Origin: Spirochaetae bacterium HGW-Spirochaetae-7
GTDB lineage: Bacteria; Spirochaetota; Spirochaetia; Treponematales; UBA12059
Assembly (NCBI GenBank): GCA_002839245.1
Contig: PGXR01000004.1
Coordinates: forward strand, 1 to 41,868
Direction: 5' to 3'
Length of the DNA: 41,868 nt
The notes under the pieces are model-generated. The model searched no databases and was not told the DNA's origin. It saw nothing but the letters and a program-made list of their open reading frames with translations. This document shows positions 1 through 41,868 of this stretch, piece after piece. Position 1 is the first letter of the stretch. The number at the start of each line of letters is the position of its first letter. A program made the position numbers and the translations under genes.

Positions 1-2402
1 TTCCGGAGCTCCGGCGCGGAGCGGCACGAGCCTACCGGCGATTTGGTGATCCAGTTGTCCACCGGTTCCTTCTTGAGAATGGCCCGCCAGACGTCCTCGG
101 AGCGCATGGGCATGTGCATGAGTTCGGCGCCGGTCGCCTTCTGGATGGCGTTGCCCAGGGCGGGGGCCACCGATATCATCGAATGCTCGCCCACGCCGCG
201 CGCGCCGTACGGTCCGTCTATCTGGGCCGTTTCGACAACGGCGCACTCTACTTCCATGGGCAGGTCCTTGGCCGTCGGTATCTTGTTGTCGGTGAACGAC
301 GGGTTGAGGAGGCGCCCCTGCTGGTCGTAGATGTAGCCCTCGCATATCGCCGTTCCCAGTCCTTGCAGCATGCCGCCTATGGCCTGGCCGCGTACGATGT
401 CAGGGTTGATGGCCCTGCCGACGTCGTAGACGCTGGCCACCTTGAGCACGTGATACTCGCCGGTATCCTCGTTCACCTCTATTATCATGCCGTGCGCGCC
501 GAAGGTCCAGTCGAGGGCCGGGCGTCCCTGGCCGGTCTCCTTGTCGAGGTTGGACAGTCCCTGGGCGATGTAGCGGCCGACGCCGATCAGAGGTCCGCCA
601 ATGCCGTTGCCGTTGGGCATGGCGTAGCCGATGGCCATCGACGCGAAACTGACGGCGGCGTCGGGGTGGTGCCTGACGAATACCCTGTCGCCGTCGTGCC
701 CGAGGTCGCGCACATTGGCGTGCAGGGCTTCGGCGGCTACCGCGTAGGCTTTCACCAGCAGGTCTTCGGCGGCAAGGATGGCCGCGTTGCCCGACAGGAG
801 GAGCCCCTTGGACGCGACGGTTTGCCAGTCGTAGGGGTCGCGGTCGGTGTCGTTCTCGAAGGCCACCTTGATCTTCTCGATGGCGAAGCCGAGCCGTTCG
901 GCGACTATCTGTCTGATGGAAGCGTAGGTTCCCTGGCCGTAGTCGGTCAGCGCGAGGTTGACCAGGACCGAGCCGTCCTCGTTCATCTTGAGTACGACGG
1001 CCGTCGCGGTGAATGGCGGCATTGCGGGGGCCTTCTGGAGAGCGGCCACGCCTTTGCCGATTTTCCAGCCGGTCTTCTTTTCCCGGGCCTTCTCCGCTTC
1101 GGTCAGCTTGCCGTAGCCTATCCTGCGGGCGGCTTCCTCGATGCACTTGACCACGTTTCCGGTGCTAGCGAGTATGGTTTCGCCGGTCAGCGTCTTCGAT
1201 CCGGGCCTGAGCGCGTTCTTGAGCCGGAATTCCAGCGGGTCCATGCCTATGGCGGCCGCGATCAGTTCCATGTGCCGTTCCACGGCCCAGTGGAACTCCA
1301 CGTGGCCGAAACCGCGGTAGGCGGTGCCGTAGGGCTTGTTGGTGTAGACCGTGTAGGCGTCGAGCCACGCGTTGGGAATCTCGTACGGGCCCGAGGCGGA
1401 GTAGCCTGACGCGCGGGTGACGTTGACGGCGTAGTCGGCGTAGGCGCCGGAATCCCAGTACATGGTCATGTGCTGGGCCAGAATCTTGCCGTCCGCCGCC
1501 ACTCCTGTCTTGATGCGGTAGGTAAGCGCCGAGCGGCAGGGCAGTAGGCTGAACTCTTCCTCGCGGCTGGCCTGGAACTTGACCGGCTTGCCGCCCGCCT
1601 TGCGTGAAAGCACCGCGCACAGCGGCTCGACGCCGATGCCGGCCTTGCCGCCGAAGCCGCCGCCGACGTAGGGGATCTGCACCCGCACGTTGATGTGCGG
1701 CAGGCCGAAGGCATGGCAGAAGAGGTTCCGGACGGTGAAGGGCGACTGGGCGCTCGTCCAGATGTTGATCTTGTCGCCTGAACCCCACTGCGCTATGGCG
1801 ACGTGCGTCTCCATGGGTACGTGCTGGACCGACGGGCAGGAGTATTCACGTTCTATGATGAACTCGGATGCCTCGAAGCCCTGCTCCACGTCACCCTTGC
1901 GGAGCTTGGTGTGGTTGGCGATGTTGGTGCCCGGCTTGGGCGTGAATGCCGCGGCCACGTACGAGTAGCTGCCGACCGGCTTGAGGGCGTCCATGTGGTG
2001 GAGGACCGGGGGCAGGGTCTCGTATTCGACCTCTATGGCCTCGACGGCCGCGCGGGCCTGCTCGAGCGTCTCCGCGGCGACCGCGGCTACGGCCTCGCCG
2101 TAGTGGCGCACCTCGCCCTTGGCGAGGATGAACTTGTCGACGATGTACAGGCCGATGTGGTAATCGAGTTCGTCGCCGGTGACGATGGCCCTGACGCCGG
2201 GCATCGCGGCGGCCCTGGCCGTGTCGATGCGCTTGATCCTGGCCCGGGCGTGGGGGCTCTTCTTGAGCTGGGCGTGGAGCATGCCCGGCAGTACCATGTC
2301 GCTGACGAAGGTCGCCTCGCCGGTCAGTTTCTCGACCATGTCGGGCCGGCCGGCTTTCTGCCCGACGTAGGACAGGTCCTCTGTCTTCACTTGATCAAAC
2401 AT
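1..2402 (-). CDS. Xanthine dehydrogenase / aldehyde oxidoreductase family molybdopterin-binding large subunit (3' end runs off the window)
   Basis: Absent from the supplied ORF track because no stop lies in the window. My reverse-complement translation from ATG at 2402-2400 reads MFDQVKTEDLSYVGQKAGRPDMVEKLTGEATFVSDMVLPGMLHAQLKKSPHARARIKRID...IPYVGGGFGGK...TAYRGFGHVEF...GARGVGEHSM...RAILKKEPVDNW and stays open to position 1. The start overlaps the stop of the 2Fe-2S subunit by 8 nt. The CODH-type VAYRCSFR motif is not present. Confidence 0.9.
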   Translation of the reverse strand, partial: MFDQVKTEDLSYVGQKAGRPDMVEKLTGEATFVSDMVLPGMLHAQLKKSPHARARIKRIDTARAAAMPGVRAIVTGDELDYHIGLYIVDKFILAKGEVRHYGEAVAAVAAETLEQARAAVEAIEVEYETLPPVLHHMDALKPVGSYSYVAAAFTPKPGTNIANHTKLRKGDVEQGFEASEFIIEREYSCPSVQHVPMETHVAIAQWGSGDKINIWTSAQSPFTVRNLFCHAFGLPHINVRVQIPYVGGGFGGKAGIGVEPLCAVLSRKAGGKPVKFQASREEEFSLLPCRSALTYRIKTGVAADGKILAQHMTMYWDSGAYADYAVNVTRASGYSASGPYEIPNAWLDAYTVYTNKPYGTAYRGFGHVEFHWAVERHMELIAAAIGMDPLEFRLKNALRPGSKTLTGETILASTGNVVKCIEEAARRIGYGKLTEAEKAREKKTGWKIGKGVAALQKAPAMPPFTATAVVLKMNEDGSVLVNLALTDYGQGTYASIRQIVAERLGFAIEKIKVAFENDTDRDPYDWQTVASKGLLLSGNAAILAAEDLLVKAYAVAAEALHANVRDLGHDGDRVFVRHHPDAAVSFASMAIGYAMPNGNGIGGPLIGVGRYIAQGLSNLDKETGQGRPALDWTFGAHGMIIEVNEDTGEYHVLKVASVYDVGRAINPDIVRGQAIGGMLQGLGTAICEGYIYDQQGRLLNPSFTDNKIPTAKDLPMEVECAVVETAQIDGPYGARGVGEHSMISVAPALGNAIQKATGAELMHMPMRSEDVWRAILKKEPVDNWITKSPVGSCRSAPELR

Positions 2403-2880
2403 GTTCAAGCTCCCCCTTCGCCCCGGGGCGGCCCGTCAGGTCCATGACGGCTTCGATGATCTGGGTGTAGCCGGTACAGCGGCAGAAATTGCCTTCGATG
2501 GCGTCCTTGACCTCCTCGACGCTCGGTTGCTTGTTGCCGGCGAGCAGTTCCTTGACAGACATCACCATGCCCGGGGTGCAGAAGCCGCACTGCACGGCGT
2601 GGTTGGCCTCGAAGGCCTTCTGGATGTCCGAGAGCGACGGGCCCGTGGACTCGCCCTCGATGGTATTGATGACGGCGCCGTCGACCTCGGCCGCGAGCAC
2701 CATGCACGAATTGACGGCGTGCCCGTTCAGGATGACGGTGCAGGCGCCGCATTCTCCCATGCCGCAGCCCTCTTTTGTGCCGGTAAGGCCGAGGTCCTCG
2801 CGCAGGAACCTGAGCAGGGTCGTATGCTCCGCGGTTTCGTGCTCGTAGACCAGGCCGTTGACTGTCAGTTTGATCTTCAT
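2395..2880 (-). CDS. [2Fe-2S]-binding small subunit of the XDH/CoxS family
   Basis: 161-aa ORF. Two Fe-S cysteine clusters are present: CGMGECGACTV and CGFCTPG...CRCTGY. It abuts the FAD subunit stop (TAA at 2881-2883). Confidence 0.92.
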   Translation of the reverse strand: MKIKLTVNGLVYEHETAEHTTLLRFLREDLGLTGTKEGCGMGECGACTVILNGHAVNSCMVLAAEVDGAVINTIEGESTGPSLSDIQKAFEANHAVQCGFCTPGMVMSVKELLAGNKQPSVEEVKDAIEGNFCRCTGYTQIIEAVMDLTGRPGAKGELEHV

Positions 2881-3693
2881 TTACTTGACCTCCGCGAGGA
2901 GGCGCCGGACGTAGACGCCAATCATGTGTTCCCTGTATTCCTTGGTGCCGCGGACGTCGCTTATAGGTGAGACTGCGGCGAGCACCTTGCTGGCCGCCTC
3001 GTCGGGTGAATCCTTGAGGGTCACCGATTCGACAAGCACCGGCGTCGGGGCCGCCGAGCTGACGGCGAAGCGCAGCGCGCCGCCGGCCCGGGTCATCAGC
3101 ACGCCGACGATGCCCAGGTCGTGGCCGGCTATGCGCTTCAGCTTGAGGTACCGGCCGGTCGCCCCCGCTGCCGAGGCCGGAACGATTATCCGTTCCAGGA
3201 ACTCTCCCGGTGAAAGGACCGTCTTCTTGACTCCCGCGAAAAATTTCGCGAAAGGCACGACGCGCTCCCCCGAGGCCGACCTGAGGACGGCCGAGGCTCC
3301 GAGGCACAGCAGGGCCGGCGCCATGTCGGAACAGGGAGACGCGTTGACGACGTTGCCGGCTACGGTCGCGCGGTTGCGAATCTGGTGGCTGGCGAGCTCG
3401 TGGGCGCATTCGCAGAGGACCGGGAAGCGTTCCCTCGCGTCCCTGGACCGCAGGATGTCGTTGATGGTGACGGCCGGCCCCATCGTCAGCCCGTCCGAGC
3501 CGAAAGCCAGTTTGTCGGCGCCGGCGTACTTCTTTATGTCGATTACGAGGCGGGGTTTCTGGAGGCCGTTCCGGATGTTCGGGATCAGGTCGGTGCCGCC
3601 GGCGAGTATCTTGCCGTCGGCCTTGTTGCCGTCCAGGATGGCGACAAGCTCGCTTGCCGTTTTCGGGGCAAGGTAGCGGAACTCATATATCAT
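2881..3693 (-). CDS. FAD-binding medium subunit of the XDH/CoxM family
   Basis: I trimmed the track ORF (2881..3813) to the internal ATG at 3693. MIYEFRYLAPKTASELVAIL...GGTDLIP is a typical CoxM-type N-terminus. GAAAGG lies about 9 nt upstream of this ATG. Confidence 0.85.
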   Translation of the reverse strand: MIYEFRYLAPKTASELVAILDGNKADGKILAGGTDLIPNIRNGLQKPRLVIDIKKYAGADKLAFGSDGLTMGPAVTINDILRSRDARERFPVLCECAHELASHQIRNRATVAGNVVNASPCSDMAPALLCLGASAVLRSASGERVVPFAKFFAGVKKTVLSPGEFLERIIVPASAAGATGRYLKLKRIAGHDLGIVGVLMTRAGGALRFAVSSAAPTPVLVESVTLKDSPDEAASKVLAAVSPISDVRGTKEYREHMIGVYVRRLLAEVK

Positions 3694-3720
3694 CTGAAGC
3701 TGCCTTTCGTGGTTTCCGCA

Positions 3721-3753
3721 GAAAAGTAAAAACCCGGGTCGTTTGAACCGGGT
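3721..3753 (-). promoter_or_regulatory. Terminator-like hairpin plus U-run inside the 5' leader of the xdh-like operon (possible attenuator)
   Basis: A 6-bp stem ACCCGG/CCGGGT (3732-3737 with 3748-3753) has a 10-nt loop. On the minus strand it is followed by TTTTTACTTTT and lies about 30 nt upstream of the ATG at 3693. Confidence 0.3.
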
Positions 3754-3783
3754 GTTTTGATTTGAAGACGCATAATCCATCAT

Positions 3784-3813
3784 GATTAAGACACGGTTTA
3801 GCCTTGGTGTCAA
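3784..3813 (-). promoter_or_regulatory. Putative sigma-70 promoter for the xdh-like operon
   Basis: On the minus strand: TTGACA (3813..3808), an 18-nt spacer, then TTAATC (3789..3784). Confidence 0.35.
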
Positions 3814-3889
3814 GAATTACTCTGTGTTTCAGTCATGAACAGCCGTCGAGCTTGCTGGCTCCGGCGTTTCGTGCGAGAATCGACCTACG

Positions 3890-4831
3890 ATGGTTTCCTT
3901 CCCCATAGATACCGATGGCGGCCCGCAGGTCGTCCTTGAATTGATATACCGGCTCAAGGTGAAGGACGTGATGAAGGCCGACGTCGTGACCGCCCCGCCG
4001 GGGGCGTCCCTCCGCGATGTCCAGGCTCTGATGCGGGATCGCCGCATCACGGGCATTCCCATCGTCGAGGGGAACCGGCTGGTCGGCATCGTGTCGATCG
4101 GGGACATCATCGAGGCTCTCGACGGCGGCTGGATACACGAGGCGGCCTCCTCGAGGATGAGCAGTTCCCTCATCGTCCTGGAAGAGGACATGCCGCTGTC
4201 GTTCGCCATCACCTACTTCAACCGCTACGGATTCCGCCGCTTCCCGGTGCTGGGCAAGGATACCTCCCTGACCGGCATTGTGACCGCCGCTGACGTGCTC
4301 AGGTCCCTGCTCATCGAGATGAACCGCGAAGTCGGGCGCCTCGAGGAAGGTCTCGCCAAGCGCCGGGCGGCGGGCTCCCAGGGCGCAGGAAAGGATTCTG
4401 CCGCCAAGGCGATGCTCAGCTTCACTACCCGCCGCTTCGATTTCGAGAACGCGGGCAAGGCCTCGGCGGAGCTCAAGAAAGCGCTCAAGGCGCTCGGCGC
4501 GGACTCCGCATCGATACGCCGCGCCGCCATCGTCAGCTATGAACTGGAGATGAACCAGGTGATCCATTCGGAAGGCGGTACCATGGAGTTCACGGCAGCC
4601 GACGGCCAGGCGGCCATCATTGCCAAGGATTCCGGTCCGGGCATAGAAGACGTGGAAGCCGCGCTGACCGAGGGATTCTCGACCGCGAACGACTGGATCC
4701 GTTCCCTGGGCTTCGGCGCCGGGCTCGGACTTCCCAACGCCAGGCGGTCTTCCGACGAGTTCGAGATTACTTCGAGGGTAGGCGTCGGCACCACCGTCCG
4801 CGCCCTCGTTCGATACCAGGAGCAACAATGA
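3890..4831 (+). CDS. CBS-pair domain protein fused to a histidine-kinase-like ATPase (anti-sigma / serine-kinase-like) domain
   Basis: The 313-aa ORF carries two CBS-like segments (VKDVMKADVVTAPPGASLRDV...GIPIV and FRRFPVLGKDTSLTGIVTAADVL). Its C-terminus (DSGPGIED...GFGAGLGLPN) resembles the G-boxes of the HATPase_c fold. An alternative start at ATG 3971 has a better RBS, but it would clip the first CBS motif. Confidence 0.75.
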   Translation: MVSFPIDTDGGPQVVLELIYRLKVKDVMKADVVTAPPGASLRDVQALMRDRRITGIPIVEGNRLVGIVSIGDIIEALDGGWIHEAASSRMSSSLIVLEEDMPLSFAITYFNRYGFRRFPVLGKDTSLTGIVTAADVLRSLLIEMNREVGRLEEGLAKRRAAGSQGAGKDSAAKAMLSFTTRRFDFENAGKASAELKKALKALGADSASIRRAAIVSYELEMNQVIHSEGGTMEFTAADGQAAIIAKDSGPGIEDVEAALTEGFSTANDWIRSLGFGAGLGLPNARRSSDEFEITSRVGVGTTVRALVRYQEQQ

Positions 4832-5160
4832 AGGTTTCCGATCTCTCTTCGCGTTTCGGCTTCGAAGCCGTCTTCGTGCCTCCCCTCGATGCCGCGATCG
4901 TCAATGCCTATACTTCCGACCTGCTGTCCGACGTGATGGGCAAGGCGGCCGAAGGCTCGGCCCTGGTTACCGTGCAGGCGCACAAGAATACCGTGGCGGT
5001 CGCCTCGCTCGTCGGCATTCGCGCGGTCGTCATCTGCAACGAACGGACCGTGCCCGACGACATGGTCGAGGCGGCAAAGGCGGAGGACGTCGCTATTTTC
5101 AGGACGCCTCGGACCCAGTTCGAGGTTTCCGGGCTCCTGTACGCGGAGCTCCACGGCTAG
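4828..5160 (+). CDS. DRTGG domain protein
   Basis: 110-aa ORF. It shares an ATGA start/stop overlap with the upstream gene. The sequence ...AYTSDLLSDVMGKA...LVTVQAHKNTVAVASLVG...VICNERTVPDDMVEAA is typical of small DRTGG proteins. Confidence 0.7.
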   Translation: MKVSDLSSRFGFEAVFVPPLDAAIVNAYTSDLLSDVMGKAAEGSALVTVQAHKNTVAVASLVGIRAVVICNERTVPDDMVEAAKAEDVAIFRTPRTQFEVSGLLYAELHG

Positions 5161-5179
5161 GGCAAAGCCGGGGACCCCG

Positions 5180-5914
5180 ATGTTCGTCGCCTGCGATTTC
5201 CACAATCACTCGTGCCTCTCCCCCTGCGGCAGCCTGGAGCAATCGCCGGCGGTACTCGCCCGGCTGGCCCGGGAGAGGGGGCTGGAACTCGTCGCGCTGA
5301 CCGACCACAACAGCGCGCTGAACGCGCCCGCCTTCGCCGCCTGCGCCGCCAGGGAAGGCTTGTCGGCTCTGTTCGGCATGGAAGCGACGAGCGCCGAGGA
5401 GGTGCACGTGCTGTGCCTGTTCGCAGATCTCGACGCGGCGCTCGATTTTGGCGGGCATATCGCGTCGCTCCTGCCGCGCCTTCCGTACGATCCCGGGCTG
5501 CTCGGGGACCAAGCTGTGGTAGACGCCGACGAGAACGTTCTCGACCTGCCGGACACCTGGTTCTGCGCCGCCCTCGAGCTGGGCTACAACGAACTGTGCG
5601 CCGACGCGGCTGCCCGCGGGGCGCTGGTCATCCCGGCCCATATCGACAGGCCGATGTTCGGGGCCATATCCCAACTCGGCTTCCTGCCCGAGGGGCCGTA
5701 CTCGGCGGTAGAGGTCGTCCATCAGCTGCCCGCGGGTGTCTCCCTGGGCTACACCGTCATTACGGGCTCCGATGCCCATTATCCTGAGCACATTGGCAGG
5801 AGGCCGTTCGGTCTCGACCTGCCAGCCGGATGGAACTCGGGAGGCAAGGTCGACCTCGAGGCCGTGCGCGAAGCCCTGGCCGCGGGACTCGTCCGCCTCC
5901 CGTTCGCCCCGTGA
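5180..5914 (+). CDS. PHP-family (polymerase/histidinol-phosphatase-like) metal-dependent phosphoesterase
   Basis: 244-aa ORF. Motifs: CDFHNHS at the N-terminus, LTDHNS, IPAHIDRP and TGSDAHYPEHIG. Confidence 0.8.
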   Translation: MFVACDFHNHSCLSPCGSLEQSPAVLARLARERGLELVALTDHNSALNAPAFAACAAREGLSALFGMEATSAEEVHVLCLFADLDAALDFGGHIASLLPRLPYDPGLLGDQAVVDADENVLDLPDTWFCAALELGYNELCADAAARGALVIPAHIDRPMFGAISQLGFLPEGPYSAVEVVHQLPAGVSLGYTVITGSDAHYPEHIGRRPFGLDLPAGWNSGGKVDLEAVREALAAGLVRLPFAP

Positions 5915-8900
5915 TTCATGGCGTGCTGTTGCTGGCCCTGGCCAGCCTCCTATCGGCTGCGCCGCTGCAGGCCGATGTGGTGGAGATGCCGCCGGATTGG
6001 CTGGACGAGACTGTCGTGCTGTCAGCGGCGGAAAGCAGGTTTTCGGTGGCGGAGCGCCTGCGTGTGCACGTGGAGAGGCCGCAAGGAGCTGCCGCCTCGG
6101 CCTTCGGGGCGATTCCTGACAGGCGCTTGTTCTCCAGGCTTCCCGTTGGGGACGGTGAAGGCGTCGGAGAAGCGCTCGGCATGGCGCCGTTCTCTTCCGC
6201 GGCAGTCTGGATAGCGTTCACCGTGATGAATACGACAGAAGACGCGGCCTGGGCCCTTTCGGCCCACGGAGAGGGATTCAGGCCGACGGCGATGGTCATC
6301 GCGACCGGGGATGGCAGCCGCGAGCAGTTCAGCGGGGTTGCCCTCGCGAAGCTGCGCCACAAAGCCGGATTCATCGGCCTTGTCGCGTACCAGGTACGCC
6401 TACCCGCCGGGGGTCAGTCGACTGTCTACCTTCGATTCGATGCCGGTACGCCGCTCGGTCCGGATTTGAGCCTGTGGAACATCGCGGCATTCCTTGATTA
6501 TGTGGAGATGCTCGCCGGCTTCGCTGGCGCCCTCATCGGGTTGGCTGTCCTCGTCTTCACCGTCTACGTATTCCAGGTCGCGCGGCACGGCCAGGACGGA
6601 GGGTCGATCTCGTTACGGTATGCGTACGCGACGCTGGCCCTCTGTTCCATCGCGCTCGGGCATCGGGGCGGCGGGTACCCCGCCATGCTTGCCGGAACCG
6701 CCGCCCTGGCGGTGGAGGCGATTTCAGCCATCGCTCCATTGGCCGGCCGAGGCTACCGGGCTTCGACGGTCTACCGTCATGTCGTGCCCAGGCTGGCGTT
6801 TGCCTCGGCGCTGGGCATCGCGCTCGGCCTCGCCCCTTCGGCGAAAAACCTGTCCCATTCTCCGTTCTCGTTGCTCGCGTGGTTGGTGCTGCCCGTCGGC
6901 ATGCTCGCGCAGCTCGCGCTTCTTGTCGCTATCGAGGCTGTCGCGTACACCCGCAGGGCGAAGGCCGGTACGGAAGAGGCGGACAGGCTGACGACCAGGC
7001 TCGAAGCCGAGATACGAGGCGGAGCCGATTTCATGACGGCCACGGCGGCTGCGCTGCGCGGTCCGCTGTACGGTCTCCTGGGCATACTCGAGGATCTGGA
7101 CGCCGTCGCCTCCGACCTGCCTTCGATACCCAAAGCCGCGGCGTCCGATCTTGCACTGGCCCGCGCCGAGGCCGCCAGGCTCGACAACCTCGTCTCGAAC
7201 ATCCTCAGTTACTCGGGAGTGGGGCTGTCGCGTCTGACCGTCGAGGATATCGATCTGTCATCGCTGGCAAGGGCGGCGGGAGGCTTGCTGCGCGTGGCGG
7301 TAGCGGGTCGGGGCATTCATATAGAAGTCGAAGCGCCAATCATCGAGATGCGGAGCGACCTCGGCCTCGTCCACCGACTACTGTATACCGCGATGAACCA
7401 TGCAGCCAGGGCCGACGGCGCGACTCGCGTCCAGTTGACGGCTTCTTCCGACGATACGAGCGCCAGGATCCTGATCGCGGGCGACGGCCTCGACCTCCAG
7501 CAACCCGTTCCCGGGCACACTCCCGTCCTGGACATGGACCTGACCGTCCTGTCCAGGCTCACGAGCATGCTTGGCGGCACTTTCTCCAGTCAATCCATCG
7601 ATGACCAGACTATCCTGTCCTTCAGGTTGCCCCGCTACATAGACCCGCCGGACCAGGCGCGCGATGGCGCGGGCCAGGGATCGACGCTGCCACTCGCGCA
7701 GCTGTCGCGGCCTCTCGTCGACGAGGGGGATTTCCGGGCCAGCGGCGACAGGGGCCTGGCGGCCGGCAGGGTCCTCGTCGTCGGCAACGAGCCGGTGGCG
7801 CTCCTGGCCATCAAGCGCCGGCTCGAGTCATCGTCATGGAGCGTCGAGGTTACCGTTTCCGCCGTCGACGCCCTCTCAAGGGCCCTTGGCCCGGATCCGT
7901 TCGACATCGTCATCATCGACTCCGCGATGCCCGAAATGAGCGGCTTCGCCTTCTGCGAAGCGGTACGCGAGACCCGTGGGCCGGAGGCGGTGCCCATAAT
8001 CCTCCTCGTCGAAGCCGGACGTGCCGATGAGATAGAGCATGCTTTCAGGTGCGGAGCGAACGACTACATAGCCAGGCCCGCTTCCGGAGTGGAGCTGGAA
8101 GCGAGGGTGAAGACCCATGTCGACCTCGCCTCCAGCGTCAGGCGGGAACTCGAGCAGGCAGCCAGGATGGCCGAGTTCGATAAGTACCGCACCCTCGCGT
8201 TGCTGTCGGCCGGGGTAGCCCACGAGATCAACACGCCGAACAACGCTGTCCTCCGCAACGTGCCTATACTCAAGGAAATCTGGTCGTCGCTTGACGTGGT
8301 CGTCGAGAGGCTGCATCGCGAGGAGAGCGGATTCAGTTTGAGGGGTTTCGGCTACGACGACCTGAAGCGAGATATTCCGGACATGCTCAACGACCTGTAC
8401 ATGGGAGCCCAGGACATCAAGAAGATAGTAGAGGGACTCAAGGATTACGCCAGGGCGCCTTCCGACGCCGCCGCGCCGTCTCCTGTCGACGTCAACGAAT
8501 CGGTGCGCTACGCGGTCAGGCTCCTCAAGCACACCATCGCTGTGTCGACCGAGCGCTTCGAGACTGTTCTTCCGGACGGCTTGCCGCCGGTCAGGGCGGA
8601 CCGGCTCAAGCTCACGCAGGTCGTCGTCAACGTGATCGAGAACGCGTTGCAGGCCTTGCCGGACAAGAGCCGGGGAGTCAGGATCGAGACGGCGGCTTTC
8701 GAAGCGCCAGGCGGCATCGCTTCGGTGCTTGTGCGGGTCGTGGACGAAGGCACCGGCATGACGCCGGAGACCCTCGCGTCGGTATTTCATCCGTTCTTCA
8801 CGACCAAGCGCGACCGGGGCGGCAGCGGCCTGGGGCTGGCCGTGGCTTCGGGGATAGTCCACGACATGGCCGGGTCGATAGACTTCAGCTCGGTTCCGGG

Positions 8901-8970
8901 AACGGGAACCGAGGCGACGATACTGATACCGGCCGCCGGCCGTACCGGAGGGAGCGACGATGGACGATAA
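5911..8970 (+). CDS. 7TM-receptor hybrid sensor histidine kinase: periplasmic domain, 7TM, His-less HK-like module, atypical receiver, functional HisKA+HATPase
   Basis: The track ORF starts at 5830. I prefer GTG at 5911, which forms a GTGA overlap with the PHP stop and yields the signal peptide VIHGVLLLALASLLSAAPLQA. The second H-box is GVAHEINTPNNAV, and the ATPase boxes are VIENALQA and DEGTGM...GGSGLGLAV. Confidence 0.85.
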   Translation: MIHGVLLLALASLLSAAPLQADVVEMPPDWLDETVVLSAAESRFSVAERLRVHVERPQGAAASAFGAIPDRRLFSRLPVGDGEGVGEALGMAPFSSAAVWIAFTVMNTTEDAAWALSAHGEGFRPTAMVIATGDGSREQFSGVALAKLRHKAGFIGLVAYQVRLPAGGQSTVYLRFDAGTPLGPDLSLWNIAAFLDYVEMLAGFAGALIGLAVLVFTVYVFQVARHGQDGGSISLRYAYATLALCSIALGHRGGGYPAMLAGTAALAVEAISAIAPLAGRGYRASTVYRHVVPRLAFASALGIALGLAPSAKNLSHSPFSLLAWLVLPVGMLAQLALLVAIEAVAYTRRAKAGTEEADRLTTRLEAEIRGGADFMTATAAALRGPLYGLLGILEDLDAVASDLPSIPKAAASDLALARAEAARLDNLVSNILSYSGVGLSRLTVEDIDLSSLARAAGGLLRVAVAGRGIHIEVEAPIIEMRSDLGLVHRLLYTAMNHAARADGATRVQLTASSDDTSARILIAGDGLDLQQPVPGHTPVLDMDLTVLSRLTSMLGGTFSSQSIDDQTILSFRLPRYIDPPDQARDGAGQGSTLPLAQLSRPLVDEGDFRASGDRGLAAGRVLVVGNEPVALLAIKRRLESSSWSVEVTVSAVDALSRALGPDPFDIVIIDSAMPEMSGFAFCEAVRETRGPEAVPIILLVEAGRADEIEHAFRCGANDYIARPASGVELEARVKTHVDLASSVRRELEQAARMAEFDKYRTLALLSAGVAHEINTPNNAVLRNVPILKEIWSSLDVVVERLHREESGFSLRGFGYDDLKRDIPDMLNDLYMGAQDIKKIVEGLKDYARAPSDAAAPSPVDVNESVRYAVRLLKHTIAVSTERFETVLPDGLPPVRADRLKLTQVVVNVIENALQALPDKSRGVRIETAAFEAPGGIASVLVRVVDEGTGMTPETLASVFHPFFTTKRDRGGSGLGLAVASGIVHDMAGSIDFSSVPGTGTEATILIPAAGRTGGSDDGR

Positions 8971-10366
8971 GCGCGGCACTATCATCGTGGTGGACGACGA
9001 CGTCGGGGTGCTCAAGCGGCTGGAGCGGTCGCTGCGCTTCGAAGGCTACGGCGACGTGGTCCTGTGCGAGCGGGCGGAGGATGCCTGGCCCGTCCTCGAT
9101 TCCCGCAAGGCGCTGGCGATGATCCTTGACCTGATGATGCCTGGCGTCGACGGCTACGCCATGCTCGAGCGGATGCGCACCGAACGGCCCGACGTTCCGG
9201 TCATCGTAGCCACGGCCATCGACGACCTGGACGCGGTGGTGCGTTGCATGAAGGCGGGAGCCTTCGACTACGTGCCCAAGTCGGCCGAGACGGCCAGGCT
9301 GGTCGCCAGCCTCGAGCACGCCACGATGATAGGAAGGCTCCTGGATGACAACAAGGCTCTCCGCGACAGCCTGCTTTCCGACAGCGGCCGGTCTGCCCCT
9401 TTCTTTGAGCACATCATCACCCGCGACCGGCGGATGGCGGACATCTTCCGCTACATAGCGGCCATAGCCATCAGCGACAAACCCATCCTGATCACCGGCG
9501 AGTCGGGCACGGGCAAGGAATTGTTCGCCGCCGCGGTCCATGCGGCATCGGGCCGATCGGGACAGCTCGTCACCGTCAACATAGCCGGCCTCGACGACGC
9601 GATGTTCAGCGACACGCTGTTCGGCCACAAGCGCGGAGCGTTCACGGGCGCTGATTCTGACCGGCCCGGCCTCATAGAGCGCGCCAAGGGCGGTACGCTG
9701 TTCCTCGACGAGATAGGCGACTTGCCGCAGCAAAGCCAGGTCAAGCTGCTGCGGCTGATAGAGCAGCGGCTGTACTATCCGCTCGGGGCCGACCTCACCA
9801 GGTCGTCCGATGCCCTCGTCGTCGCGGCGACGAACAGGGACCTGGAAGCGGCCTGCGACTCGGGCCAGTTCAGGCAGGACCTTTACTATCGCCTCGAGAC
9901 TCACAGGATCCGCTTGCCACCTCTGCGCGAGCGTCTGGACGACATTCCGCTGCTCGTCGAGTCGTTCGTCGCCCGCGCTTCGGTCAAATTCGAGAGGCCG
10001 GAGCCGTTGGTCCCCCCCGAGCTCTACGAGCTGCTCGGCACCTATGATTTTCCCGGAAACGTCCGCGAGCTCGAGTCGATGGTCTACGATGCTGTCGGCC
10101 GGGCTTCCGGCCGCAACCTGTCGCTGGAGTCGTTCAAGTCGAGGGTATTCAAGGAAAATTCCAGGCCTTCCGCGGCCCGGTCGCTGGCCGCGGGCATCTT
10201 TGCCTCGTTGCCGTCGCTGCCGACGCTCCGCGAGGCGGCCGACTCGCTGGTAGAGGAAGCCCTCGCGAGGGCGGGCGACAACCAGGGCGTGGCGGCAGGG
10301 CTTCTCGGAATTTCCAGGCCGGCGCTCAACCGCCGCCTGCGTCAACGCGGCGACGACGAGTGCTAG
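8960..10366 (+). CDS. Sigma-54-dependent response regulator (NtrC family: REC + AAA+ + Fis-type HTH)
   Basis: 468-aa ORF. Walker A is GESGTGKE. The GAFTGA sigma-54 contact loop is present (HKRGAFTGAD). The motifs GGTLFLDEIG and FRQDLYYRL are present, and the C-terminal HTH reads AAGLLGISRPALNRRL. The start overlaps the kinase stop by 11 nt. Confidence 0.92.
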   Translation: MDDKRGTIIVVDDDVGVLKRLERSLRFEGYGDVVLCERAEDAWPVLDSRKALAMILDLMMPGVDGYAMLERMRTERPDVPVIVATAIDDLDAVVRCMKAGAFDYVPKSAETARLVASLEHATMIGRLLDDNKALRDSLLSDSGRSAPFFEHIITRDRRMADIFRYIAAIAISDKPILITGESGTGKELFAAAVHAASGRSGQLVTVNIAGLDDAMFSDTLFGHKRGAFTGADSDRPGLIERAKGGTLFLDEIGDLPQQSQVKLLRLIEQRLYYPLGADLTRSSDALVVAATNRDLEAACDSGQFRQDLYYRLETHRIRLPPLRERLDDIPLLVESFVARASVKFERPEPLVPPELYELLGTYDFPGNVRELESMVYDAVGRASGRNLSLESFKSRVFKENSRPSAARSLAAGIFASLPSLPTLREAADSLVEEALARAGDNQGVAAGLLGISRPALNRRLRQRGDDEC

Positions 10367-10572
10367 TGGGGTGTGCAAAAGCTGACACCTGTCGATTGTC
10401 GTATACATGGAGGCAATTGGCTCCCTGATATGCAAATAGACGCGATTTACGGCTGATTTAATCTATAGTTTTTGCTGGATTCGAACATGGGACTTGCCGC
10501 AGCGGATTTCGATCTAGGCCGACAATTACATTAGCTGTATGGAAATACAAAATAGCATGAAGCCATAGTCGT

Positions 10573-10589
10573 TGGCACGATCCGTGCAT
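10573..10589 (+). promoter_or_regulatory. Sigma-54 (-24/-12) promoter
   Basis: TGGCAC-gatcc-GTGCAT at 10573-10589. GG (10574-75) and GC (10586-87) have the canonical spacing of the consensus TGGCAC-N5-TTGCW. It sits about 205 nt downstream of the EBP gene. Confidence 0.7.
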
Positions 10590-10598
10590 AACAATAAG

Positions 10599-10742
10599 TG
10601 GTCAGCTTGAGTCCCATTCCATGTAAAAAATGTTCAGGTAAAAAAGTCATATAAAAAAGTTCAGAACAAAACAAGGGACTGATGTAAAGATTGAAAAATG
10701 GTTTATACGCGGAACGCCTGACCCGGCGTTCCGCAGTTTTTT
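10599..10742 (+). ncRNA. Candidate sigma-54-dependent small RNA (about 145 nt, no credible ORF)
   Basis: The predicted TSS lies about 11-12 nt after the -12 GC. The segment holds only 1-7 codon ORFs (ATG-TAA, MFR*, MVYTRNA*). It has three A-rich imperfect repeats, TAAAAAA(T)GT(T)CA, at 10623-10664. It ends at the terminator at 10709-10742. Confidence 0.5.
10709..10742 (+). terminator. Rho-independent terminator
   Basis: A perfect 10-bp stem GCGGAACGCC/GGCGTTCCGC (10709-10718 with 10725-10734) has a 6-nt loop. It is followed by AG and then six T (10737-10742). Confidence 0.8.
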
Positions 10743-10844
10743 AAACCAGCGCTCCATGACCCCGCAACCTCTCGCTCGCTGCCCGGTCGAACTGGGCATG
10801 GATCGCGGCGCGCTTAAGCGCGGCGGCGACTGAAAGGTGATTGC

Positions 10845-11516
10845 ATGTCAGAAACTGTCCTCGAACCCGGTTCGTTGTCTCCTGTCCGCTATCCTCTCGG
10901 CGAGGAGATAGCGAATGCGGTGACCCATGGAGTCTGGGCTCTGCTGTCGATTGCCGGCCTCGTCATCCTGGTGGTGTCGGCCGCCGTCCGGGGCGATGCG
11001 TGGTACGTCGTTTCATTTGCCGTATTCGGCCTCTCCGCCGTTCTCCTGTTTACCATGTCCACCATCTACCACGCAATCGCGGCGCCACGGGCTAAACGGG
11101 TGCTGAAGGTGCTCGACCATTCGTCCATCTATGTGCTTATAGCCGGGACCTATACGCCGTTCGCGCTGACCGCTCTCAGGCATACGGTCGGCTGGCTGGT
11201 CTTCGGCATCGTCTGGGGCGCGGCAGCCATAGGCATATCGTTGAAACCCTTCCTGGCCGGCAAGGCCAGGCTGCTGTCGACCATATCCTATGTCGCCATG
11301 GGTTGGATCATCGTAATAGCGTGGCGTCCGCTCGTCGACGCGGTCGAGGCGGGCTCCCTGCGCCTGCTCATTGCCGGCGGCCTTGCCTATACCGTCGGGG
11401 CGGCCTTCTACATGATCAAGGGCAGGGTCTGGTCGCATCCGCTGTGGCACCTGTTCGTCGGTGCCGGCGCGACTCTGCATTTTTTCGCCGTGATTGCCCT
11501 GCTCCCGCCTGGATAA
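10845..11516 (+). CDS. Hemolysin III / PAQR family channel protein
   Basis: 223-aa, 7-TM ORF. It has the N-terminal EEIANAVTHG and the motifs STIYH, LDHSSIYVLIAGTYTP and HLFV....H. Confidence 0.88.
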   Translation: MSETVLEPGSLSPVRYPLGEEIANAVTHGVWALLSIAGLVILVVSAAVRGDAWYVVSFAVFGLSAVLLFTMSTIYHAIAAPRAKRVLKVLDHSSIYVLIAGTYTPFALTALRHTVGWLVFGIVWGAAAIGISLKPFLAGKARLLSTISYVAMGWIIVIAWRPLVDAVEAGSLRLLIAGGLAYTVGAAFYMIKGRVWSHPLWHLFVGAGATLHFFAVIALLPPG

Positions 11517-11677
11517 TATGAGCCAACCTGGGAAGGGGAATTGGCTCGCTCTGTACTGAGCGAAGCGACAGTATATAACCCGAATCGAGGACCAAAGGCC
11601 GCGATTCGGAACGTAGCTCAACCTGACTCACTTCGTTTGCAGGTTAACTGTGCTAGAAGATGAGTCATGATTACACC

Positions 11678-11693
11678 GCCCGCGCTAGCGGGC
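11678..11693 (+). other. GC-rich hairpin immediately 5' of the intron insertion point
   Basis: GCCCGC-gcta-GCGGGC. It is followed by ATATGATAT and then the intron 5' GTGCG at 11703. Confidence 0.6.
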
Positions 11694-11702
11694 ATATGAT
11701 AT

Positions 11703-12640
11703 GTGCGCCCGGCAGGACGCACCCACCAGGAGGTGCGGCGAGAAATCGTCGAGTCCTCTACAGGCCCAACAGGGGTAACTGTCAGCGACCGGCAAGGGTG
11801 TCCATCGTGAGATGGAATCTGAAGAAAGCCATAGCAAAACGCGGCCTGTCGCTTGCGCACCGAAGGCCCGAACAGAAACCGCATGCGAGGCAGCCATGAT
11901 GGACAAGGGGGCATAATTGCCCAAAGTCCTGTACCTGTACGGAAATCATGGCAGTATATACGGCAGGCATAAGCGTGAAGGTGGCTCATGACAGTAGTCA
12001 TGGCGCATTACCCGGGGAGGTCTGGATGCCTGCTGAAAGGCTACCTTGGTCGCGAGGCCGGGGGATGGGCAGCCAGCCGGAAGTCAGCAGAGGTCGTAGT
12101 AGGACCGATCAGCGGGGTCGAAGGACCGAACATGAGACGCGGATGTATCCCAGCGTCTCGCGGCGGAGCAGGATGTTGAAAACAGACGGTTAAAATCCCG
12201 AACCACTCGCAAAACAATCCGGACGGAATCCGGGAGTAGCGCGGATAAGTGGAACATCACAAAGCCCAGCGACAAAGGACACGAGCGCGCTGATGGTATA
12301 AGAGTGTTTATAGAACTCGACCAATGGATACGGCGCAAGCTCCGGTGCATTACTGGCAACAATGGAAACGACCGCGAACTCGATTCAGGTACCTCGTCAG
12401 ACTCGGTTTGGATGAAGAGAGGGCACGAAAGTCGGTTGGGAACGGTCACGGGGCGTGGTTAAACGCTGGTGCCAGTCATATGAATCAGGCAATTCCCGTT
12501 AGACTCTTCGAGAGGCTTGGGCTTCTCTCCCTTTACTCCAGAATGCTTGGGTTTCAGAGCATTTCATGAACCATCGTATACGAAACCGTACGTACAGTGG
12601 TGTGAGAGGAGGGGGCCGTAAGGCCCCCTCCTACTCGGTA
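11703..12640 (+). mobile_element. Degenerate, maturase-deleted group II intron (3' boundary approximate)
   Basis: The 5' end is GTGCG at 11703. A domain-V-like hairpin spans 12570-12601: a 9-bp lower helix, a 2-nt bulge (c12591, g12592), a 4-bp upper helix and a 4-nt loop. Its CGTATAC...GTACGTAC sequence resembles known domain V sequences. A domain-VI hairpin spans 12603-12637 with a GTAA loop and a single bulged A at 12633. Only an IEP C-terminal remnant is present. The many short ORFs on both strands are consistent with structured RNA. Confidence 0.7.
12324..12569 (+). pseudogene. C-terminal remnant of a group II intron reverse transcriptase/maturase (IEP)
   Basis: 81 aa: ...HYWQQWKRPRTRFRYLVRLGLDEERARKSVGNGHGAWLNAGASHMNQAIPVRLFERLGLLSL... 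This matches the conserved IEP tail pattern (W.K...R...L..LG......A.S..G.W..A.S......P...F...GL.SL). The RT domains are absent. Confidence 0.7.
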
Positions 12641-12781
12641 AGGGGGCGTTGGGCGGAACCGAACCCATCGCCGCAAGCCGGTGAGCGGCAGACGAGCGCA
12701 CGCCAAAGGCGCGAAGAGGCGCCAGTGATGGCGCCGACAGCGAGCGTTGGCGGCCCGGACACGAGGTCGAGGGCCAGAGGG

Positions 12782-12819
12782 CGATTCCGCCCGGCGCATT
12801 AGTCCGCCGGGCGGAATCG
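12782..12819. terminator. Perfect 15-bp hairpin downstream of the LRR gene (possible bidirectional terminator)
   Basis: CGATTCCGCCCGGCG (12782-12796) pairs with CGCCGGGCGGAATCG (12805-12819) across an 8-nt loop. There is no clean U-run on the minus strand. A T-rich tract follows on the plus strand. Confidence 0.4.
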
Positions 12820-12840
12820 AGGTAACTTATAGTAATTTTT

Positions 12841-14169
12841 CTATTCTTGCTCTTCGTAATATACGGTCACACCCGCGGCTATCAGGTCTTCAATATTAGC
12901 CAAGGCCGCTGAGCCAGTTGAAATATCGAGACCCATATATTTTATGTTAATCTCCGCCGAATTCTCTTGGAACGATCCGGCTAGGTACATCTTCCAGAGG
13001 AAGTCGATGTCGTCGATATCCGTGTTCCCCTCGAGGTTTATGTAGTTGAGGGTGCCGTACCAGGCTGGTAGGTAGTCTCCGTCCTGGCTGAAGGCGACGG
13101 AGCTGAGAGCGTTATAACTGACGTCCATGCCGGTAAGGAGCGGAAGAGGCGCTATCGATGACATGAACATGGCGTTGGTAATATTCGAACTACTGATGGT
13201 AATCCAGTCTAGGGTTGCAGAAAACTTCGTCATGATGGTTGATAGGACGCTTCCCGTAATATCGGGGAAGCTCCTGATGGTTAGATTTGTCAAGTCAGTG
13301 AACCTGTTCAATATAGTCTTGAGTTGCTCCGCGGTGATATAGGTAACGCCGTTCATCTGACCCCTAATGCCAAGGGCGAATAGATCGGGGAAATTCTCGG
13401 GCGTTATAATCGAGCTTAGGTTATTATAGGGGATGGGGTTATTGTGTAGACGCAGCAACTGCAGCTTATGAAGTCCACTGAGCGCTGTAACATCAGAGAT
13501 GGTGTTGCCTTGAAGCGTAAGCCGTTCGAGTAGAACCAACCTCTTTATCGGGCTTACATCCGTTATGGTGTTGAACCTAAGGTGGAGCTCTCGCAGGGAG
13601 TGGCATAGGTCGATTCCACTGATGATGGCGATGCTAGAGGAATCCGCAGTAAAGACATCGATCGCGTCGAGGTCCGCCGTGCTGATTCCCTCAGACCAGG
13701 GCGTGCCTGCCGCGGTCGCGAGGGCTGCACGGAGATTGGCGTCAGGTATCCTCGCCACGAAATCAGAAATGACGCCCGAGGTCATGAAGGTCCAAGTGGG
13801 GCTGGCTTTAATCTGGCCGCCAGGCAATTTGGCTACGACTTTCCATTGGAAGTCCTTGGCGCCGGACAGAGCCGCCGGTGGCGTCCATGATGCAGAAGCG
13901 AGGTTGCTTGCCGTTGGCGTAGAGGGGATCGAGTCCTCGCCGAAATAGAGGTCGTAGGTAACACTAGACCCGTCGCTGGCGACGGCCTCAGACCACGCTA
14001 TAGTCGCGATGTCCGCGGCGACGCTGTAGGCAAAATCAGCCGGGACCGGTGCCGAGGGGCTCGTGATGGTTGCGTTGGAACTGATGGGGCCGATGGGGTC
14101 CGTGCAGCTCCATGCCAAGACGATGACGAGGGCGAGACACGCGTTCCAGAAAAGGCGTTTTATCTTCAT
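12841..14169 (-). CDS. Secreted/lipoprotein with an Fn3-like domain and internalin-type leucine-rich repeats
   Basis: 442 aa. The signal peptide MKIKRLFWNACLALVIVLAWSC has a Cys after the hydrophobic core. LRR units include LRELHLRFNTITDVSPIKRLVLLERLTLQGNTISDVTALSGLHKLQLLRLHNNPI. GC content is clearly lower than in the flanks. Confidence 0.8.
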   Translation of the reverse strand: MKIKRLFWNACLALVIVLAWSCTDPIGPISSNATITSPSAPVPADFAYSVAADIATIAWSEAVASDGSSVTYDLYFGEDSIPSTPTASNLASASWTPPAALSGAKDFQWKVVAKLPGGQIKASPTWTFMTSGVISDFVARIPDANLRAALATAAGTPWSEGISTADLDAIDVFTADSSSIAIISGIDLCHSLRELHLRFNTITDVSPIKRLVLLERLTLQGNTISDVTALSGLHKLQLLRLHNNPIPYNNLSSIITPENFPDLFALGIRGQMNGVTYITAEQLKTILNRFTDLTNLTIRSFPDITGSVLSTIMTKFSATLDWITISSSNITNAMFMSSIAPLPLLTGMDVSYNALSSVAFSQDGDYLPAWYGTLNYINLEGNTDIDDIDFLWKMYLAGSFQENSAEINIKYMGLDISTGSAALANIEDLIAAGVTVYYEEQE

Positions 14170-14238
14170 GTTCCTGCTCCTTCGGGCGATCGCGCCCGAA
14201 AGAGAGTCTACGTCGCGTGACGCTAGCCAGTACTACAA

Positions 14239-15336
14239 CTATAGTTGGTCCTTCTCGGAGGCCGGTAGACCGAGTACGAGCTCGACCCTGGTTTTTAGGC
14301 CGGTCTTCTCGTAGATATTATGGGTATAGCGCTTAATTGTTGTTTCCTCGACGCGCAGGTCACAGGCAATCGCTTTATTACTCTTGCATTGAAGTATGCC
14401 GCGGATGACCTCTCGCTCACGAGGCGTAAAAGCATAATTACCTTGGCAGAGCTCTAGCTGCGCTCCATCTATCCGCGCTTGCTTCATCGGCAAGAGCCTT
14501 ACGGCGGCGCAAGGAACGCCCTTCTGTTCTATGTATAACGACCCGGGTTTCACTGGCGAGAACCTGAATGAGTACTCCCTGCCTGACTTTTCGAGCCTCA
14601 CGGTATCCATGCCGAGGCGAAAAGGGCCGTATAGGTAGGTGCTGTAGGATGTTAGAAACTGGCTCCATCTATGGTGCATTGCGCTTCCGAGCCTAGCCCG
14701 CGTTACGCCGAAGAGCTCATCGAACGCGGTTTTTACATGATCGCCAGCGTAGACGATGTTTCCCGCATAGTCTAGATATCCTGTATCCTCATCGCTCGGC
14801 GGCAATACCAACGACCGTTCGAAGGCATCGTTAAGGAAGGAGGCGACGAACCAGAAAACGTCGAGGTCGTCATCAGAAAAATCCCGGTTGCGGAGACCAG
14901 CTCTCGCCAGTGCGATATAGCCGCGAAGCGTGGCCCCGGTCCGGATCGGAAAGTACGCGACATCCGATATTGGCCGGGAATCCTGTACCGCTCTGATGAA
15001 ATTCCGATTCTCCGGCTGGTTAAAATCGCTCATCCGCTTCAGGACGCAACTTGTTCCTGAATGAACAATCGACTTAGTCAGGAAATCTTCTTGTACGACC
15101 GAGGTGTACACGGGGATAAACTCCGCCGGGTTGTTGGTCAGGAAGATAGGGTGATCGCATCGAGCATGGGAGAATAGGAAAAATCCGAAGTAGTGAGCCT
15201 CGAGAGCCATGCCGAGATCGTGCGCGACCCTGAGTATTAATCCCTCGTCAAACGCGCTTGTGTAGAGAGCGACAAGAATTTTTCTTATGATCGCTAACTT
15301 GATCGTGGACACGTACATGAGCGTGCTCCCTATCAT
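14239..15336 (-). CDS. LuxR-family transcriptional regulator (uncharacterised N-terminal sensor domain + C-terminal HTH)
   Basis: 365 aa. The C-terminus FTPREREVIRGILQCKSNKAIACDLRVEETTIKRYTHNIYEKTGLKTRVELV is a canonical LuxR/GerE HTH. The gene lies in the low-GC island. Confidence 0.85.
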   Translation of the reverse strand: MIGSTLMYVSTIKLAIIRKILVALYTSAFDEGLILRVAHDLGMALEAHYFGFFLFSHARCDHPIFLTNNPAEFIPVYTSVVQEDFLTKSIVHSGTSCVLKRMSDFNQPENRNFIRAVQDSRPISDVAYFPIRTGATLRGYIALARAGLRNRDFSDDDLDVFWFVASFLNDAFERSLVLPPSDEDTGYLDYAGNIVYAGDHVKTAFDELFGVTRARLGSAMHHRWSQFLTSYSTYLYGPFRLGMDTVRLEKSGREYSFRFSPVKPGSLYIEQKGVPCAAVRLLPMKQARIDGAQLELCQGNYAFTPREREVIRGILQCKSNKAIACDLRVEETTIKRYTHNIYEKTGLKTRVELVLGLPASEKDQL

Positions 15337-15491
15337 CGATTATCGATAAGAAAGTATACACGCCGTTGGAAAGTCGTGGCAAGAATATTTTTTAATAATA
15401 TATAGTTTTCCGCGTGCGCGAAGCGTGTCTCCTCAGCATCATCGCTTAGCCGGTAGAGCGTCATTGGCGCAGTCTGTGCCGGCTATCCCGG

Positions 15492-16133
15492 TTACTGCAA
15501 ACCCACCAGCATTGCCATCGTCACGTGAAGGATGCCTTCGTCCCAGAAATTGTCATTGCCCGACCAGGCGTTGAAAATGGGGAGGAAGCCGCGGATGCCC
15601 ATGGCGAAGGTGAAGTTCTGCTGCAGGTAGACGTCGAAGCGCAGGGATGCCGACGGATAGAACCAGCGGCCGTCGCTCCAGAGATACGAGGCGATGGAGG
15701 AGAGGATCTGGTCCGTCGTGTCGCTCGCGAACGAGGCGCGGAAAAGGAAGGCCGTGCCGACTGACGCGGCCCCGCCCAGGCGTTCGTTGAAGCGGATGGT
15801 GGCCGTCAGCGGCACGTCGAAAAGGAAGCCGACGACGAAGGCGTTGTTGCCGCCTCCCGTTTCGGTCTCCGTCGGGACCGCTCGGCCGTCGCTCCACTCG
15901 TAGTTTGTCCAGAAGAGGTCGAGACCCGGCTGAAGGCTCAGGAAAAATCCCTTGGAAAACGAGAGGATTGCCGAGCCTCCGAGCGTGTTGACGACCGGGC
16001 TGGCGGCGCCGAGGCCGGAGCCGTTGTTCACGATGGCGACGCCGAAACGGCCCGAGACGGCCTCGATATCCATTGCGCCCGGCATTCCGAGCACCGCGAC
16101 GGCCATGCCGGCCGCTAGAATGATTCGCTTCAT
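15492..16133 (-). CDS. Hypothetical secreted, beta-strand-rich protein (possible outer-membrane beta-barrel)
   Basis: 213 aa. The signal peptide is MKRIILAAGMAVAVLGMPGA. The sequence shows an alternating hydrophobic pattern and is rich in Gly and aromatic residues. Confidence 0.55.
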   Translation of the reverse strand: MKRIILAAGMAVAVLGMPGAMDIEAVSGRFGVAIVNNGSGLGAASPVVNTLGGSAILSFSKGFFLSLQPGLDLFWTNYEWSDGRAVPTETETGGGNNAFVVGFLFDVPLTATIRFNERLGGAASVGTAFLFRASFASDTTDQILSSIASYLWSDGRWFYPSASLRFDVYLQQNFTFAMGIRGFLPIFNAWSGNDNFWDEGILHVTMAMLVGLQ

Positions 16134-16167
16134 GGTACCACCAACTATAGCGCGCCAGGATGGCGTT

Positions 16168-17256
16168 TCATAGGCCGGTTTGCATGGCCATGATGCCGCT
16201 CAGGCCTACGTCGGGGAAGAGGTCCTCCTCCCAGAGGATGATGACGAGGCCGCCGACGATGGCCGCGTCGCGCGCGCGCGCTCCGGGTACCGGGGCAGCC
16301 GGGGTTTGCACCGTCGTCACGCAGCCGTCGGCAGACTGGCGAGTTGTCGAAACACGCCAGTCGTCGGTGACGACGATGGCCGCGATACCGTCGCCAGTGC
16401 CTGAAGCGGCGAGCTGAGCCCACGCCGGAGCGGCCTCGCCCGGGTCTCCCCGGACATAGGCCCGCCTCGAGCCGTCGGTGAACCGGGCTTCCACGAGCAG
16501 CGAGCCGCCCAGGGCAGCGGCGGCCGTCCTGAGCGCCTCCGGCGCGGCGCCCAGCGGCATGGGCGAGACGAGTTTCTCGAATGCCAGTCGCTCCAGCGGC
16601 TCGGTCGCGCCGGAGCCTGAAGCGCCGTCAGGCGAGTAGCGCGCGTAGCCTGGAATGACGCGGTCGCCCGCTTCCGACCGGTACTGCACCAGCCAGGAAT
16701 CCGCGGATGACGGATACAGCGCGTAGGCGTCGCCGCCGACGCCGGGGGCAAGTATCGAGGCTGAAGAAGCGGTGGCCGTGACCGTCACAGAAGCGGGCGA
16801 CCGCGGCACTTCCGTCTCGTATATCGGGTGGCGGAACAGCAGGAACAAGGCTTCGTTTCCGCGGGCCCACGACGACGAGACAGTACGCCCGGCAAACTCG
16901 CCCTCTGCGCCGGGCAGGGCTTCGACGGACAGCCTGGTGCCGCTGCGTCCGGCGCCAGTTCCTCGCCGGACGCTGAGCCTGGAAAGTCCTGTCCTGTTGA
17001 CGGCGAGCACCGCGATGTCGCCGAGCGGCTGTATGGCGGCCGCGGAGCGGGCGACCGGGAAGGGTACGGCCATCCGCCCGGGATCGTCGGCAAGGTCGGC
17101 TGTCCATGGCACGAGGGTACCATCGTCGCCGACGACGAGGACCAGGGCCTGGCCGGCGGGCACTTCGAATCCGGCGGGCGCGGGTTCGCCGGCAGTCGCC
17201 GGGGTGGATCGTCCGCAGGATGCCGATGCCAGCGCAAGCGTCAGGGTGAACGCCAT
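16168..17256 (-). CDS. Hypothetical lipoprotein
   Basis: 362 aa. The N-terminus MAFTLTLALASASCG is lipobox-like. The gene is co-directional with proS and immediately downstream of it. I recognised no domain. Confidence 0.6.
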   Translation of the reverse strand: MAFTLTLALASASCGRSTPATAGEPAPAGFEVPAGQALVLVVGDDGTLVPWTADLADDPGRMAVPFPVARSAAAIQPLGDIAVLAVNRTGLSRLSVRRGTGAGRSGTRLSVEALPGAEGEFAGRTVSSSWARGNEALFLLFRHPIYETEVPRSPASVTVTATASSASILAPGVGGDAYALYPSSADSWLVQYRSEAGDRVIPGYARYSPDGASGSGATEPLERLAFEKLVSPMPLGAAPEALRTAAAALGGSLLVEARFTDGSRRAYVRGDPGEAAPAWAQLAASGTGDGIAAIVVTDDWRVSTTRQSADGCVTTVQTPAAPVPGARARDAAIVGGLVIILWEEDLFPDVGLSGIMAMQTGL

Positions 17257-17313
17257 GGAGAGAGCCGCGACCCCACGGGCTGTCGCGGCCGTCCGGTTCG
17301 TCTGCCGCTCCTT

Positions 17314-18810
17314 TCAGTACGAGCGCGCGAATATGGCCCGGTGTTTCGCCGGGGCACCGCATAGGCAGCAGGTACCTTCGCAATTGTCCTGCTGGTCGAG
17401 CGGCATGTTGCGTATCGTCACCTTGAGCTCCGCCTTGAGAGCGGCCTCGCATTCGCGGCTGCCGCACCACAGGCCGCGGGCATAGCCGCCGGTTGCCTCC
17501 GCGGTGCCTTCGTGCGACTCGCCGTCCACGGCGGCCTGAGCCTTGGCTTTCTTTTCCTTGCCGAAGAACGCTACCATCTCTTCATGGCTGGCGACATCCC
17601 TGGTGTTGGCGTCCCTGAATGCACGCGCCTTTTCGAGGAGGTCATGCTGCATCGCCGCCAGGATTTCCCGCGCCTTGGCCGGAGCGTCCTCGACCTTGAC
17701 GAAGGTCTTCTCCCCGGTGTCGCGGCGGACCATCACCACGTTACCGGCGGCGGCGTCTTTCGGGCCGGCCTCGACGCGTATCGGCACGCCGCGCATCTCC
17801 CACTCGGCAAACTTCCATCCGGGCGTGTTGCTGTCGTCGTCGTCGAACGCGACGCGCCGGCCGTCCGCCTTGAGCGCGGCGACCACCTTGAGCGCGTATT
17901 CGAGCACCACGGCCTTGTTGTCGGTCTTGAAGATGGGCACCACGACGATCTCGTCGGATGCCAGCGATGGCGGCAGGACGAGGCCCTTGTCGTCGGAGTG
18001 GGTCATGATGATGGCGCCGACCAGGCGCGTCGACGCGCCCCAGCTCGTCGCCCATACATGGTCGAGGCCGCCTTCGCGGGTCTGGAACTGGACGTCGAAG
18101 GCCTTGGCGAAATTCTGCCCGAGGAAATGGCTCGTGCCGGCCTGGAGCGCCTTCTTGTCCTGCATCATCGCTTCTATGGAGTAGGTGGCGACGGCGCCGG
18201 CGAATTTCTCCGCGTCGCTCTTGCGGCCCGCGATGACGGGCAGGCAGAGGTATTCCTCGGCGAACTTGCGGTAGACCTCGAGCATTGTCTCGGTCTCCTT
18301 TTCCGCCTGTTCCCGGGTCTCGTGGGCGGTATGGCCTTCCTGCCACAGGAACTCGGTAGTACGGAGGAAGAGGCGCGTGCGTTTCTCCCAGCGGACGACG
18401 TTGGCCCACTGGTTGTAGAGAAGGGGAAGGTCGCGCCACGACTGAATCCAGTCGCGATACTTGCTCCAGATGATCGTCTCGCTCGTCGGCCTGACTACCA
18501 GGGGCTCGTCGAGCTCCTCGCCGCCCGCGTGCGTTACCACGGCCAGCTCGGGGCTGAAGCCGGCGACGTGCTCGGCTTCCTTCTTGAGGAAGCTCATGGG
18601 GATGAACATGGGGAAATACGCGTTCTGGTGCCCAGTTTCCTTGAAGCGGCGGTCGAGCTCGTCACGCAGGCGCTCCCATATTGCGTACCCACGCGGCCTG
18701 ATGACCATGCAACCCTTGACCGGCGAATAGTCCGCGAGTTTCGCGTTCAGAACTATGTCGATATACCACTGCGAGTAATCGACGCTGCGTGGAGTGATCT
18801 TTTCGGCCAT
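17314..18810 (-). CDS. proS: Prolyl-tRNA synthetase, archaeal/eukaryote-like type
   Basis: 498 aa: [20 protein letters not shown]...[10 protein letters not shown]...[12 protein letters not shown]...[10 protein letters not shown]...[14 protein letters not shown]...SWG.STR. The C-terminal Cys cluster and terminal Tyr (...[17 protein letters not shown]) are typical of this ProRS type. Confidence 0.95.
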
Positions 18811-19020
18811 GTGGGTACCTCTTCCGGGGACTTCGCGGCCTTTAACCGGCGCGAAGGATGCTGTAGCGCATAAAACGACGAAGCGCCGACCCTCGGGAGC
18901 CGGCGCCTTCGAGGCGCGTTTCGATAGTATACGATCTCCCGGCGCCTGTTCAACGGCGCCGCCGACACCGCGGCGATGCCGCTAATGCGGCGATGCCGCA
19001 TGCCTGGACAAGAAGGCCGG

Positions 19021-19707
19021 TTATGGCAGGCGGAAGGCTTCGACCATGTAGCGGATAGACGAGCCGCCCGCGTTCTTTTCCAGCCGTTCGACCAGCGTTA
19101 CGACCGTCTTGCCGTCAGGCGCCAGGATTATCTCCCGGATCGTGTAGTCGGCAACGCCCTTGCGCTTTATGGCGGGGTTGCCGGCCTTGAGGCTGGTTTT
19201 CTTGCCATCCTTCGCCACCGTCACTTCCAGGCTGAACGACGAGGAGAAGGCGCCGGCCTGTTCCTCGACAGTCTCCTTGAGGGCGACGTCCCATTGGGCG
19301 CCGGTCTCGAAATCCTTGAACGACAGCGTGTCAGGGCCGGAGCTTCCATTCAGGAGCAGGTATACGAGGCGGCCTTGCGCGAGATGGTCTATCCTCAGCT
19401 TCCTTGCCGCGGGCACCGCGTCGGAGAACAGCTTGTAGAAACCGCCCGCAGGATCCCATCCTGGCTGAAGCGAGGCTCCGTACATGCCCTTGAATATGCC
19501 GTCCTTCACGAAATCGTTCTTTTTCGTGTCGACAAGGTACAGTTCGGCATACGGCTTGTCGTTCGACGCGTCGAGTCCGTAGAACCCGAACATGAAGCAG
19601 GACGAATCGGGAGAGAAGCCGAGGTTGACGAGGGTGGCGACGTCACCCGCGAAGGCCGTCGAACCGAACGCCAGAACCAGGGCGACGAGCGCTATCCATC
19701 TCTTCAT
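19021..19707 (-). CDS. Secreted protein, DUF2259-like
   Basis: I trimmed the track ORF to ATG 19707, which has GGGAGAA 6 nt upstream. The signal peptide is MKRWIALVALVLAFGSTAFA. GFSPDSSCFMFGFYGLDASNDKPYAELYLVDTKKNDFV resembles the DUF2259 N-terminal pattern as I recall it. Confidence 0.6.
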   Translation of the reverse strand: MKRWIALVALVLAFGSTAFAGDVATLVNLGFSPDSSCFMFGFYGLDASNDKPYAELYLVDTKKNDFVKDGIFKGMYGASLQPGWDPAGGFYKLFSDAVPAARKLRIDHLAQGRLVYLLLNGSSGPDTLSFKDFETGAQWDVALKETVEEQAGAFSSSFSLEVTVAKDGKKTSLKAGNPAIKRKGVADYTIREIILAPDGKTVVTLVERLEKNAGGSSIRYMVEAFRLP

Positions 19708-19813
19708 CGATATTCTCCCATCGGGCGGCAACTGGGACAGCCGACCCCGTTACTAATATCGGCATGCGGCTGTTGCCCTTGAGGGAAAAGCCTTGCGGTA
19801 GTACGGTAGTTCC

Positions 19814-20617
19814 ATGACGATCAAACTTCGCGAACGGCTGTTCTGGGGATTTTCCTCGATTTCAGCGACGGCCCTCGTTGCCGCCGCACTTGTAGCCTGG
19901 TCGATTGGGCCAGACGGCTGGAGGCGAGCCGTCGAAGCCGGTTTCTTGGCAGACCGCCCTGTTGATTTCTACACGGTGGTCGGTACAGCGGCTGTTTTCG
20001 GCCTTTATGCCGTCGTCGTCCTGGGTTTCATCGTTATCAGGAGCGGCAAGACCGTCTCGATAGAGGTCTTCTTCTTCGCCCTGTGGGTATTCTGCCAGTC
20101 GTTCGAGCTTGCAAAGGTAGCCTCGGTCGTATTGGGAGCAAGGGGGGCTGGTTCAGGCGCTTTCGAGCTCGTCACCCGGGTGGCGCTGTTTGGCCACTAT
20201 TGCGGAGCCATAGCCGTTTTCTCCGGCAGCCTGTTCTCCGTCGGGCTCAAGCAGGAACGCACGTTGGCGATGTTCGCGATGACCGTGATGGTGGCCTTGT
20301 TCTTTGCCTCGGTACACCCGCTCAATTCGATAGGACAGGGCAAGGACCTGCTGGCAGACAGAGGCGTCGTTTCGCTTTCCAGGGCTTTCGAGATATCGCT
20401 GGCCTTGATGGCGGCGGTCGATTACCTCATCGGGTGGAGGGCCAGCCGGGACAAGTCATACATGATGGCTGGCTTGGGGATTCTTGCGTGCGTCGCGGCA
20501 TCCAATGTCCTCAAGTCATCATTCCAGCCGCTGGTGGCCGTGCTGGCAGTTCCGGTGCTGGTATTCGGGACTTGGCTGCACCTGCGGAGTCTGCACGACT
20601 ATTACCTCTGGCGTTGA
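19814..20617 (+). CDS. Hypothetical polytopic membrane protein
   Basis: 267 aa with about 7-8 hydrophobic segments. I recognised no motif. Confidence 0.55.
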   Translation: MTIKLRERLFWGFSSISATALVAAALVAWSIGPDGWRRAVEAGFLADRPVDFYTVVGTAAVFGLYAVVVLGFIVIRSGKTVSIEVFFFALWVFCQSFELAKVASVVLGARGAGSGAFELVTRVALFGHYCGAIAVFSGSLFSVGLKQERTLAMFAMTVMVALFFASVHPLNSIGQGKDLLADRGVVSLSRAFEISLALMAAVDYLIGWRASRDKSYMMAGLGILACVAASNVLKSSFQPLVAVLAVPVLVFGTWLHLRSLHDYYLWR

Positions 20618-20639
20618 ACGCAAGCGCCGCCTGCCGGAG

Positions 20640-21275
20640 TCATGCCAACCCGAAAACCGCCACCGCGCAGACGCCGACGACCGTCGGCAGCAGGATATTG
20701 TCCAGATCCCTGGACGGGATAGCCTCGGTGACGGTAGCGATCACCGCAATGGTCGCCGACCGCGGGGCATCGCCGGTCAGCGCGTAGGTAGAGCTGATGA
20801 CTGCAATGAAGCAGGTCAGGCTTCCCTCGATCGATTTTCCGCCGGTGAACGGGATCTTGATGGTTCCGAAAGCCTTTCCGACGAGGCTCGAGAATCCATC
20901 GCCGAACGCGAGCGCGTAGATGGCGATAGCCGCGGCCGGCTCGGGATACAGCATGAGGGCGAGCAAGGCGCCGAGTCCGAGGGTCACCGGGCCGTATACG
21001 AACCTGCCGGCGTCCCGTCGCCTGGCCGCGACCGCCGTGATCCTGCTGATTATGGCGATCTCGTAGCCATGCAGTCGCATAAGCTCGCTATATGAATAGA
21101 CCAGCACGCCGGACGACAACAAGGCGACGGTAACGCTAAAATTCCAGCCAGCGAGCGTTGGAACGAGACCTATGAGAAGGTGGATGCTTTTTCTTACCAG
21201 TTCGGTCCTGAGTTCGGCGGACCAGGGGCGTACAAGGGCGATCGTTTCTGCTGTTCCTGCGCTATTGAATATCAT
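20640..21275 (-). CDS. CTP-dependent polyprenol/phytol/diacylglycerol kinase-like membrane protein (CdsA/dolichol-kinase superfamily)
   Basis: I trimmed the track ORF to ATG 21275 (MIFNSAG...). Motifs: RKSIHLLIG, FGDGFSSLVGKAFG and GGKSIEGSL. Confidence 0.6.
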   Translation of the reverse strand: MIFNSAGTAETIALVRPWSAELRTELVRKSIHLLIGLVPTLAGWNFSVTVALLSSGVLVYSYSELMRLHGYEIAIISRITAVAARRRDAGRFVYGPVTLGLGALLALMLYPEPAAAIAIYALAFGDGFSSLVGKAFGTIKIPFTGGKSIEGSLTCFIAVISSTYALTGDAPRSATIAVIATVTEAIPSRDLDNILLPTVVGVCAVAVFGLA

Positions 21276-21484
21276 TGTTTTCTCATTGCTCCAATGAAGG
21301 ATATGCAAGAAGCGATCCAAATTTAGCAGTGCGCAAGATGCTTGTTCTATATATATGCTGTCAAGATAATTATATCCGATATAACAAAGGCTTGACAGCA
21401 AGGTATCGAAAGAACGTATGGTATTTCATACTTCCAGTATGGCGATGTACATACTGTACCGCTTCCCGGGACGACAGCCCCGTG

Positions 21485-21514
21485 TTGACACGGGACTCGA
21501 CCCGAAGTTAATAT
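21485..21514 (+). promoter_or_regulatory. Sigma-70 promoter upstream of the tRNA-Val locus
   Basis: TTGACA (21485-21490), an 18-nt spacer, then TAATAT (21509-21514). The predicted TSS is near 21521, so the 5' tRNA-like fragment lies inside the transcript. Confidence 0.55.
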
Positions 21515-21565
21515 CCCCGGCGTATTGTCTGTTTGTCGAGTCGATTGACTCAGCGGGAGAGTGCG

Positions 21566-21704
21566 CGCTTGGCTTGCTTTCCTGCATTAGTATTTTTTGT
21601 GGGCGATTAACTCAGCGGGAGAGTGCTACCTTCACACGGTAGAAGTCACTGGTTCAATCCCAGTATCGCCCACTAAAAATACCGAATCGAAAGCAAGCCA
21701 AGCG
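21566..21704. repeat. Perfect 16-bp inverted repeat flanking the intact tRNA-Val
   Basis: CGCTTGGCTTGCTTTC (21566-21581) is the exact reverse complement of GAAAGCAAGCCAAGCG (21689-21704). A third, direct partial copy, CGAAAGCAAGCCAA, lies at 21839-21852. Confidence 0.9.
21601..21672 (+). tRNA. tRNA-Val (anticodon CAC)
   Basis: I hand-folded the cloverleaf. Acceptor: GGGCGAT/ATCGCCC. D arm: ACTC/GAGT. Anticodon arm: CTACC-TTCACAC-GGTAG. Variable loop: AAGTC. T arm: ACTGG-TTCAATC-CCAGT. Discriminator: A. CCA is not encoded. Confidence 0.9.
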
Positions 21705-21850
21705 AACCTTCACACGGTAGAAGTCACTGGTTCCTCGCCAGGGTACTGGCAGCGCCTGAGTACGCGTTCGTTCGCGAACGCTACGTCAATCGTACTCGAT
21801 TGACGAAAGCCCAGTATCGCCCACCAAAAACGCTGAAGCGAAAGCAAGCC

Positions 21851-22093
21851 AATTGGATCCTGGATTTCATTACGCATCCGATGGGGGCGATTTTCGGCGG
21901 GAAACCGTTACCACCCGACCTCCCGCTTCTTTTTGCCGGTTCTCCCAAAGTCGGACTTGGCATGTACAACCGCTCGTACGCTCTGGCCATAGCTTTCGAT
22001 GTTTGGCTGACGGTTGCAGGCATCGCGTCCTATGTCGCGTTCCGGAAGAGCGGGTCATCAAGCATAAGGAACGAAGGATCAGGCTCTCGGTAG
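21851..22093 (+). pseudogene. C-terminal fragment of a membrane-protein gene (N-terminal part missing)
   Basis: ...WILDFITH...PDLPLLFAGSPKVGLGMYNRSYALAIAFDVWLTVAGIASYVAF resembles only the C-terminal third of a membrane-protein family with a W.LD..TH...PDLPL...PKVGLG pattern. The upstream part of the track ORF (21800-21850) is tRNA-derived sequence. The 3' end overlaps the convergent kinase gene. Confidence 0.35.
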
Positions 22094-23617
22094 TACCTGG
22101 CGCATTCCGTCGTCTGCCGGCAAGGACAGCCGGAATGACGATCCTTTGCCCGGAGCGCTCGTCACCTCCAGTCTTCCGTGCATTAGCCTGGTGAATTCCA
22201 TCGACAGGATCAGGCCGAAGCCGACTCCCTGCTCGCCGTTCGTTCCCGTGCGGTGAAGATGGCCGTCCACCTTGAACAGTTTAGACAACTCGTCGGCATC
22301 CATCCCGACACCTTCGTCATTCACGGAGATCCGCCATCCTGCGCTATCCCGCTCGGCATGAACCGAAACACAAGTCCCGGCGGGCGAGAATTTTACCGCA
22401 TTCTGGAGCAGGTTGCGGAGCACGGAATCGAGCATGTCCCGGTCCGCGGCTACCATTAGCCCGCCGGATGCGGGAACCTCCAGCCTGACGCCCTTGCTTG
22501 CCGCCGCTTCTCGCAGGATCTCGGCTTGTTCCCGGATGGATGCCGAAGCGTCGACGCCGGTGATGACAGGGAGGATAGCCCCGCTCTGGCAGCGGGCCCA
22601 CGCGAGCACCTTGTCGACCAGCGCCAATGAGGCCGTGGCCGTTTTCCCGATCTCGGCGAGCATGACGCTGTCTTTCGGGTCGATGGAAGCGCCCATCGAG
22701 GAAACGAGGTAGTCGGTAGCGCTTTCTATCCCTGAGAGCGGACTTTTCAGGTCATGGCTGAGGATGGAAAAGAAAGTGTTCTTGGCTTCGTTGGACAGGC
22801 TCAGCTCCAGTTCGCTCGCCCTGAGCTTCGTGAACATCTGTTCCTGCGGCCGCTCGAGGCCCGTTACCATTATGGAGCGGTAGATGAGATAGAAAGACGC
22901 TATCTTCAATAAATGCCCGGTCATGTTGAGCCAGTCGAAATTGGAAATGTACAGGGTGAAGGAGAGCTCCGACAGGACGGTCAGGAAGATCGACAGTATC
23001 AGGTTGACGTAAACTTCGCGGGAATACCTGGAACGGTTACGGCGGAGAGTCCATGCCGCTAACAGCAGGATTGCTATGATGACGGTCTCCGCGGCCACCT
23101 TGAAGGCGGTCTGGCCCGATCCGGCGACGAAGCATGCCGGGAATACCCTGTATATGAAAATGCTCGCGAAGATGGCGGCCGTGTACAGAGTATAAGCCCC
23201 TACGATCGGCGCCGCACGCCGGCCGGCCCGGTCGTGGTAGGCGTTGAATGACAGCAGGCTGACGGCTTCGAGGAACCGGGCAGCCACCCACAGCTGATTC
23301 GCGGGATACAGGTATCCGGGGAACAGGCCCATGCCGGCGAAGGCGAGCGTATGGAATAGATCGATGAAGGCGATGAAGGCATAGGCGATCCCGAGCGTCA
23401 CGAGCGAAGGCACCTGGTTGTATTTGCGGGTGTGCCAGGCAACCAGGAAGTAGCTGGCGGCGATGATGATGCTGAACAGTTCGGCCAGGCTGTGGAACAG
23501 GAGATAGCTCCAGGCGCGTGACGCCAAAATGGCCGCCAGAACCAGGGCAAGGCCGGCGATCGAACGGCGGTTCGTGGAGAGCGTCGATGGAGGAGGTATG
23601 CTGGCTTCGGCAGTCAT
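22079..23617 (-). CDS. Membrane sensor histidine kinase (MASE3-like multi-TM N-terminus + HisKA + HATPase)
   Basis: 512 aa with about 7 TM segments (HSLAELFSIIIAASYFLVAWH...). The H-box is FFSILSHDLKSPLSGI. The ATPase boxes are LRNLLQNAVKF, NDEGVGM and GVGFGL. Confidence 0.88.
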   Translation of the reverse strand: MTAEASIPPPSTLSTNRRSIAGLALVLAAILASRAWSYLLFHSLAELFSIIIAASYFLVAWHTRKYNQVPSLVTLGIAYAFIAFIDLFHTLAFAGMGLFPGYLYPANQLWVAARFLEAVSLLSFNAYHDRAGRRAAPIVGAYTLYTAAIFASIFIYRVFPACFVAGSGQTAFKVAAETVIIAILLLAAWTLRRNRSRYSREVYVNLILSIFLTVLSELSFTLYISNFDWLNMTGHLLKIASFYLIYRSIMVTGLERPQEQMFTKLRASELELSLSNEAKNTFFSILSHDLKSPLSGIESATDYLVSSMGASIDPKDSVMLAEIGKTATASLALVDKVLAWARCQSGAILPVITGVDASASIREQAEILREAAASKGVRLEVPASGGLMVAADRDMLDSVLRNLLQNAVKFSPAGTCVSVHAERDSAGWRISVNDEGVGMDADELSKLFKVDGHLHRTGTNGEQGVGFGLILSMEFTRLMHGRLEVTSAPGKGSSFRLSLPADDGMRQVLPRA

Positions 23618-23701
23618 AGGCGTCTCCTTTGGCGGCGATAGTCCTGGCGCTCATGAAGCGCCATGCCCGAGGCAGCGGGAGCCCGGCTCCTGCGTACCAC
23701 G

Positions 23702-26700
23702 CTATTTTTTCGGGTAGGTCATCTCCGTCGGGATGGTCCGATACAGGCCAAGGTCAATGCCGCGCAGCGGGTGGAGCACGAAGTCGAGGTTGAGGAATCC
23801 GAGGTTCTTCGACTCGGAGCGTATCATGCTCGTCTGGTCCCTCGAAAGCGAATCGTACAACCGGGCGGACTCCGTGAATTCCACCATCGCATCTGCCCGG
23901 CGCCGCGCGTCGCCCATGCGTTCAGCCACCCGGTACAGCGCGGCTCCCAGGTTGTTCCTGGTCATGGTCAGCAGTTCGACGATTTCTGCGTGCGACGGCT
24001 TGACCTGCGGGCTCGGCAAGGCAAGTGTGTCGAGTTCGAACTGGAGCCTGTCGGCGAGCATCGATAGATACCCCTGTGCCGCGAAGTAGTCACCACGGGC
24101 GTAGAGGGCGTTGGCGGTCGCCCACTGCAGGTAGGGGGAAGCGTTGGCGTCGAGGCCCGCGCGGTAGAAGAACTTGAGTGCTGCCGTCCCGTCGTCGGAT
24201 GGTCGCATGTAGCCTATGTAGCCGCGCCGGTAGTCGGTTTCCGGCGTTATCCAGCCGTTGGCCTCAGCCTGCGAGTAAAGCCTGAGGGCGCCGTCGAAGT
24301 CCATGCGCTCTGAATAGTATATGTCGGCAAGCAGGGCGTAGGCCTTGCCGTATTGGGGATCCCGCCTGAGCTGGAGTCCCGAGAGGGCCTGTTCGTATCG
24401 TTCTATCGCCTGGTTGAACGAATCCTCCGCATCGAGGCTCCTGCCGTTCTCGCGTCGAAGCTCGCCGAGCCGGATCAGCGTATCCATGTAGCGCTTGGTC
24501 CGCTTGATCGACAGTCCGCTCTTGGCGTCGGTTTCGGCGAAGAAACGGGCGGCGAACTCGAGGGCCTTGAGCTCGTCCTGCGGGAAACCCGACCGTCTGT
24601 TCCAGCGGGCCATGGCGGCATGCGCCTCGGGCATGGAGCCGTCCCGGTTGACCGCGGCAAGCAATATCGCGTTCACATGCTCCGTTTCGTTCCTGCCCAG
24701 AAGGTAGTCGCCGAGTTCGGCCAGCGTCGCCGCCGACCAGGTGCTCTTGCGGTTGCCTATGAAGTATTCGGCCAGTGACCGGATTTCGCCAAGCTTGTCC
24801 TTGCCTCCGTAGCGCTCCGTCCGTATCAGGTAGACGAGCATCAGCTCGAGGTACGAGTCGGATCGGCCGTGACGCTCCATCAACGTCGCCAGCTGGAGCC
24901 TGGCCTTCTCGTAGAGTCTCTCGACCAGCGGGACATCGGGGCCTTCATAACGTTGCTCCGAGAAGTCCGCCCATGCGAGGTAGTTCAGCGCGGAAAGGAG
25001 CAAAGCGGATTGGTTGAAGTAGTCGCGCTGGAGGATGTGGACCTGCAGCACCGACTCGGTCTTGTCGAAGGAAAGGATGTCGTATTCCATCCTGGCGTAA
25101 TCGAGTGCCGCCCTCGTCTCCCTTGGCCATTTTTCGAGCAGCCGGTCGTACATTGCCTCGGCGAGGGGGTACTGGCCTTTTTCGGCATATGCTTCGGCGA
25201 AGCGGTAGTGCCAGCCCTTCATCGTCCATTCCTTGTCGGCACGATCGAAGAACTCCAGCGACTCTCCGTACTTGTTCAGGTCTATCTGCCTGCGTCCCTG
25301 GGAATAGAGCGAGTTGGCGTGCAGCGGCCGATAGGCAAAGGTATAGCCAAGGTAGAAGAGGGCTCCGGCTCCGGCGGCGACAAGCAGCAGGATCTGAAGG
25401 ACAGGCAGAATGGAATGGACGAAAACGTACCTGAGGCTGCCCTTTTCGGCTTCGAAGGCTGCTCCGCTTCGCTTGGTGAAGCCGGCGGGTATCTCGATGT
25501 AGCGCTTGAGGACGCGGCCGGATAATTTGGCGGCGTCCTTGGCGTTGGCCCGGGCCACCAGCATCCAAATAAGGTCGGATTGCTGTGCTTCGGTGCCCTT
25601 GGCGTTGGCGATGATGTCCTCGACCGCGAGCCGCAGGTTGAGCGGGTAGGACAGCAAGGTATCCTGCAGTGCATCCGCCTGTGCGTCGCTCAGGTCGACG
25701 GGGCGTGCCTGTTTCTCTTCCCTGGGCTTGGACGGCTCCTCGCCGAACGCTCCGGCGGGCGCTGCCCCGGCGGGTACCTGGGCTTTCCTGGCCGGCGCGG
25801 AGCTTTTTTCTCCCCCCATCTCGAAACCGGGGATGGTGAAGTCGCCTCCCCAGTCGGTGTCGAGGGAGAAGTTCTCCGCCGCGGGCGCCTTGTCCTCGAG
25901 CGACGCAAGTTGGCCTTCGATGTCGTCGGGGGCCGCTCCCCGGGAGAAATCCTCCGCGCCTAAATCCGGGACCGAGGCAGCAAAACCGTCGCCTTCCTGT
26001 CCGCCGCCGAGGTCGAACTGGTCGAAGGAATCGCCCTCCATCGATTCGGACCCGAGGTCGAAGCTGGGAAGCACCTCGGTTTCCGGCTCGGTTTCCGGCT
26101 CGGGTTCCGGCTCGGGTTCCGGCGGGGCGGCAAAAGGCTCCGCGTCGCTGAACTCGGGCATGGAGAAAGCGTTTGCCTGCTCGTCCTCTCCGTGGATTTC
26201 AGACAGGGTTTCGAGATCGTCGAGGCCGAACGTCTCGCCTGGCTCCGCTTCGGCTTCCTCCGGTCCGGCCGTTGTTTCGCGGTCGGGCATGGGTTCTTCG
26301 ATTTCGCCAGGCTCCGGCAACTCGTCGGTCAAATCCGGCTGGCTGGAGGAGTCCTCGATCATCGACTCGAAGTCCTCGAGGAGGGATCCTGGAACGGAGA
26401 AGTCCTCCGGCGCATCATCGATAGGGTCCGCGATGTCGGGTACGGTTGCCGGCGGCTCCGCCATCTCCTCGAGTCCCGCCGGCAGCTCGAAATCGTCCGC
26501 GGGGGTTTCGCCGCCCTGCGGTTCATCGACTGTCGACAGGTCGTCGAGGAACGAGGCGAAGTCGGTTCCATCGGGCGGAACGTCAAGGGCGCTTTCAGGG
26601 CCCGGAGCTTCAGGCCCCGGGCCGAGCAGGGCCGCGAGGTCGTCAGGCACTCCCTGCGGAGGTGGCGGCATGTCTTGCCAGGCTTCGCCCCATTGGGCGA

Positions 26701-26770
26701 GCGTCTCGGTTTCCTTGCCGAGGCTCCTGAGCGTGGCCTTGAATTGCTCGATGTCCTGAAGTCTTGGCAT
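23702..26770 (-). CDS. Large membrane protein: acidic/proline-rich disordered N-terminal half, one TM segment, C-terminal TPR-like repeats
   Basis: 1022 aa. The N-terminal 380 aa or so are rich in D, E and P, including PEPEPEPEPETEPETE. The TM segment is VFVHSILPVLQILLLVAAGAGALFYLGYTFAY. The C-terminal half has repeated A..Y....G.Y..A...Y TPR-like helices. Confidence 0.75.
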   Translation of the reverse strand: MPRLQDIEQFKATLRSLGKETETLAQWGEAWQDMPPPPQGVPDDLAALLGPGPEAPGPESALDVPPDGTDFASFLDDLSTVDEPQGGETPADDFELPAGLEEMAEPPATVPDIADPIDDAPEDFSVPGSLLEDFESMIEDSSSQPDLTDELPEPGEIEEPMPDRETTAGPEEAEAEPGETFGLDDLETLSEIHGEDEQANAFSMPEFSDAEPFAAPPEPEPEPEPETEPETEVLPSFDLGSESMEGDSFDQFDLGGGQEGDGFAASVPDLGAEDFSRGAAPDDIEGQLASLEDKAPAAENFSLDTDWGGDFTIPGFEMGGEKSSAPARKAQVPAGAAPAGAFGEEPSKPREEKQARPVDLSDAQADALQDTLLSYPLNLRLAVEDIIANAKGTEAQQSDLIWMLVARANAKDAAKLSGRVLKRYIEIPAGFTKRSGAAFEAEKGSLRYVFVHSILPVLQILLLVAAGAGALFYLGYTFAYRPLHANSLYSQGRRQIDLNKYGESLEFFDRADKEWTMKGWHYRFAEAYAEKGQYPLAEAMYDRLLEKWPRETRAALDYARMEYDILSFDKTESVLQVHILQRDYFNQSALLLSALNYLAWADFSEQRYEGPDVPLVERLYEKARLQLATLMERHGRSDSYLELMLVYLIRTERYGGKDKLGEIRSLAEYFIGNRKSTWSAATLAELGDYLLGRNETEHVNAILLAAVNRDGSMPEAHAAMARWNRRSGFPQDELKALEFAARFFAETDAKSGLSIKRTKRYMDTLIRLGELRRENGRSLDAEDSFNQAIERYEQALSGLQLRRDPQYGKAYALLADIYYSERMDFDGALRLYSQAEANGWITPETDYRRGYIGYMRPSDDGTAALKFFYRAGLDANASPYLQWATANALYARGDYFAAQGYLSMLADRLQFELDTLALPSPQVKPSHAEIVELLTMTRNNLGAALYRVAERMGDARRRADAMVEFTESARLYDSLSRDQTSMIRSESKNLGFLNLDFVLHPLRGIDLGLYRTIPTEMTYPKK
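26077..26124. repeat. Four tandem 12-nt units (CGGTTTCCGGCT-like) encoding the (PE/TE)n tract
   Basis: cggtttccggct cggtttccggct cgggttccggct cgggttccggcg. This is a coding low-complexity repeat inside the TPR protein gene. Confidence 0.85.
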
Positions 26771-26907
26771 GGCGTTCGCTTATATTAACGGAATAAATTC
26801 AAGGATGTATAGGACGAAACGTCGACGCCGCGCAATTGCAGCCATCTTCATAAAGCGAAGCCCCCGGCATGCCGATACTGGAGGAGTATCACCATAATGG
26901 AGCCTCG

Positions 26908-27618
26908 ATGAAAATCCGGACCGTCCTGGCAGTCGCGTGCCTTATCTGCCTTTCGGCCACGCGCGGCGCCTACGCTTTCGACGTAACGTCGGTTGACCTG
27001 CACCTCTACCTGTCCGGGCTCAAGGAAGCGCGGGGACCGGTCGTTGTCGAGGAGCACCTGGTGCTGAGCGCTACCGGCCCGTACCGCTTCGTCGGGGCGG
27101 CGTTCTCCAACGAGGACTGGCGAACGGTCCATCCGTTCGAGGTAAACCGGTACGGCATCTTCGTCCTGGCGGTACCCATCCCCTACGGTGAGGCTACGAC
27201 GGTGCGGTATAGGCTTGTCCTCGATGGCCTGTGGGCAGCGGACCCGGTCAATCCGTCCGCCGAGCGCGACCGCGCTACGGGCATGCTGATGTCGCTGGCC
27301 AGGTTGCCCGGGCGGCCGATGACGGTGCTCGGCGTCTGGGATCCAGCCAGGGATGGCGGGGCGTCGTTCTATTTCGAGGCGGAACCTGGCCAGCGGATCA
27401 CCGTCGCGGGTTCCTTCAACGGCTGGGATCCCTTCATCCACGAACTCGACGAATCATCACCCGGACACTACGAGCTGTCGCTCAAGCTGCCTCCCGGCGA
27501 GTACTACTACGTCTTCGTATATCGCGGCGAACGGATCGCGGACCCGCTCAACAGGCGGCTCCTTTTCGGCGCAGACGGCCGGCCCGTCTCGGCGATCACG
27601 ATTGCCTCCAGCCGCTAG
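26908..27618 (+). CDS. Secreted protein with two CBM48/AMPK-beta-like (E-set) glycogen-binding-type modules
   Basis: I trimmed the track ORF to ATG 26908, which has GGAG 7 nt upstream. The signal peptide is MKIRTVLAVACLICLSATRGAYA. The second module, VAGSFNGWDP....L......G.YELSLKLPPGEYYYVFVYRGERIADPLN, matches the CBM48 pattern. The first module is more divergent. Confidence 0.7.
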   Translation: MKIRTVLAVACLICLSATRGAYAFDVTSVDLHLYLSGLKEARGPVVVEEHLVLSATGPYRFVGAAFSNEDWRTVHPFEVNRYGIFVLAVPIPYGEATTVRYRLVLDGLWAADPVNPSAERDRATGMLMSLARLPGRPMTVLGVWDPARDGGASFYFEAEPGQRITVAGSFNGWDPFIHELDESSPGHYELSLKLPPGEYYYVFVYRGERIADPLNRRLLFGADGRPVSAITIASSR

Positions 27619-28246
27619 GAAACCCGTCTTCCTGACCTAGCGCCTGGAGAATGGCGTCCGCGGCCGCCCTGACCGAAAGCGTTTCCATGTCCATGCGGCG
27701 CGACGATGGCCACCGGACTGCCAGCCTGTCGGCGATTTCTGGCCTTGCCACGACGATGCAGTCAGGCCGCGGATCCGGCATTCGAACTGCCGCCATGCGG
27801 GTCGACAGCGCGTCGAGGGCGGCGAGTGTCCGCGTCATGCCCAGGCCATGGTCAAGCTCCATCGGCCCGAGCTCGTCGACGAACGCTACGGGACGGCCGG
27901 CCGCGGAACCTGAAGCGGCGATGAACAGCGATGTCGCCTCGTCGGCCGCGCCGAGCGCGGCCATACAGAAGTCCCACATGCCGAAGCGTATCGTCCCGGG
28001 AACGCCCCGGTCCGGAAGCGGAACCCGCCGTTCGTCCGGAGGAACAGAGCGCGCCAGGCTGGCCGCTGCATGGCTTGGCCCCCGGGACAGGTCCCTCGCC
28101 AGGATCCCGACCTTGATGCCGTCTTCTAACACGGCTTCGCACAATACTCCCCCCATGACCGTCCCCGAGGATGCCAGAGCTGTTTCTGCCAGAACGCAGG
28201 CGCTCGTCTTGCCCGAGCCGCTTCTGCCCGAGAGCACGAGGATCAT
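27596..28246 (-). CDS. P-loop NTPase (THEP1/DUF2478-like)
   Basis: 216 aa. Walker A is LSGRSGSGKTS and Walker B is AFVDELGPMEL. The 3' end overlaps the convergent CBM48 gene by 23 nt. Confidence 0.6.
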   Translation of the reverse strand: MILVLSGRSGSGKTSACVLAETALASSGTVMGGVLCEAVLEDGIKVGILARDLSRGPSHAAASLARSVPPDERRVPLPDRGVPGTIRFGMWDFCMAALGAADEATSLFIAASGSAAGRPVAFVDELGPMELDHGLGMTRTLAALDALSTRMAAVRMPDPRPDCIVVARPEIADRLAVRWPSSRRMDMETLSVRAAADAILQALGQEDGFPSGWRQS

Positions 28247-28268
28247 GGCGCCCCTTCGGCCATGCCGG

Positions 28269-28949
28269 TCAGTCTTCGGGCGGCGCGAACGCTATGTCGA
28301 CCCGGGCTACGGGAATCGCTCCCTTGACGGCGAACGCGCGCAGGATTGCTTCGAGGGCGGCCGAGGCCTTGGACCGCAGTTCCGGATCGTCGAGCATCGA
28401 CGAGGCGGACTCGACGAAACGGGCCGTCAGGCCGCGGAGCGCCACCTCCTCCAGCCTGGATTCGTCCAGGAGGATGGAACGGTCGGTCGTCTGTATCCGT
28501 ATCGTGTCGGTGTGCACCGCCGGGGTCAGCATTGACAGGGGCGGCGCCGCGAACGACAGCGAACCGCCGTCAACCGGGACGTAGCGGGCCGACCAGCCCT
28601 CCGTCGAGTTCAGGTCTACGACGAACGACAGGTCGGCCCAGGCCGATGCCTCCACCGTGGCGTCCGACCGGATGCCGAGGAACCTGCCTATGGCGCTGTC
28701 GCCGAAAAGGAGGCCGGGCGTCGTCTCGCGCAGTTCCAGCCGTTGCCGTGCCTCAACGAGGACTATCTTGCCGGCTTTGGCCATGCCTTCGACATACGAC
28801 TTGAGGGTATCCTGGACGACGAGGGGATCCGGGCGCTTTGCCGCCATGAAGCCTATCGCGACTCCGGCCGCTATGAAGAAGGCAGCCGAGCAGAGGCCTA
28901 CGACGATTCCGGTGCGCAGCTCGCCGCCGCGCTTTGTCTTGGCTTCCAT
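28269..28949 (-). CDS. Membrane-anchored protein, DUF4230-like
   Basis: 226 aa with a single N-terminal TM segment (IVVGLCSAAFFIAAGVAIGFMAA). The size and architecture are as in DUF4230. The assignment is tentative. Confidence 0.45.
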   Translation of the reverse strand: MEAKTKRGGELRTGIVVGLCSAAFFIAAGVAIGFMAAKRPDPLVVQDTLKSYVEGMAKAGKIVLVEARQRLELRETTPGLLFGDSAIGRFLGIRSDATVEASAWADLSFVVDLNSTEGWSARYVPVDGGSLSFAAPPLSMLTPAVHTDTIRIQTTDRSILLDESRLEEVALRGLTARFVESASSMLDDPELRSKASAALEAILRAFAVKGAIPVARVDIAFAPPED

Positions 28950-29000
28950 ACCAGTACTATCCCGCCTTTCACCCGCATGTGCAAGTATCCCGCGGAATGA

Positions 29001-29531
29001 TCACAGCCGGATGACGCGCAGGCGAGGCGCGGAAGGCGTCCCCAGCAGCTCGTACAGCTTGACGTCAAGGCACGACGAAGACGGCGGCGCCTCGACTATG
29101 GCGAAGCTGGGTCCCCAGGGGCCGCGCGGGCGGGAGAGGCTTCCGGGATTGAGGATTGCGACGCCGCCGCGTTCCTCGTAATGGGGTACGTGCGTGTGGC
29201 CGAAGAAGAAGGCTCTTGCGCCGGCGTCCCTCGCCGCGCGCGCCAGGCAGGAGGTGCCCTCGCCAAGGGGGTAGCGGTGGCCGTGGGCGAAGATGACGAG
29301 CCTGCCAGAAGCGTCGAAGCAGCGAAGCAACGGAACCGAATGGTCAGAGTCTACGTTGCCGCGTACTGAATACGCCGGCGGCATCGGAACCCCGGAGCTG
29401 ATGGCCGACCTGACGTCGCCGGAACCGTCGCCCAGGTGGACCAGCGCCTGGACAGACCTCCCGAGCAGTCGCAGCACCGCCGCGAGGCTCCGCCAGTCGC
29501 CATGGGTATCCGAAACGACGAGCAGCCTCAT
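29001..29531 (-). CDS. YfcE/MJ0936-family metallophosphoesterase
   Basis: 176 aa. Motifs: MRLLVVSDTHGD, HLGDG, FAHGH and FFFGHTHVP. It shares an ATGA overlap with the upstream gene. Confidence 0.85.
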   Translation of the reverse strand: MRLLVVSDTHGDWRSLAAVLRLLGRSVQALVHLGDGSGDVRSAISSGVPMPPAYSVRGNVDSDHSVPLLRCFDASGRLVIFAHGHRYPLGEGTSCLARAARDAGARAFFFGHTHVPHYEERGGVAILNPGSLSRPRGPWGPSFAIVEAPPSSSCLDVKLYELLGTPSAPRLRVIRL

Positions 29532-30844
29532 CGCGGCCTCGTCTTCGAAAGAAACTCGTTGTTGGCCTTGAGGCGGGCCGCGAGGATCTCGACGAGACGC
29601 CTGGACGCGCCGGCGTCATGGGCGAGGAAACGCTCGAACAGGGCGGACGGCAGCACGAAAACAGTGCAGTCGGTGGCGGCGACCGCCCAGGCCGAGCGGG
29701 GTTCCTCGAGTATCCACGCCATCTCGCCGAAGAACTCGCCTTCATCGACCCTCGACATCGGGGCGGAGCGGATGCCGCCCGGGGGCGCCAGGTGGATTTC
29801 GACCGAGCCGTGGTACAGGTACAGCGCGCTCCGGTCGTCGTCGCCCCTGGAAAAGATGGTCTGGCCGGCGGAATACTCGCGCGCATAGCGCCTGAACAGC
29901 CGCGCGGGCTCGGAGAACAACGTGCGTTCAATTTTCCCCGCTGGCTTCTCGGATGAATCCAGCCGGTGGAAACGGGCGAACAGCAGCGAGTCGAAGAATT
30001 CGATGGTGTAGGTGAGCTCGGCGAAGAAGAAGTACAGCCAGAAGAAGAAATAGACCTTTATGAGCCCGACGATCAGGTTGCCGAGAATCCCGTACAGGAG
30101 GCCGTATCGATCGGCGTTCATGGTAAGGCCGAGCAGCGCTCCGAGCGCCGTGTAGCTCGCCACACAAAGCGCCGACGTAACGATGGCATGTGTCGGGCGC
30201 GGTCTTTTTGGCGGCATCGTCCTGTAGGTGAGCGCCACGAACAGCCACAGCGCCAAGGCGGGTACCATTCGTACGGAGACCCTGACCGTAAAACCGGCCA
30301 GGGCGGCAGCCGGTTCCCATTCTATGGCGGAGATCGTGGCGCGCGCGATCTGGCTGACTGCTATTATCGCCACGATGGCGACGATGGTGACGAGTTCCAC
30401 GGCGAAGGTCAGGATGTTCTCCCTCACCGGGTTTACCTTGACGGCCTTGGACCATATGACGCGGAAGCCCCGCTGTATCGATACGACGAACAGCCGCGCG
30501 GCCCAGACCAGGTTCACGAGGCCGAACGCGCCGGCGAAACCGGAAAGTGGCTTCGAGACGAAGGCGCGCGTGGCCTCCTTGCCGCCAAAGGCGCCCAGGT
30601 ACGGGCCGAGCAGCCCCAGGAGCTCGTCGGTGTCGAAGGAGATGGCGGCGAGCGATGACAGGTACACGATGACCAGAACGGCGGGCACAGCCGATAGGAG
30701 GAAGGAATACGCGCCGGCGGAAGCATGGTTCGCCATCTCGTCCCTCGAGAACTGCTCAAGGGTGAACAGCATCCTCTGGGTGACTGACTTGAGCAGGCGC
30801 GAGGCGGGTCTTCTGGTCGTCACTCCATGCAACGGAGCGCTCAC
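29528..30844 (-). CDS. YihY/BrkB-family membrane protein fused to a C-terminal cyclic-nucleotide-binding domain
   Basis: 438 aa with a GTG start forming a GTGA overlap with the upstream gene. The N-terminus ...HASAGAYSFLLSAVPAVLVI... is followed by about 6 TM segments. The C-terminus is ...GQTIFSRGDDDRSALYLYHGSVEI......GEFFGEMAWILEEPRSAWAVAATDCTVFVL. Confidence 0.75.
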   Translation of the reverse strand: MSAPLHGVTTRRPASRLLKSVTQRMLFTLEQFSRDEMANHASAGAYSFLLSAVPAVLVIVYLSSLAAISFDTDELLGLLGPYLGAFGGKEATRAFVSKPLSGFAGAFGLVNLVWAARLFVVSIQRGFRVIWSKAVKVNPVRENILTFAVELVTIVAIVAIIAVSQIARATISAIEWEPAAALAGFTVRVSVRMVPALALWLFVALTYRTMPPKRPRPTHAIVTSALCVASYTALGALLGLTMNADRYGLLYGILGNLIVGLIKVYFFFWLYFFFAELTYTIEFFDSLLFARFHRLDSSEKPAGKIERTLFSEPARLFRRYAREYSAGQTIFSRGDDDRSALYLYHGSVEIHLAPPGGIRSAPMSRVDEGEFFGEMAWILEEPRSAWAVAATDCTVFVLPSALFERFLAHDAGASRRLVEILAARLKANNEFLSKTRPR

Positions 30845-31290
30845 TTCATCATGGAAGCCAGCGTCTCCGGGTCGAGCCTGAACGGGCTGCCCTCGCCCTG
30901 GCAGAACCTGTGAGCCGCGAGGAGATGGATGGACAGGTCGGAATAGACCACCCTGGTGCCGGAGCGCTCGTCGACGGCTTCGACAGAGTTCTTGTGGAAA
31001 GTGCCATCGTGGAACGGGCAGGGCAGGACTCCCCTCGCGTCTCCTACCGTGACCACGAGGCTTTCGCCGACACCTGTGGGCTCGCCGAGTCCCTTCTGTC
31101 CGAAGTCCCTCAGCCGTTCGAGGAATGCCGCCGCGTCGTCGGGATCGACCCTGGCACGGCGAAAGGCTTCGAGGTCCGACTCGACGATGTCCGCGAAGCT
31201 CCTCGGGTCAGAGCCCAGAAATCCCTGCGCCGTGATCGCGCCCGGTTTCATCTGCGCGTACGCGTCCTTTTCCGCTTGCGTGTTCTTCAT
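30841..31290 (-). CDS. Hypothetical cytoplasmic protein (149 aa) directly downstream of nqrF
   Basis: Coding-like composition. The start lies 16 nt after the nqrF stop. It contains Cys/His-bearing segments LPCPFHDGTFH and AAHRFCQGEG. I recognised no family. Confidence 0.55.
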   Translation of the reverse strand: MKNTQAEKDAYAQMKPGAITAQGFLGSDPRSFADIVESDLEAFRRARVDPDDAAAFLERLRDFGQKGLGEPTGVGESLVVTVGDARGVLPCPFHDGTFHKNSVEAVDERSGTRVVYSDLSIHLLAAHRFCQGEGSPFRLDPETLASMMK

Positions 31291-31306
31291 ATATCCTCCG
31301 ATGGCG

Positions 31307-32428
31307 CTAGGCGAATTTATCGTAGTAGATGTTCGATGCGGATATCTCGTTCTTGGTCATCACGGCTATGCAGGCGTTTATCATGCCGGGACTCCCGCAG
31401 AGATAGCCTTCGAGGCCCTTGTCCTTGGCGACGCGGTCCTTGATGTATCGGTCGAGGACGTCGGTGATCAGGCCGACGTCTCCTTCCCATTTCTCCTCCG
31501 GTTTCGGTTCGGAGAGCGCCGGAACGAAGTGGAAGCGCGGCCATTCACTGGCGAGCTGCCTGAGCTCGTCGAGGTAGAACATGTCCCGCGTGGTCCTTGC
31601 CCCGAAGAAGTACCATATCTCCTTGTCGGGGAAAGCGTCCCGCTCCCGCATGTCGTAGAACATGCTCTTGAACGGGGCCATGCCCGATCCGCCGGCGACG
31701 CATACCATGGCCGAGGGCGTGTCGTGGACACGGAATTCGCCGAAGGGTCCGACAAGCTCGACCGAGTCGCCTTCCTTGAGCATCTTGTGCACCCAGGTCG
31801 TCGCGATACCGCCCGGAACCAGCCTGACCAGGAGTTCAACGTGGCCCGTGTCGCCGGGGCGGGACGACATCGAATACGCCCGCTGGACGCTTTCCTTGAT
31901 CTCGCCGTACGGCGGTACGACGATCTGCACGTACTGGCCGCAGACGAATTCGATGGCCTTGGGGTCGTCGAGCCTGAACGTCGTTTCCTTGATGTCGTAG
32001 GTGAGGTCTCGTATCTTCTCGACGGTCGCCTTGAACTTCCTGACGCTGAAGAGCTCCTCGGGCAGCTCTATGGCGATGTCCTTCTTGAGCTTGACCTGGC
32101 AGGAAAGCCTGACGTTGTCGGCCAGCTCCTGCGGGCTGAGGTATGGCGTCTCGGTCGGCAGGACCGGGCCGACGTCGGACAGCACGCGGACCTTGCAGGC
32201 GCCGCACGAGCCGCGCCCTCCGCAGGCCGACGGCACGAACAGGCCCTGCGATGCCAGCGTCCCGAGCAGGGCCGAGCCGCCCTGTACCTTGAACAGCTTC
32301 TTGCCGTGGTTGATGTCTATCGTCACCTCGCCGTAGTTGTTGACGACGCGGTCGACCAGTGCGATTACGAGGGCCAGGAAGGCGGCTGAGCCGGCGACGA
32401 CGAGCGGCCCGAGTATGATTGGGTTCAC
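31307..32428 (-). CDS. nqrF: NqrF-like subunit: TM anchor + plant-type [2Fe-2S] ferredoxin + FAD/NAD(H)-binding reductase
   Basis: 373 aa. Motifs: CGGRGSCGACKV...C (2Fe-2S), RAYSMSS (FAD), GGSGMAP (NAD) and a C-terminal YYDKFA-type tail. Confidence 0.88.
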   Translation of the reverse strand: MNPIILGPLVVAGSAAFLALVIALVDRVVNNYGEVTIDINHGKKLFKVQGGSALLGTLASQGLFVPSACGGRGSCGACKVRVLSDVGPVLPTETPYLSPQELADNVRLSCQVKLKKDIAIELPEELFSVRKFKATVEKIRDLTYDIKETTFRLDDPKAIEFVCGQYVQIVVPPYGEIKESVQRAYSMSSRPGDTGHVELLVRLVPGGIATTWVHKMLKEGDSVELVGPFGEFRVHDTPSAMVCVAGGSGMAPFKSMFYDMRERDAFPDKEIWYFFGARTTRDMFYLDELRQLASEWPRFHFVPALSEPKPEEKWEGDVGLITDVLDRYIKDRVAKDKGLEGYLCGSPGMINACIAVMTKNEISASNIYYDKFA

Positions 32429-32438
32429 GCGCTGCTCC

Positions 32439-33032
32439 TTACTGTACCGCTATCATGCCGGAGAAGCCGATGAAGGCCATCGCCATGAAGCCAATCGTTA
32501 TCATAGTGATGCCCGGTCCCTTGAGGCCGGCCGGCACCGGGTTCTTCTCCGTGCGCTCGCGTATGGCCGCCAGCAGCATTATCGCCAGCCACCAGCCCGC
32601 GCCGGAGCCCGCGCCGAACGCCACCGACTGGATGAAGCCGTAGCTCCTGATCTGCATGAAGAGAATGGCGCCGAGTATGGCGCAGTTGACGGTGATGAGC
32701 GGCAGGAAGATGCCCAGGCTCATGTACAGGGCGGGGCTCGCGCGGTCGATGACCATCTCGAGCACCTGCACGACCGCCGCGATGACGACGATGAACACGA
32801 TGAACGACAGGTATTCCAGGCCGAGCGGCGTTATGACATAGAAAAGGATGACCCAGCTGATGGCGGTGGTGATCGTCATGACGACGGTCACCGCCATCCC
32901 GAGGCCGAACGAACTCTTCCAGTCCTTGGATATCGAGATGAAGGAGCACATGCCGAGGAAATTCGACAGGAGTATGTTGCTCGTGAATATCGACGCGAAG
33001 AACAGCGTCACGGGATTGATAAGCGGCGTCAT
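32439..33032 (-). CDS. nqrE: NqrE/RnfA-family membrane subunit
   Basis: I trimmed the track ORF to ATG 33032, which forms an ATGA overlap with the nqrD stop. Sequence: MTPLINPVTLFFASIFTSNILLSNFLGMCSF...LPLITVNCAILG. Confidence 0.88.
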   Translation of the reverse strand: MTPLINPVTLFFASIFTSNILLSNFLGMCSFISISKDWKSSFGLGMAVTVVMTITTAISWVILFYVITPLGLEYLSFIVFIVVIAAVVQVLEMVIDRASPALYMSLGIFLPLITVNCAILGAILFMQIRSYGFIQSVAFGAGSGAGWWLAIMLLAAIRERTEKNPVPAGLKGPGITMITIGFMAMAFIGFSGMIAVQ

Positions 33033-33655
33033 TTTTTGGCCTCCTTGGCGACGGCCAAGCGCTTGGCCTGAAGGGTCTTGGCCCACCACATCACCATCGC
33101 GACCAGGAAGAACGCGCTCGGAGCCATGATCATGATGGTCCAGGTGACGAAGGCCTCGGGCATGATGCGGAATCCGAACAGCGTGCCGAAGCCGAGCAGT
33201 TCGCGCACTACCGCTATGGCCACGAGAACCGACATGTAGCCCAGGCCGCTGGTCAGGCCGTCCCAGAATGACAGCAGCGGCTTGTTGGCCTGTGCAAAGG
33301 CTTCCGCGCGTCCCATGAGGATGCAGTTCGTGATTATCAGCCCCACGTACGGCCCGAGCTGCTTGGAAACGTCGGGCAGGTAGGCCCGCAGCAGGATGTC
33401 GAGCAGTATCACGTAGAACGACATGACGACTACCTGGATTATCATCCGCACCTTGCGGGGAATCAGGTCCTTCATCGCCGACAGGGTCAGGCTGGAGAGC
33501 GCGGTCGCGAAGGTCACGCCCAGGGTCATGATCATGGTGTTGCGAAGGTTGTTCGTCACCGCGAGGGTCGAGCAGATGCCGAGTATCTGGATGAATATTG
33601 GATTGTTGGTCCAGAGATTGTCCTTGAGGACGGAATATGCCTTTGATTGCATCAT
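33029..33655 (-). CDS. nqrD: NqrD/RnfE-family membrane subunit
   Basis: 208 aa: ...LWTNNPIFIQILGICSTLAVT...GLIITNCILMGRAEAFA... Confidence 0.9.
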   Translation of the reverse strand: MMQSKAYSVLKDNLWTNNPIFIQILGICSTLAVTNNLRNTMIMTLGVTFATALSSLTLSAMKDLIPRKVRMIIQVVVMSFYVILLDILLRAYLPDVSKQLGPYVGLIITNCILMGRAEAFAQANKPLLSFWDGLTSGLGYMSVLVAIAVVRELLGFGTLFGFRIMPEAFVTWTIMIMAPSAFFLVAMVMWWAKTLQAKRLAVAKEAKK

Positions 33656-34166
33656 TTGACGCCTCCGGCCTTCAGCACTGCCAGGCCCTTGTTGACGATG
33701 GACTCGAACGACTGGCTCGTCCTCGTCGCGCCGGAAATGCCGTCGACGCGGCCGGGAACCACGGCTCCTCGATGCGGCCGCCGAGGCCCGGCGTCTCGTT
33801 CTGCGACACGACGCGGATGCCGCGCACCCGTTCGCCGTCAGGCGAGGCTGCCAGAATTATCCTGATGGTGCCCCAGAGCCCTGGTCCGGCCGATTCTATG
33901 GCTACGTATTCCACGCCGTCGATCGTCGACGTCCAGCTGTTGCCCCGCTCAAGTTCCCCGACCTGCGCTTCGTATTTGGCCGACGCGTCTACCGCGTCGG
34001 CATACGGTATGCCGAAGGCGCCGAGCACAGCCGACCGCGTCGCGAACAGCTTGTTGGCCGCTACCAAGGGTTTAGTCACCTCGTTCGCGACCGCGAGCAC
34101 TACCACGAAGGCCGCGCACACCGCGAAGGTGAAGAGGACGACGTAGAGAATCGAGTCTTTCTTCAT
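33652..34166 (-). pseudogene. nqrC: NqrC/RnfG-family FMN-binding subunit, reading frame disrupted near 33742-33760
   Basis: From ATG 34166 (ATGA overlap with the nqrB stop), frame A reads MKKDSILYVV...ESAGPGLWGTIRIILA...ETPGLGGRIEEPWF, then runs into non-homologous sequence and stops at 33672. Frame B reads (G)RVDGISGATRTSQSFESIVNKGLAVLKAGGVK* and ends in the expected ATGA overlap with nqrD at 33652-33655. Confidence 0.75.
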
Positions 34167-35170
34167 TTGGCCGCCTCCTTGTCCGCGGCGGAATCGGGCC
34201 GGGTCGGCGCTTCCGGCGTCGGCGCTGCCGAAACTTGCGCAGTTGCCGTCGATCGGGCGGCTTTTTTCCTGGCCGCGTCGGCGGCAATCCTGTCGTAGAG
34301 GCTCGCGAAGGTGTTGCCCAGGAGGAGCGCGAAGCTCGTGCCCTCGGGGAATAGGCTGAACGTCCGTATGACTATGATGACCGCTCCGATTGACAGCCCG
34401 TATGCCCACTGCGCCGCCGGCTTCTTGGGTGCCGAGACAGGGTCGGTGGCCATGAAAACGGCTACGAAGAGGAAGCTGCCTGCCAGGAGGCTCTCCGGCG
34501 GCAGGGCTTTGGCAAAACCGGCGAAAAACAGCGCTGCGGCCATGGCGGCGCCGCCAAGCAGTGTTGAGAGGATCAGCCTCCATTGCGCCGTCTTCGTTGC
34601 GACAAGATAGATGGCCGCGGCCGCTATAAGCACGACGCTCGACTCGCCTATCGAACCCGCCCTGTTGCCCAGGAGCAAGCCGAGCATCGGGACATCAACG
34701 CCGCCCCGCATCATGGCCAGCGGCGTGACGGCCGAGACCGCGTCGGGACGACCGAAGAGGCTCCCCGCGGCTGAGCCGAATCCGCCCGGCTGGAAGAACT
34801 TGGTGCCGAGCGTTCCGGCGAACGCGATATATACGAAGAGCCTGCCGGCGATTGCCGGATTGAACACGTTGCGCCCGAAGCCGCCGTAGACCTCTTTGGC
34901 CATGAAGACCGCGAAGGCGATGCCGATGGCGACTATCCACAACGGCACTGCGGGAGGCATCGAAAGGGCGAACAGGGTGCCTGTGACGAACACCGCTTCG
35001 CTGACCTTCCCGCCCTTTATCTTCTCGAAGCGGTACTCCACCAGGAATCCTGTGACCAGGCTGACTGCGAGCGTGGCAAGGACACGCGGGCCGTACAGCC
35101 ATACTGCCAGCGCTACGATCGGCGTCAGTGCGTACAATACGCGTCTCATCATGGGTTGCTTCTGGAACAC
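34163..35170 (-). CDS. nqrB: NqrB/RnfD-family membrane subunit (RnfD-sized)
   Basis: 335 aa. The GTG start has GGAGA 7 nt upstream. Motifs: FGRNVFNPA, DAVSAVTPL (FMN-Thr region), GSIGESS and FMATDPV. The C-terminal 45 aa or so form an Ala/Pro/Lys-rich tail. Confidence 0.88.
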   Translation of the reverse strand: MFQKQPMMRRVLYALTPIVALAVWLYGPRVLATLAVSLVTGFLVEYRFEKIKGGKVSEAVFVTGTLFALSMPPAVPLWIVAIGIAFAVFMAKEVYGGFGRNVFNPAIAGRLFVYIAFAGTLGTKFFQPGGFGSAAGSLFGRPDAVSAVTPLAMMRGGVDVPMLGLLLGNRAGSIGESSVVLIAAAAIYLVATKTAQWRLILSTLLGGAAMAAALFFAGFAKALPPESLLAGSFLFVAVFMATDPVSAPKKPAAQWAYGLSIGAVIIVIRTFSLFPEGTSFALLLGNTFASLYDRIAADAARKKAARSTATAQVSAAPTPEAPTRPDSAADKEAAK

Positions 35171-35301
35171 GTGGTATCTCCTTGCGATTGATCGCCTTTC
35201 CAGTATATGCCGTGTAGGCTTCGATCGCCAACAGCTTTGTCACTGTCCGACAAGGTATGGTATATTTCCGTGGCCATTCCGACCGATACCAGGAGGTCCC
35301 C

Positions 35302-36417
35302 ATGCTAGATCCACGCCTGGAACGGCTTGCCAAGATTCTCGTCACCTATTCGGTGGCAGTGAAACCGGGTGACAACGTCCTCGTACAGGATACCGGACTC
35401 GAGCCCGGTTTCGACCGGACTCTCGTCAAGGCGATCCATGCGGCCGGCGGACGCGCCTTCGTATCGCTTCGCGACAAGTCGCTCGACCGCGCGCTCCTCA
35501 AGGATGCCCCCGCAGAACAGGTTGAACTGCAGGCAAAATTTGAGCGGGACCGCATGAAGGAGATGGACTGTTTCATCGGCTACAACGCCTGGCGCAACCT
35601 TTCGGCGTGGTCCGACCTGTCAGGCCGCGAACTCGACCTGTACAACAGGAACATCTGGCAGAAAGTGCATATCGAGACCCGCCTGCCGGGAACGCGCTGG
35701 GTTGTGTTGCGCTTCCCCAGTCCCGCGATGGCGCAGATGGCGTCGATGAGCGAGGAAGCCTTCGAGGATTTCTTCTTCGACGTCTGCACGATGGACTATG
35801 CCCGCATGTCCAGGGCGATGGATCCGCTGGTCGATTACCTGGCCAGGACCGACAAGGTACGTATCATCGGACCGGGCACCGACCTGTCGTTCTCCATCAA
35901 GGGCTTGCCTCCAGTCAAATGCGACGGAACGATGAACATCCCCGACGGCGAGGTCTACACCGCTCCGGTCCGCGACTCGGTCAACGGCGTCATCAGCTAC
36001 AATACCCCCAGCGAGCACGACGGCTTCACGTTCGAGAACATCCGATTCGAGTTTCGCGATGGCAAGATCGTCAATGCGAGCTGCAACGACGACGAGCGTA
36101 TCGACCGTATTCTGGATACCGACGAAGGAGCACGCTATGTTGGCGAGTTCGCGTTCGGCGTCAATCCATACATCACCCGGGCCATGAAGGAGACGCTATT
36201 CGACGAGAAGATATCCGGATCGATACATTTCACGCCGGGCAACAGCTACGACGACTGCTTCAACGGCAACCGCTCGGCCGTCCACTGGGACCTGGTCCTG
36301 ATACAGACGCCCGAGACCGGCGGCGGCGAGATATGGCTCGACGGCCGCCTCGTCCGCAGGGATGGCTTGTTCGTCGTCCCGGAACTCGAGGGCTTGAATC
36401 CGGACAGGCTCAAGTAG
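35302..36417 (+). CDS. Aminopeptidase, M29 (AmpS/PepS) family
   Basis: I trimmed the track ORF to ATG 35302, which has AGGAGG at 35291-35296. Sequence: MLDPRLERLAKILVTYSV.VKPGD.VL...IPDGEVYTAP...EFAFG.NP...SIHFT.G. Confidence 0.85.
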   Translation: MLDPRLERLAKILVTYSVAVKPGDNVLVQDTGLEPGFDRTLVKAIHAAGGRAFVSLRDKSLDRALLKDAPAEQVELQAKFERDRMKEMDCFIGYNAWRNLSAWSDLSGRELDLYNRNIWQKVHIETRLPGTRWVVLRFPSPAMAQMASMSEEAFEDFFFDVCTMDYARMSRAMDPLVDYLARTDKVRIIGPGTDLSFSIKGLPPVKCDGTMNIPDGEVYTAPVRDSVNGVISYNTPSEHDGFTFENIRFEFRDGKIVNASCNDDERIDRILDTDEGARYVGEFAFGVNPYITRAMKETLFDEKISGSIHFTPGNSYDDCFNGNRSAVHWDLVLIQTPETGGGEIWLDGRLVRRDGLFVVPELEGLNPDRLK

Positions 36418-36468
36418 CGCGACCAAGGCGGCCAATACGCGGCACCGGTGGCTTGGAGTCGTCTTTTA

Positions 36469-36497
36469 TTGACAATGCGGGCGCGGATGCATAGGGT
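36469..36497 (+). promoter_or_regulatory. Possible sigma-70 promoter for the GGDEF gene
   Basis: TTGACA (36469-36474), a 17-nt spacer, then TAGGGT (36492-36497). The -10 element is weak. Confidence 0.3.
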
Positions 36498-36556
36498 TAT
36501 GGCATGGTGCGCATAGCCCTGAATATATTGAAAAAACGTAAAGGAAAGAATCATAA

Positions 36557-37651
36557 ATGAAAGTTGCACTTCCAGCCAGGTCAGCCGCCACCGTCAAGGC
36601 GTACGCGTCCATGTCCACCGGCACCATCAAGACCCTCGGCATGGTGTTCGTTGCGGCCGTGCTGATTGGCTTGCGAGCGTTGTCGCCGCAGGCAATCGCG
36701 ATAGACCGGTCTCTGTCCTTGCTCAGGATCCTGCTTCCCGTTCTGCTCGCCCTGGGTAGCCTGGCCTTCATGGTCAGATCGCTGCTTAACAGGGGGAAAA
36801 GGCATACCCTTGGCGCCTCGAGCCGTAGCCGCCGCATAGCGGCGGGTACCTACCTGTTCACGTTCGCGGTATGCGCGCTCGACGTGCTCGCCGGAGTCAC
36901 GCCGTACCTCCTGGTGCCGGGACTGGTCGTCTACGGATTCATGGTATGGGACAGGCCCGGTTTCCTCGTCCTCTCCGTGCTTACTTCCGTCGCGGCGATT
37001 TTCCAGATCGCGGTTCTCCGCGGCGAAGTCGTCACCATCGAATTTGCGAGCGTCCTGGCATTCGGCGCGATGCTGTCGATCTTCGGGGCGCGGGTGGTCA
37101 GGAACAGCGTCCTGCCAAGCGAGGAGCGTCTCAGGAACCTCGAAGCGGAGAACGAGGAGCTCTGGAGCCTGTCGTACAGGGATACCCTGACGGGGCTGTA
37201 CAACAGGCGCTACATCCAGCAGGTCGCTGTACACATGTTCTCGCGCGCCATCCGCTACAAGGAGCCGTTGCACGTGCTGATGCTCGATATCGACCACTTC
37301 AAGAAGGTGAACGACAAGCTCGGGCACGTGGTCGGCGACGAGGTGCTCAGCGTCGTCGCCCGGACCATCCAGAGGGCGATACGGACGAGCGATACGGTCG
37401 CCCGGTACGGCGGAGAGGAATTCATCGTCTACATGGTCAAGTCGAACCCCGAGATTACCCAGTTCATAGCGAACCGCATCAGGGATGGCGTCGCGGCCGT
37501 GCGCTTCCCCGGGGTTCCCTGGAGCGTCACGATAAGCATCGGCGTGGCCGGGCTGCAGGAAGGCGACAGCATCGAAAGCCTGGTCGAGCGGGCCGACCAG
37601 TACCTCTATATGTCGAAGCACCACGGCCGCAACCGCGTCTCCGGGTTCTGA
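36557..37651 (+). CDS. Membrane-bound diguanylate cyclase (GGDEF domain, GGEEF active site)
   Basis: 364 aa with about 5 N-terminal TM segments. Motifs: DTLTGLYNRRY, DIDHFKKVND..GH and RYGGEEFIV. Confidence 0.9.
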   Translation: MKVALPARSAATVKAYASMSTGTIKTLGMVFVAAVLIGLRALSPQAIAIDRSLSLLRILLPVLLALGSLAFMVRSLLNRGKRHTLGASSRSRRIAAGTYLFTFAVCALDVLAGVTPYLLVPGLVVYGFMVWDRPGFLVLSVLTSVAAIFQIAVLRGEVVTIEFASVLAFGAMLSIFGARVVRNSVLPSEERLRNLEAENEELWSLSYRDTLTGLYNRRYIQQVAVHMFSRAIRYKEPLHVLMLDIDHFKKVNDKLGHVVGDEVLSVVARTIQRAIRTSDTVARYGGEEFIVYMVKSNPEITQFIANRIRDGVAAVRFPGVPWSVTISIGVAGLQEGDSIESLVERADQYLYMSKHHGRNRVSGF

Positions 37652-37660
37652 CACCTTGGC

Positions 37661-40600
37661 TCAAGGATTCCGCAGCGCCCCGAGTTTCAGGAGTTCCGCC
37701 TTGGCGCGGTAGCTTTCGGGGTGGCGCGGATCTATAGCTACGGCGGCTTCGGTAAAGACCGCTTTCGTATAGTAGACCGAAAACCCCGACGCGTCGTAGA
37801 CGACGGGAGATCCGGCGGCAAGTTCGTAGTTCGCCACCAGGGTCGCGAAGGCTCCGTCGTTCGAGATTGCTCCCGGGACGCTCGGCCCGTGTTGGCCCAG
37901 GCCCGGTATCAGCACCGGGAGGCCGCTCCTGGCCGACAGCTCCTCCGCGACTGCCCTGAAACCCAGCCACAGGATGGCAAGCTCCCTGGAGCCCATGCCG
38001 CGTGTCAGCGAACGCAGTGGGTTGAACGCGAAAGCATACCAGAATTTGCCTATTCCCGCGCTCCTGGCCGGCCCCGCGGAGTAGACGAAGACGCACATGC
38101 CCCTGATGCGCCGTTCGTCCTCGTCCCACAACCTGCATATGATGGTGCCGGGCCTGAGTATCAGCTCCGGCTTGGCCGAAAGGCAGGTACCACCCATGTC
38201 GCCGTAGTACGCGTCGAGGAAGCTGCGCGACGTGACCATAGTCAGGTGCCTGCGAGGCACTTCTCCCGTCTCGAGCCTCGCCAGGAGGTCCCGCCACTTC
38301 GCCGTTTCCGCGGTAATGCGCGAGTAGGCTCCTGCGCGCCTCATGGCGGCGTCCATGGAGTCGATGGAAGCCACGCCGCCCTTGAGCCTGCTCGAGCCGC
38401 GGAGCGCGGCCGCCAGTTCCCCGTCGGCCCCGTCGAGCGCCTTGCCAAGCGCGGTATCGGAGGCGCAGGCGTGGCATAGCGCGTCGATGGCATCCGCGAC
38501 AAGCGCAGCCTGCTCGACGCCCATGAATCCCGGGGCCACGTCAGCGGCGAGCCTGGCTGCTACCTGCGAGAATGCAGGGTCCGATGCATAGCGTGCGGCG
38601 GCGCCGGCAAGCGCGTCGAAGGCGACCTCATCGCCTTGCTTGAAGAAGAACGCTGACAGGTGCATCGCAAGCGCGAAGCGCCTCGGGTCGCGTGACGCCG
38701 GCGGCACGTCCTTCATCGACTCGAAGGCGGCGTCCATAAGCGCGAGCCTCGAGCCAAGCGCCCGGATCGACCGCGCGTCGCCTGGGCCGCTTGCCGCCTC
38801 GCCCGTGGCGCCGACTGTGGCGCCGGCCTTTGCGTCGGCCTTGGCGTCGGAGAGCTTCCGCCTGGCCCGGGCCGCTTCCTTTCCGAGGGCCGCGAACACC
38901 GAGCCGCATTCGGGGTCGCCATCGCCGGAAACCAGGGCGCGCCAGGCGCCCTCGACGAGCGGCAATGCTATCCTCGCCCTGACGGCATCCTTGCCGGCGG
39001 CTTCGACATTTTTTCCCGCATCGACCGACGAGCCCAGTTCGAGGGCCATCGACAGCTTTACCGTACTGCCTGCGGAGGCTGCCCCCCAGCGCGAGTGCAG
39101 CGCTGCCAGGGTAGGCTCCTTGAGCGACTGGAACGAGAACCCCGTTCCCAGGCCGGGTATCAGGCTCCGTATGGCCAGCTCGTGGAAGCCCGGTCCCGGG
39201 CCGTCGAAGCGCCGTACCTGCTGCGCTCCCCATGCCCGGTCCGCGCCGGAAGCGATGTCTGTCGCCATTTCGTCGTAGAGCCGAGCAGAAGCTGGCATGG
39301 ACGATAAATAGGCCCGCCTTATGGTCGGCAGGTCGGGTGGCGTGCGATCCTTGCCCAGCAGAGGGTTGATATCGAGGCCGAGCGCCTCCGCCAGCGCTTC
39401 GGCGTCAAAAGAGCGTCGCTCGTACGCTGCCTGCGGCCTGGTGAACGGACAATCGGGATGCGCTCCGCCGTTGGCGGCGACGGCGGCGATGTAAGTCCCT
39501 CTTCCGGTAGACGGCAGCTTCGAGAAGTCGTCGAGGTGCCAGCGCGCCAGGGCCGCCCCTTCGTCGTGCCGCAAGGCGCGGACGAGCGCGGCCGCGTCGC
39601 CGAGGTACGCCGCGTCGGTGCCGAGGCTCAGGCTCGCAGCCCTGCCGAGTACGGCAGGGCCCGCATCCAGGCTGGACAGTTCGGCCGCGAGTTCCGCGTA
39701 ACCGCGCAACTCCATCGCCAGTGCGTAGGCGCCGGCCCCGGTGGCGGTCCTCTTCTCTATGCGGGCCTCGAAGGAGTCGGAGAGGCCGGAGGACTCGAGG
39801 AATGCCTGGGCCGCCGCCGGCGACATCGCCGACATGCGCCTGCCGAGCGTCCGCTCGAGGTCCGACAGCGAGCGCGCAATCGGCGCGAGCTGCTCGGGGT
39901 CGATGCGGCCGGATAGCCGGTACAGGCACGGCAGGACGGTGCGGCGCAGGAAGGCCAGGAATCCGGGACTCGAGAACGAGAAGCTCTTCCACGCTTGTGC
40001 CCATGCGACCAGGTGGGTTTCCTGCTCTGCGAAACGTTCCGAGGGGATACGGGCCAGCGGCCTGCCTACATACTTGCACAATGCGACGTCGGCGAGCACC
40101 GCGCTCGAGCCGAGGCGGTCGCCGTCCCAAGGCGGGGAGGCTCGCAGGTCGATGAGGATGTCGGCTATCGAGCCGAGCACCCAGGTATGCCGGGACTTCC
40201 AGCGCCGCCAGTCGTAATCCACCTCCATCCTCGGCATGACCACGTGGAGGGCGAATGCCGCGGGGGAGATTCCCGCGCGCGCAAGCCGTGTCAACACGAA
40301 ATGGACGCCGCGGTCCGCTCCGAGCGGCGCGTCTTCCTTGAACAGGATTTCCTTGAGCGGGGCTATGGCCAGTTCCGGGTCGAGCCAGTGCCGCTCACCC
40401 CGTGCGTACACCGCTTCGAGCAGCCTGAAGGCGCCTGACCGGGACTTGGGCGGCCGCGCCTCGTCGAGCTCGGCAGCGCCTATCAACGCCATCCTGTGCC
40501 TCGGCGCCTGGCGCGTGCCTATACGCTCCATTTCCCGGATTCTCGCTCGCAGGCCTTCGGACAGGCGGAGCGGAGCTTCCGGCGCGTCGGTGGGCAGGCT

Positions 40601-40684
40601 GTAGGTCTGGAGTGTGCCTTCTTCGGCTACCTCGTCGTCGACGAGGGCCGCGAACGGCGCCTCGCGCGATGGCTCCTGTTCCAT
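37661..40684 (-). CDS. Large hypothetical protein (1008 aa), no recognisable domain
   Basis: I trimmed the track ORF (to 40954) to ATG 40684 (MEQEPSREAPF...), because the upstream 270 nt overlap the EAL gene. GC3-rich coding composition is sustained over 3 kb. No TM segment or signal peptide is evident. Confidence 0.7.
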   Translation of the reverse strand: MEQEPSREAPFAALVDDEVAEEGTLQTYSLPTDAPEAPLRLSEGLRARIREMERIGTRQAPRHRMALIGAAELDEARPPKSRSGAFRLLEAVYARGERHWLDPELAIAPLKEILFKEDAPLGADRGVHFVLTRLARAGISPAAFALHVVMPRMEVDYDWRRWKSRHTWVLGSIADILIDLRASPPWDGDRLGSSAVLADVALCKYVGRPLARIPSERFAEQETHLVAWAQAWKSFSFSSPGFLAFLRRTVLPCLYRLSGRIDPEQLAPIARSLSDLERTLGRRMSAMSPAAAQAFLESSGLSDSFEARIEKRTATGAGAYALAMELRGYAELAAELSSLDAGPAVLGRAASLSLGTDAAYLGDAAALVRALRHDEGAALARWHLDDFSKLPSTGRGTYIAAVAANGGAHPDCPFTRPQAAYERRSFDAEALAEALGLDINPLLGKDRTPPDLPTIRRAYLSSMPASARLYDEMATDIASGADRAWGAQQVRRFDGPGPGFHELAIRSLIPGLGTGFSFQSLKEPTLAALHSRWGAASAGSTVKLSMALELGSSVDAGKNVEAAGKDAVRARIALPLVEGAWRALVSGDGDPECGSVFAALGKEAARARRKLSDAKADAKAGATVGATGEAASGPGDARSIRALGSRLALMDAAFESMKDVPPASRDPRRFALAMHLSAFFFKQGDEVAFDALAGAAARYASDPAFSQVAARLAADVAPGFMGVEQAALVADAIDALCHACASDTALGKALDGADGELAAALRGSSRLKGGVASIDSMDAAMRRAGAYSRITAETAKWRDLLARLETGEVPRRHLTMVTSRSFLDAYYGDMGGTCLSAKPELILRPGTIICRLWDEDERRIRGMCVFVYSAGPARSAGIGKFWYAFAFNPLRSLTRGMGSRELAILWLGFRAVAEELSARSGLPVLIPGLGQHGPSVPGAISNDGAFATLVANYELAAGSPVVYDASGFSVYYTKAVFTEAAVAIDPRHPESYRAKAELLKLGALRNP

Positions 40685-40757
40685 GGGCTCATGGTATCCC
40701 GGGCCGGGCGTCGAGTCAAACGTTCCTGGAAGGGGGGTGAAAGGAAACTGACGCCCG

Positions 40758-41868
40758 CTATCGCCGGAACAGGAACGACGAGTAGCGGGAACCGCCGCCG
40801 CGCGACAGGTAGCGTCCCTCGAGCTCGAGGGCGGGAAGCGCATGGCTGAAGAGAAATCCCTGGGCGTGGTCGCAATCGAGGGACTTGAGCAGGTAGAATT
40901 GCTCGGCCGTCTCCACGCCTTCGGCGACGACCGAGAGGCCCATCCGGTGGGCAAGCCCGATGATTCCGCTGACTATCTCCAGGGCCGCCCCCGAATTCTC
41001 GATGTCCTTGACGAATTCGCGGTCTATCTTGACTATGTCTATCGGCAGGTTCTTGAGGTACGACAGTGAAGCATACCCGGTGCCGAAATCGTCGACCGAC
41101 AGCGAAACGCCGAGCGTCTTGAGCCTCGCGAGTCCGAGCGCCGCGTCGTCCAGGCTCTCGAGCAGGACGCTTTCGGTAATCTCGACGATGAGCCTGTCCG
41201 GCGACAGCATCGTAGCCTCGAGCACCTCGGCGATCATGCCCGGGAACTCGGGGCGCTGGAGCTGGAGAGGCGAGACGTTGACCGAAACCTTGAGCAGGGA
41301 GCCGTCCACCCTTGACCATGCGCCGCCCTGCCTGCACGCGGCCCGCATCACGAGCTCGCCCAGCCTGATGATGAGGCCGGTTTCCTCTGCGAGCGGGATG
41401 AAGTTGTCGGGGGCGACGTCGCCGCGGACAGGATCGTTCCAGCGCACCAGGGCTTCGACGCTCTCGATCGCGCCGGTGGAGACCCGGACGACCGGCTGGT
41501 AGTGGACCGCCAGCAGGCCCGAGTCGATTGCCGCGCTCAGGTCGGCCTCCATCGAGGCGCGGCCGCGGCGGTCCTGGTACAGGCCTTCATGGAATTTGCA
41601 TATTCCGGCCCGGTTGTCGTCCTTGCATGCCTGTATGGCAAGGTCGGCCGCGGCCAGCAAGTCAGCCGCGCAGTCACCGTCCTTCGGCCATATGGAGACG
41701 CCCAGGCTCGCGCGTATCGGAAAGCGCTTTTCTTCTACGAGGATGGGCTGGTCGAAAGCCGACTTGACGCGGGCGGCCGCCTCGTCGGCCTCGTCGACGT
41801 TGCGGACCGGCATGAGGACGCTGAATTCATCGCCGGCGGTGCGTGCGCTGATGTCGCCGGCCCTGACC
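40758..41868 (-). CDS. GGDEF-EAL domain protein (5' end beyond the window)
   Basis: The reading frame stays open to the window edge: ...VRAGDISARTAGDEFSVLMPV shows a degenerate GGDEF signature (AGDEF). The EAL domain carries VEALVRW, EITES, DDFGTGYSSL-like DDFGTGYASLSYL, KIDREFV and QGFLFS. Confidence 0.88.
   Translation of the reverse strand, partial: VRAGDISARTAGDEFSVLMPVRNVDEADEAAARVKSAFDQPILVEEKRFPIRASLGVSIWPKDGDCAADLLAAADLAIQACKDDNRAGICKFHEGLYQDRRGRASMEADLSAAIDSGLLAVHYQPVVRVSTGAIESVEALVRWNDPVRGDVAPDNFIPLAEETGLIIRLGELVMRAACRQGGAWSRVDGSLLKVSVNVSPLQLQRPEFPGMIAEVLEATMLSPDRLIVEITESVLLESLDDAALGLARLKTLGVSLSVDDFGTGYASLSYLKNLPIDIVKIDREFVKDIENSGAALEIVSGIIGLAHRMGLSVVAEGVETAEQFYLLKSLDCDHAQGFLFSHALPALELEGRYLSRGGGSRYSSFLFRR

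Follow-up and report, generated by a model that had tools for sequence, protein, structure and literature searches.

The stretch of DNA analysed here (the window) comprises 41,868 nt of the forward strand of contig PGXR01000004.1 from Spirochaetae bacterium HGW-Spirochaetae-7. Its signalling operon of five genes (Table 1) ends with the gene of an NtrC-type sigma-54 activator (EBP), which in the NCBIfam scan scores under the cut-off of every named equivalog. The stop codon of this gene is the TAG at 10364-10366. At the RNA locus that follows, the G+C content is 0.37–0.43, as compared to about 0.65 in the flanking genes. In relatives, the PHP, kinase and EBP genes stay co-linear down to 55% EBP identity, and the RNA module travels with the PHP, hybrid kinase and EBP genes in every orthologous locus examined.

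Table 1. Features of the operon and of the RNA locus behind it (positions within the window)
Feature	Position	Strand	Sequence	Basis or remark
Signalling operon as a whole, five genes	3890-10366	+		
CBS-HATPase gene	3890-4831	+		Pfam and NCBIfam scans
DRTGG-like 110-aa protein gene	4828-5160	+		Pfam and NCBIfam scans
PHP phosphoesterase gene	5180-5914	+		Pfam and NCBIfam scans
7TMR-DISM hybrid histidine kinase gene	5830-8970	+		Pfam and NCBIfam scans
NtrC-type sigma-54 activator (EBP) gene, REC-AAA+-HTH_8	8960-10366	+		Pfam and NCBIfam scans
Candidate UAS1	10372-10387	.	TGTGCAAAAGCTGACA	variant of palindrome TGTGC-N6-GCACA; conservation
Tentative second activator half-site	10483-10491	.	GAACATGGG	between UAS1 (about 100 nt away) and promoter (about 90 nt away)
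Sigma-54 promoter	10573-10588	+	TGGCAC-gatcc-GTGCA (TGGCACgatccGTGCA = TGGCACGATCCGTGCA)	GG 10574-10575, GC 10586-10587
Predicted primary transcript, about 144 nt, non-coding	10599-10742	+		start from -12 position, end = T-run
Predicted helix P1, 5' arm	10610-10615	+	AGUCCC	pairs with 10675-10680 in MFE and centroid folds
A-box 1	10621-10633	+	ATGTAAAAAATGT (RNA AUGUAAAAAAUGU)	fits A-K-G-U-A5-6-G-U consensus
A-box 2, consensus copy	10636-10647	+	AGGTAAAAAAGT (RNA AGGUAAAAAAGU)	read from sequence
A-box 3	10649-10660	+	ATATAAAAAAGT (RNA AUAUAAAAAAGU)	read from sequence
CA-rich A-tract	10664-10674	+	GAACAAAACAA	just 5' of P1 3' arm; aligns with the relatives' fourth A-rich unit
Predicted helix P1, 3' arm	10675-10680	+	GGGACU	MFE and centroid folds; closes 59-nt loop holding the A-boxes
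Degenerate A-box after P1	10681-10689	+	GAUGUAAAG	comparison with core sequences
Intrinsic terminator	10709-10742	+	GCGGAACGCC-TGACCC-GGCGTTCCGC + AG + T6	terminator scan

Conservation of the module behind the activator gene

About 107 protein clusters are at least 53% identical to the activator. The comparison set consists of 23 loci that encode an EBP orthologue (44–92% identity) and offer enough downstream DNA; the relatives stem without exception from metagenomes, as assembled genomes or as contigs, and are cited by L numbers where they have to be told apart. Specificity was checked in the fetched DNA, i.e., 1.15 Mb including about 150 loci of other EBPs. The module is found at the same place downstream of the EBP gene in all 23 orthologous loci. 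Its parts are a sigma-54 promoter, 198–366 nt past the EBP stop codon, an A-rich stretch of about 100–280 nt without a conserved ORF (RNA length 102–278 nt) and a terminator that covaries across the loci. The module is considered significant because it is conserved as a whole in the 23 loci, not because of what the window offers alone.

The covariance model R1 scores the window RNA at 120.9 bits and recovers homologues outside its training set (L171, 61.7 bits; L172, 60.5; L006, 52.1; L090, 30.9). At E-values up to 1 it has no match in the roughly 150 loci of unrelated EBPs (1.15 Mb), except for four weak reverse-strand matches (E 0.07–0.29), which lie over the family members' own terminators. 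Distant EBP homologues (45–50% identity; Geobacter, Desulfobacterota and others) were rejected as members; many of them have a sigma-54 promoter 3' of the EBP gene, yet it mostly drives protein-coding genes. An exception among them is L050, a Spirochaetia locus of 44% EBP identity with the same architecture.

The promoter of the window begins 206 nt past the TAG, practically where the first-pass annotation of this DNA had placed it (about 205 nt), and has the canonical GG-N10-GC spacing. It differs by one mismatch from TGGCAC-N5-TTGCW and is the sole match at ≤1 mismatch in the window. Such a match is expected 0.69 times per window and turns up in 49 of 100 shuffles; with two mismatches allowed, 13 matches face 13.7 expected ones. 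Taken alone, the match is not beyond chance. This number favours the view that there is no dedicated RNA at all, the region being an AT-rich spacer, or else a 3' UTR belonging to the EBP operon, in which a sigma-54-like site arose by chance and an ordinary terminator closes the operon, or the gene of a tiny peptide. The same view can point to the terminator scan, which predicts no terminator between the EBP stop and the sigma-54 promoter; read-through from the operon could thus reach the terminator of the module, as it does in cbrB-crcZ (PMC5113210). The comparison across loci, however, settles the question in favour of a real promoter: TTGGCAYG-N4-yTGCw is present at the equivalent position in 23/23 loci, the GG-N10-GC spacing is kept in all of them, and the intergenic sequence around the element diverges completely. 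The proposal of an RNA had been made dependent on the conservation of the -24/-12 element and the terminator, and both are indeed conserved in the relatives.

The reading frames offer little to a peptide either. The earlier statement that no ORF exceeds 7 codons is true for ATG starts only; if TTG and GTG are admitted as starts, the longest ORF of the window RNA reaches 15 codons. This TTG-start ORF is a point for a peptide, but neither it nor the ATG-start ORF is conserved: the longest ORFs range from 1 to 31 codons and have no peptide in common, each relative has ORFs of another frame, length and sequence, and indels of a single base are common. The repeated boxes, three-fold over shuffles, and a palindrome specific to the intergenic region between EBP stop and promoter equally speak against a meaningless spacer. 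That no dedicated RNA exists is, all in all, most improbable.

The palindrome was found where inverted repeats upstream of the promoter had been suggested as EBP sites. In its strict form, TGTGC-N6-GCACA, it occurs eight times in 1.15 Mb, and all eight copies are situated in orthologous loci, in the stretch from the EBP stop to the promoter, at -197 to -238 relative to the latter. A relaxed pattern is seen at -192 to -238 in 19/23 loci, with 18 of the 19 sites falling within -192 to -217 or -232 to -238. The variant of the window, candidate UAS1, begins 6 nt past the EBP stop; the -24 element follows 201 nt downstream. From this distribution, the palindrome is likely the binding site of the EBP. 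About half of the loci that have a UAS1 also contain AAAA-N-GCACAGGG some 96–98 nt downstream of it (range 78–109). The equivalent sequence of the window might perhaps serve as a second half-site, although the copy is degenerate; in fact, degeneracy affects both UAS half-sites of the window, TGACA and GAACATGGG.

Terminator and downstream genes

The terminator had been described as a 10-bp GC stem followed by T6, and the terminator scan confirms this. The stem (10709-10718 with 10725-10734) has 8 G-C pairs out of 10 and a 6-nt loop; the T6 occupies 10737-10742. In the family, compensatory changes are seen at 8/10 pairs, with 100% of the cells paired.

In 15 of the 23 loci, trhA (hemolysin-III) follows on the same strand about 100–250 nt after the terminator, and no sigma-70-like promoter was detected between 10000 and 11200. 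Repeated motifs upstream of a terminator, moreover, recall protein-dependent attenuators. The RNA could accordingly be looked at as a sigma-54-dependent leader or attenuator of trhA, in which an A-box-binding factor controls read-through at the terminator in the way of TRAP and PyrR. The gene order in other loci disagrees. A convergent alanine racemase gene, identified by Pfam, comes next in L090 and abuts the terminator; a convergent ORF or gene call without Pfam match does the same in L006, L008, L091, L174 and L175, and in L092 the next gene is that of an unrelated co-directional kinase. The RNA is present in each of these loci, whatever the downstream gene. Judged from gene order, obligatory read-through into the hemolysin-III gene, which the first-pass annotation had named as the competing fate of the transcript, is excluded in L090 and probably also in the five loci whose convergent neighbour, an ORF or gene call, has no annotation.

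Also, trhA has a promoter-like motif of its own downstream of the terminator. This conserved motif, GCAACY-N16-GTCNAM, is ECF-like; it occurs once in the window against 0.08 expected occurrences and is found in at least 10 further loci (L005, L007, L086, L165, L166, L169-L172 and assembly copies of the window). The convergent next genes and the motif of trhA therefore argue that the RNA is a separate gene and not a leader. The strength of the terminator (10 bp, 8 G-C, T6–T10) points the same way, as does the search for a conserved antiterminator or alternative helix, which yielded none; an alternative pairing of only 4–5 bp is possible. A leader function is very unlikely.

The idea of the first-pass annotation, an ORF-less small RNA made from a sigma-54 promoter under control of the EBP, thus finds support in the 23/23 loci, the palindrome and the unconserved ORFs. 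An independent, EBP-linked sigma-54 small-RNA gene is, with high confidence, what these sequences encode. The neighbouring sensor kinase system probably has this RNA as its regulatory output.

The RNA and its A-boxes

The body of the RNA consists to 42% of A. Its single-sequence fold is marginally better than that of shuffles (z = -1.99) and contains helix P1. Within a core of 13 sequences (EBP identity ≥63%), P1 is present in the MFE folds of 8 of the 12 relatives, with variants such as G-C to A-U, a C/G insertion or U-G. RNAalifold, applied to a 16-sequence alignment, did not keep P1 and recovered the terminator alone. The case for P1 is built on single-sequence folds and on pair counts in a model-fitted alignment, which leans towards the model; we consider the predicted helix real with moderate confidence.

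The three imperfect A-rich tandem units that had been noticed earlier are there, at 10621-10660. A repeat search pairs two of them at 79% identity, and Tandem Repeats Finder reports no array in the window, the units being too short and too diverged for it. The motif was therefore characterised by k-mer and position counts. From 79 instances the consensus A(84%)-K-G-U-A-A-A-A-A-(A)-G-U emerges, with a modal spacing of 14 nt. Of the flanking positions, -1 is G in 63% and -2 is G in 52% (G or U), and the G or Gs are always followed by U. Compared to dinucleotide-preserving shuffles of the same RNAs, boxes are enriched three-fold (57 versus 17.9 ± 3.5); in 500 shuffles the number 57 was never reached. 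The number of strict matches per RNA varies from 0 (L091) to 11, the window having 3, while the box itself is kept. It is predicted to be mostly unpaired (0.69 versus 0.49 for the rest of the body), and in 180 kb just 5 copies of its extended form lie outside these RNAs. After the 3' arm of P1, 10/13 core sequences have AUGUAAA or AGGUAAA; the other three have UAAG. On these sequence counts, the box A-K-G-U-A5-6-G-U with its spacing of about 14 nt is the defining element of the RNA family. The repetition as such is also compatible with a reiterated antisense seed.

Of the AGGGA and AGGTA motifs that had also been pointed out, the AGGGA lies in the single AAGGGAC of the window, which is the 3' arm of P1 and not a CsrA-type motif; what defines the family is the extended box. 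A CsrA-type reading was rejected, GGA not being the conserved element.

Known counterparts and possible mode of action

That the family could not be named from the sequence is in line with Rfam 15, which has no family at gathering score at the RNA locus, neither in the window nor in 20 related loci. In a permissive scan of 10300-10900 (E up to 10) the best match was RgsA; with 15.4 bits versus a cut-off of 88.4, E = 0.2 and an alignment that skips 88 model positions, it was dismissed. So were snoRNA matches, which are at chance level and meaningless in a bacterium. Rfam includes a CrcZ model, which the RNA does not match at gathering score. The window RNA also lacks the CrcZ-type (A-R-N)n stretches with n ≥4, the Hfq distal-face design: its longest run has n = 2; among the relatives, 19 reach n = 2 or 3 and three reach n = 4. 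Multiple A(N)GGA motifs, mostly in hairpin loops as in CsrB or RsmZ, were not found either. By these comparisons the RNA represents a new family, although one of a known kind; CrcZ, NrsZ and Dv_sRNA2 are the precedents. Literature searches yielded no sigma-54-dependent small RNA from the spirochaete phylum. To our knowledge, hardly any regulatory RNAs have been described from spirochaetes outside Borrelia and Leptospira.

A close parallel is CrcZ. It depends on RpoN and CbrB, is encoded immediately downstream of cbrB and titrates Hfq via A-rich stretches (PMC4063720, PMC5113210), six (A-R-N)n with n ≥4 (PMC4063720). CrcZ and CrcY of Pseudomonas and Azotobacter share with the spirochaete RNA the position directly 3' of the gene of an NtrC-family activator, a sigma-54 promoter of their own, an activator site (a candidate here) in the intergenic region, several single-stranded A-rich motifs and an intrinsic terminator; in neither case does a terminator separate the activator gene from the RNA, and read-through is possible. 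The differences are just as clear. There is no homology in sequence or structure (no Rfam match); CrcZ has 407 nt versus about 144 nt, and long (A-R-N)n stretches instead of a defined A-K-G-U-A5-6-G-U box with 2–3, rarely 4, A-R-N triplets. The phylum is another one, the sensor is CbrA instead of a 7TMR-DISM hybrid kinase, and Hfq is maybe absent here (PMC11607428).

NrsZ of Pseudomonas aeruginosa (NtrB/NtrC) is likewise intergenic, right after ntrC, with a canonical RpoN promoter and repeated modules (PMC4253122). Its modules, however, are three similar stem-loops, from which processing yields RNAs of about 40 nt, whereas the spirochaete repeats are short boxes, predicted unpaired, in one large loop, and again there is no Rfam match. 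Dv_sRNA2 of Desulfovibrio vulgaris lies directly 3' of the sigma-54-dependent regulator gene DVU0679 and is a mapped target of that regulator; its binding motif is conserved together with the RNA in related species (PMC3333781). Dv_sRNA2 belongs to another lineage, no sequence relationship was detected, and the parallel is one of gene arrangement only. The arrangement as such is already known from these three RNAs.

Other systems resemble the present one in their logic. CsrB, RsmY and RsmZ are multi-motif RNAs of species-variable copy number, driven by a two-component system (GacS/GacA). The 7TMR-DISM sensors LadS and RetS, which are akin to the kinase here, stand atop the Pseudomonas Gac/Rsm pathway. 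Yet those RNAs expose GGA in hairpin loops and depend on sigma-70 and GacA; here U follows GG, GG is unconserved and the promoter is of the sigma-54 type. Qrr (LuxO) and GlmY (GlrR) are small RNAs activated by an NtrC-type regulator, encoded near its gene, and are the main output of their phosphorelay. Neither is homologous to the spirochaete RNA: Qrr has one long conserved seed, to which nothing comparable is seen in the spirochaete RNA, and depends on Hfq, while GlmY mimics GlmZ to titrate RapZ.

The sequence suggests a circuit that can be tested in full: sensor kinase, activator, palindromic enhancer, sigma-54 promoter and RNA. The 7TMR-DISM hybrid kinase would phosphorylate the NtrC-type activator. 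The latter, as the conservation suggests, would bind TGTGC-N6-GCACA, which follows closely on the stop codon of its gene, and the half-site about 100 bp further on, loop the AT-rich spacer and activate sigma-54 RNA polymerase at TGGCAC-N5-GTGCA. Transcription is predicted to run from about 10599 to the hairpin and T6 at 10742 and to yield the RNA of about 144 nt. P1 would close a large loop showing three to four predicted mostly unpaired boxes, with another box after P1. The array of boxes may act as a decoy that titrates a protein binding single-stranded A-tracts in RNA off mRNAs with the same box. Its models are CrcZ, which titrates Hfq/Crc, and CsrB/RsmZ, which titrate CsrA. The enriched, sharply defined and predicted mostly unpaired boxes, kept while their number and the RNA length vary, speak for a decoy; the small number of A-R-N triplets speaks against it. 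The decoy mechanism has a chance slightly short of even. We are similarly tentative, not quite half convinced, about the full statement of an activator-driven trans-acting small RNA that includes the decoy step. In about 180 kb of related DNA, this box was not seen near the ribosome-binding site of any mRNA.

A spirochaete survey found Hfq only in Leptospiraceae, the 'Hfq' of Borrelia being FlgV (PMC11607428); therefore, the best-known A-tract binder may be absent here. Should the decoy mechanism hold, the phased box would be a handle to fish out an RNA-binding regulator in a lineage probably without Hfq. One may go further and regard the A-box RNA as the titrating arm of an undescribed global post-transcriptional control system in spirochaetes without Hfq. 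An RNA-binding protein would recognise A-K-G-U-A5-6-G-U at mRNA leaders, and a LadS/RetS-like 7TMR-DISM kinase would set the decoy level via the sigma-54 activator. Next to Csr/Rsm and Crc/Hfq, such a system would be the third of this type and would have evolved independently. This extension is speculative, and we rate it as distinctly unlikely. Irrespective of the mechanism, the RNA family is present wherever activator orthologues could be examined (23/23 loci), and a seed alignment for a new RNA family is now supplied.

Alternatively, the same small RNA may act by base-pairing and regulate several mRNAs in the way of Qrr or NrsZ, without titrating a protein. It would use its A-boxes on U-rich sites (ACUUUUUUACCU) and/or a 5' GGUUGGU seed. 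Base-pairing small RNAs often have their seed at the 5' end, and about 14/23 homologues have GGUUGG or a close variant within their first 12 nt; this 5' element has, however, diverged in the window (UGGUCAGC) and its closest relatives, L005 and L165. The boxes, being predicted mostly unpaired, would be free to pair, and NrsZ, also encoded beside its activator gene, has three repeated modules (PMC4253122). U-rich targets should be rare in a genome of 65% G+C and therefore specific, but the pairing of A6 with U6 is weak. The flanks of the A5 core vary from copy to copy and the copy number up to ten-fold, which would be expected of an array that binds protein rather than of a seed. No complementary site was found close to the start codons of the genes nearby. 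Against six neighbouring translation-initiation regions, long looped duplexes were obtained with z-scores within shuffle noise, except for a doubtful -2.4 for the kinase gene. A GTAAAAA at 3726 was discarded as a target, being part of the terminator hairpin and T-run of a neighbouring minus-strand gene. We consider base-pairing rather unlikely. If it were true, the output of the orphan 7TMR-DISM / NtrC-type system would still be identified.

A conserved unit downstream of the activator gene

Past the TAG stop codon of the activator gene, which encodes an NtrC-type sigma-54 enhancer-binding protein, the G+C content drops from about 0.65 to 0.37-0.43. The intergenic region (10367-10844) contains, as the first-pass annotation had described, a promoter-like element, three A-rich units and an intrinsic terminator with a 10-bp stem and T6; they belong to a predicted non-coding transcript of about 144 nt (10599-10742, plus strand), here called the RNA. 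The window alone does not put this module beyond chance, and the case rests on comparison. Allowing up to one mismatch, chance alone would yield 0.69 sigma-54 consensus matches per 42 kb, and 49 of 100 shuffles contain such a match; the single-sequence fold reaches a z of -1.99 versus shuffles, and Tandem Repeats Finder reports no array in the window. Opposite the RNA gene, two mechanical minus-strand ORFs can be drawn (10531-10674 and 10647-10799; 47 and 50 codons). They were rejected as genes, as the relatives range from 0 to 66 codons without consistency.

Features of the signalling operon and the RNA module in the window
Feature	Position	Strand	Basis or remark
CBS-pair/HATPase protein	3890-4831	+	Pfam/NCBIfam
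110-aa protein, weak DRTGG / HPr-kinase-N similarity	4828-5160	+	Pfam/NCBIfam
PHP phosphoesterase	5180-5914	+	Pfam/NCBIfam
Hybrid histidine kinase, 1046 aa, 7TMR-DISM sensor	5830-8970	+	Pfam/NCBIfam
Activator, 468 aa, REC-AAA+(sigma-54 interaction)-HTH_8	8960-10366	+	Pfam/NCBIfam
Palindrome variant TGTGCAAAAGCTGACA	10372-10387		relaxed match; -201 from the -24 element
Tentative second half-site GAACATGGG	about 10483-10491		degenerate
Sigma-54 promoter TGGCACgatccGTGCA	10573-10588	+	consensus match
Helix P1, AGUCCC with GGGACU	10610-10615 with 10675-10680		16-sequence alignment
Three A-rich units (A-boxes 1-3 below)	between 10621 and 10660	+	sequence
A-box 1	10621-10633	+	sequence
A-box 2	10636-10647	+	sequence
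A-box 3	10649-10660	+	sequence
CA-rich tract	10664-10674	+	sequence
Degenerate A-box past P1	10681-10689	+	sequence
Terminator hairpin, 10 bp (8 G-C), then AG and T6	10709-10734 (hairpin)	+	terminator scan
trhA, hemolysin-III/PAQR	10845-11516		NCBIfam TrhA cut-off passed, 236.8 bits vs 80

Loci encoding relatives of the activator were taken from species genomes, from metagenome contigs and by exact look-up of 11 proteins at 56-83% identity; among the species-level genomes, an uncultured Treponemataceae MAG comes closest. In protein searches the activator orthologues form a distinct group of about 107 clusters at >=53% identity, below which identity falls to generic NtrC-like proteins at about 50%. 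All 23 orthologous loci with enough downstream DNA share one layout (the contig of L089 ends right at the promoter): a promoter TTGGCAYG-N4-yTGCw, 198-366 nt past the stop codon (198-277 nt in 22 of them), an A-rich stretch of 100-280 nt, and a G+C-rich hairpin with a T-run that closes the module. The -24/-12 element and the terminator noticed at first pass are, hence, kept throughout the orthologous loci. In L001, one of four assemblies with identical activator, an N run (4712-4769) covers the 3' half of the RNA and the trhA leader; being an assembly gap, it accounts for the shorter reported intergenic distance.

At larger distance (45-50% identity; Geobacter, Desulfobacterota and others), the homologues are also frequently followed by a sigma-54 promoter, which in most cases drives a protein-coding gene. 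In Competibacteraceae and proteobacterial MAGs (L012, 5612-5790; L013, 5610-5770), non-orthologous NtrC-type genes with about 50% identity are followed by a sigma-54 promoter and, after a leader some 150-170 nt long, by a small conserved ORF starting MCNASDRIQF; this leader and ORF are unrelated to the spirochaete RNA.

Structure and repeats of the RNA family

A covariance model, R1, was built from 13 sequences with two structural elements, the terminator and P1, a short helix closing a large A-rich loop. It scores the window RNA with 120.9 bits and recovers sequences outside its training set in L171 (61.7 bits), L172 (60.5), L006 (52.1) and L090 (30.9); matches in L092, L175 and L008 are weak, at the correct place. 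In about 150 loci of unrelated activators (1.15 Mb in all) it finds no match at E<=1 except four weak ones on the reverse strand (E 0.07-0.29), which lie over terminators of family members.

The terminator is firmly supported: in a 16-sequence alignment 100% of its cells are paired, with compensatory changes in eight of ten pairs. P1 is moderately supported, with 94% of cells paired and compensatory changes in three of five pairs. For both helices these measures exceed every shuffle and every slid control, in an alignment that was fitted to the model. When three distant members are included, RNAalifold keeps the terminator only and P1 is lost. Minimum-free-energy folds form P1 around the A-rich loop in the window and in 8 of the 12 other core members, i.e., those with activator identity of at least 63%. 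Its closing pair is A-U instead of G-C in L086 and L166; L007 and L169 have a matched C/G insertion, and in L086 the helix is extended to 7 bp. The terminator loop NGGGCC (columns 135-140 of the homologue alignment A3) is nearly invariant, in 14 of 16 homologues, and stays unchanged in L171 and L006 despite a wholly different stem; the window has UGACCC (10719-10724). A near-invariant loop on a covarying stem is not typical of terminators and may point to a further role, e.g., protein binding or a kissing contact.

The homologues share no conserved ORF (the longest have 1-31 codons without a shared peptide), and single-base indels are common. The family could not be named from the sequence at first pass, and Rfam 15 indeed matches nothing at the RNA locus in the window and 20 relatives.

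The RNA is defined by its repeated A-box. k-mer counts picked out GTAAAAA (11 of the first 12 RNAs); 79 aligned instances yield A-K-G-U-A-A-A-A-A-(A)-G-U as consensus. Position -3, which lies outside the search pattern, is an A in 84% of them. The spacing has its mode at 14 nt and a secondary peak at 28 nt. The RNA bodies contain three times as many boxes as their dinucleotide-preserving shuffles (57 vs 17.9 +/- 3.5; none of 500 shuffles reaches 57), and the predicted unpaired fraction of the boxes is 0.69 versus 0.49 for the rest of the body. Outside these RNAs, 180 kb of related DNA contain only five extended A-boxes on both strands. Strict copies per RNA range from 0 (L091) to 11 (L092), with 3 in the window. 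L092 (4152-4455) is the clearest example of array expansion: its 278-nt RNA has an internal G+C-rich hairpin and near-perfect 12-nt tandem copies (GACUAAAAAGUA twice).

Relation to the neighbouring genes

In 15 of the 23 loci trhA is the next gene and has the same orientation, and the unit might be a mere leader of it. The RNA is kept, however, whatever gene comes next: in L090 a convergent alanine racemase (Pfam E = 2e-49) ends at its terminator, in L006, L008, L091, L174 and L175 a convergent ORF or gene call without Pfam match does so, and in L092 a different kinase follows. Nor was a conserved antiterminator found, and a two-box motif, GCAACY-N16-GTCNAM, sits between the RNA terminator and the trhA start codon. 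The comparison of loci thus argues against a leader and establishes the predicted RNA as independent of the downstream gene. The two-box motif occurs in the window at 10764-10791 (one match vs 0.08 expected), ahead of trhA in at least 10 further loci (L005, 5803-5830; L007, 5844-5871; L086, 4363-4390; also L165-L172) and about five times elsewhere in the loci. In shape it resembles an ECF-sigma promoter, so that an extracytoplasmic-stress sigma factor may control trhA (PAQR membrane homeostasis).

In the stretch that separates trhA from a leucine-rich-repeat gene (12841-14169, minus strand), Rfam detects group II intron domain 1-4 segments at 11801-11989 and 12041-12126 (plus strand; 95.5 and 50.3 bits). 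With no domain V/VI match by Rfam and no reverse-transcriptase-sized ORF in 11450-12900, they look like a truncated or ORF-less remnant. In the relatives L165-L168, ThrE genes follow trhA instead, so the intron stretch is lineage-specific.

On the other side, the link to the activator is provided by a palindrome. Inverted repeats upstream of the promoter had been proposed as activator sites to be sought in relatives, and they are there. All 1.15 Mb of DNA collected contain eight copies of the strict form, TGTGC-N6-GCACA, each of them between the activator stop codon and the RNA promoter, at -197 to -238 from the -24 element; a relaxed form is found in 19 of 23 loci, including the window. A second half-site, AAAA-N-GCACAGGG, follows further downstream in some loci, at a distance of 96-98 bp in about half of those with such a half-site; that of the window is tentative because it is degenerate. 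Confinement to a single intergenic region is strong circumstantial evidence that the activator would bind there. Even at 55% activator identity, the PHP, kinase and activator genes keep their order together with the RNA. The terminator scan of the window found no terminator between activator gene and RNA; therefore, read-through from the operon may contribute to the RNA as well, a situation described for cbrB-crcZ (PMC5113210).

The putative circuit and its counterparts

By comparative sequence criteria, the family has a conserved promoter, an enhancer-like palindrome, a terminator and a phased box array. The kinase would activate the regulator, which would bind the palindromes and fire the sigma-54 promoter; the resulting RNA, about 144 nt long, would accumulate and act in trans. 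Tentatively, we favour protein titration as its mode, because the motif persists despite wide variation in copy number, RNA length and linkers, the phasing is regular and the boxes are predicted unpaired, all of them hallmarks of CsrB/RsmZ and CrcZ. Base-pairing with mRNAs through the A-boxes or a 5' GGUUGGU element is the main rival, though a less probable one; this element is present in about 14 of 23 homologues, but the window and its nearest relatives have a diverged version. The predictions are opposite: a decoy demands identical boxes enriched at mRNA leaders, base-pairing complementary sites.

As partner in protein titration, the distal face of a classical Hfq is unlikely, since the A-boxes hold only two to three A-R-N triplets, in contrast to n>=4 in CrcZ, and since a survey found spirochaete Hfq only in Leptospiraceae, the Borrelia 'Hfq' really being FlgV (PMC11607428). 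CsrA is excluded by the A-box motif.

The closest parallel is CrcZ, which depends on RpoN/CbrB, is encoded directly downstream of cbrB, as the RNA adjoins its activator gene, and titrates Hfq via A-rich stretches (PMC4063720, PMC5113210). In this pair, and likewise in NtrC-NrsZ (PMC4253122) and DVU0679-Dv_sRNA2 (PMC3333781), it is established that the activator gene precedes the gene of a small RNA which it controls. The arrangement as such is already known; the A-box, its phasing and the phylum are new, and the literature searched describes no sigma-54-dependent small RNA in spirochaetes. Further sigma-54-dependent small RNAs are Qrr, with LuxO, and GlmY, with GlrR; by the lack of an Rfam 15 match, the RNA falls outside the CrcZ, NrsZ, Dv_sRNA2, Qrr and GlmY families. 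What can be read from sequence is a clean, widely conserved and fully specified putative circuit, whose sharply defined A-box may offer a route to a putative RNA-binding regulator.

The activator scores under the cut-off of all named NCBIfam equivalogs (NtrC, AtoC, ZraR, GlrR, LuxO, others) and therefore belongs to an uncharacterised NtrC-family subfamily. Its gene is the last of five closely packed plus-strand ORFs annotated by Pfam/NCBIfam. Ahead of the kinase/activator pair lies a triad (3890-5914) of a CBS-pair/GHKL-ATPase with an anti-sigma-F-like C-terminus, the DRTGG-like 110-aa protein and the PHP phosphoesterase, the last still accompanying the kinase where activator identity is as low as 55%. 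Together, the three may form an input module of the system, perhaps for nucleotide or energy sensing. The only other plus-strand GTAAAAA outside the RNA in the window lies at 3715-3760 within a hairpin with T-run (aaaaacccgggtcgtttgaaccgggtgtttt), which resembles a bidirectional terminator separating the signalling operon from the minus-strand gene upstream of it.

Follow-up and report, generated by a model that had tools for sequence, protein, structure and literature searches.

An intact tRNA-Val(CAC) gene lies within a two-helix stalk that in turn interrupts a second, decaying copy of the same gene, and in related spirochaetes this self-nested layout reaches three or four layers. The observation is real, non-random and unusual. 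A self-nested tRNA layout appears to be undescribed for bacteria: an earlier note on this DNA knew of no bacterial locus of this geometry, and our literature searches agree, having found no published description of one. The reading that we favour, and consider probable with a good deal of reserve, is that the locus is a unit under one promoter in which a conserved stalk clamps the functional tRNA, the outer shell decays, and nesting proceeds recursively as a stalked unit comes to lie inside a functional gene.

A tRNA-Val gene inside a broken copy of itself

By the window we mean the whole stretch of DNA analysed, 41,868 nucleotides long; its host is an uncultured Treponemataceae-like spirochaete. 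The only tRNA-Val(CAC) gene found in these 41.9 kb is held in the region 21485-21852, which reads as a single transcription unit. All of the elements described in the earlier note are present there to within 1 nt, including the intact tRNA, the perfect inverted repeat, both pieces of the split copy, the self-complementary insert and the promoter:

21485-21514, + strand: sigma-70-type promoter for the whole composite, TTGACA, 18-nt spacer, TAATAT (10/12 matches)
21539-21564, + strand: outer (shell) 5′ half, tRNA-Val positions 1-27, decayed (repeat comparison)
21565, + strand: junction G in place of T28, 5′ side; the form GTGC/G/CG... is kept in relatives
21566-21581, + strand: distal stalk helix, 5′ strand (IR-L, CGCTTGGCTTGCTTTC; inverted repeat and covariation)
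21582-21589, + strand: stalk internal loop, 5′ side (fold)
21590-21600, + strand: proximal stalk helix, 5′ strand, the leader (inverted repeat; alignment)
21601-21672, + strand: intact, functional-looking tRNA-Val(CAC), no encoded CCA (ARAGORN; Rfam RF00005)
21673-21682, + strand: proximal stalk helix, 3′ strand, the trailer (inverted repeat; alignment)
21683-21688, + strand: stalk internal loop, 3′ side (fold)
21689-21704, + strand: distal stalk helix, 3′ strand (IR-R, GAAAGCAAGCCAAGCG; inverted repeat and covariation)
21705, + strand: linker A, junction 3′ side; the form ...CG/A/ACC is kept in relatives
21706-21733, + strand: outer (shell) 3′ part, tRNA positions 29-56 (28/28 identical to the inner copy)
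21734-21806, + strand: shell T-loop interruption, 73 nt, three hairpins (fold z = -3.8)
21737-21750, + strand: insert hairpin 1, homologous to T-loop hairpins in the related loci L106, L132 and L136
21764-21781, + strand: insert hairpin 2, with hairpin 3 homologous to GCGCGTTCGTTCACGAACGCGAC-GCCAATCGTACCCGATTGGC
21784-21805, + strand: insert hairpin 3, with hairpin 2 homologous to GCGCGTTCGTTCACGAACGCGAC-GCCAATCGTACCCGATTGGC
21807-21826, + strand: shell 3′ end, positions 57-73 and CCA (1 mismatch over 57-73)
21827-21852, + strand: shell trailer, starting like the CCAAAAACGC trailer of stalk lineage iii

The inner copy qualifies as a bacterial tRNA gene, with a cloverleaf and anticodon that ARAGORN calls as tRNA-Val(cac) at 21601-21672/3 and an RF00005 score of 64 bits (gathering score 29). 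Rfam finds no rRNA in the window and, leaving aside two chance-level sRNA matches farther downstream, no family except tRNA across 21400-21950 at E values up to 10. L132, L136 and L141 each have an equivalent promoter directly ahead of their outermost 5′ half, and neither in these three loci nor in the window is there an internal promoter between nest levels comparable to the upstream one. The terminator scan found no intrinsic terminator after the composite; a hairpin at ~21896-21927 followed by a T-rich run was rejected as a candidate, being no better than shuffles (z = 0.84).

Four other samples have contigs (two complete, two partial) in which the composite recurs with 100% identity, so it is not an assembly artefact; two contigs break off within the nest. 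The trailer motif CGAAAGCAAGCCAA occurs three times in the window, every time at the tRNA-Val locus, which excludes a repeat dispersed within the window.

The arms of the distal helix (21566-21581 and 21689-21704) are complementary at 16/16 positions; the 140-nt segment originally delimited by them (21565-21704) includes one extra junction G. A second pairing, not stressed at first reading, adjoins the tRNA itself: 21590-21600 pairs with 21672-21682, so that this proximal helix runs on from the acceptor stem and position -1 is paired with A73. The stalk as a whole consists of the 16-bp distal helix, an internal loop and the ~11-bp proximal helix. The 151-nt unit folds at -64.5 kcal/mol, compared with -37.5 ± 4.0 for shuffled sequences (z = -6.8), and a rough estimate puts the expected number of perfect 16-bp inverted repeats in 550 nt at about 3e-5. 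The arrangement is not a product of chance.

The shell copy is a decaying relic

The outer copy in the window is a decaying pseudogene relic of the same gene, split at 27/28. Its 5′ half is identical to the inner copy at 23/26 positions, with two of the three mismatches in the acceptor stem, where 5/7 positions pair. T28 is missing, and an unpaired G and A are found instead. Farther downstream, 21807-21852 is 87% identical to 21656-21701 over 46 nt, and the shell trailer ends in a copy of the IR-R motif (21839-21852), which bears out the reported duplication of the trailer. As for the T-loop insert, homologues of hairpins 2 and 3 (GCGCGTTCGTTCACGAACGCGAC-GCCAATCGTACCCGATTGGC) are present in L136, L137, L126 and L131; judged by these sequence matches, the insert is a composite of older conserved pieces and no fresh insertion. 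The window is a one-level, partly decayed example of nesting.

Could the outer halves nonetheless work as a bacterial split tRNA, or as a tRNA-like RNA, held together by the stalk once the inner tRNA is excised? The stalk is located exactly at the break and would join the halves. Moreover, second-level halves are perfect in several relatives and score as tRNA-Val when joined in silico (L025, L096, L132), and outer-level stalks are often still complementary (14/16 for lineage i in L132, 15/16 for lineage iii in L025). The window, however, argues otherwise, since in addition to the 2/7 mismatched acceptor positions and the loss of T28, a 73-nt insert divides the T loop and ARAGORN recognises the spliced shell only when both interruptions are removed. 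There is no bulge-helix-bulge motif, as one nucleotide is unpaired on each side in place of 3-nt bulges 4 bp apart, and each end of the insert pairs with the other end and not with the exon. Among the relatives, the outermost shells of many species decay freely while the stalk persists. In addition, a ~27-bp stalk emerging from the anticodon stem is expected to clash with the ribosome, and we know of no bacterial enzyme able to remove such a stalk. We regard a working split tRNA, one of the possibilities first raised for this locus, as extremely unlikely.

The stalk varies in sequence and retains its pairing

The sequences of the stalk differ widely among related Spirochaetota, but their complementarity is retained. 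In the distal helix, 154/168 cells are paired in register, as against 43-60 of 140-168 (26-43%) when shifted, and cognate partners form a mean of 11/12 pairs compared with 6.6/12 for non-cognate partners. A MAFFT alignment (A1) misaligned the distal 3′ arm, with the result that RNAalifold reported the proximal helix only; for the distal helix we used a second alignment (A2) of junction-anchored arm constructs. In A2, 88.7% of the distal helix is paired versus 63.9 ± 2.6% in shuffles, none of 500 of which reaches the observed value, both sides have changed in 13/14 distal pairs, the covariation score is 0.71 versus 0.23, and sliding the partner out of register leaves 23-38% paired; these counts are conservative because a partial shift persists in two rows (L128 and L130). 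In the distal helix, no pairs but the first two are constant. Columns 3-12 show two to five Watson-Crick pair types, and at least three everywhere except column 8. The proximal helix is paired in 117/120 cells, and RNAalifold reports double-sided changes at nine of its pairs.

These comparisons show that the 16-bp helix covaries in relatives, and the pairing conserved across species with many compensatory changes supports the suggestion of a functional leader/trailer helix. Because the sequences diverge yet remain complementary through compensatory changes, the stalk is a selected structure, and neither the terminal repeat of a transposon nor an integration scar. Of the 87 tRNA-Val loci examined, only those of Spirochaetota show leader/trailer pairing of this kind. 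The loci hold no tRNA but tRNA-Val; the one tRNA-Gln encountered, in L023, has no stalk. The stalk is not indispensable, since L137 and L138 keep an intact tRNA with no 5′ stalk strand whatsoever.

The same data bear on whether the 140-nt segment is a classical MITE, mobilised by a transposase encoded elsewhere, as its size and its perfect 16-bp terminal inverted repeats had suggested. Termini recognised by a transposase should keep their sequence; here the arms keep complementarity, with all but the first two pairs covarying. The junction shows no target-site duplication (G...A stand in place of T28), no dispersed copies exist in the window or the fetched loci, and the unit invariably carries one and the same tRNA at a single syntenic locus. 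The MITE reading is already contradicted, and we find it scarcely credible.

Nested loci in related spirochaetes

Related spirochaetes share the nested layout, and the geometry is clade-wide and recursive, which goes beyond what the earlier note had claimed. Each locus has exactly one intact tRNA, amid as many as three perfect 5′ halves and as many as four or more 3′ parts in matched nested order (L025/L106; L096, L105, L111, L033, L040; L125-L132; L136, L141). Every level has its own matched stalk, and a single promoter stands ahead of all levels. The gene order ProRS-DUF2259-orf267-membrane enzyme-tRNA-TPR protein is maintained across the clade, down to 30-56% protein identity, with the flanking syntenic genes directly adjoining the nest.

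A multi-pass membrane protein is the product of the conserved divergent neighbour; its sources call it phosphatidate cytidylyltransferase or dolichol/phytol kinase, and it has no match in Pfam or NCBIfam. No recombinase or integrase was found among the flanking genes; a local recombinase was dismissed, as the conserved divergent gene encodes this membrane enzyme-like protein instead. We likewise set aside a phage or plasmid origin, because viral contigs contain no match to the junction pattern and phage and plasmid records match only the tRNA itself.

The junction (GTGC/G ... A/ACC) is identical at every level and in every stalk lineage, and the order of the lineages varies: lineage iii lies outside lineage ii in L025, whereas ii lies outside iii in L126, L127, L131 and L132. 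Decay of the shell copies rises from the inside outwards, the outermost being the most decayed. Of the 5′ halves, 21 are detectable and 16 of these match the functional copy at 26/26 positions, and inner shells are perfect copies even though their stalks are ~50% diverged. Such near-perfect inner shells beside strongly diverged stalks need either recent insertion or gene conversion. At the other extreme, L024, L009, L108 and L100 have retained the stalk with the shells almost gone. In L096 the outer copy is the allele of termite-gut Treponema relatives (GGACGAT...ATCGTCC, C16), while the inner intact tRNA is a GGGCGAT/T16 allele typical of another subclade.

The number of levels differs even between closely similar loci. 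L137 and L138 differ by one repeat unit and have both lost all 5′ modules, L136 lacks two 5′ modules that are present in L132, and L126 and L131 differ in one 3′ module. Levels are thus gained and lost between close strains through recombination among the repeated tRNA pieces. The 3′ modules are usually more numerous than the 5′ modules.

Other breakpoints also occur, at 29/30 in L096 and at 52-57 in L111, L033, L040 and L141, and tandem 3′ fragments are present in L111, L128, L010 and L136. These observations touch on the idea that the locus records repeated integrase-type integration and excision at tRNA-Val, with filler from break repair. The anticodon arm and the T arm, in which the breaks fall, are reportedly the classical integrase crossover sublocations in tRNA genes, as Williams is said to have set out in 2002. 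The tandem 3′ fragments fit as well. However, no integrase or element DNA lies between the repeats, and the ‘element’ would be only 33-140 nt long; between the tRNA and the 3′ fragment there is just a 33-nt stretch of trailer, and the syntenic genes directly flank the nest. The duplication affects 5′ halves too and not just 3′ parts, and an att scar leaves unexplained the matched, covarying complementary strands that follow each 5′ piece and precede its 3′ partner. Of the recombination or integration scar first suggested, one part stands, namely that the outer pieces are relics reshuffled by recombination between repeats; the 5′ halves are not accounted for by an att scar, and nor is the complementary stalk. 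The covarying stalk largely refutes the integrase reading, which we judge very unlikely.

Prokaryotic genomes commonly contain tRNA gene fragments that integrating elements have left behind (van der Gulik et al. 2023, PMC9897764; Sugahara et al. 2012, PMC3293823). They resemble the present loci in that partial copies lie beside an intact tRNA with breaks in the anticodon and T arms. The tRNA-Val nest differs from them in having no element or recombinase, and in having 5′ halves, covarying matched flanks and a nested order.

Selfish insertion as an alternative

A further possibility is that the stalked ~140-nt unit (stalk-tRNA-stalk) is a selfish, self-targeting cassette specific for tRNA-Val(CAC) genes, whose insertion destroys the target and takes over its function. 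It could spread after DNA uptake, with homology arms provided by the half-copies on either side, or through an enzyme that recognises structure; because the cassette brings a fresh target with it, later insertions would nest inside earlier ones. The use of one junction at all levels and lineages is as expected, as are the variable order of stalk lineages (L025 versus L126, L127, L131 and L132), the perfect inner shells with decay growing outwards, and the two alleles of L096 from different subclades. Yet the unit is confined to a single syntenic locus of the chromosome, has no second copy in the window, gives no junction matches in viral contigs (phages and plasmids match the tRNA alone) and has no recombinase nearby, the conserved neighbour being the phytol/dolichol-kinase-like membrane enzyme. 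Unequal recombination with concerted evolution in an array would also give periodic module orders and perfect copies, and the usual excess of 3′ over 5′ modules is not predicted by strict nesting. On this evidence we think a selfish cassette unlikely. A bolder formulation has a self-propagating stalked tRNA-Val, a genetic unit of a kind not recognised before, repeatedly home into, split and replace the resident gene, with the universally conserved halves left behind serving as targeting arms and Russian-doll nests as the outcome; in a variant, the half-molecules that the stalks keep paired would be expressed as tRNA-like RNAs with their own function. This we treat as conceivable, though doubtful.

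A proposed role for the stalk and the origin of nesting

Returning to the favoured reading, a unit with a clamping stalk and a decaying shell, we infer from the position of the promoter and the covariation that the stalk acts in RNA, where it would clamp the true tRNA in its correct fold within a long, structured precursor. In folding predictions, the inner acceptor stem forms with a probability of 0.96-0.97 when the stalk is intact, irrespective of the flanks, and of ~0.42 on average when both stalk strands are scrambled. When the half-copies are scrambled too, the probability comes back only to ~0.52. A stalk that specifically counteracts the competing half-copies is not supported by these predictions, in which the clamp effect is general to long flanks.

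These features have implications for processing. Because position -1 and beyond pair with 73 and beyond, RNase P and the enzymes that process the 3′ end could probably complete their work only after the stalk had been cleaved or opened up; bacterial RNase P is inhibited when additional pairing extends the acceptor stem (PMC9433436). By analogy with rRNA leader-trailer helices, an RNase III step is possible. Alternatively, the stalk may be a structure of single-stranded DNA, since G-U pairs are in no clear excess over A-C mismatches in the stalk helices.

Nesting would have started when a complete stalked unit came to sit within a then-functional gene. One route would be recombination, with homology arms supplied by the half-copies, which are 26 nt and 45 nt long and match an ultra-conserved tRNA exactly; arms of these lengths are near the lower limit for RecA-type recombination. 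Another would be a process directed at the loops and junctions of the cloverleaf. The nests with other breakpoints (L096; L111, L033, L040, L141) indicate several founding events, and a purely accidental origin fails to account for such repetition. Simple slippage, template-switch and cruciform-resolution schemes were rejected, as none yields the nested order, and the junctions do not fit models with a TA or 1-nt target-site duplication.

Comparison with known systems and implications

Several known systems share parts of this architecture. The leader-trailer helices of precursor rRNAs are RNase III processing stalks (Gemler et al. 2024, PMC11404451), and as in the tRNA-Val loci a complementary leader and trailer surround a mature RNA in one precursor transcript, with diverse sequence, conserved and extensive pairing, and support from covariation. 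The tRNA-Val stalk, in contrast, encloses a single 72-nt tRNA and not 16S or 23S rRNA, extends the acceptor stem, and ends at the broken halves of the same gene.

Archaeal disrupted tRNAs, which include split and tri-split genes and genes with multiple non-canonical introns (Nanoarchaeum, Caldivirga, Thermoproteales; PMC4090602; PMC3978253), likewise have halves that are apart in the DNA with complementary flanks able to join them, and interruptions at non-canonical positions including the T loop. However, the tRNA-Val locus is bacterial, recursive and without a bulge-helix-bulge motif, and within its ‘intron’ lies the same tRNA, complete and functional. In the window the outer halves are decaying and would not be expressed as tRNA; the joined exons do not make a functional tRNA, given the acceptor stem, the lost T28 and the interrupted T loop. 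Twintrons and nested insertion sequences have the same Russian-doll geometry, which is expected of an element that carries or recreates its own target site; unlike them, the ~140-nt unit has no identifiable catalytic RNA or transposase and occupies one chromosomal locus. A group I intron is not indicated either, as the insertion is at 27/28 and not in the anticodon loop, and Rfam gives no match besides tRNA in 21400-21950.

If this reading is true, bacteria can carry disrupted and nested tRNA genes as complex as those so far linked to archaea and red algae, built on a different principle, with no bulge-helix-bulge and with a complete working copy within the break. A covariation-supported leader-trailer helix around a bacterial tRNA raises the question of the order in which RNase III, RNase P and 3′ processing act. 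Nested loci also disrupt short-read assemblies and may mislead tRNA annotation. For the spirochaetes that carry them, these loci are a natural experiment in the survival of an essential small gene under repeated self-disruption, in the compensatory evolution that keeps paired flanks matched, and in a tRNA gene as a possible selfish, self-targeting cassette.

Anatomy of the tRNA-Val locus

Both ARAGORN and Rfam call a single tRNA-Val(CAC) at 21601-21672/3, and Rfam gave no noteworthy RNA family match besides tRNA across 21400-21950. The nested geometry claimed in the earlier note, with this intact inner copy inside a split second copy (the shell), is real: the tRNA callers and a repeat finder place all the pieces, and the perfect inverted repeat, the identities of the two outer parts and the upstream sigma-70 promoter are all borne out. 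The features below come from the repeat finder, apart from the promoter.

21485-21514, promoter, 10/12 consensus positions matched
21539-21564, 5′ half-copy of tRNA-Val, 23/26 identical to the inner copy
21566-21581 and 21689-21704, perfect 16-bp inverted repeat
21590-21607 with 21665-21682, second leader/trailer pairing (17/18), a direct extension of the acceptor stem
21706-21733, copy of tRNA positions 29-56, 28/28 identical
21807-21852, 46-nt copy of the tRNA 3′ end and trailer, 87% identical

The pairing that directly extends the acceptor stem had not been stressed before; this proximal helix, an internal loop and the distal helix (the inverted repeat) form what we call the stalk. Within the window the trailer motif is confined to this locus, and folding gave z = -6.8 for the 151-nt unit and z = -6.5 for the 341-nt composite of inner tRNA, stalk, shell pieces and 73-nt T-loop insert. 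The composite is base-for-base identical in contigs of four other samples (two of these contigs end within repeats), which rules out an assembly artefact.

Nested loci in relatives

Relatives were found by scanning species-representative genomes for a 28-mer common to both window copies, and further loci (L-numbers) by a junction-pattern scan of metagenomes and look-ups via the neighbouring gene. The 28-mer tRNA segment is itself conserved across several phyla of species-representative genomes; among the loci compared, the extra tRNA pieces and the leader/trailer complementarity occur in Spirochaetota only.

Two contigs of one Treponemataceae MAG (L025 and L106) share the window's geometry and junctions (...GTGC/G/stalk ... 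stalk/A/ACCTTC...), with a different 16-bp repeat (CACGAAGCGTGCCTTC / GAAGGCACGCTTCGTG) and one more enclosing level that has its own 15-bp repeat. L132 begins with three perfect 5′ halves in succession, each followed by a different stalk strand, then has one intact tRNA and then 3′ parts, each behind its matching strand. L136 has at least four 3′ modules (tRNA piece plus stalk strand), and in L141 a T-loop-type insertion is nested within a 27/28-type insertion. The same logic recurs with breaks at 29/30 (L096) and at 52-57 (L111, L033, L040), and L024, L009, L100 and L108 look plain, yet keep stalk and junctions beside almost erased shells. Every nest, meaning all levels at one locus, contains exactly one intact tRNA-Val(CAC) and a single strong promoter, which precedes the outermost piece.

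Some loci have further peculiarities. In termite-gut Treponema, L033 (~4250-4750, minus strand) and L040 (~4900-5300, plus strand) have an outer tRNA-Val copy with a structured 72-nt anticodon-loop insert; part of this unit (AGAGTGCTACC and insert) is repeated again upstream in L033. L023 (1700-1762, plus strand), from another Spirochaetota MAG, joins tRNA-Val positions 29-73 to GGGCGA and a 7-bp hairpin that replaces the D arm; the surroundings of this fusion are unrelated, no intact tRNA-Val lies nearer than 8 kb, and ARAGORN gives no call.

The stalk is a selected base-paired structure

To compare distal helices we anchored 14 stalks at their junctions. Over the first 12 positions 154/168 cells are paired, versus 26-43% in shifted registers; cognate partners pair at a mean of 11/12 positions and non-cognate ones at 6.6/12, and most columns hold 3-5 distinct Watson-Crick pair types. 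With a fixed-length arm alignment, a pair counter found 88.7% paired versus 63.9 ± 2.6% after shuffling (0/500 reach the observed value), both sides changed in 13/14 pairs and a covariation score of 0.71 versus 0.23; sliding the partner arm gave 23-38% paired. The proximal helix is paired in 117/120 cells, and RNAalifold reports nine pairs with compensatory double changes. The inverted repeat is thus a selected base-paired structure.

These data separate the three readings offered in the earlier note. A terminal repeat recognised by a transposase is expected to conserve its sequence, and an att scar is expected to show no complementarity at all. Here the arms covary, varying in sequence and keeping their pairing, which disfavours a MITE-like insertion, and the flanks are complementary, which disfavours an integration scar; partial tRNA copies do recall integrase scars, but the window locus has no element and its flanks covary. 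The functional leader/trailer helix is the reading that gains, with pairing kept through compensatory changes across relatives.

Stalks of at least three sequence types (lineages i, ii and iii) reappear from genome to genome; lineage i is that of the window stalk, and the window shell trailer starts like lineage iii. In every case where a 5′ stalk strand adjoins the intact tRNA, the 3′ strand beside that tRNA is its cognate, which suggests that the matched innermost stalk is under selection.

Genomic context

The nest is one locus, vertically inherited. Down to 30-56% protein identity it has the same neighbours everywhere: ProRS, DUF2259, a protein of 267 aa and a membrane enzyme of 211 aa at one end, a TPR protein of 1022 aa at the other. 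We found no recombinase genes adjoining the nest, and no composite-like sequence in viral contigs, phages or plasmids. The 211-aa neighbour is annotated as phosphatidate cytidylyltransferase or as dolichol/phytol kinase, depending on the source, and has no match in Pfam or NCBIfam. At L133 its homologue lies with a PAP2 gene and without tRNA-Val in the 1.5 kb upstream, so tRNA adjacency is not universal. The TPR gene directly abuts the nest in most relatives; in the window and L100 only, a MASE3 sensor histidine kinase (window 22079-23617, minus strand) lies between them. L132 (6739-6718, minus strand) and L136 (503-524 and 898-919, plus strand) carry a conserved ~70-nt insert at tRNA position 42/43 of one 3′ module, and on the strand opposite the tRNA it forms a terminator-like hairpin with a T-rich tail (CTTGCGCTCGCTAACGCGCAAG GTATTGTTAT), which might serve as terminator for the convergent TPR gene.

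Elsewhere in the window, Rfam group II intron domains match at 11801-12126 (plus strand; D1D4-3, 95.5 bits; D1D4-1, 50.3 bits). Downstream on the plus strand there is no ORF of the size of a reverse transcriptase, which makes a truncated or ORF-less intron probable. The fragment lies in a stretch (~10000-16000) with G+C of 0.54-0.58 versus 0.62-0.69 elsewhere, which may be a horizontally acquired island and also contains:

12841-14169, minus strand, leucine-rich-repeat protein
14239-15336, minus strand, LuxR-type regulator

Shell decay and module turnover

The window's outer copy is a relic. Its acceptor stem pairs at 5/7 positions, an unpaired G and A stand in place of T28, and ARAGORN accepts the in-silico spliced shell as a tRNA only when the 73-nt T-loop interruption is also taken out. 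The 73-nt piece is not a fresh insertion: among 3′ modules, those of L106, L132 and L136 carry a T-loop hairpin homologous to hairpin 1, and hairpins 2 and 3 are homologous to a conserved distal hairpin pair in L126, L131, L136 and L137, so that on sequence homology the piece is best read as a fusion of older modules. The nest in the window has one level and is partly decayed. Within its shell 5′ half, 21541-21549 (TCGATTGAC) matches at 9/9 positions the 3′ arm of the third hairpin (21797-21805), where relatives read CCGATTGGC; the two shell-versus-inner differences T3 and G9 create this identity, which may be coincidental or may mark a short conversion tract. At 21882-21910, past the end of the nest and oriented as it is, TGGGGGCGATTTTCGGCGGGAAACCG looks like the degraded remains of a tRNA-Val 5′ half (cf. 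TGGGCGATTAACTCAGCGGGAGAGTGC).

Entire modules distinguish close relatives: one repeat unit of ~150 nt separates L137 from L138, one 3′ module separates L126 from L131, and L136 resembles L132 less two 5′ modules. L137 and L138 have lost all 5′ modules and the 5′ stalk strand, leaving the intact tRNA directly after the promoter. The tRNA pieces form direct repeats, and recombination between these is expected to yield just such differences. Lineage order also varies, with iii outside ii in L025 and ii outside iii in L126, L127, L131 and L132, and module order may repeat periodically, as in L025/L106 (ii′, iii′, ii′, iii′). Counted across loci, 16 of 21 detectable 5′ half-copies match the functional copy at every position, and decay is seen in outermost ones (6 mismatches in L125 and L130, 3 in the window).

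Two explanations could apply to these patterns. Repeated entry of a stalked unit into a then-functional tRNA gene, for which the half-copies might act as homology arms, fits junctions that are identical from level to level, an age gradient running from the inside out, lineage orders that vary, and the inner allele of L096, which looks foreign. The perfect copies, the periodicity of module orders and the decay at the edges can also be explained by unequal recombination and concerted evolution within the array. Since break points differ between nests, founding took place more than once. Breaks and inserts at 8-10, 27/28, 29/30, 32/33, 42/43 and 52-57 fall mostly in cloverleaf loops or junctions, a hint, speculatively, of structure-dependent breakage.

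A possible mode of action

The whole region would give one precursor transcript in which the stalk would hold the real tRNA in its fold. Thermodynamic modelling puts the probability of the inner acceptor stem at 0.96-0.97 with an intact stalk, whatever flanks it, and at a mean of ~0.42 with both stalk strands scrambled. Scrambling the half-copies as well restores only ~0.52; in the models, then, the stalk acts generally, clamping the tRNA within a long and structured precursor, and not as a specific antidote to the half-copies. Its pairing runs outwards from positions -1 and 73, and pairing of this type inhibits bacterial RNase P (PMC9433436), so the stalk would likely be cut or opened at an earlier step. 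RNase III is the obvious candidate for the cut, by analogy with its step at rRNA leader-trailer helices (PMC11404451), which the stalk resembles in its way of working, with the difference that it encloses a tRNA.

Archaeal split tRNAs also have split halves, but the window locus lacks a bulge-helix-bulge motif and its 'intron' is a complete gene copy. A full-text literature search found no published description of such a bacterial locus, in agreement with the earlier note. We rate it as a combination of known kinds, a leader-trailer helix and a disrupted tRNA gene; a categorically new thing, be it a self-targeting tRNA cassette or expressed split tRNA-like RNAs, seems unlikely to us. The nested tRNA-Val locus is real and non-random, and the window offers a glimpse of an arrangement that spans the clade: a tRNA-Val locus nested recursively, with a conserved stalk that would serve processing or folding.
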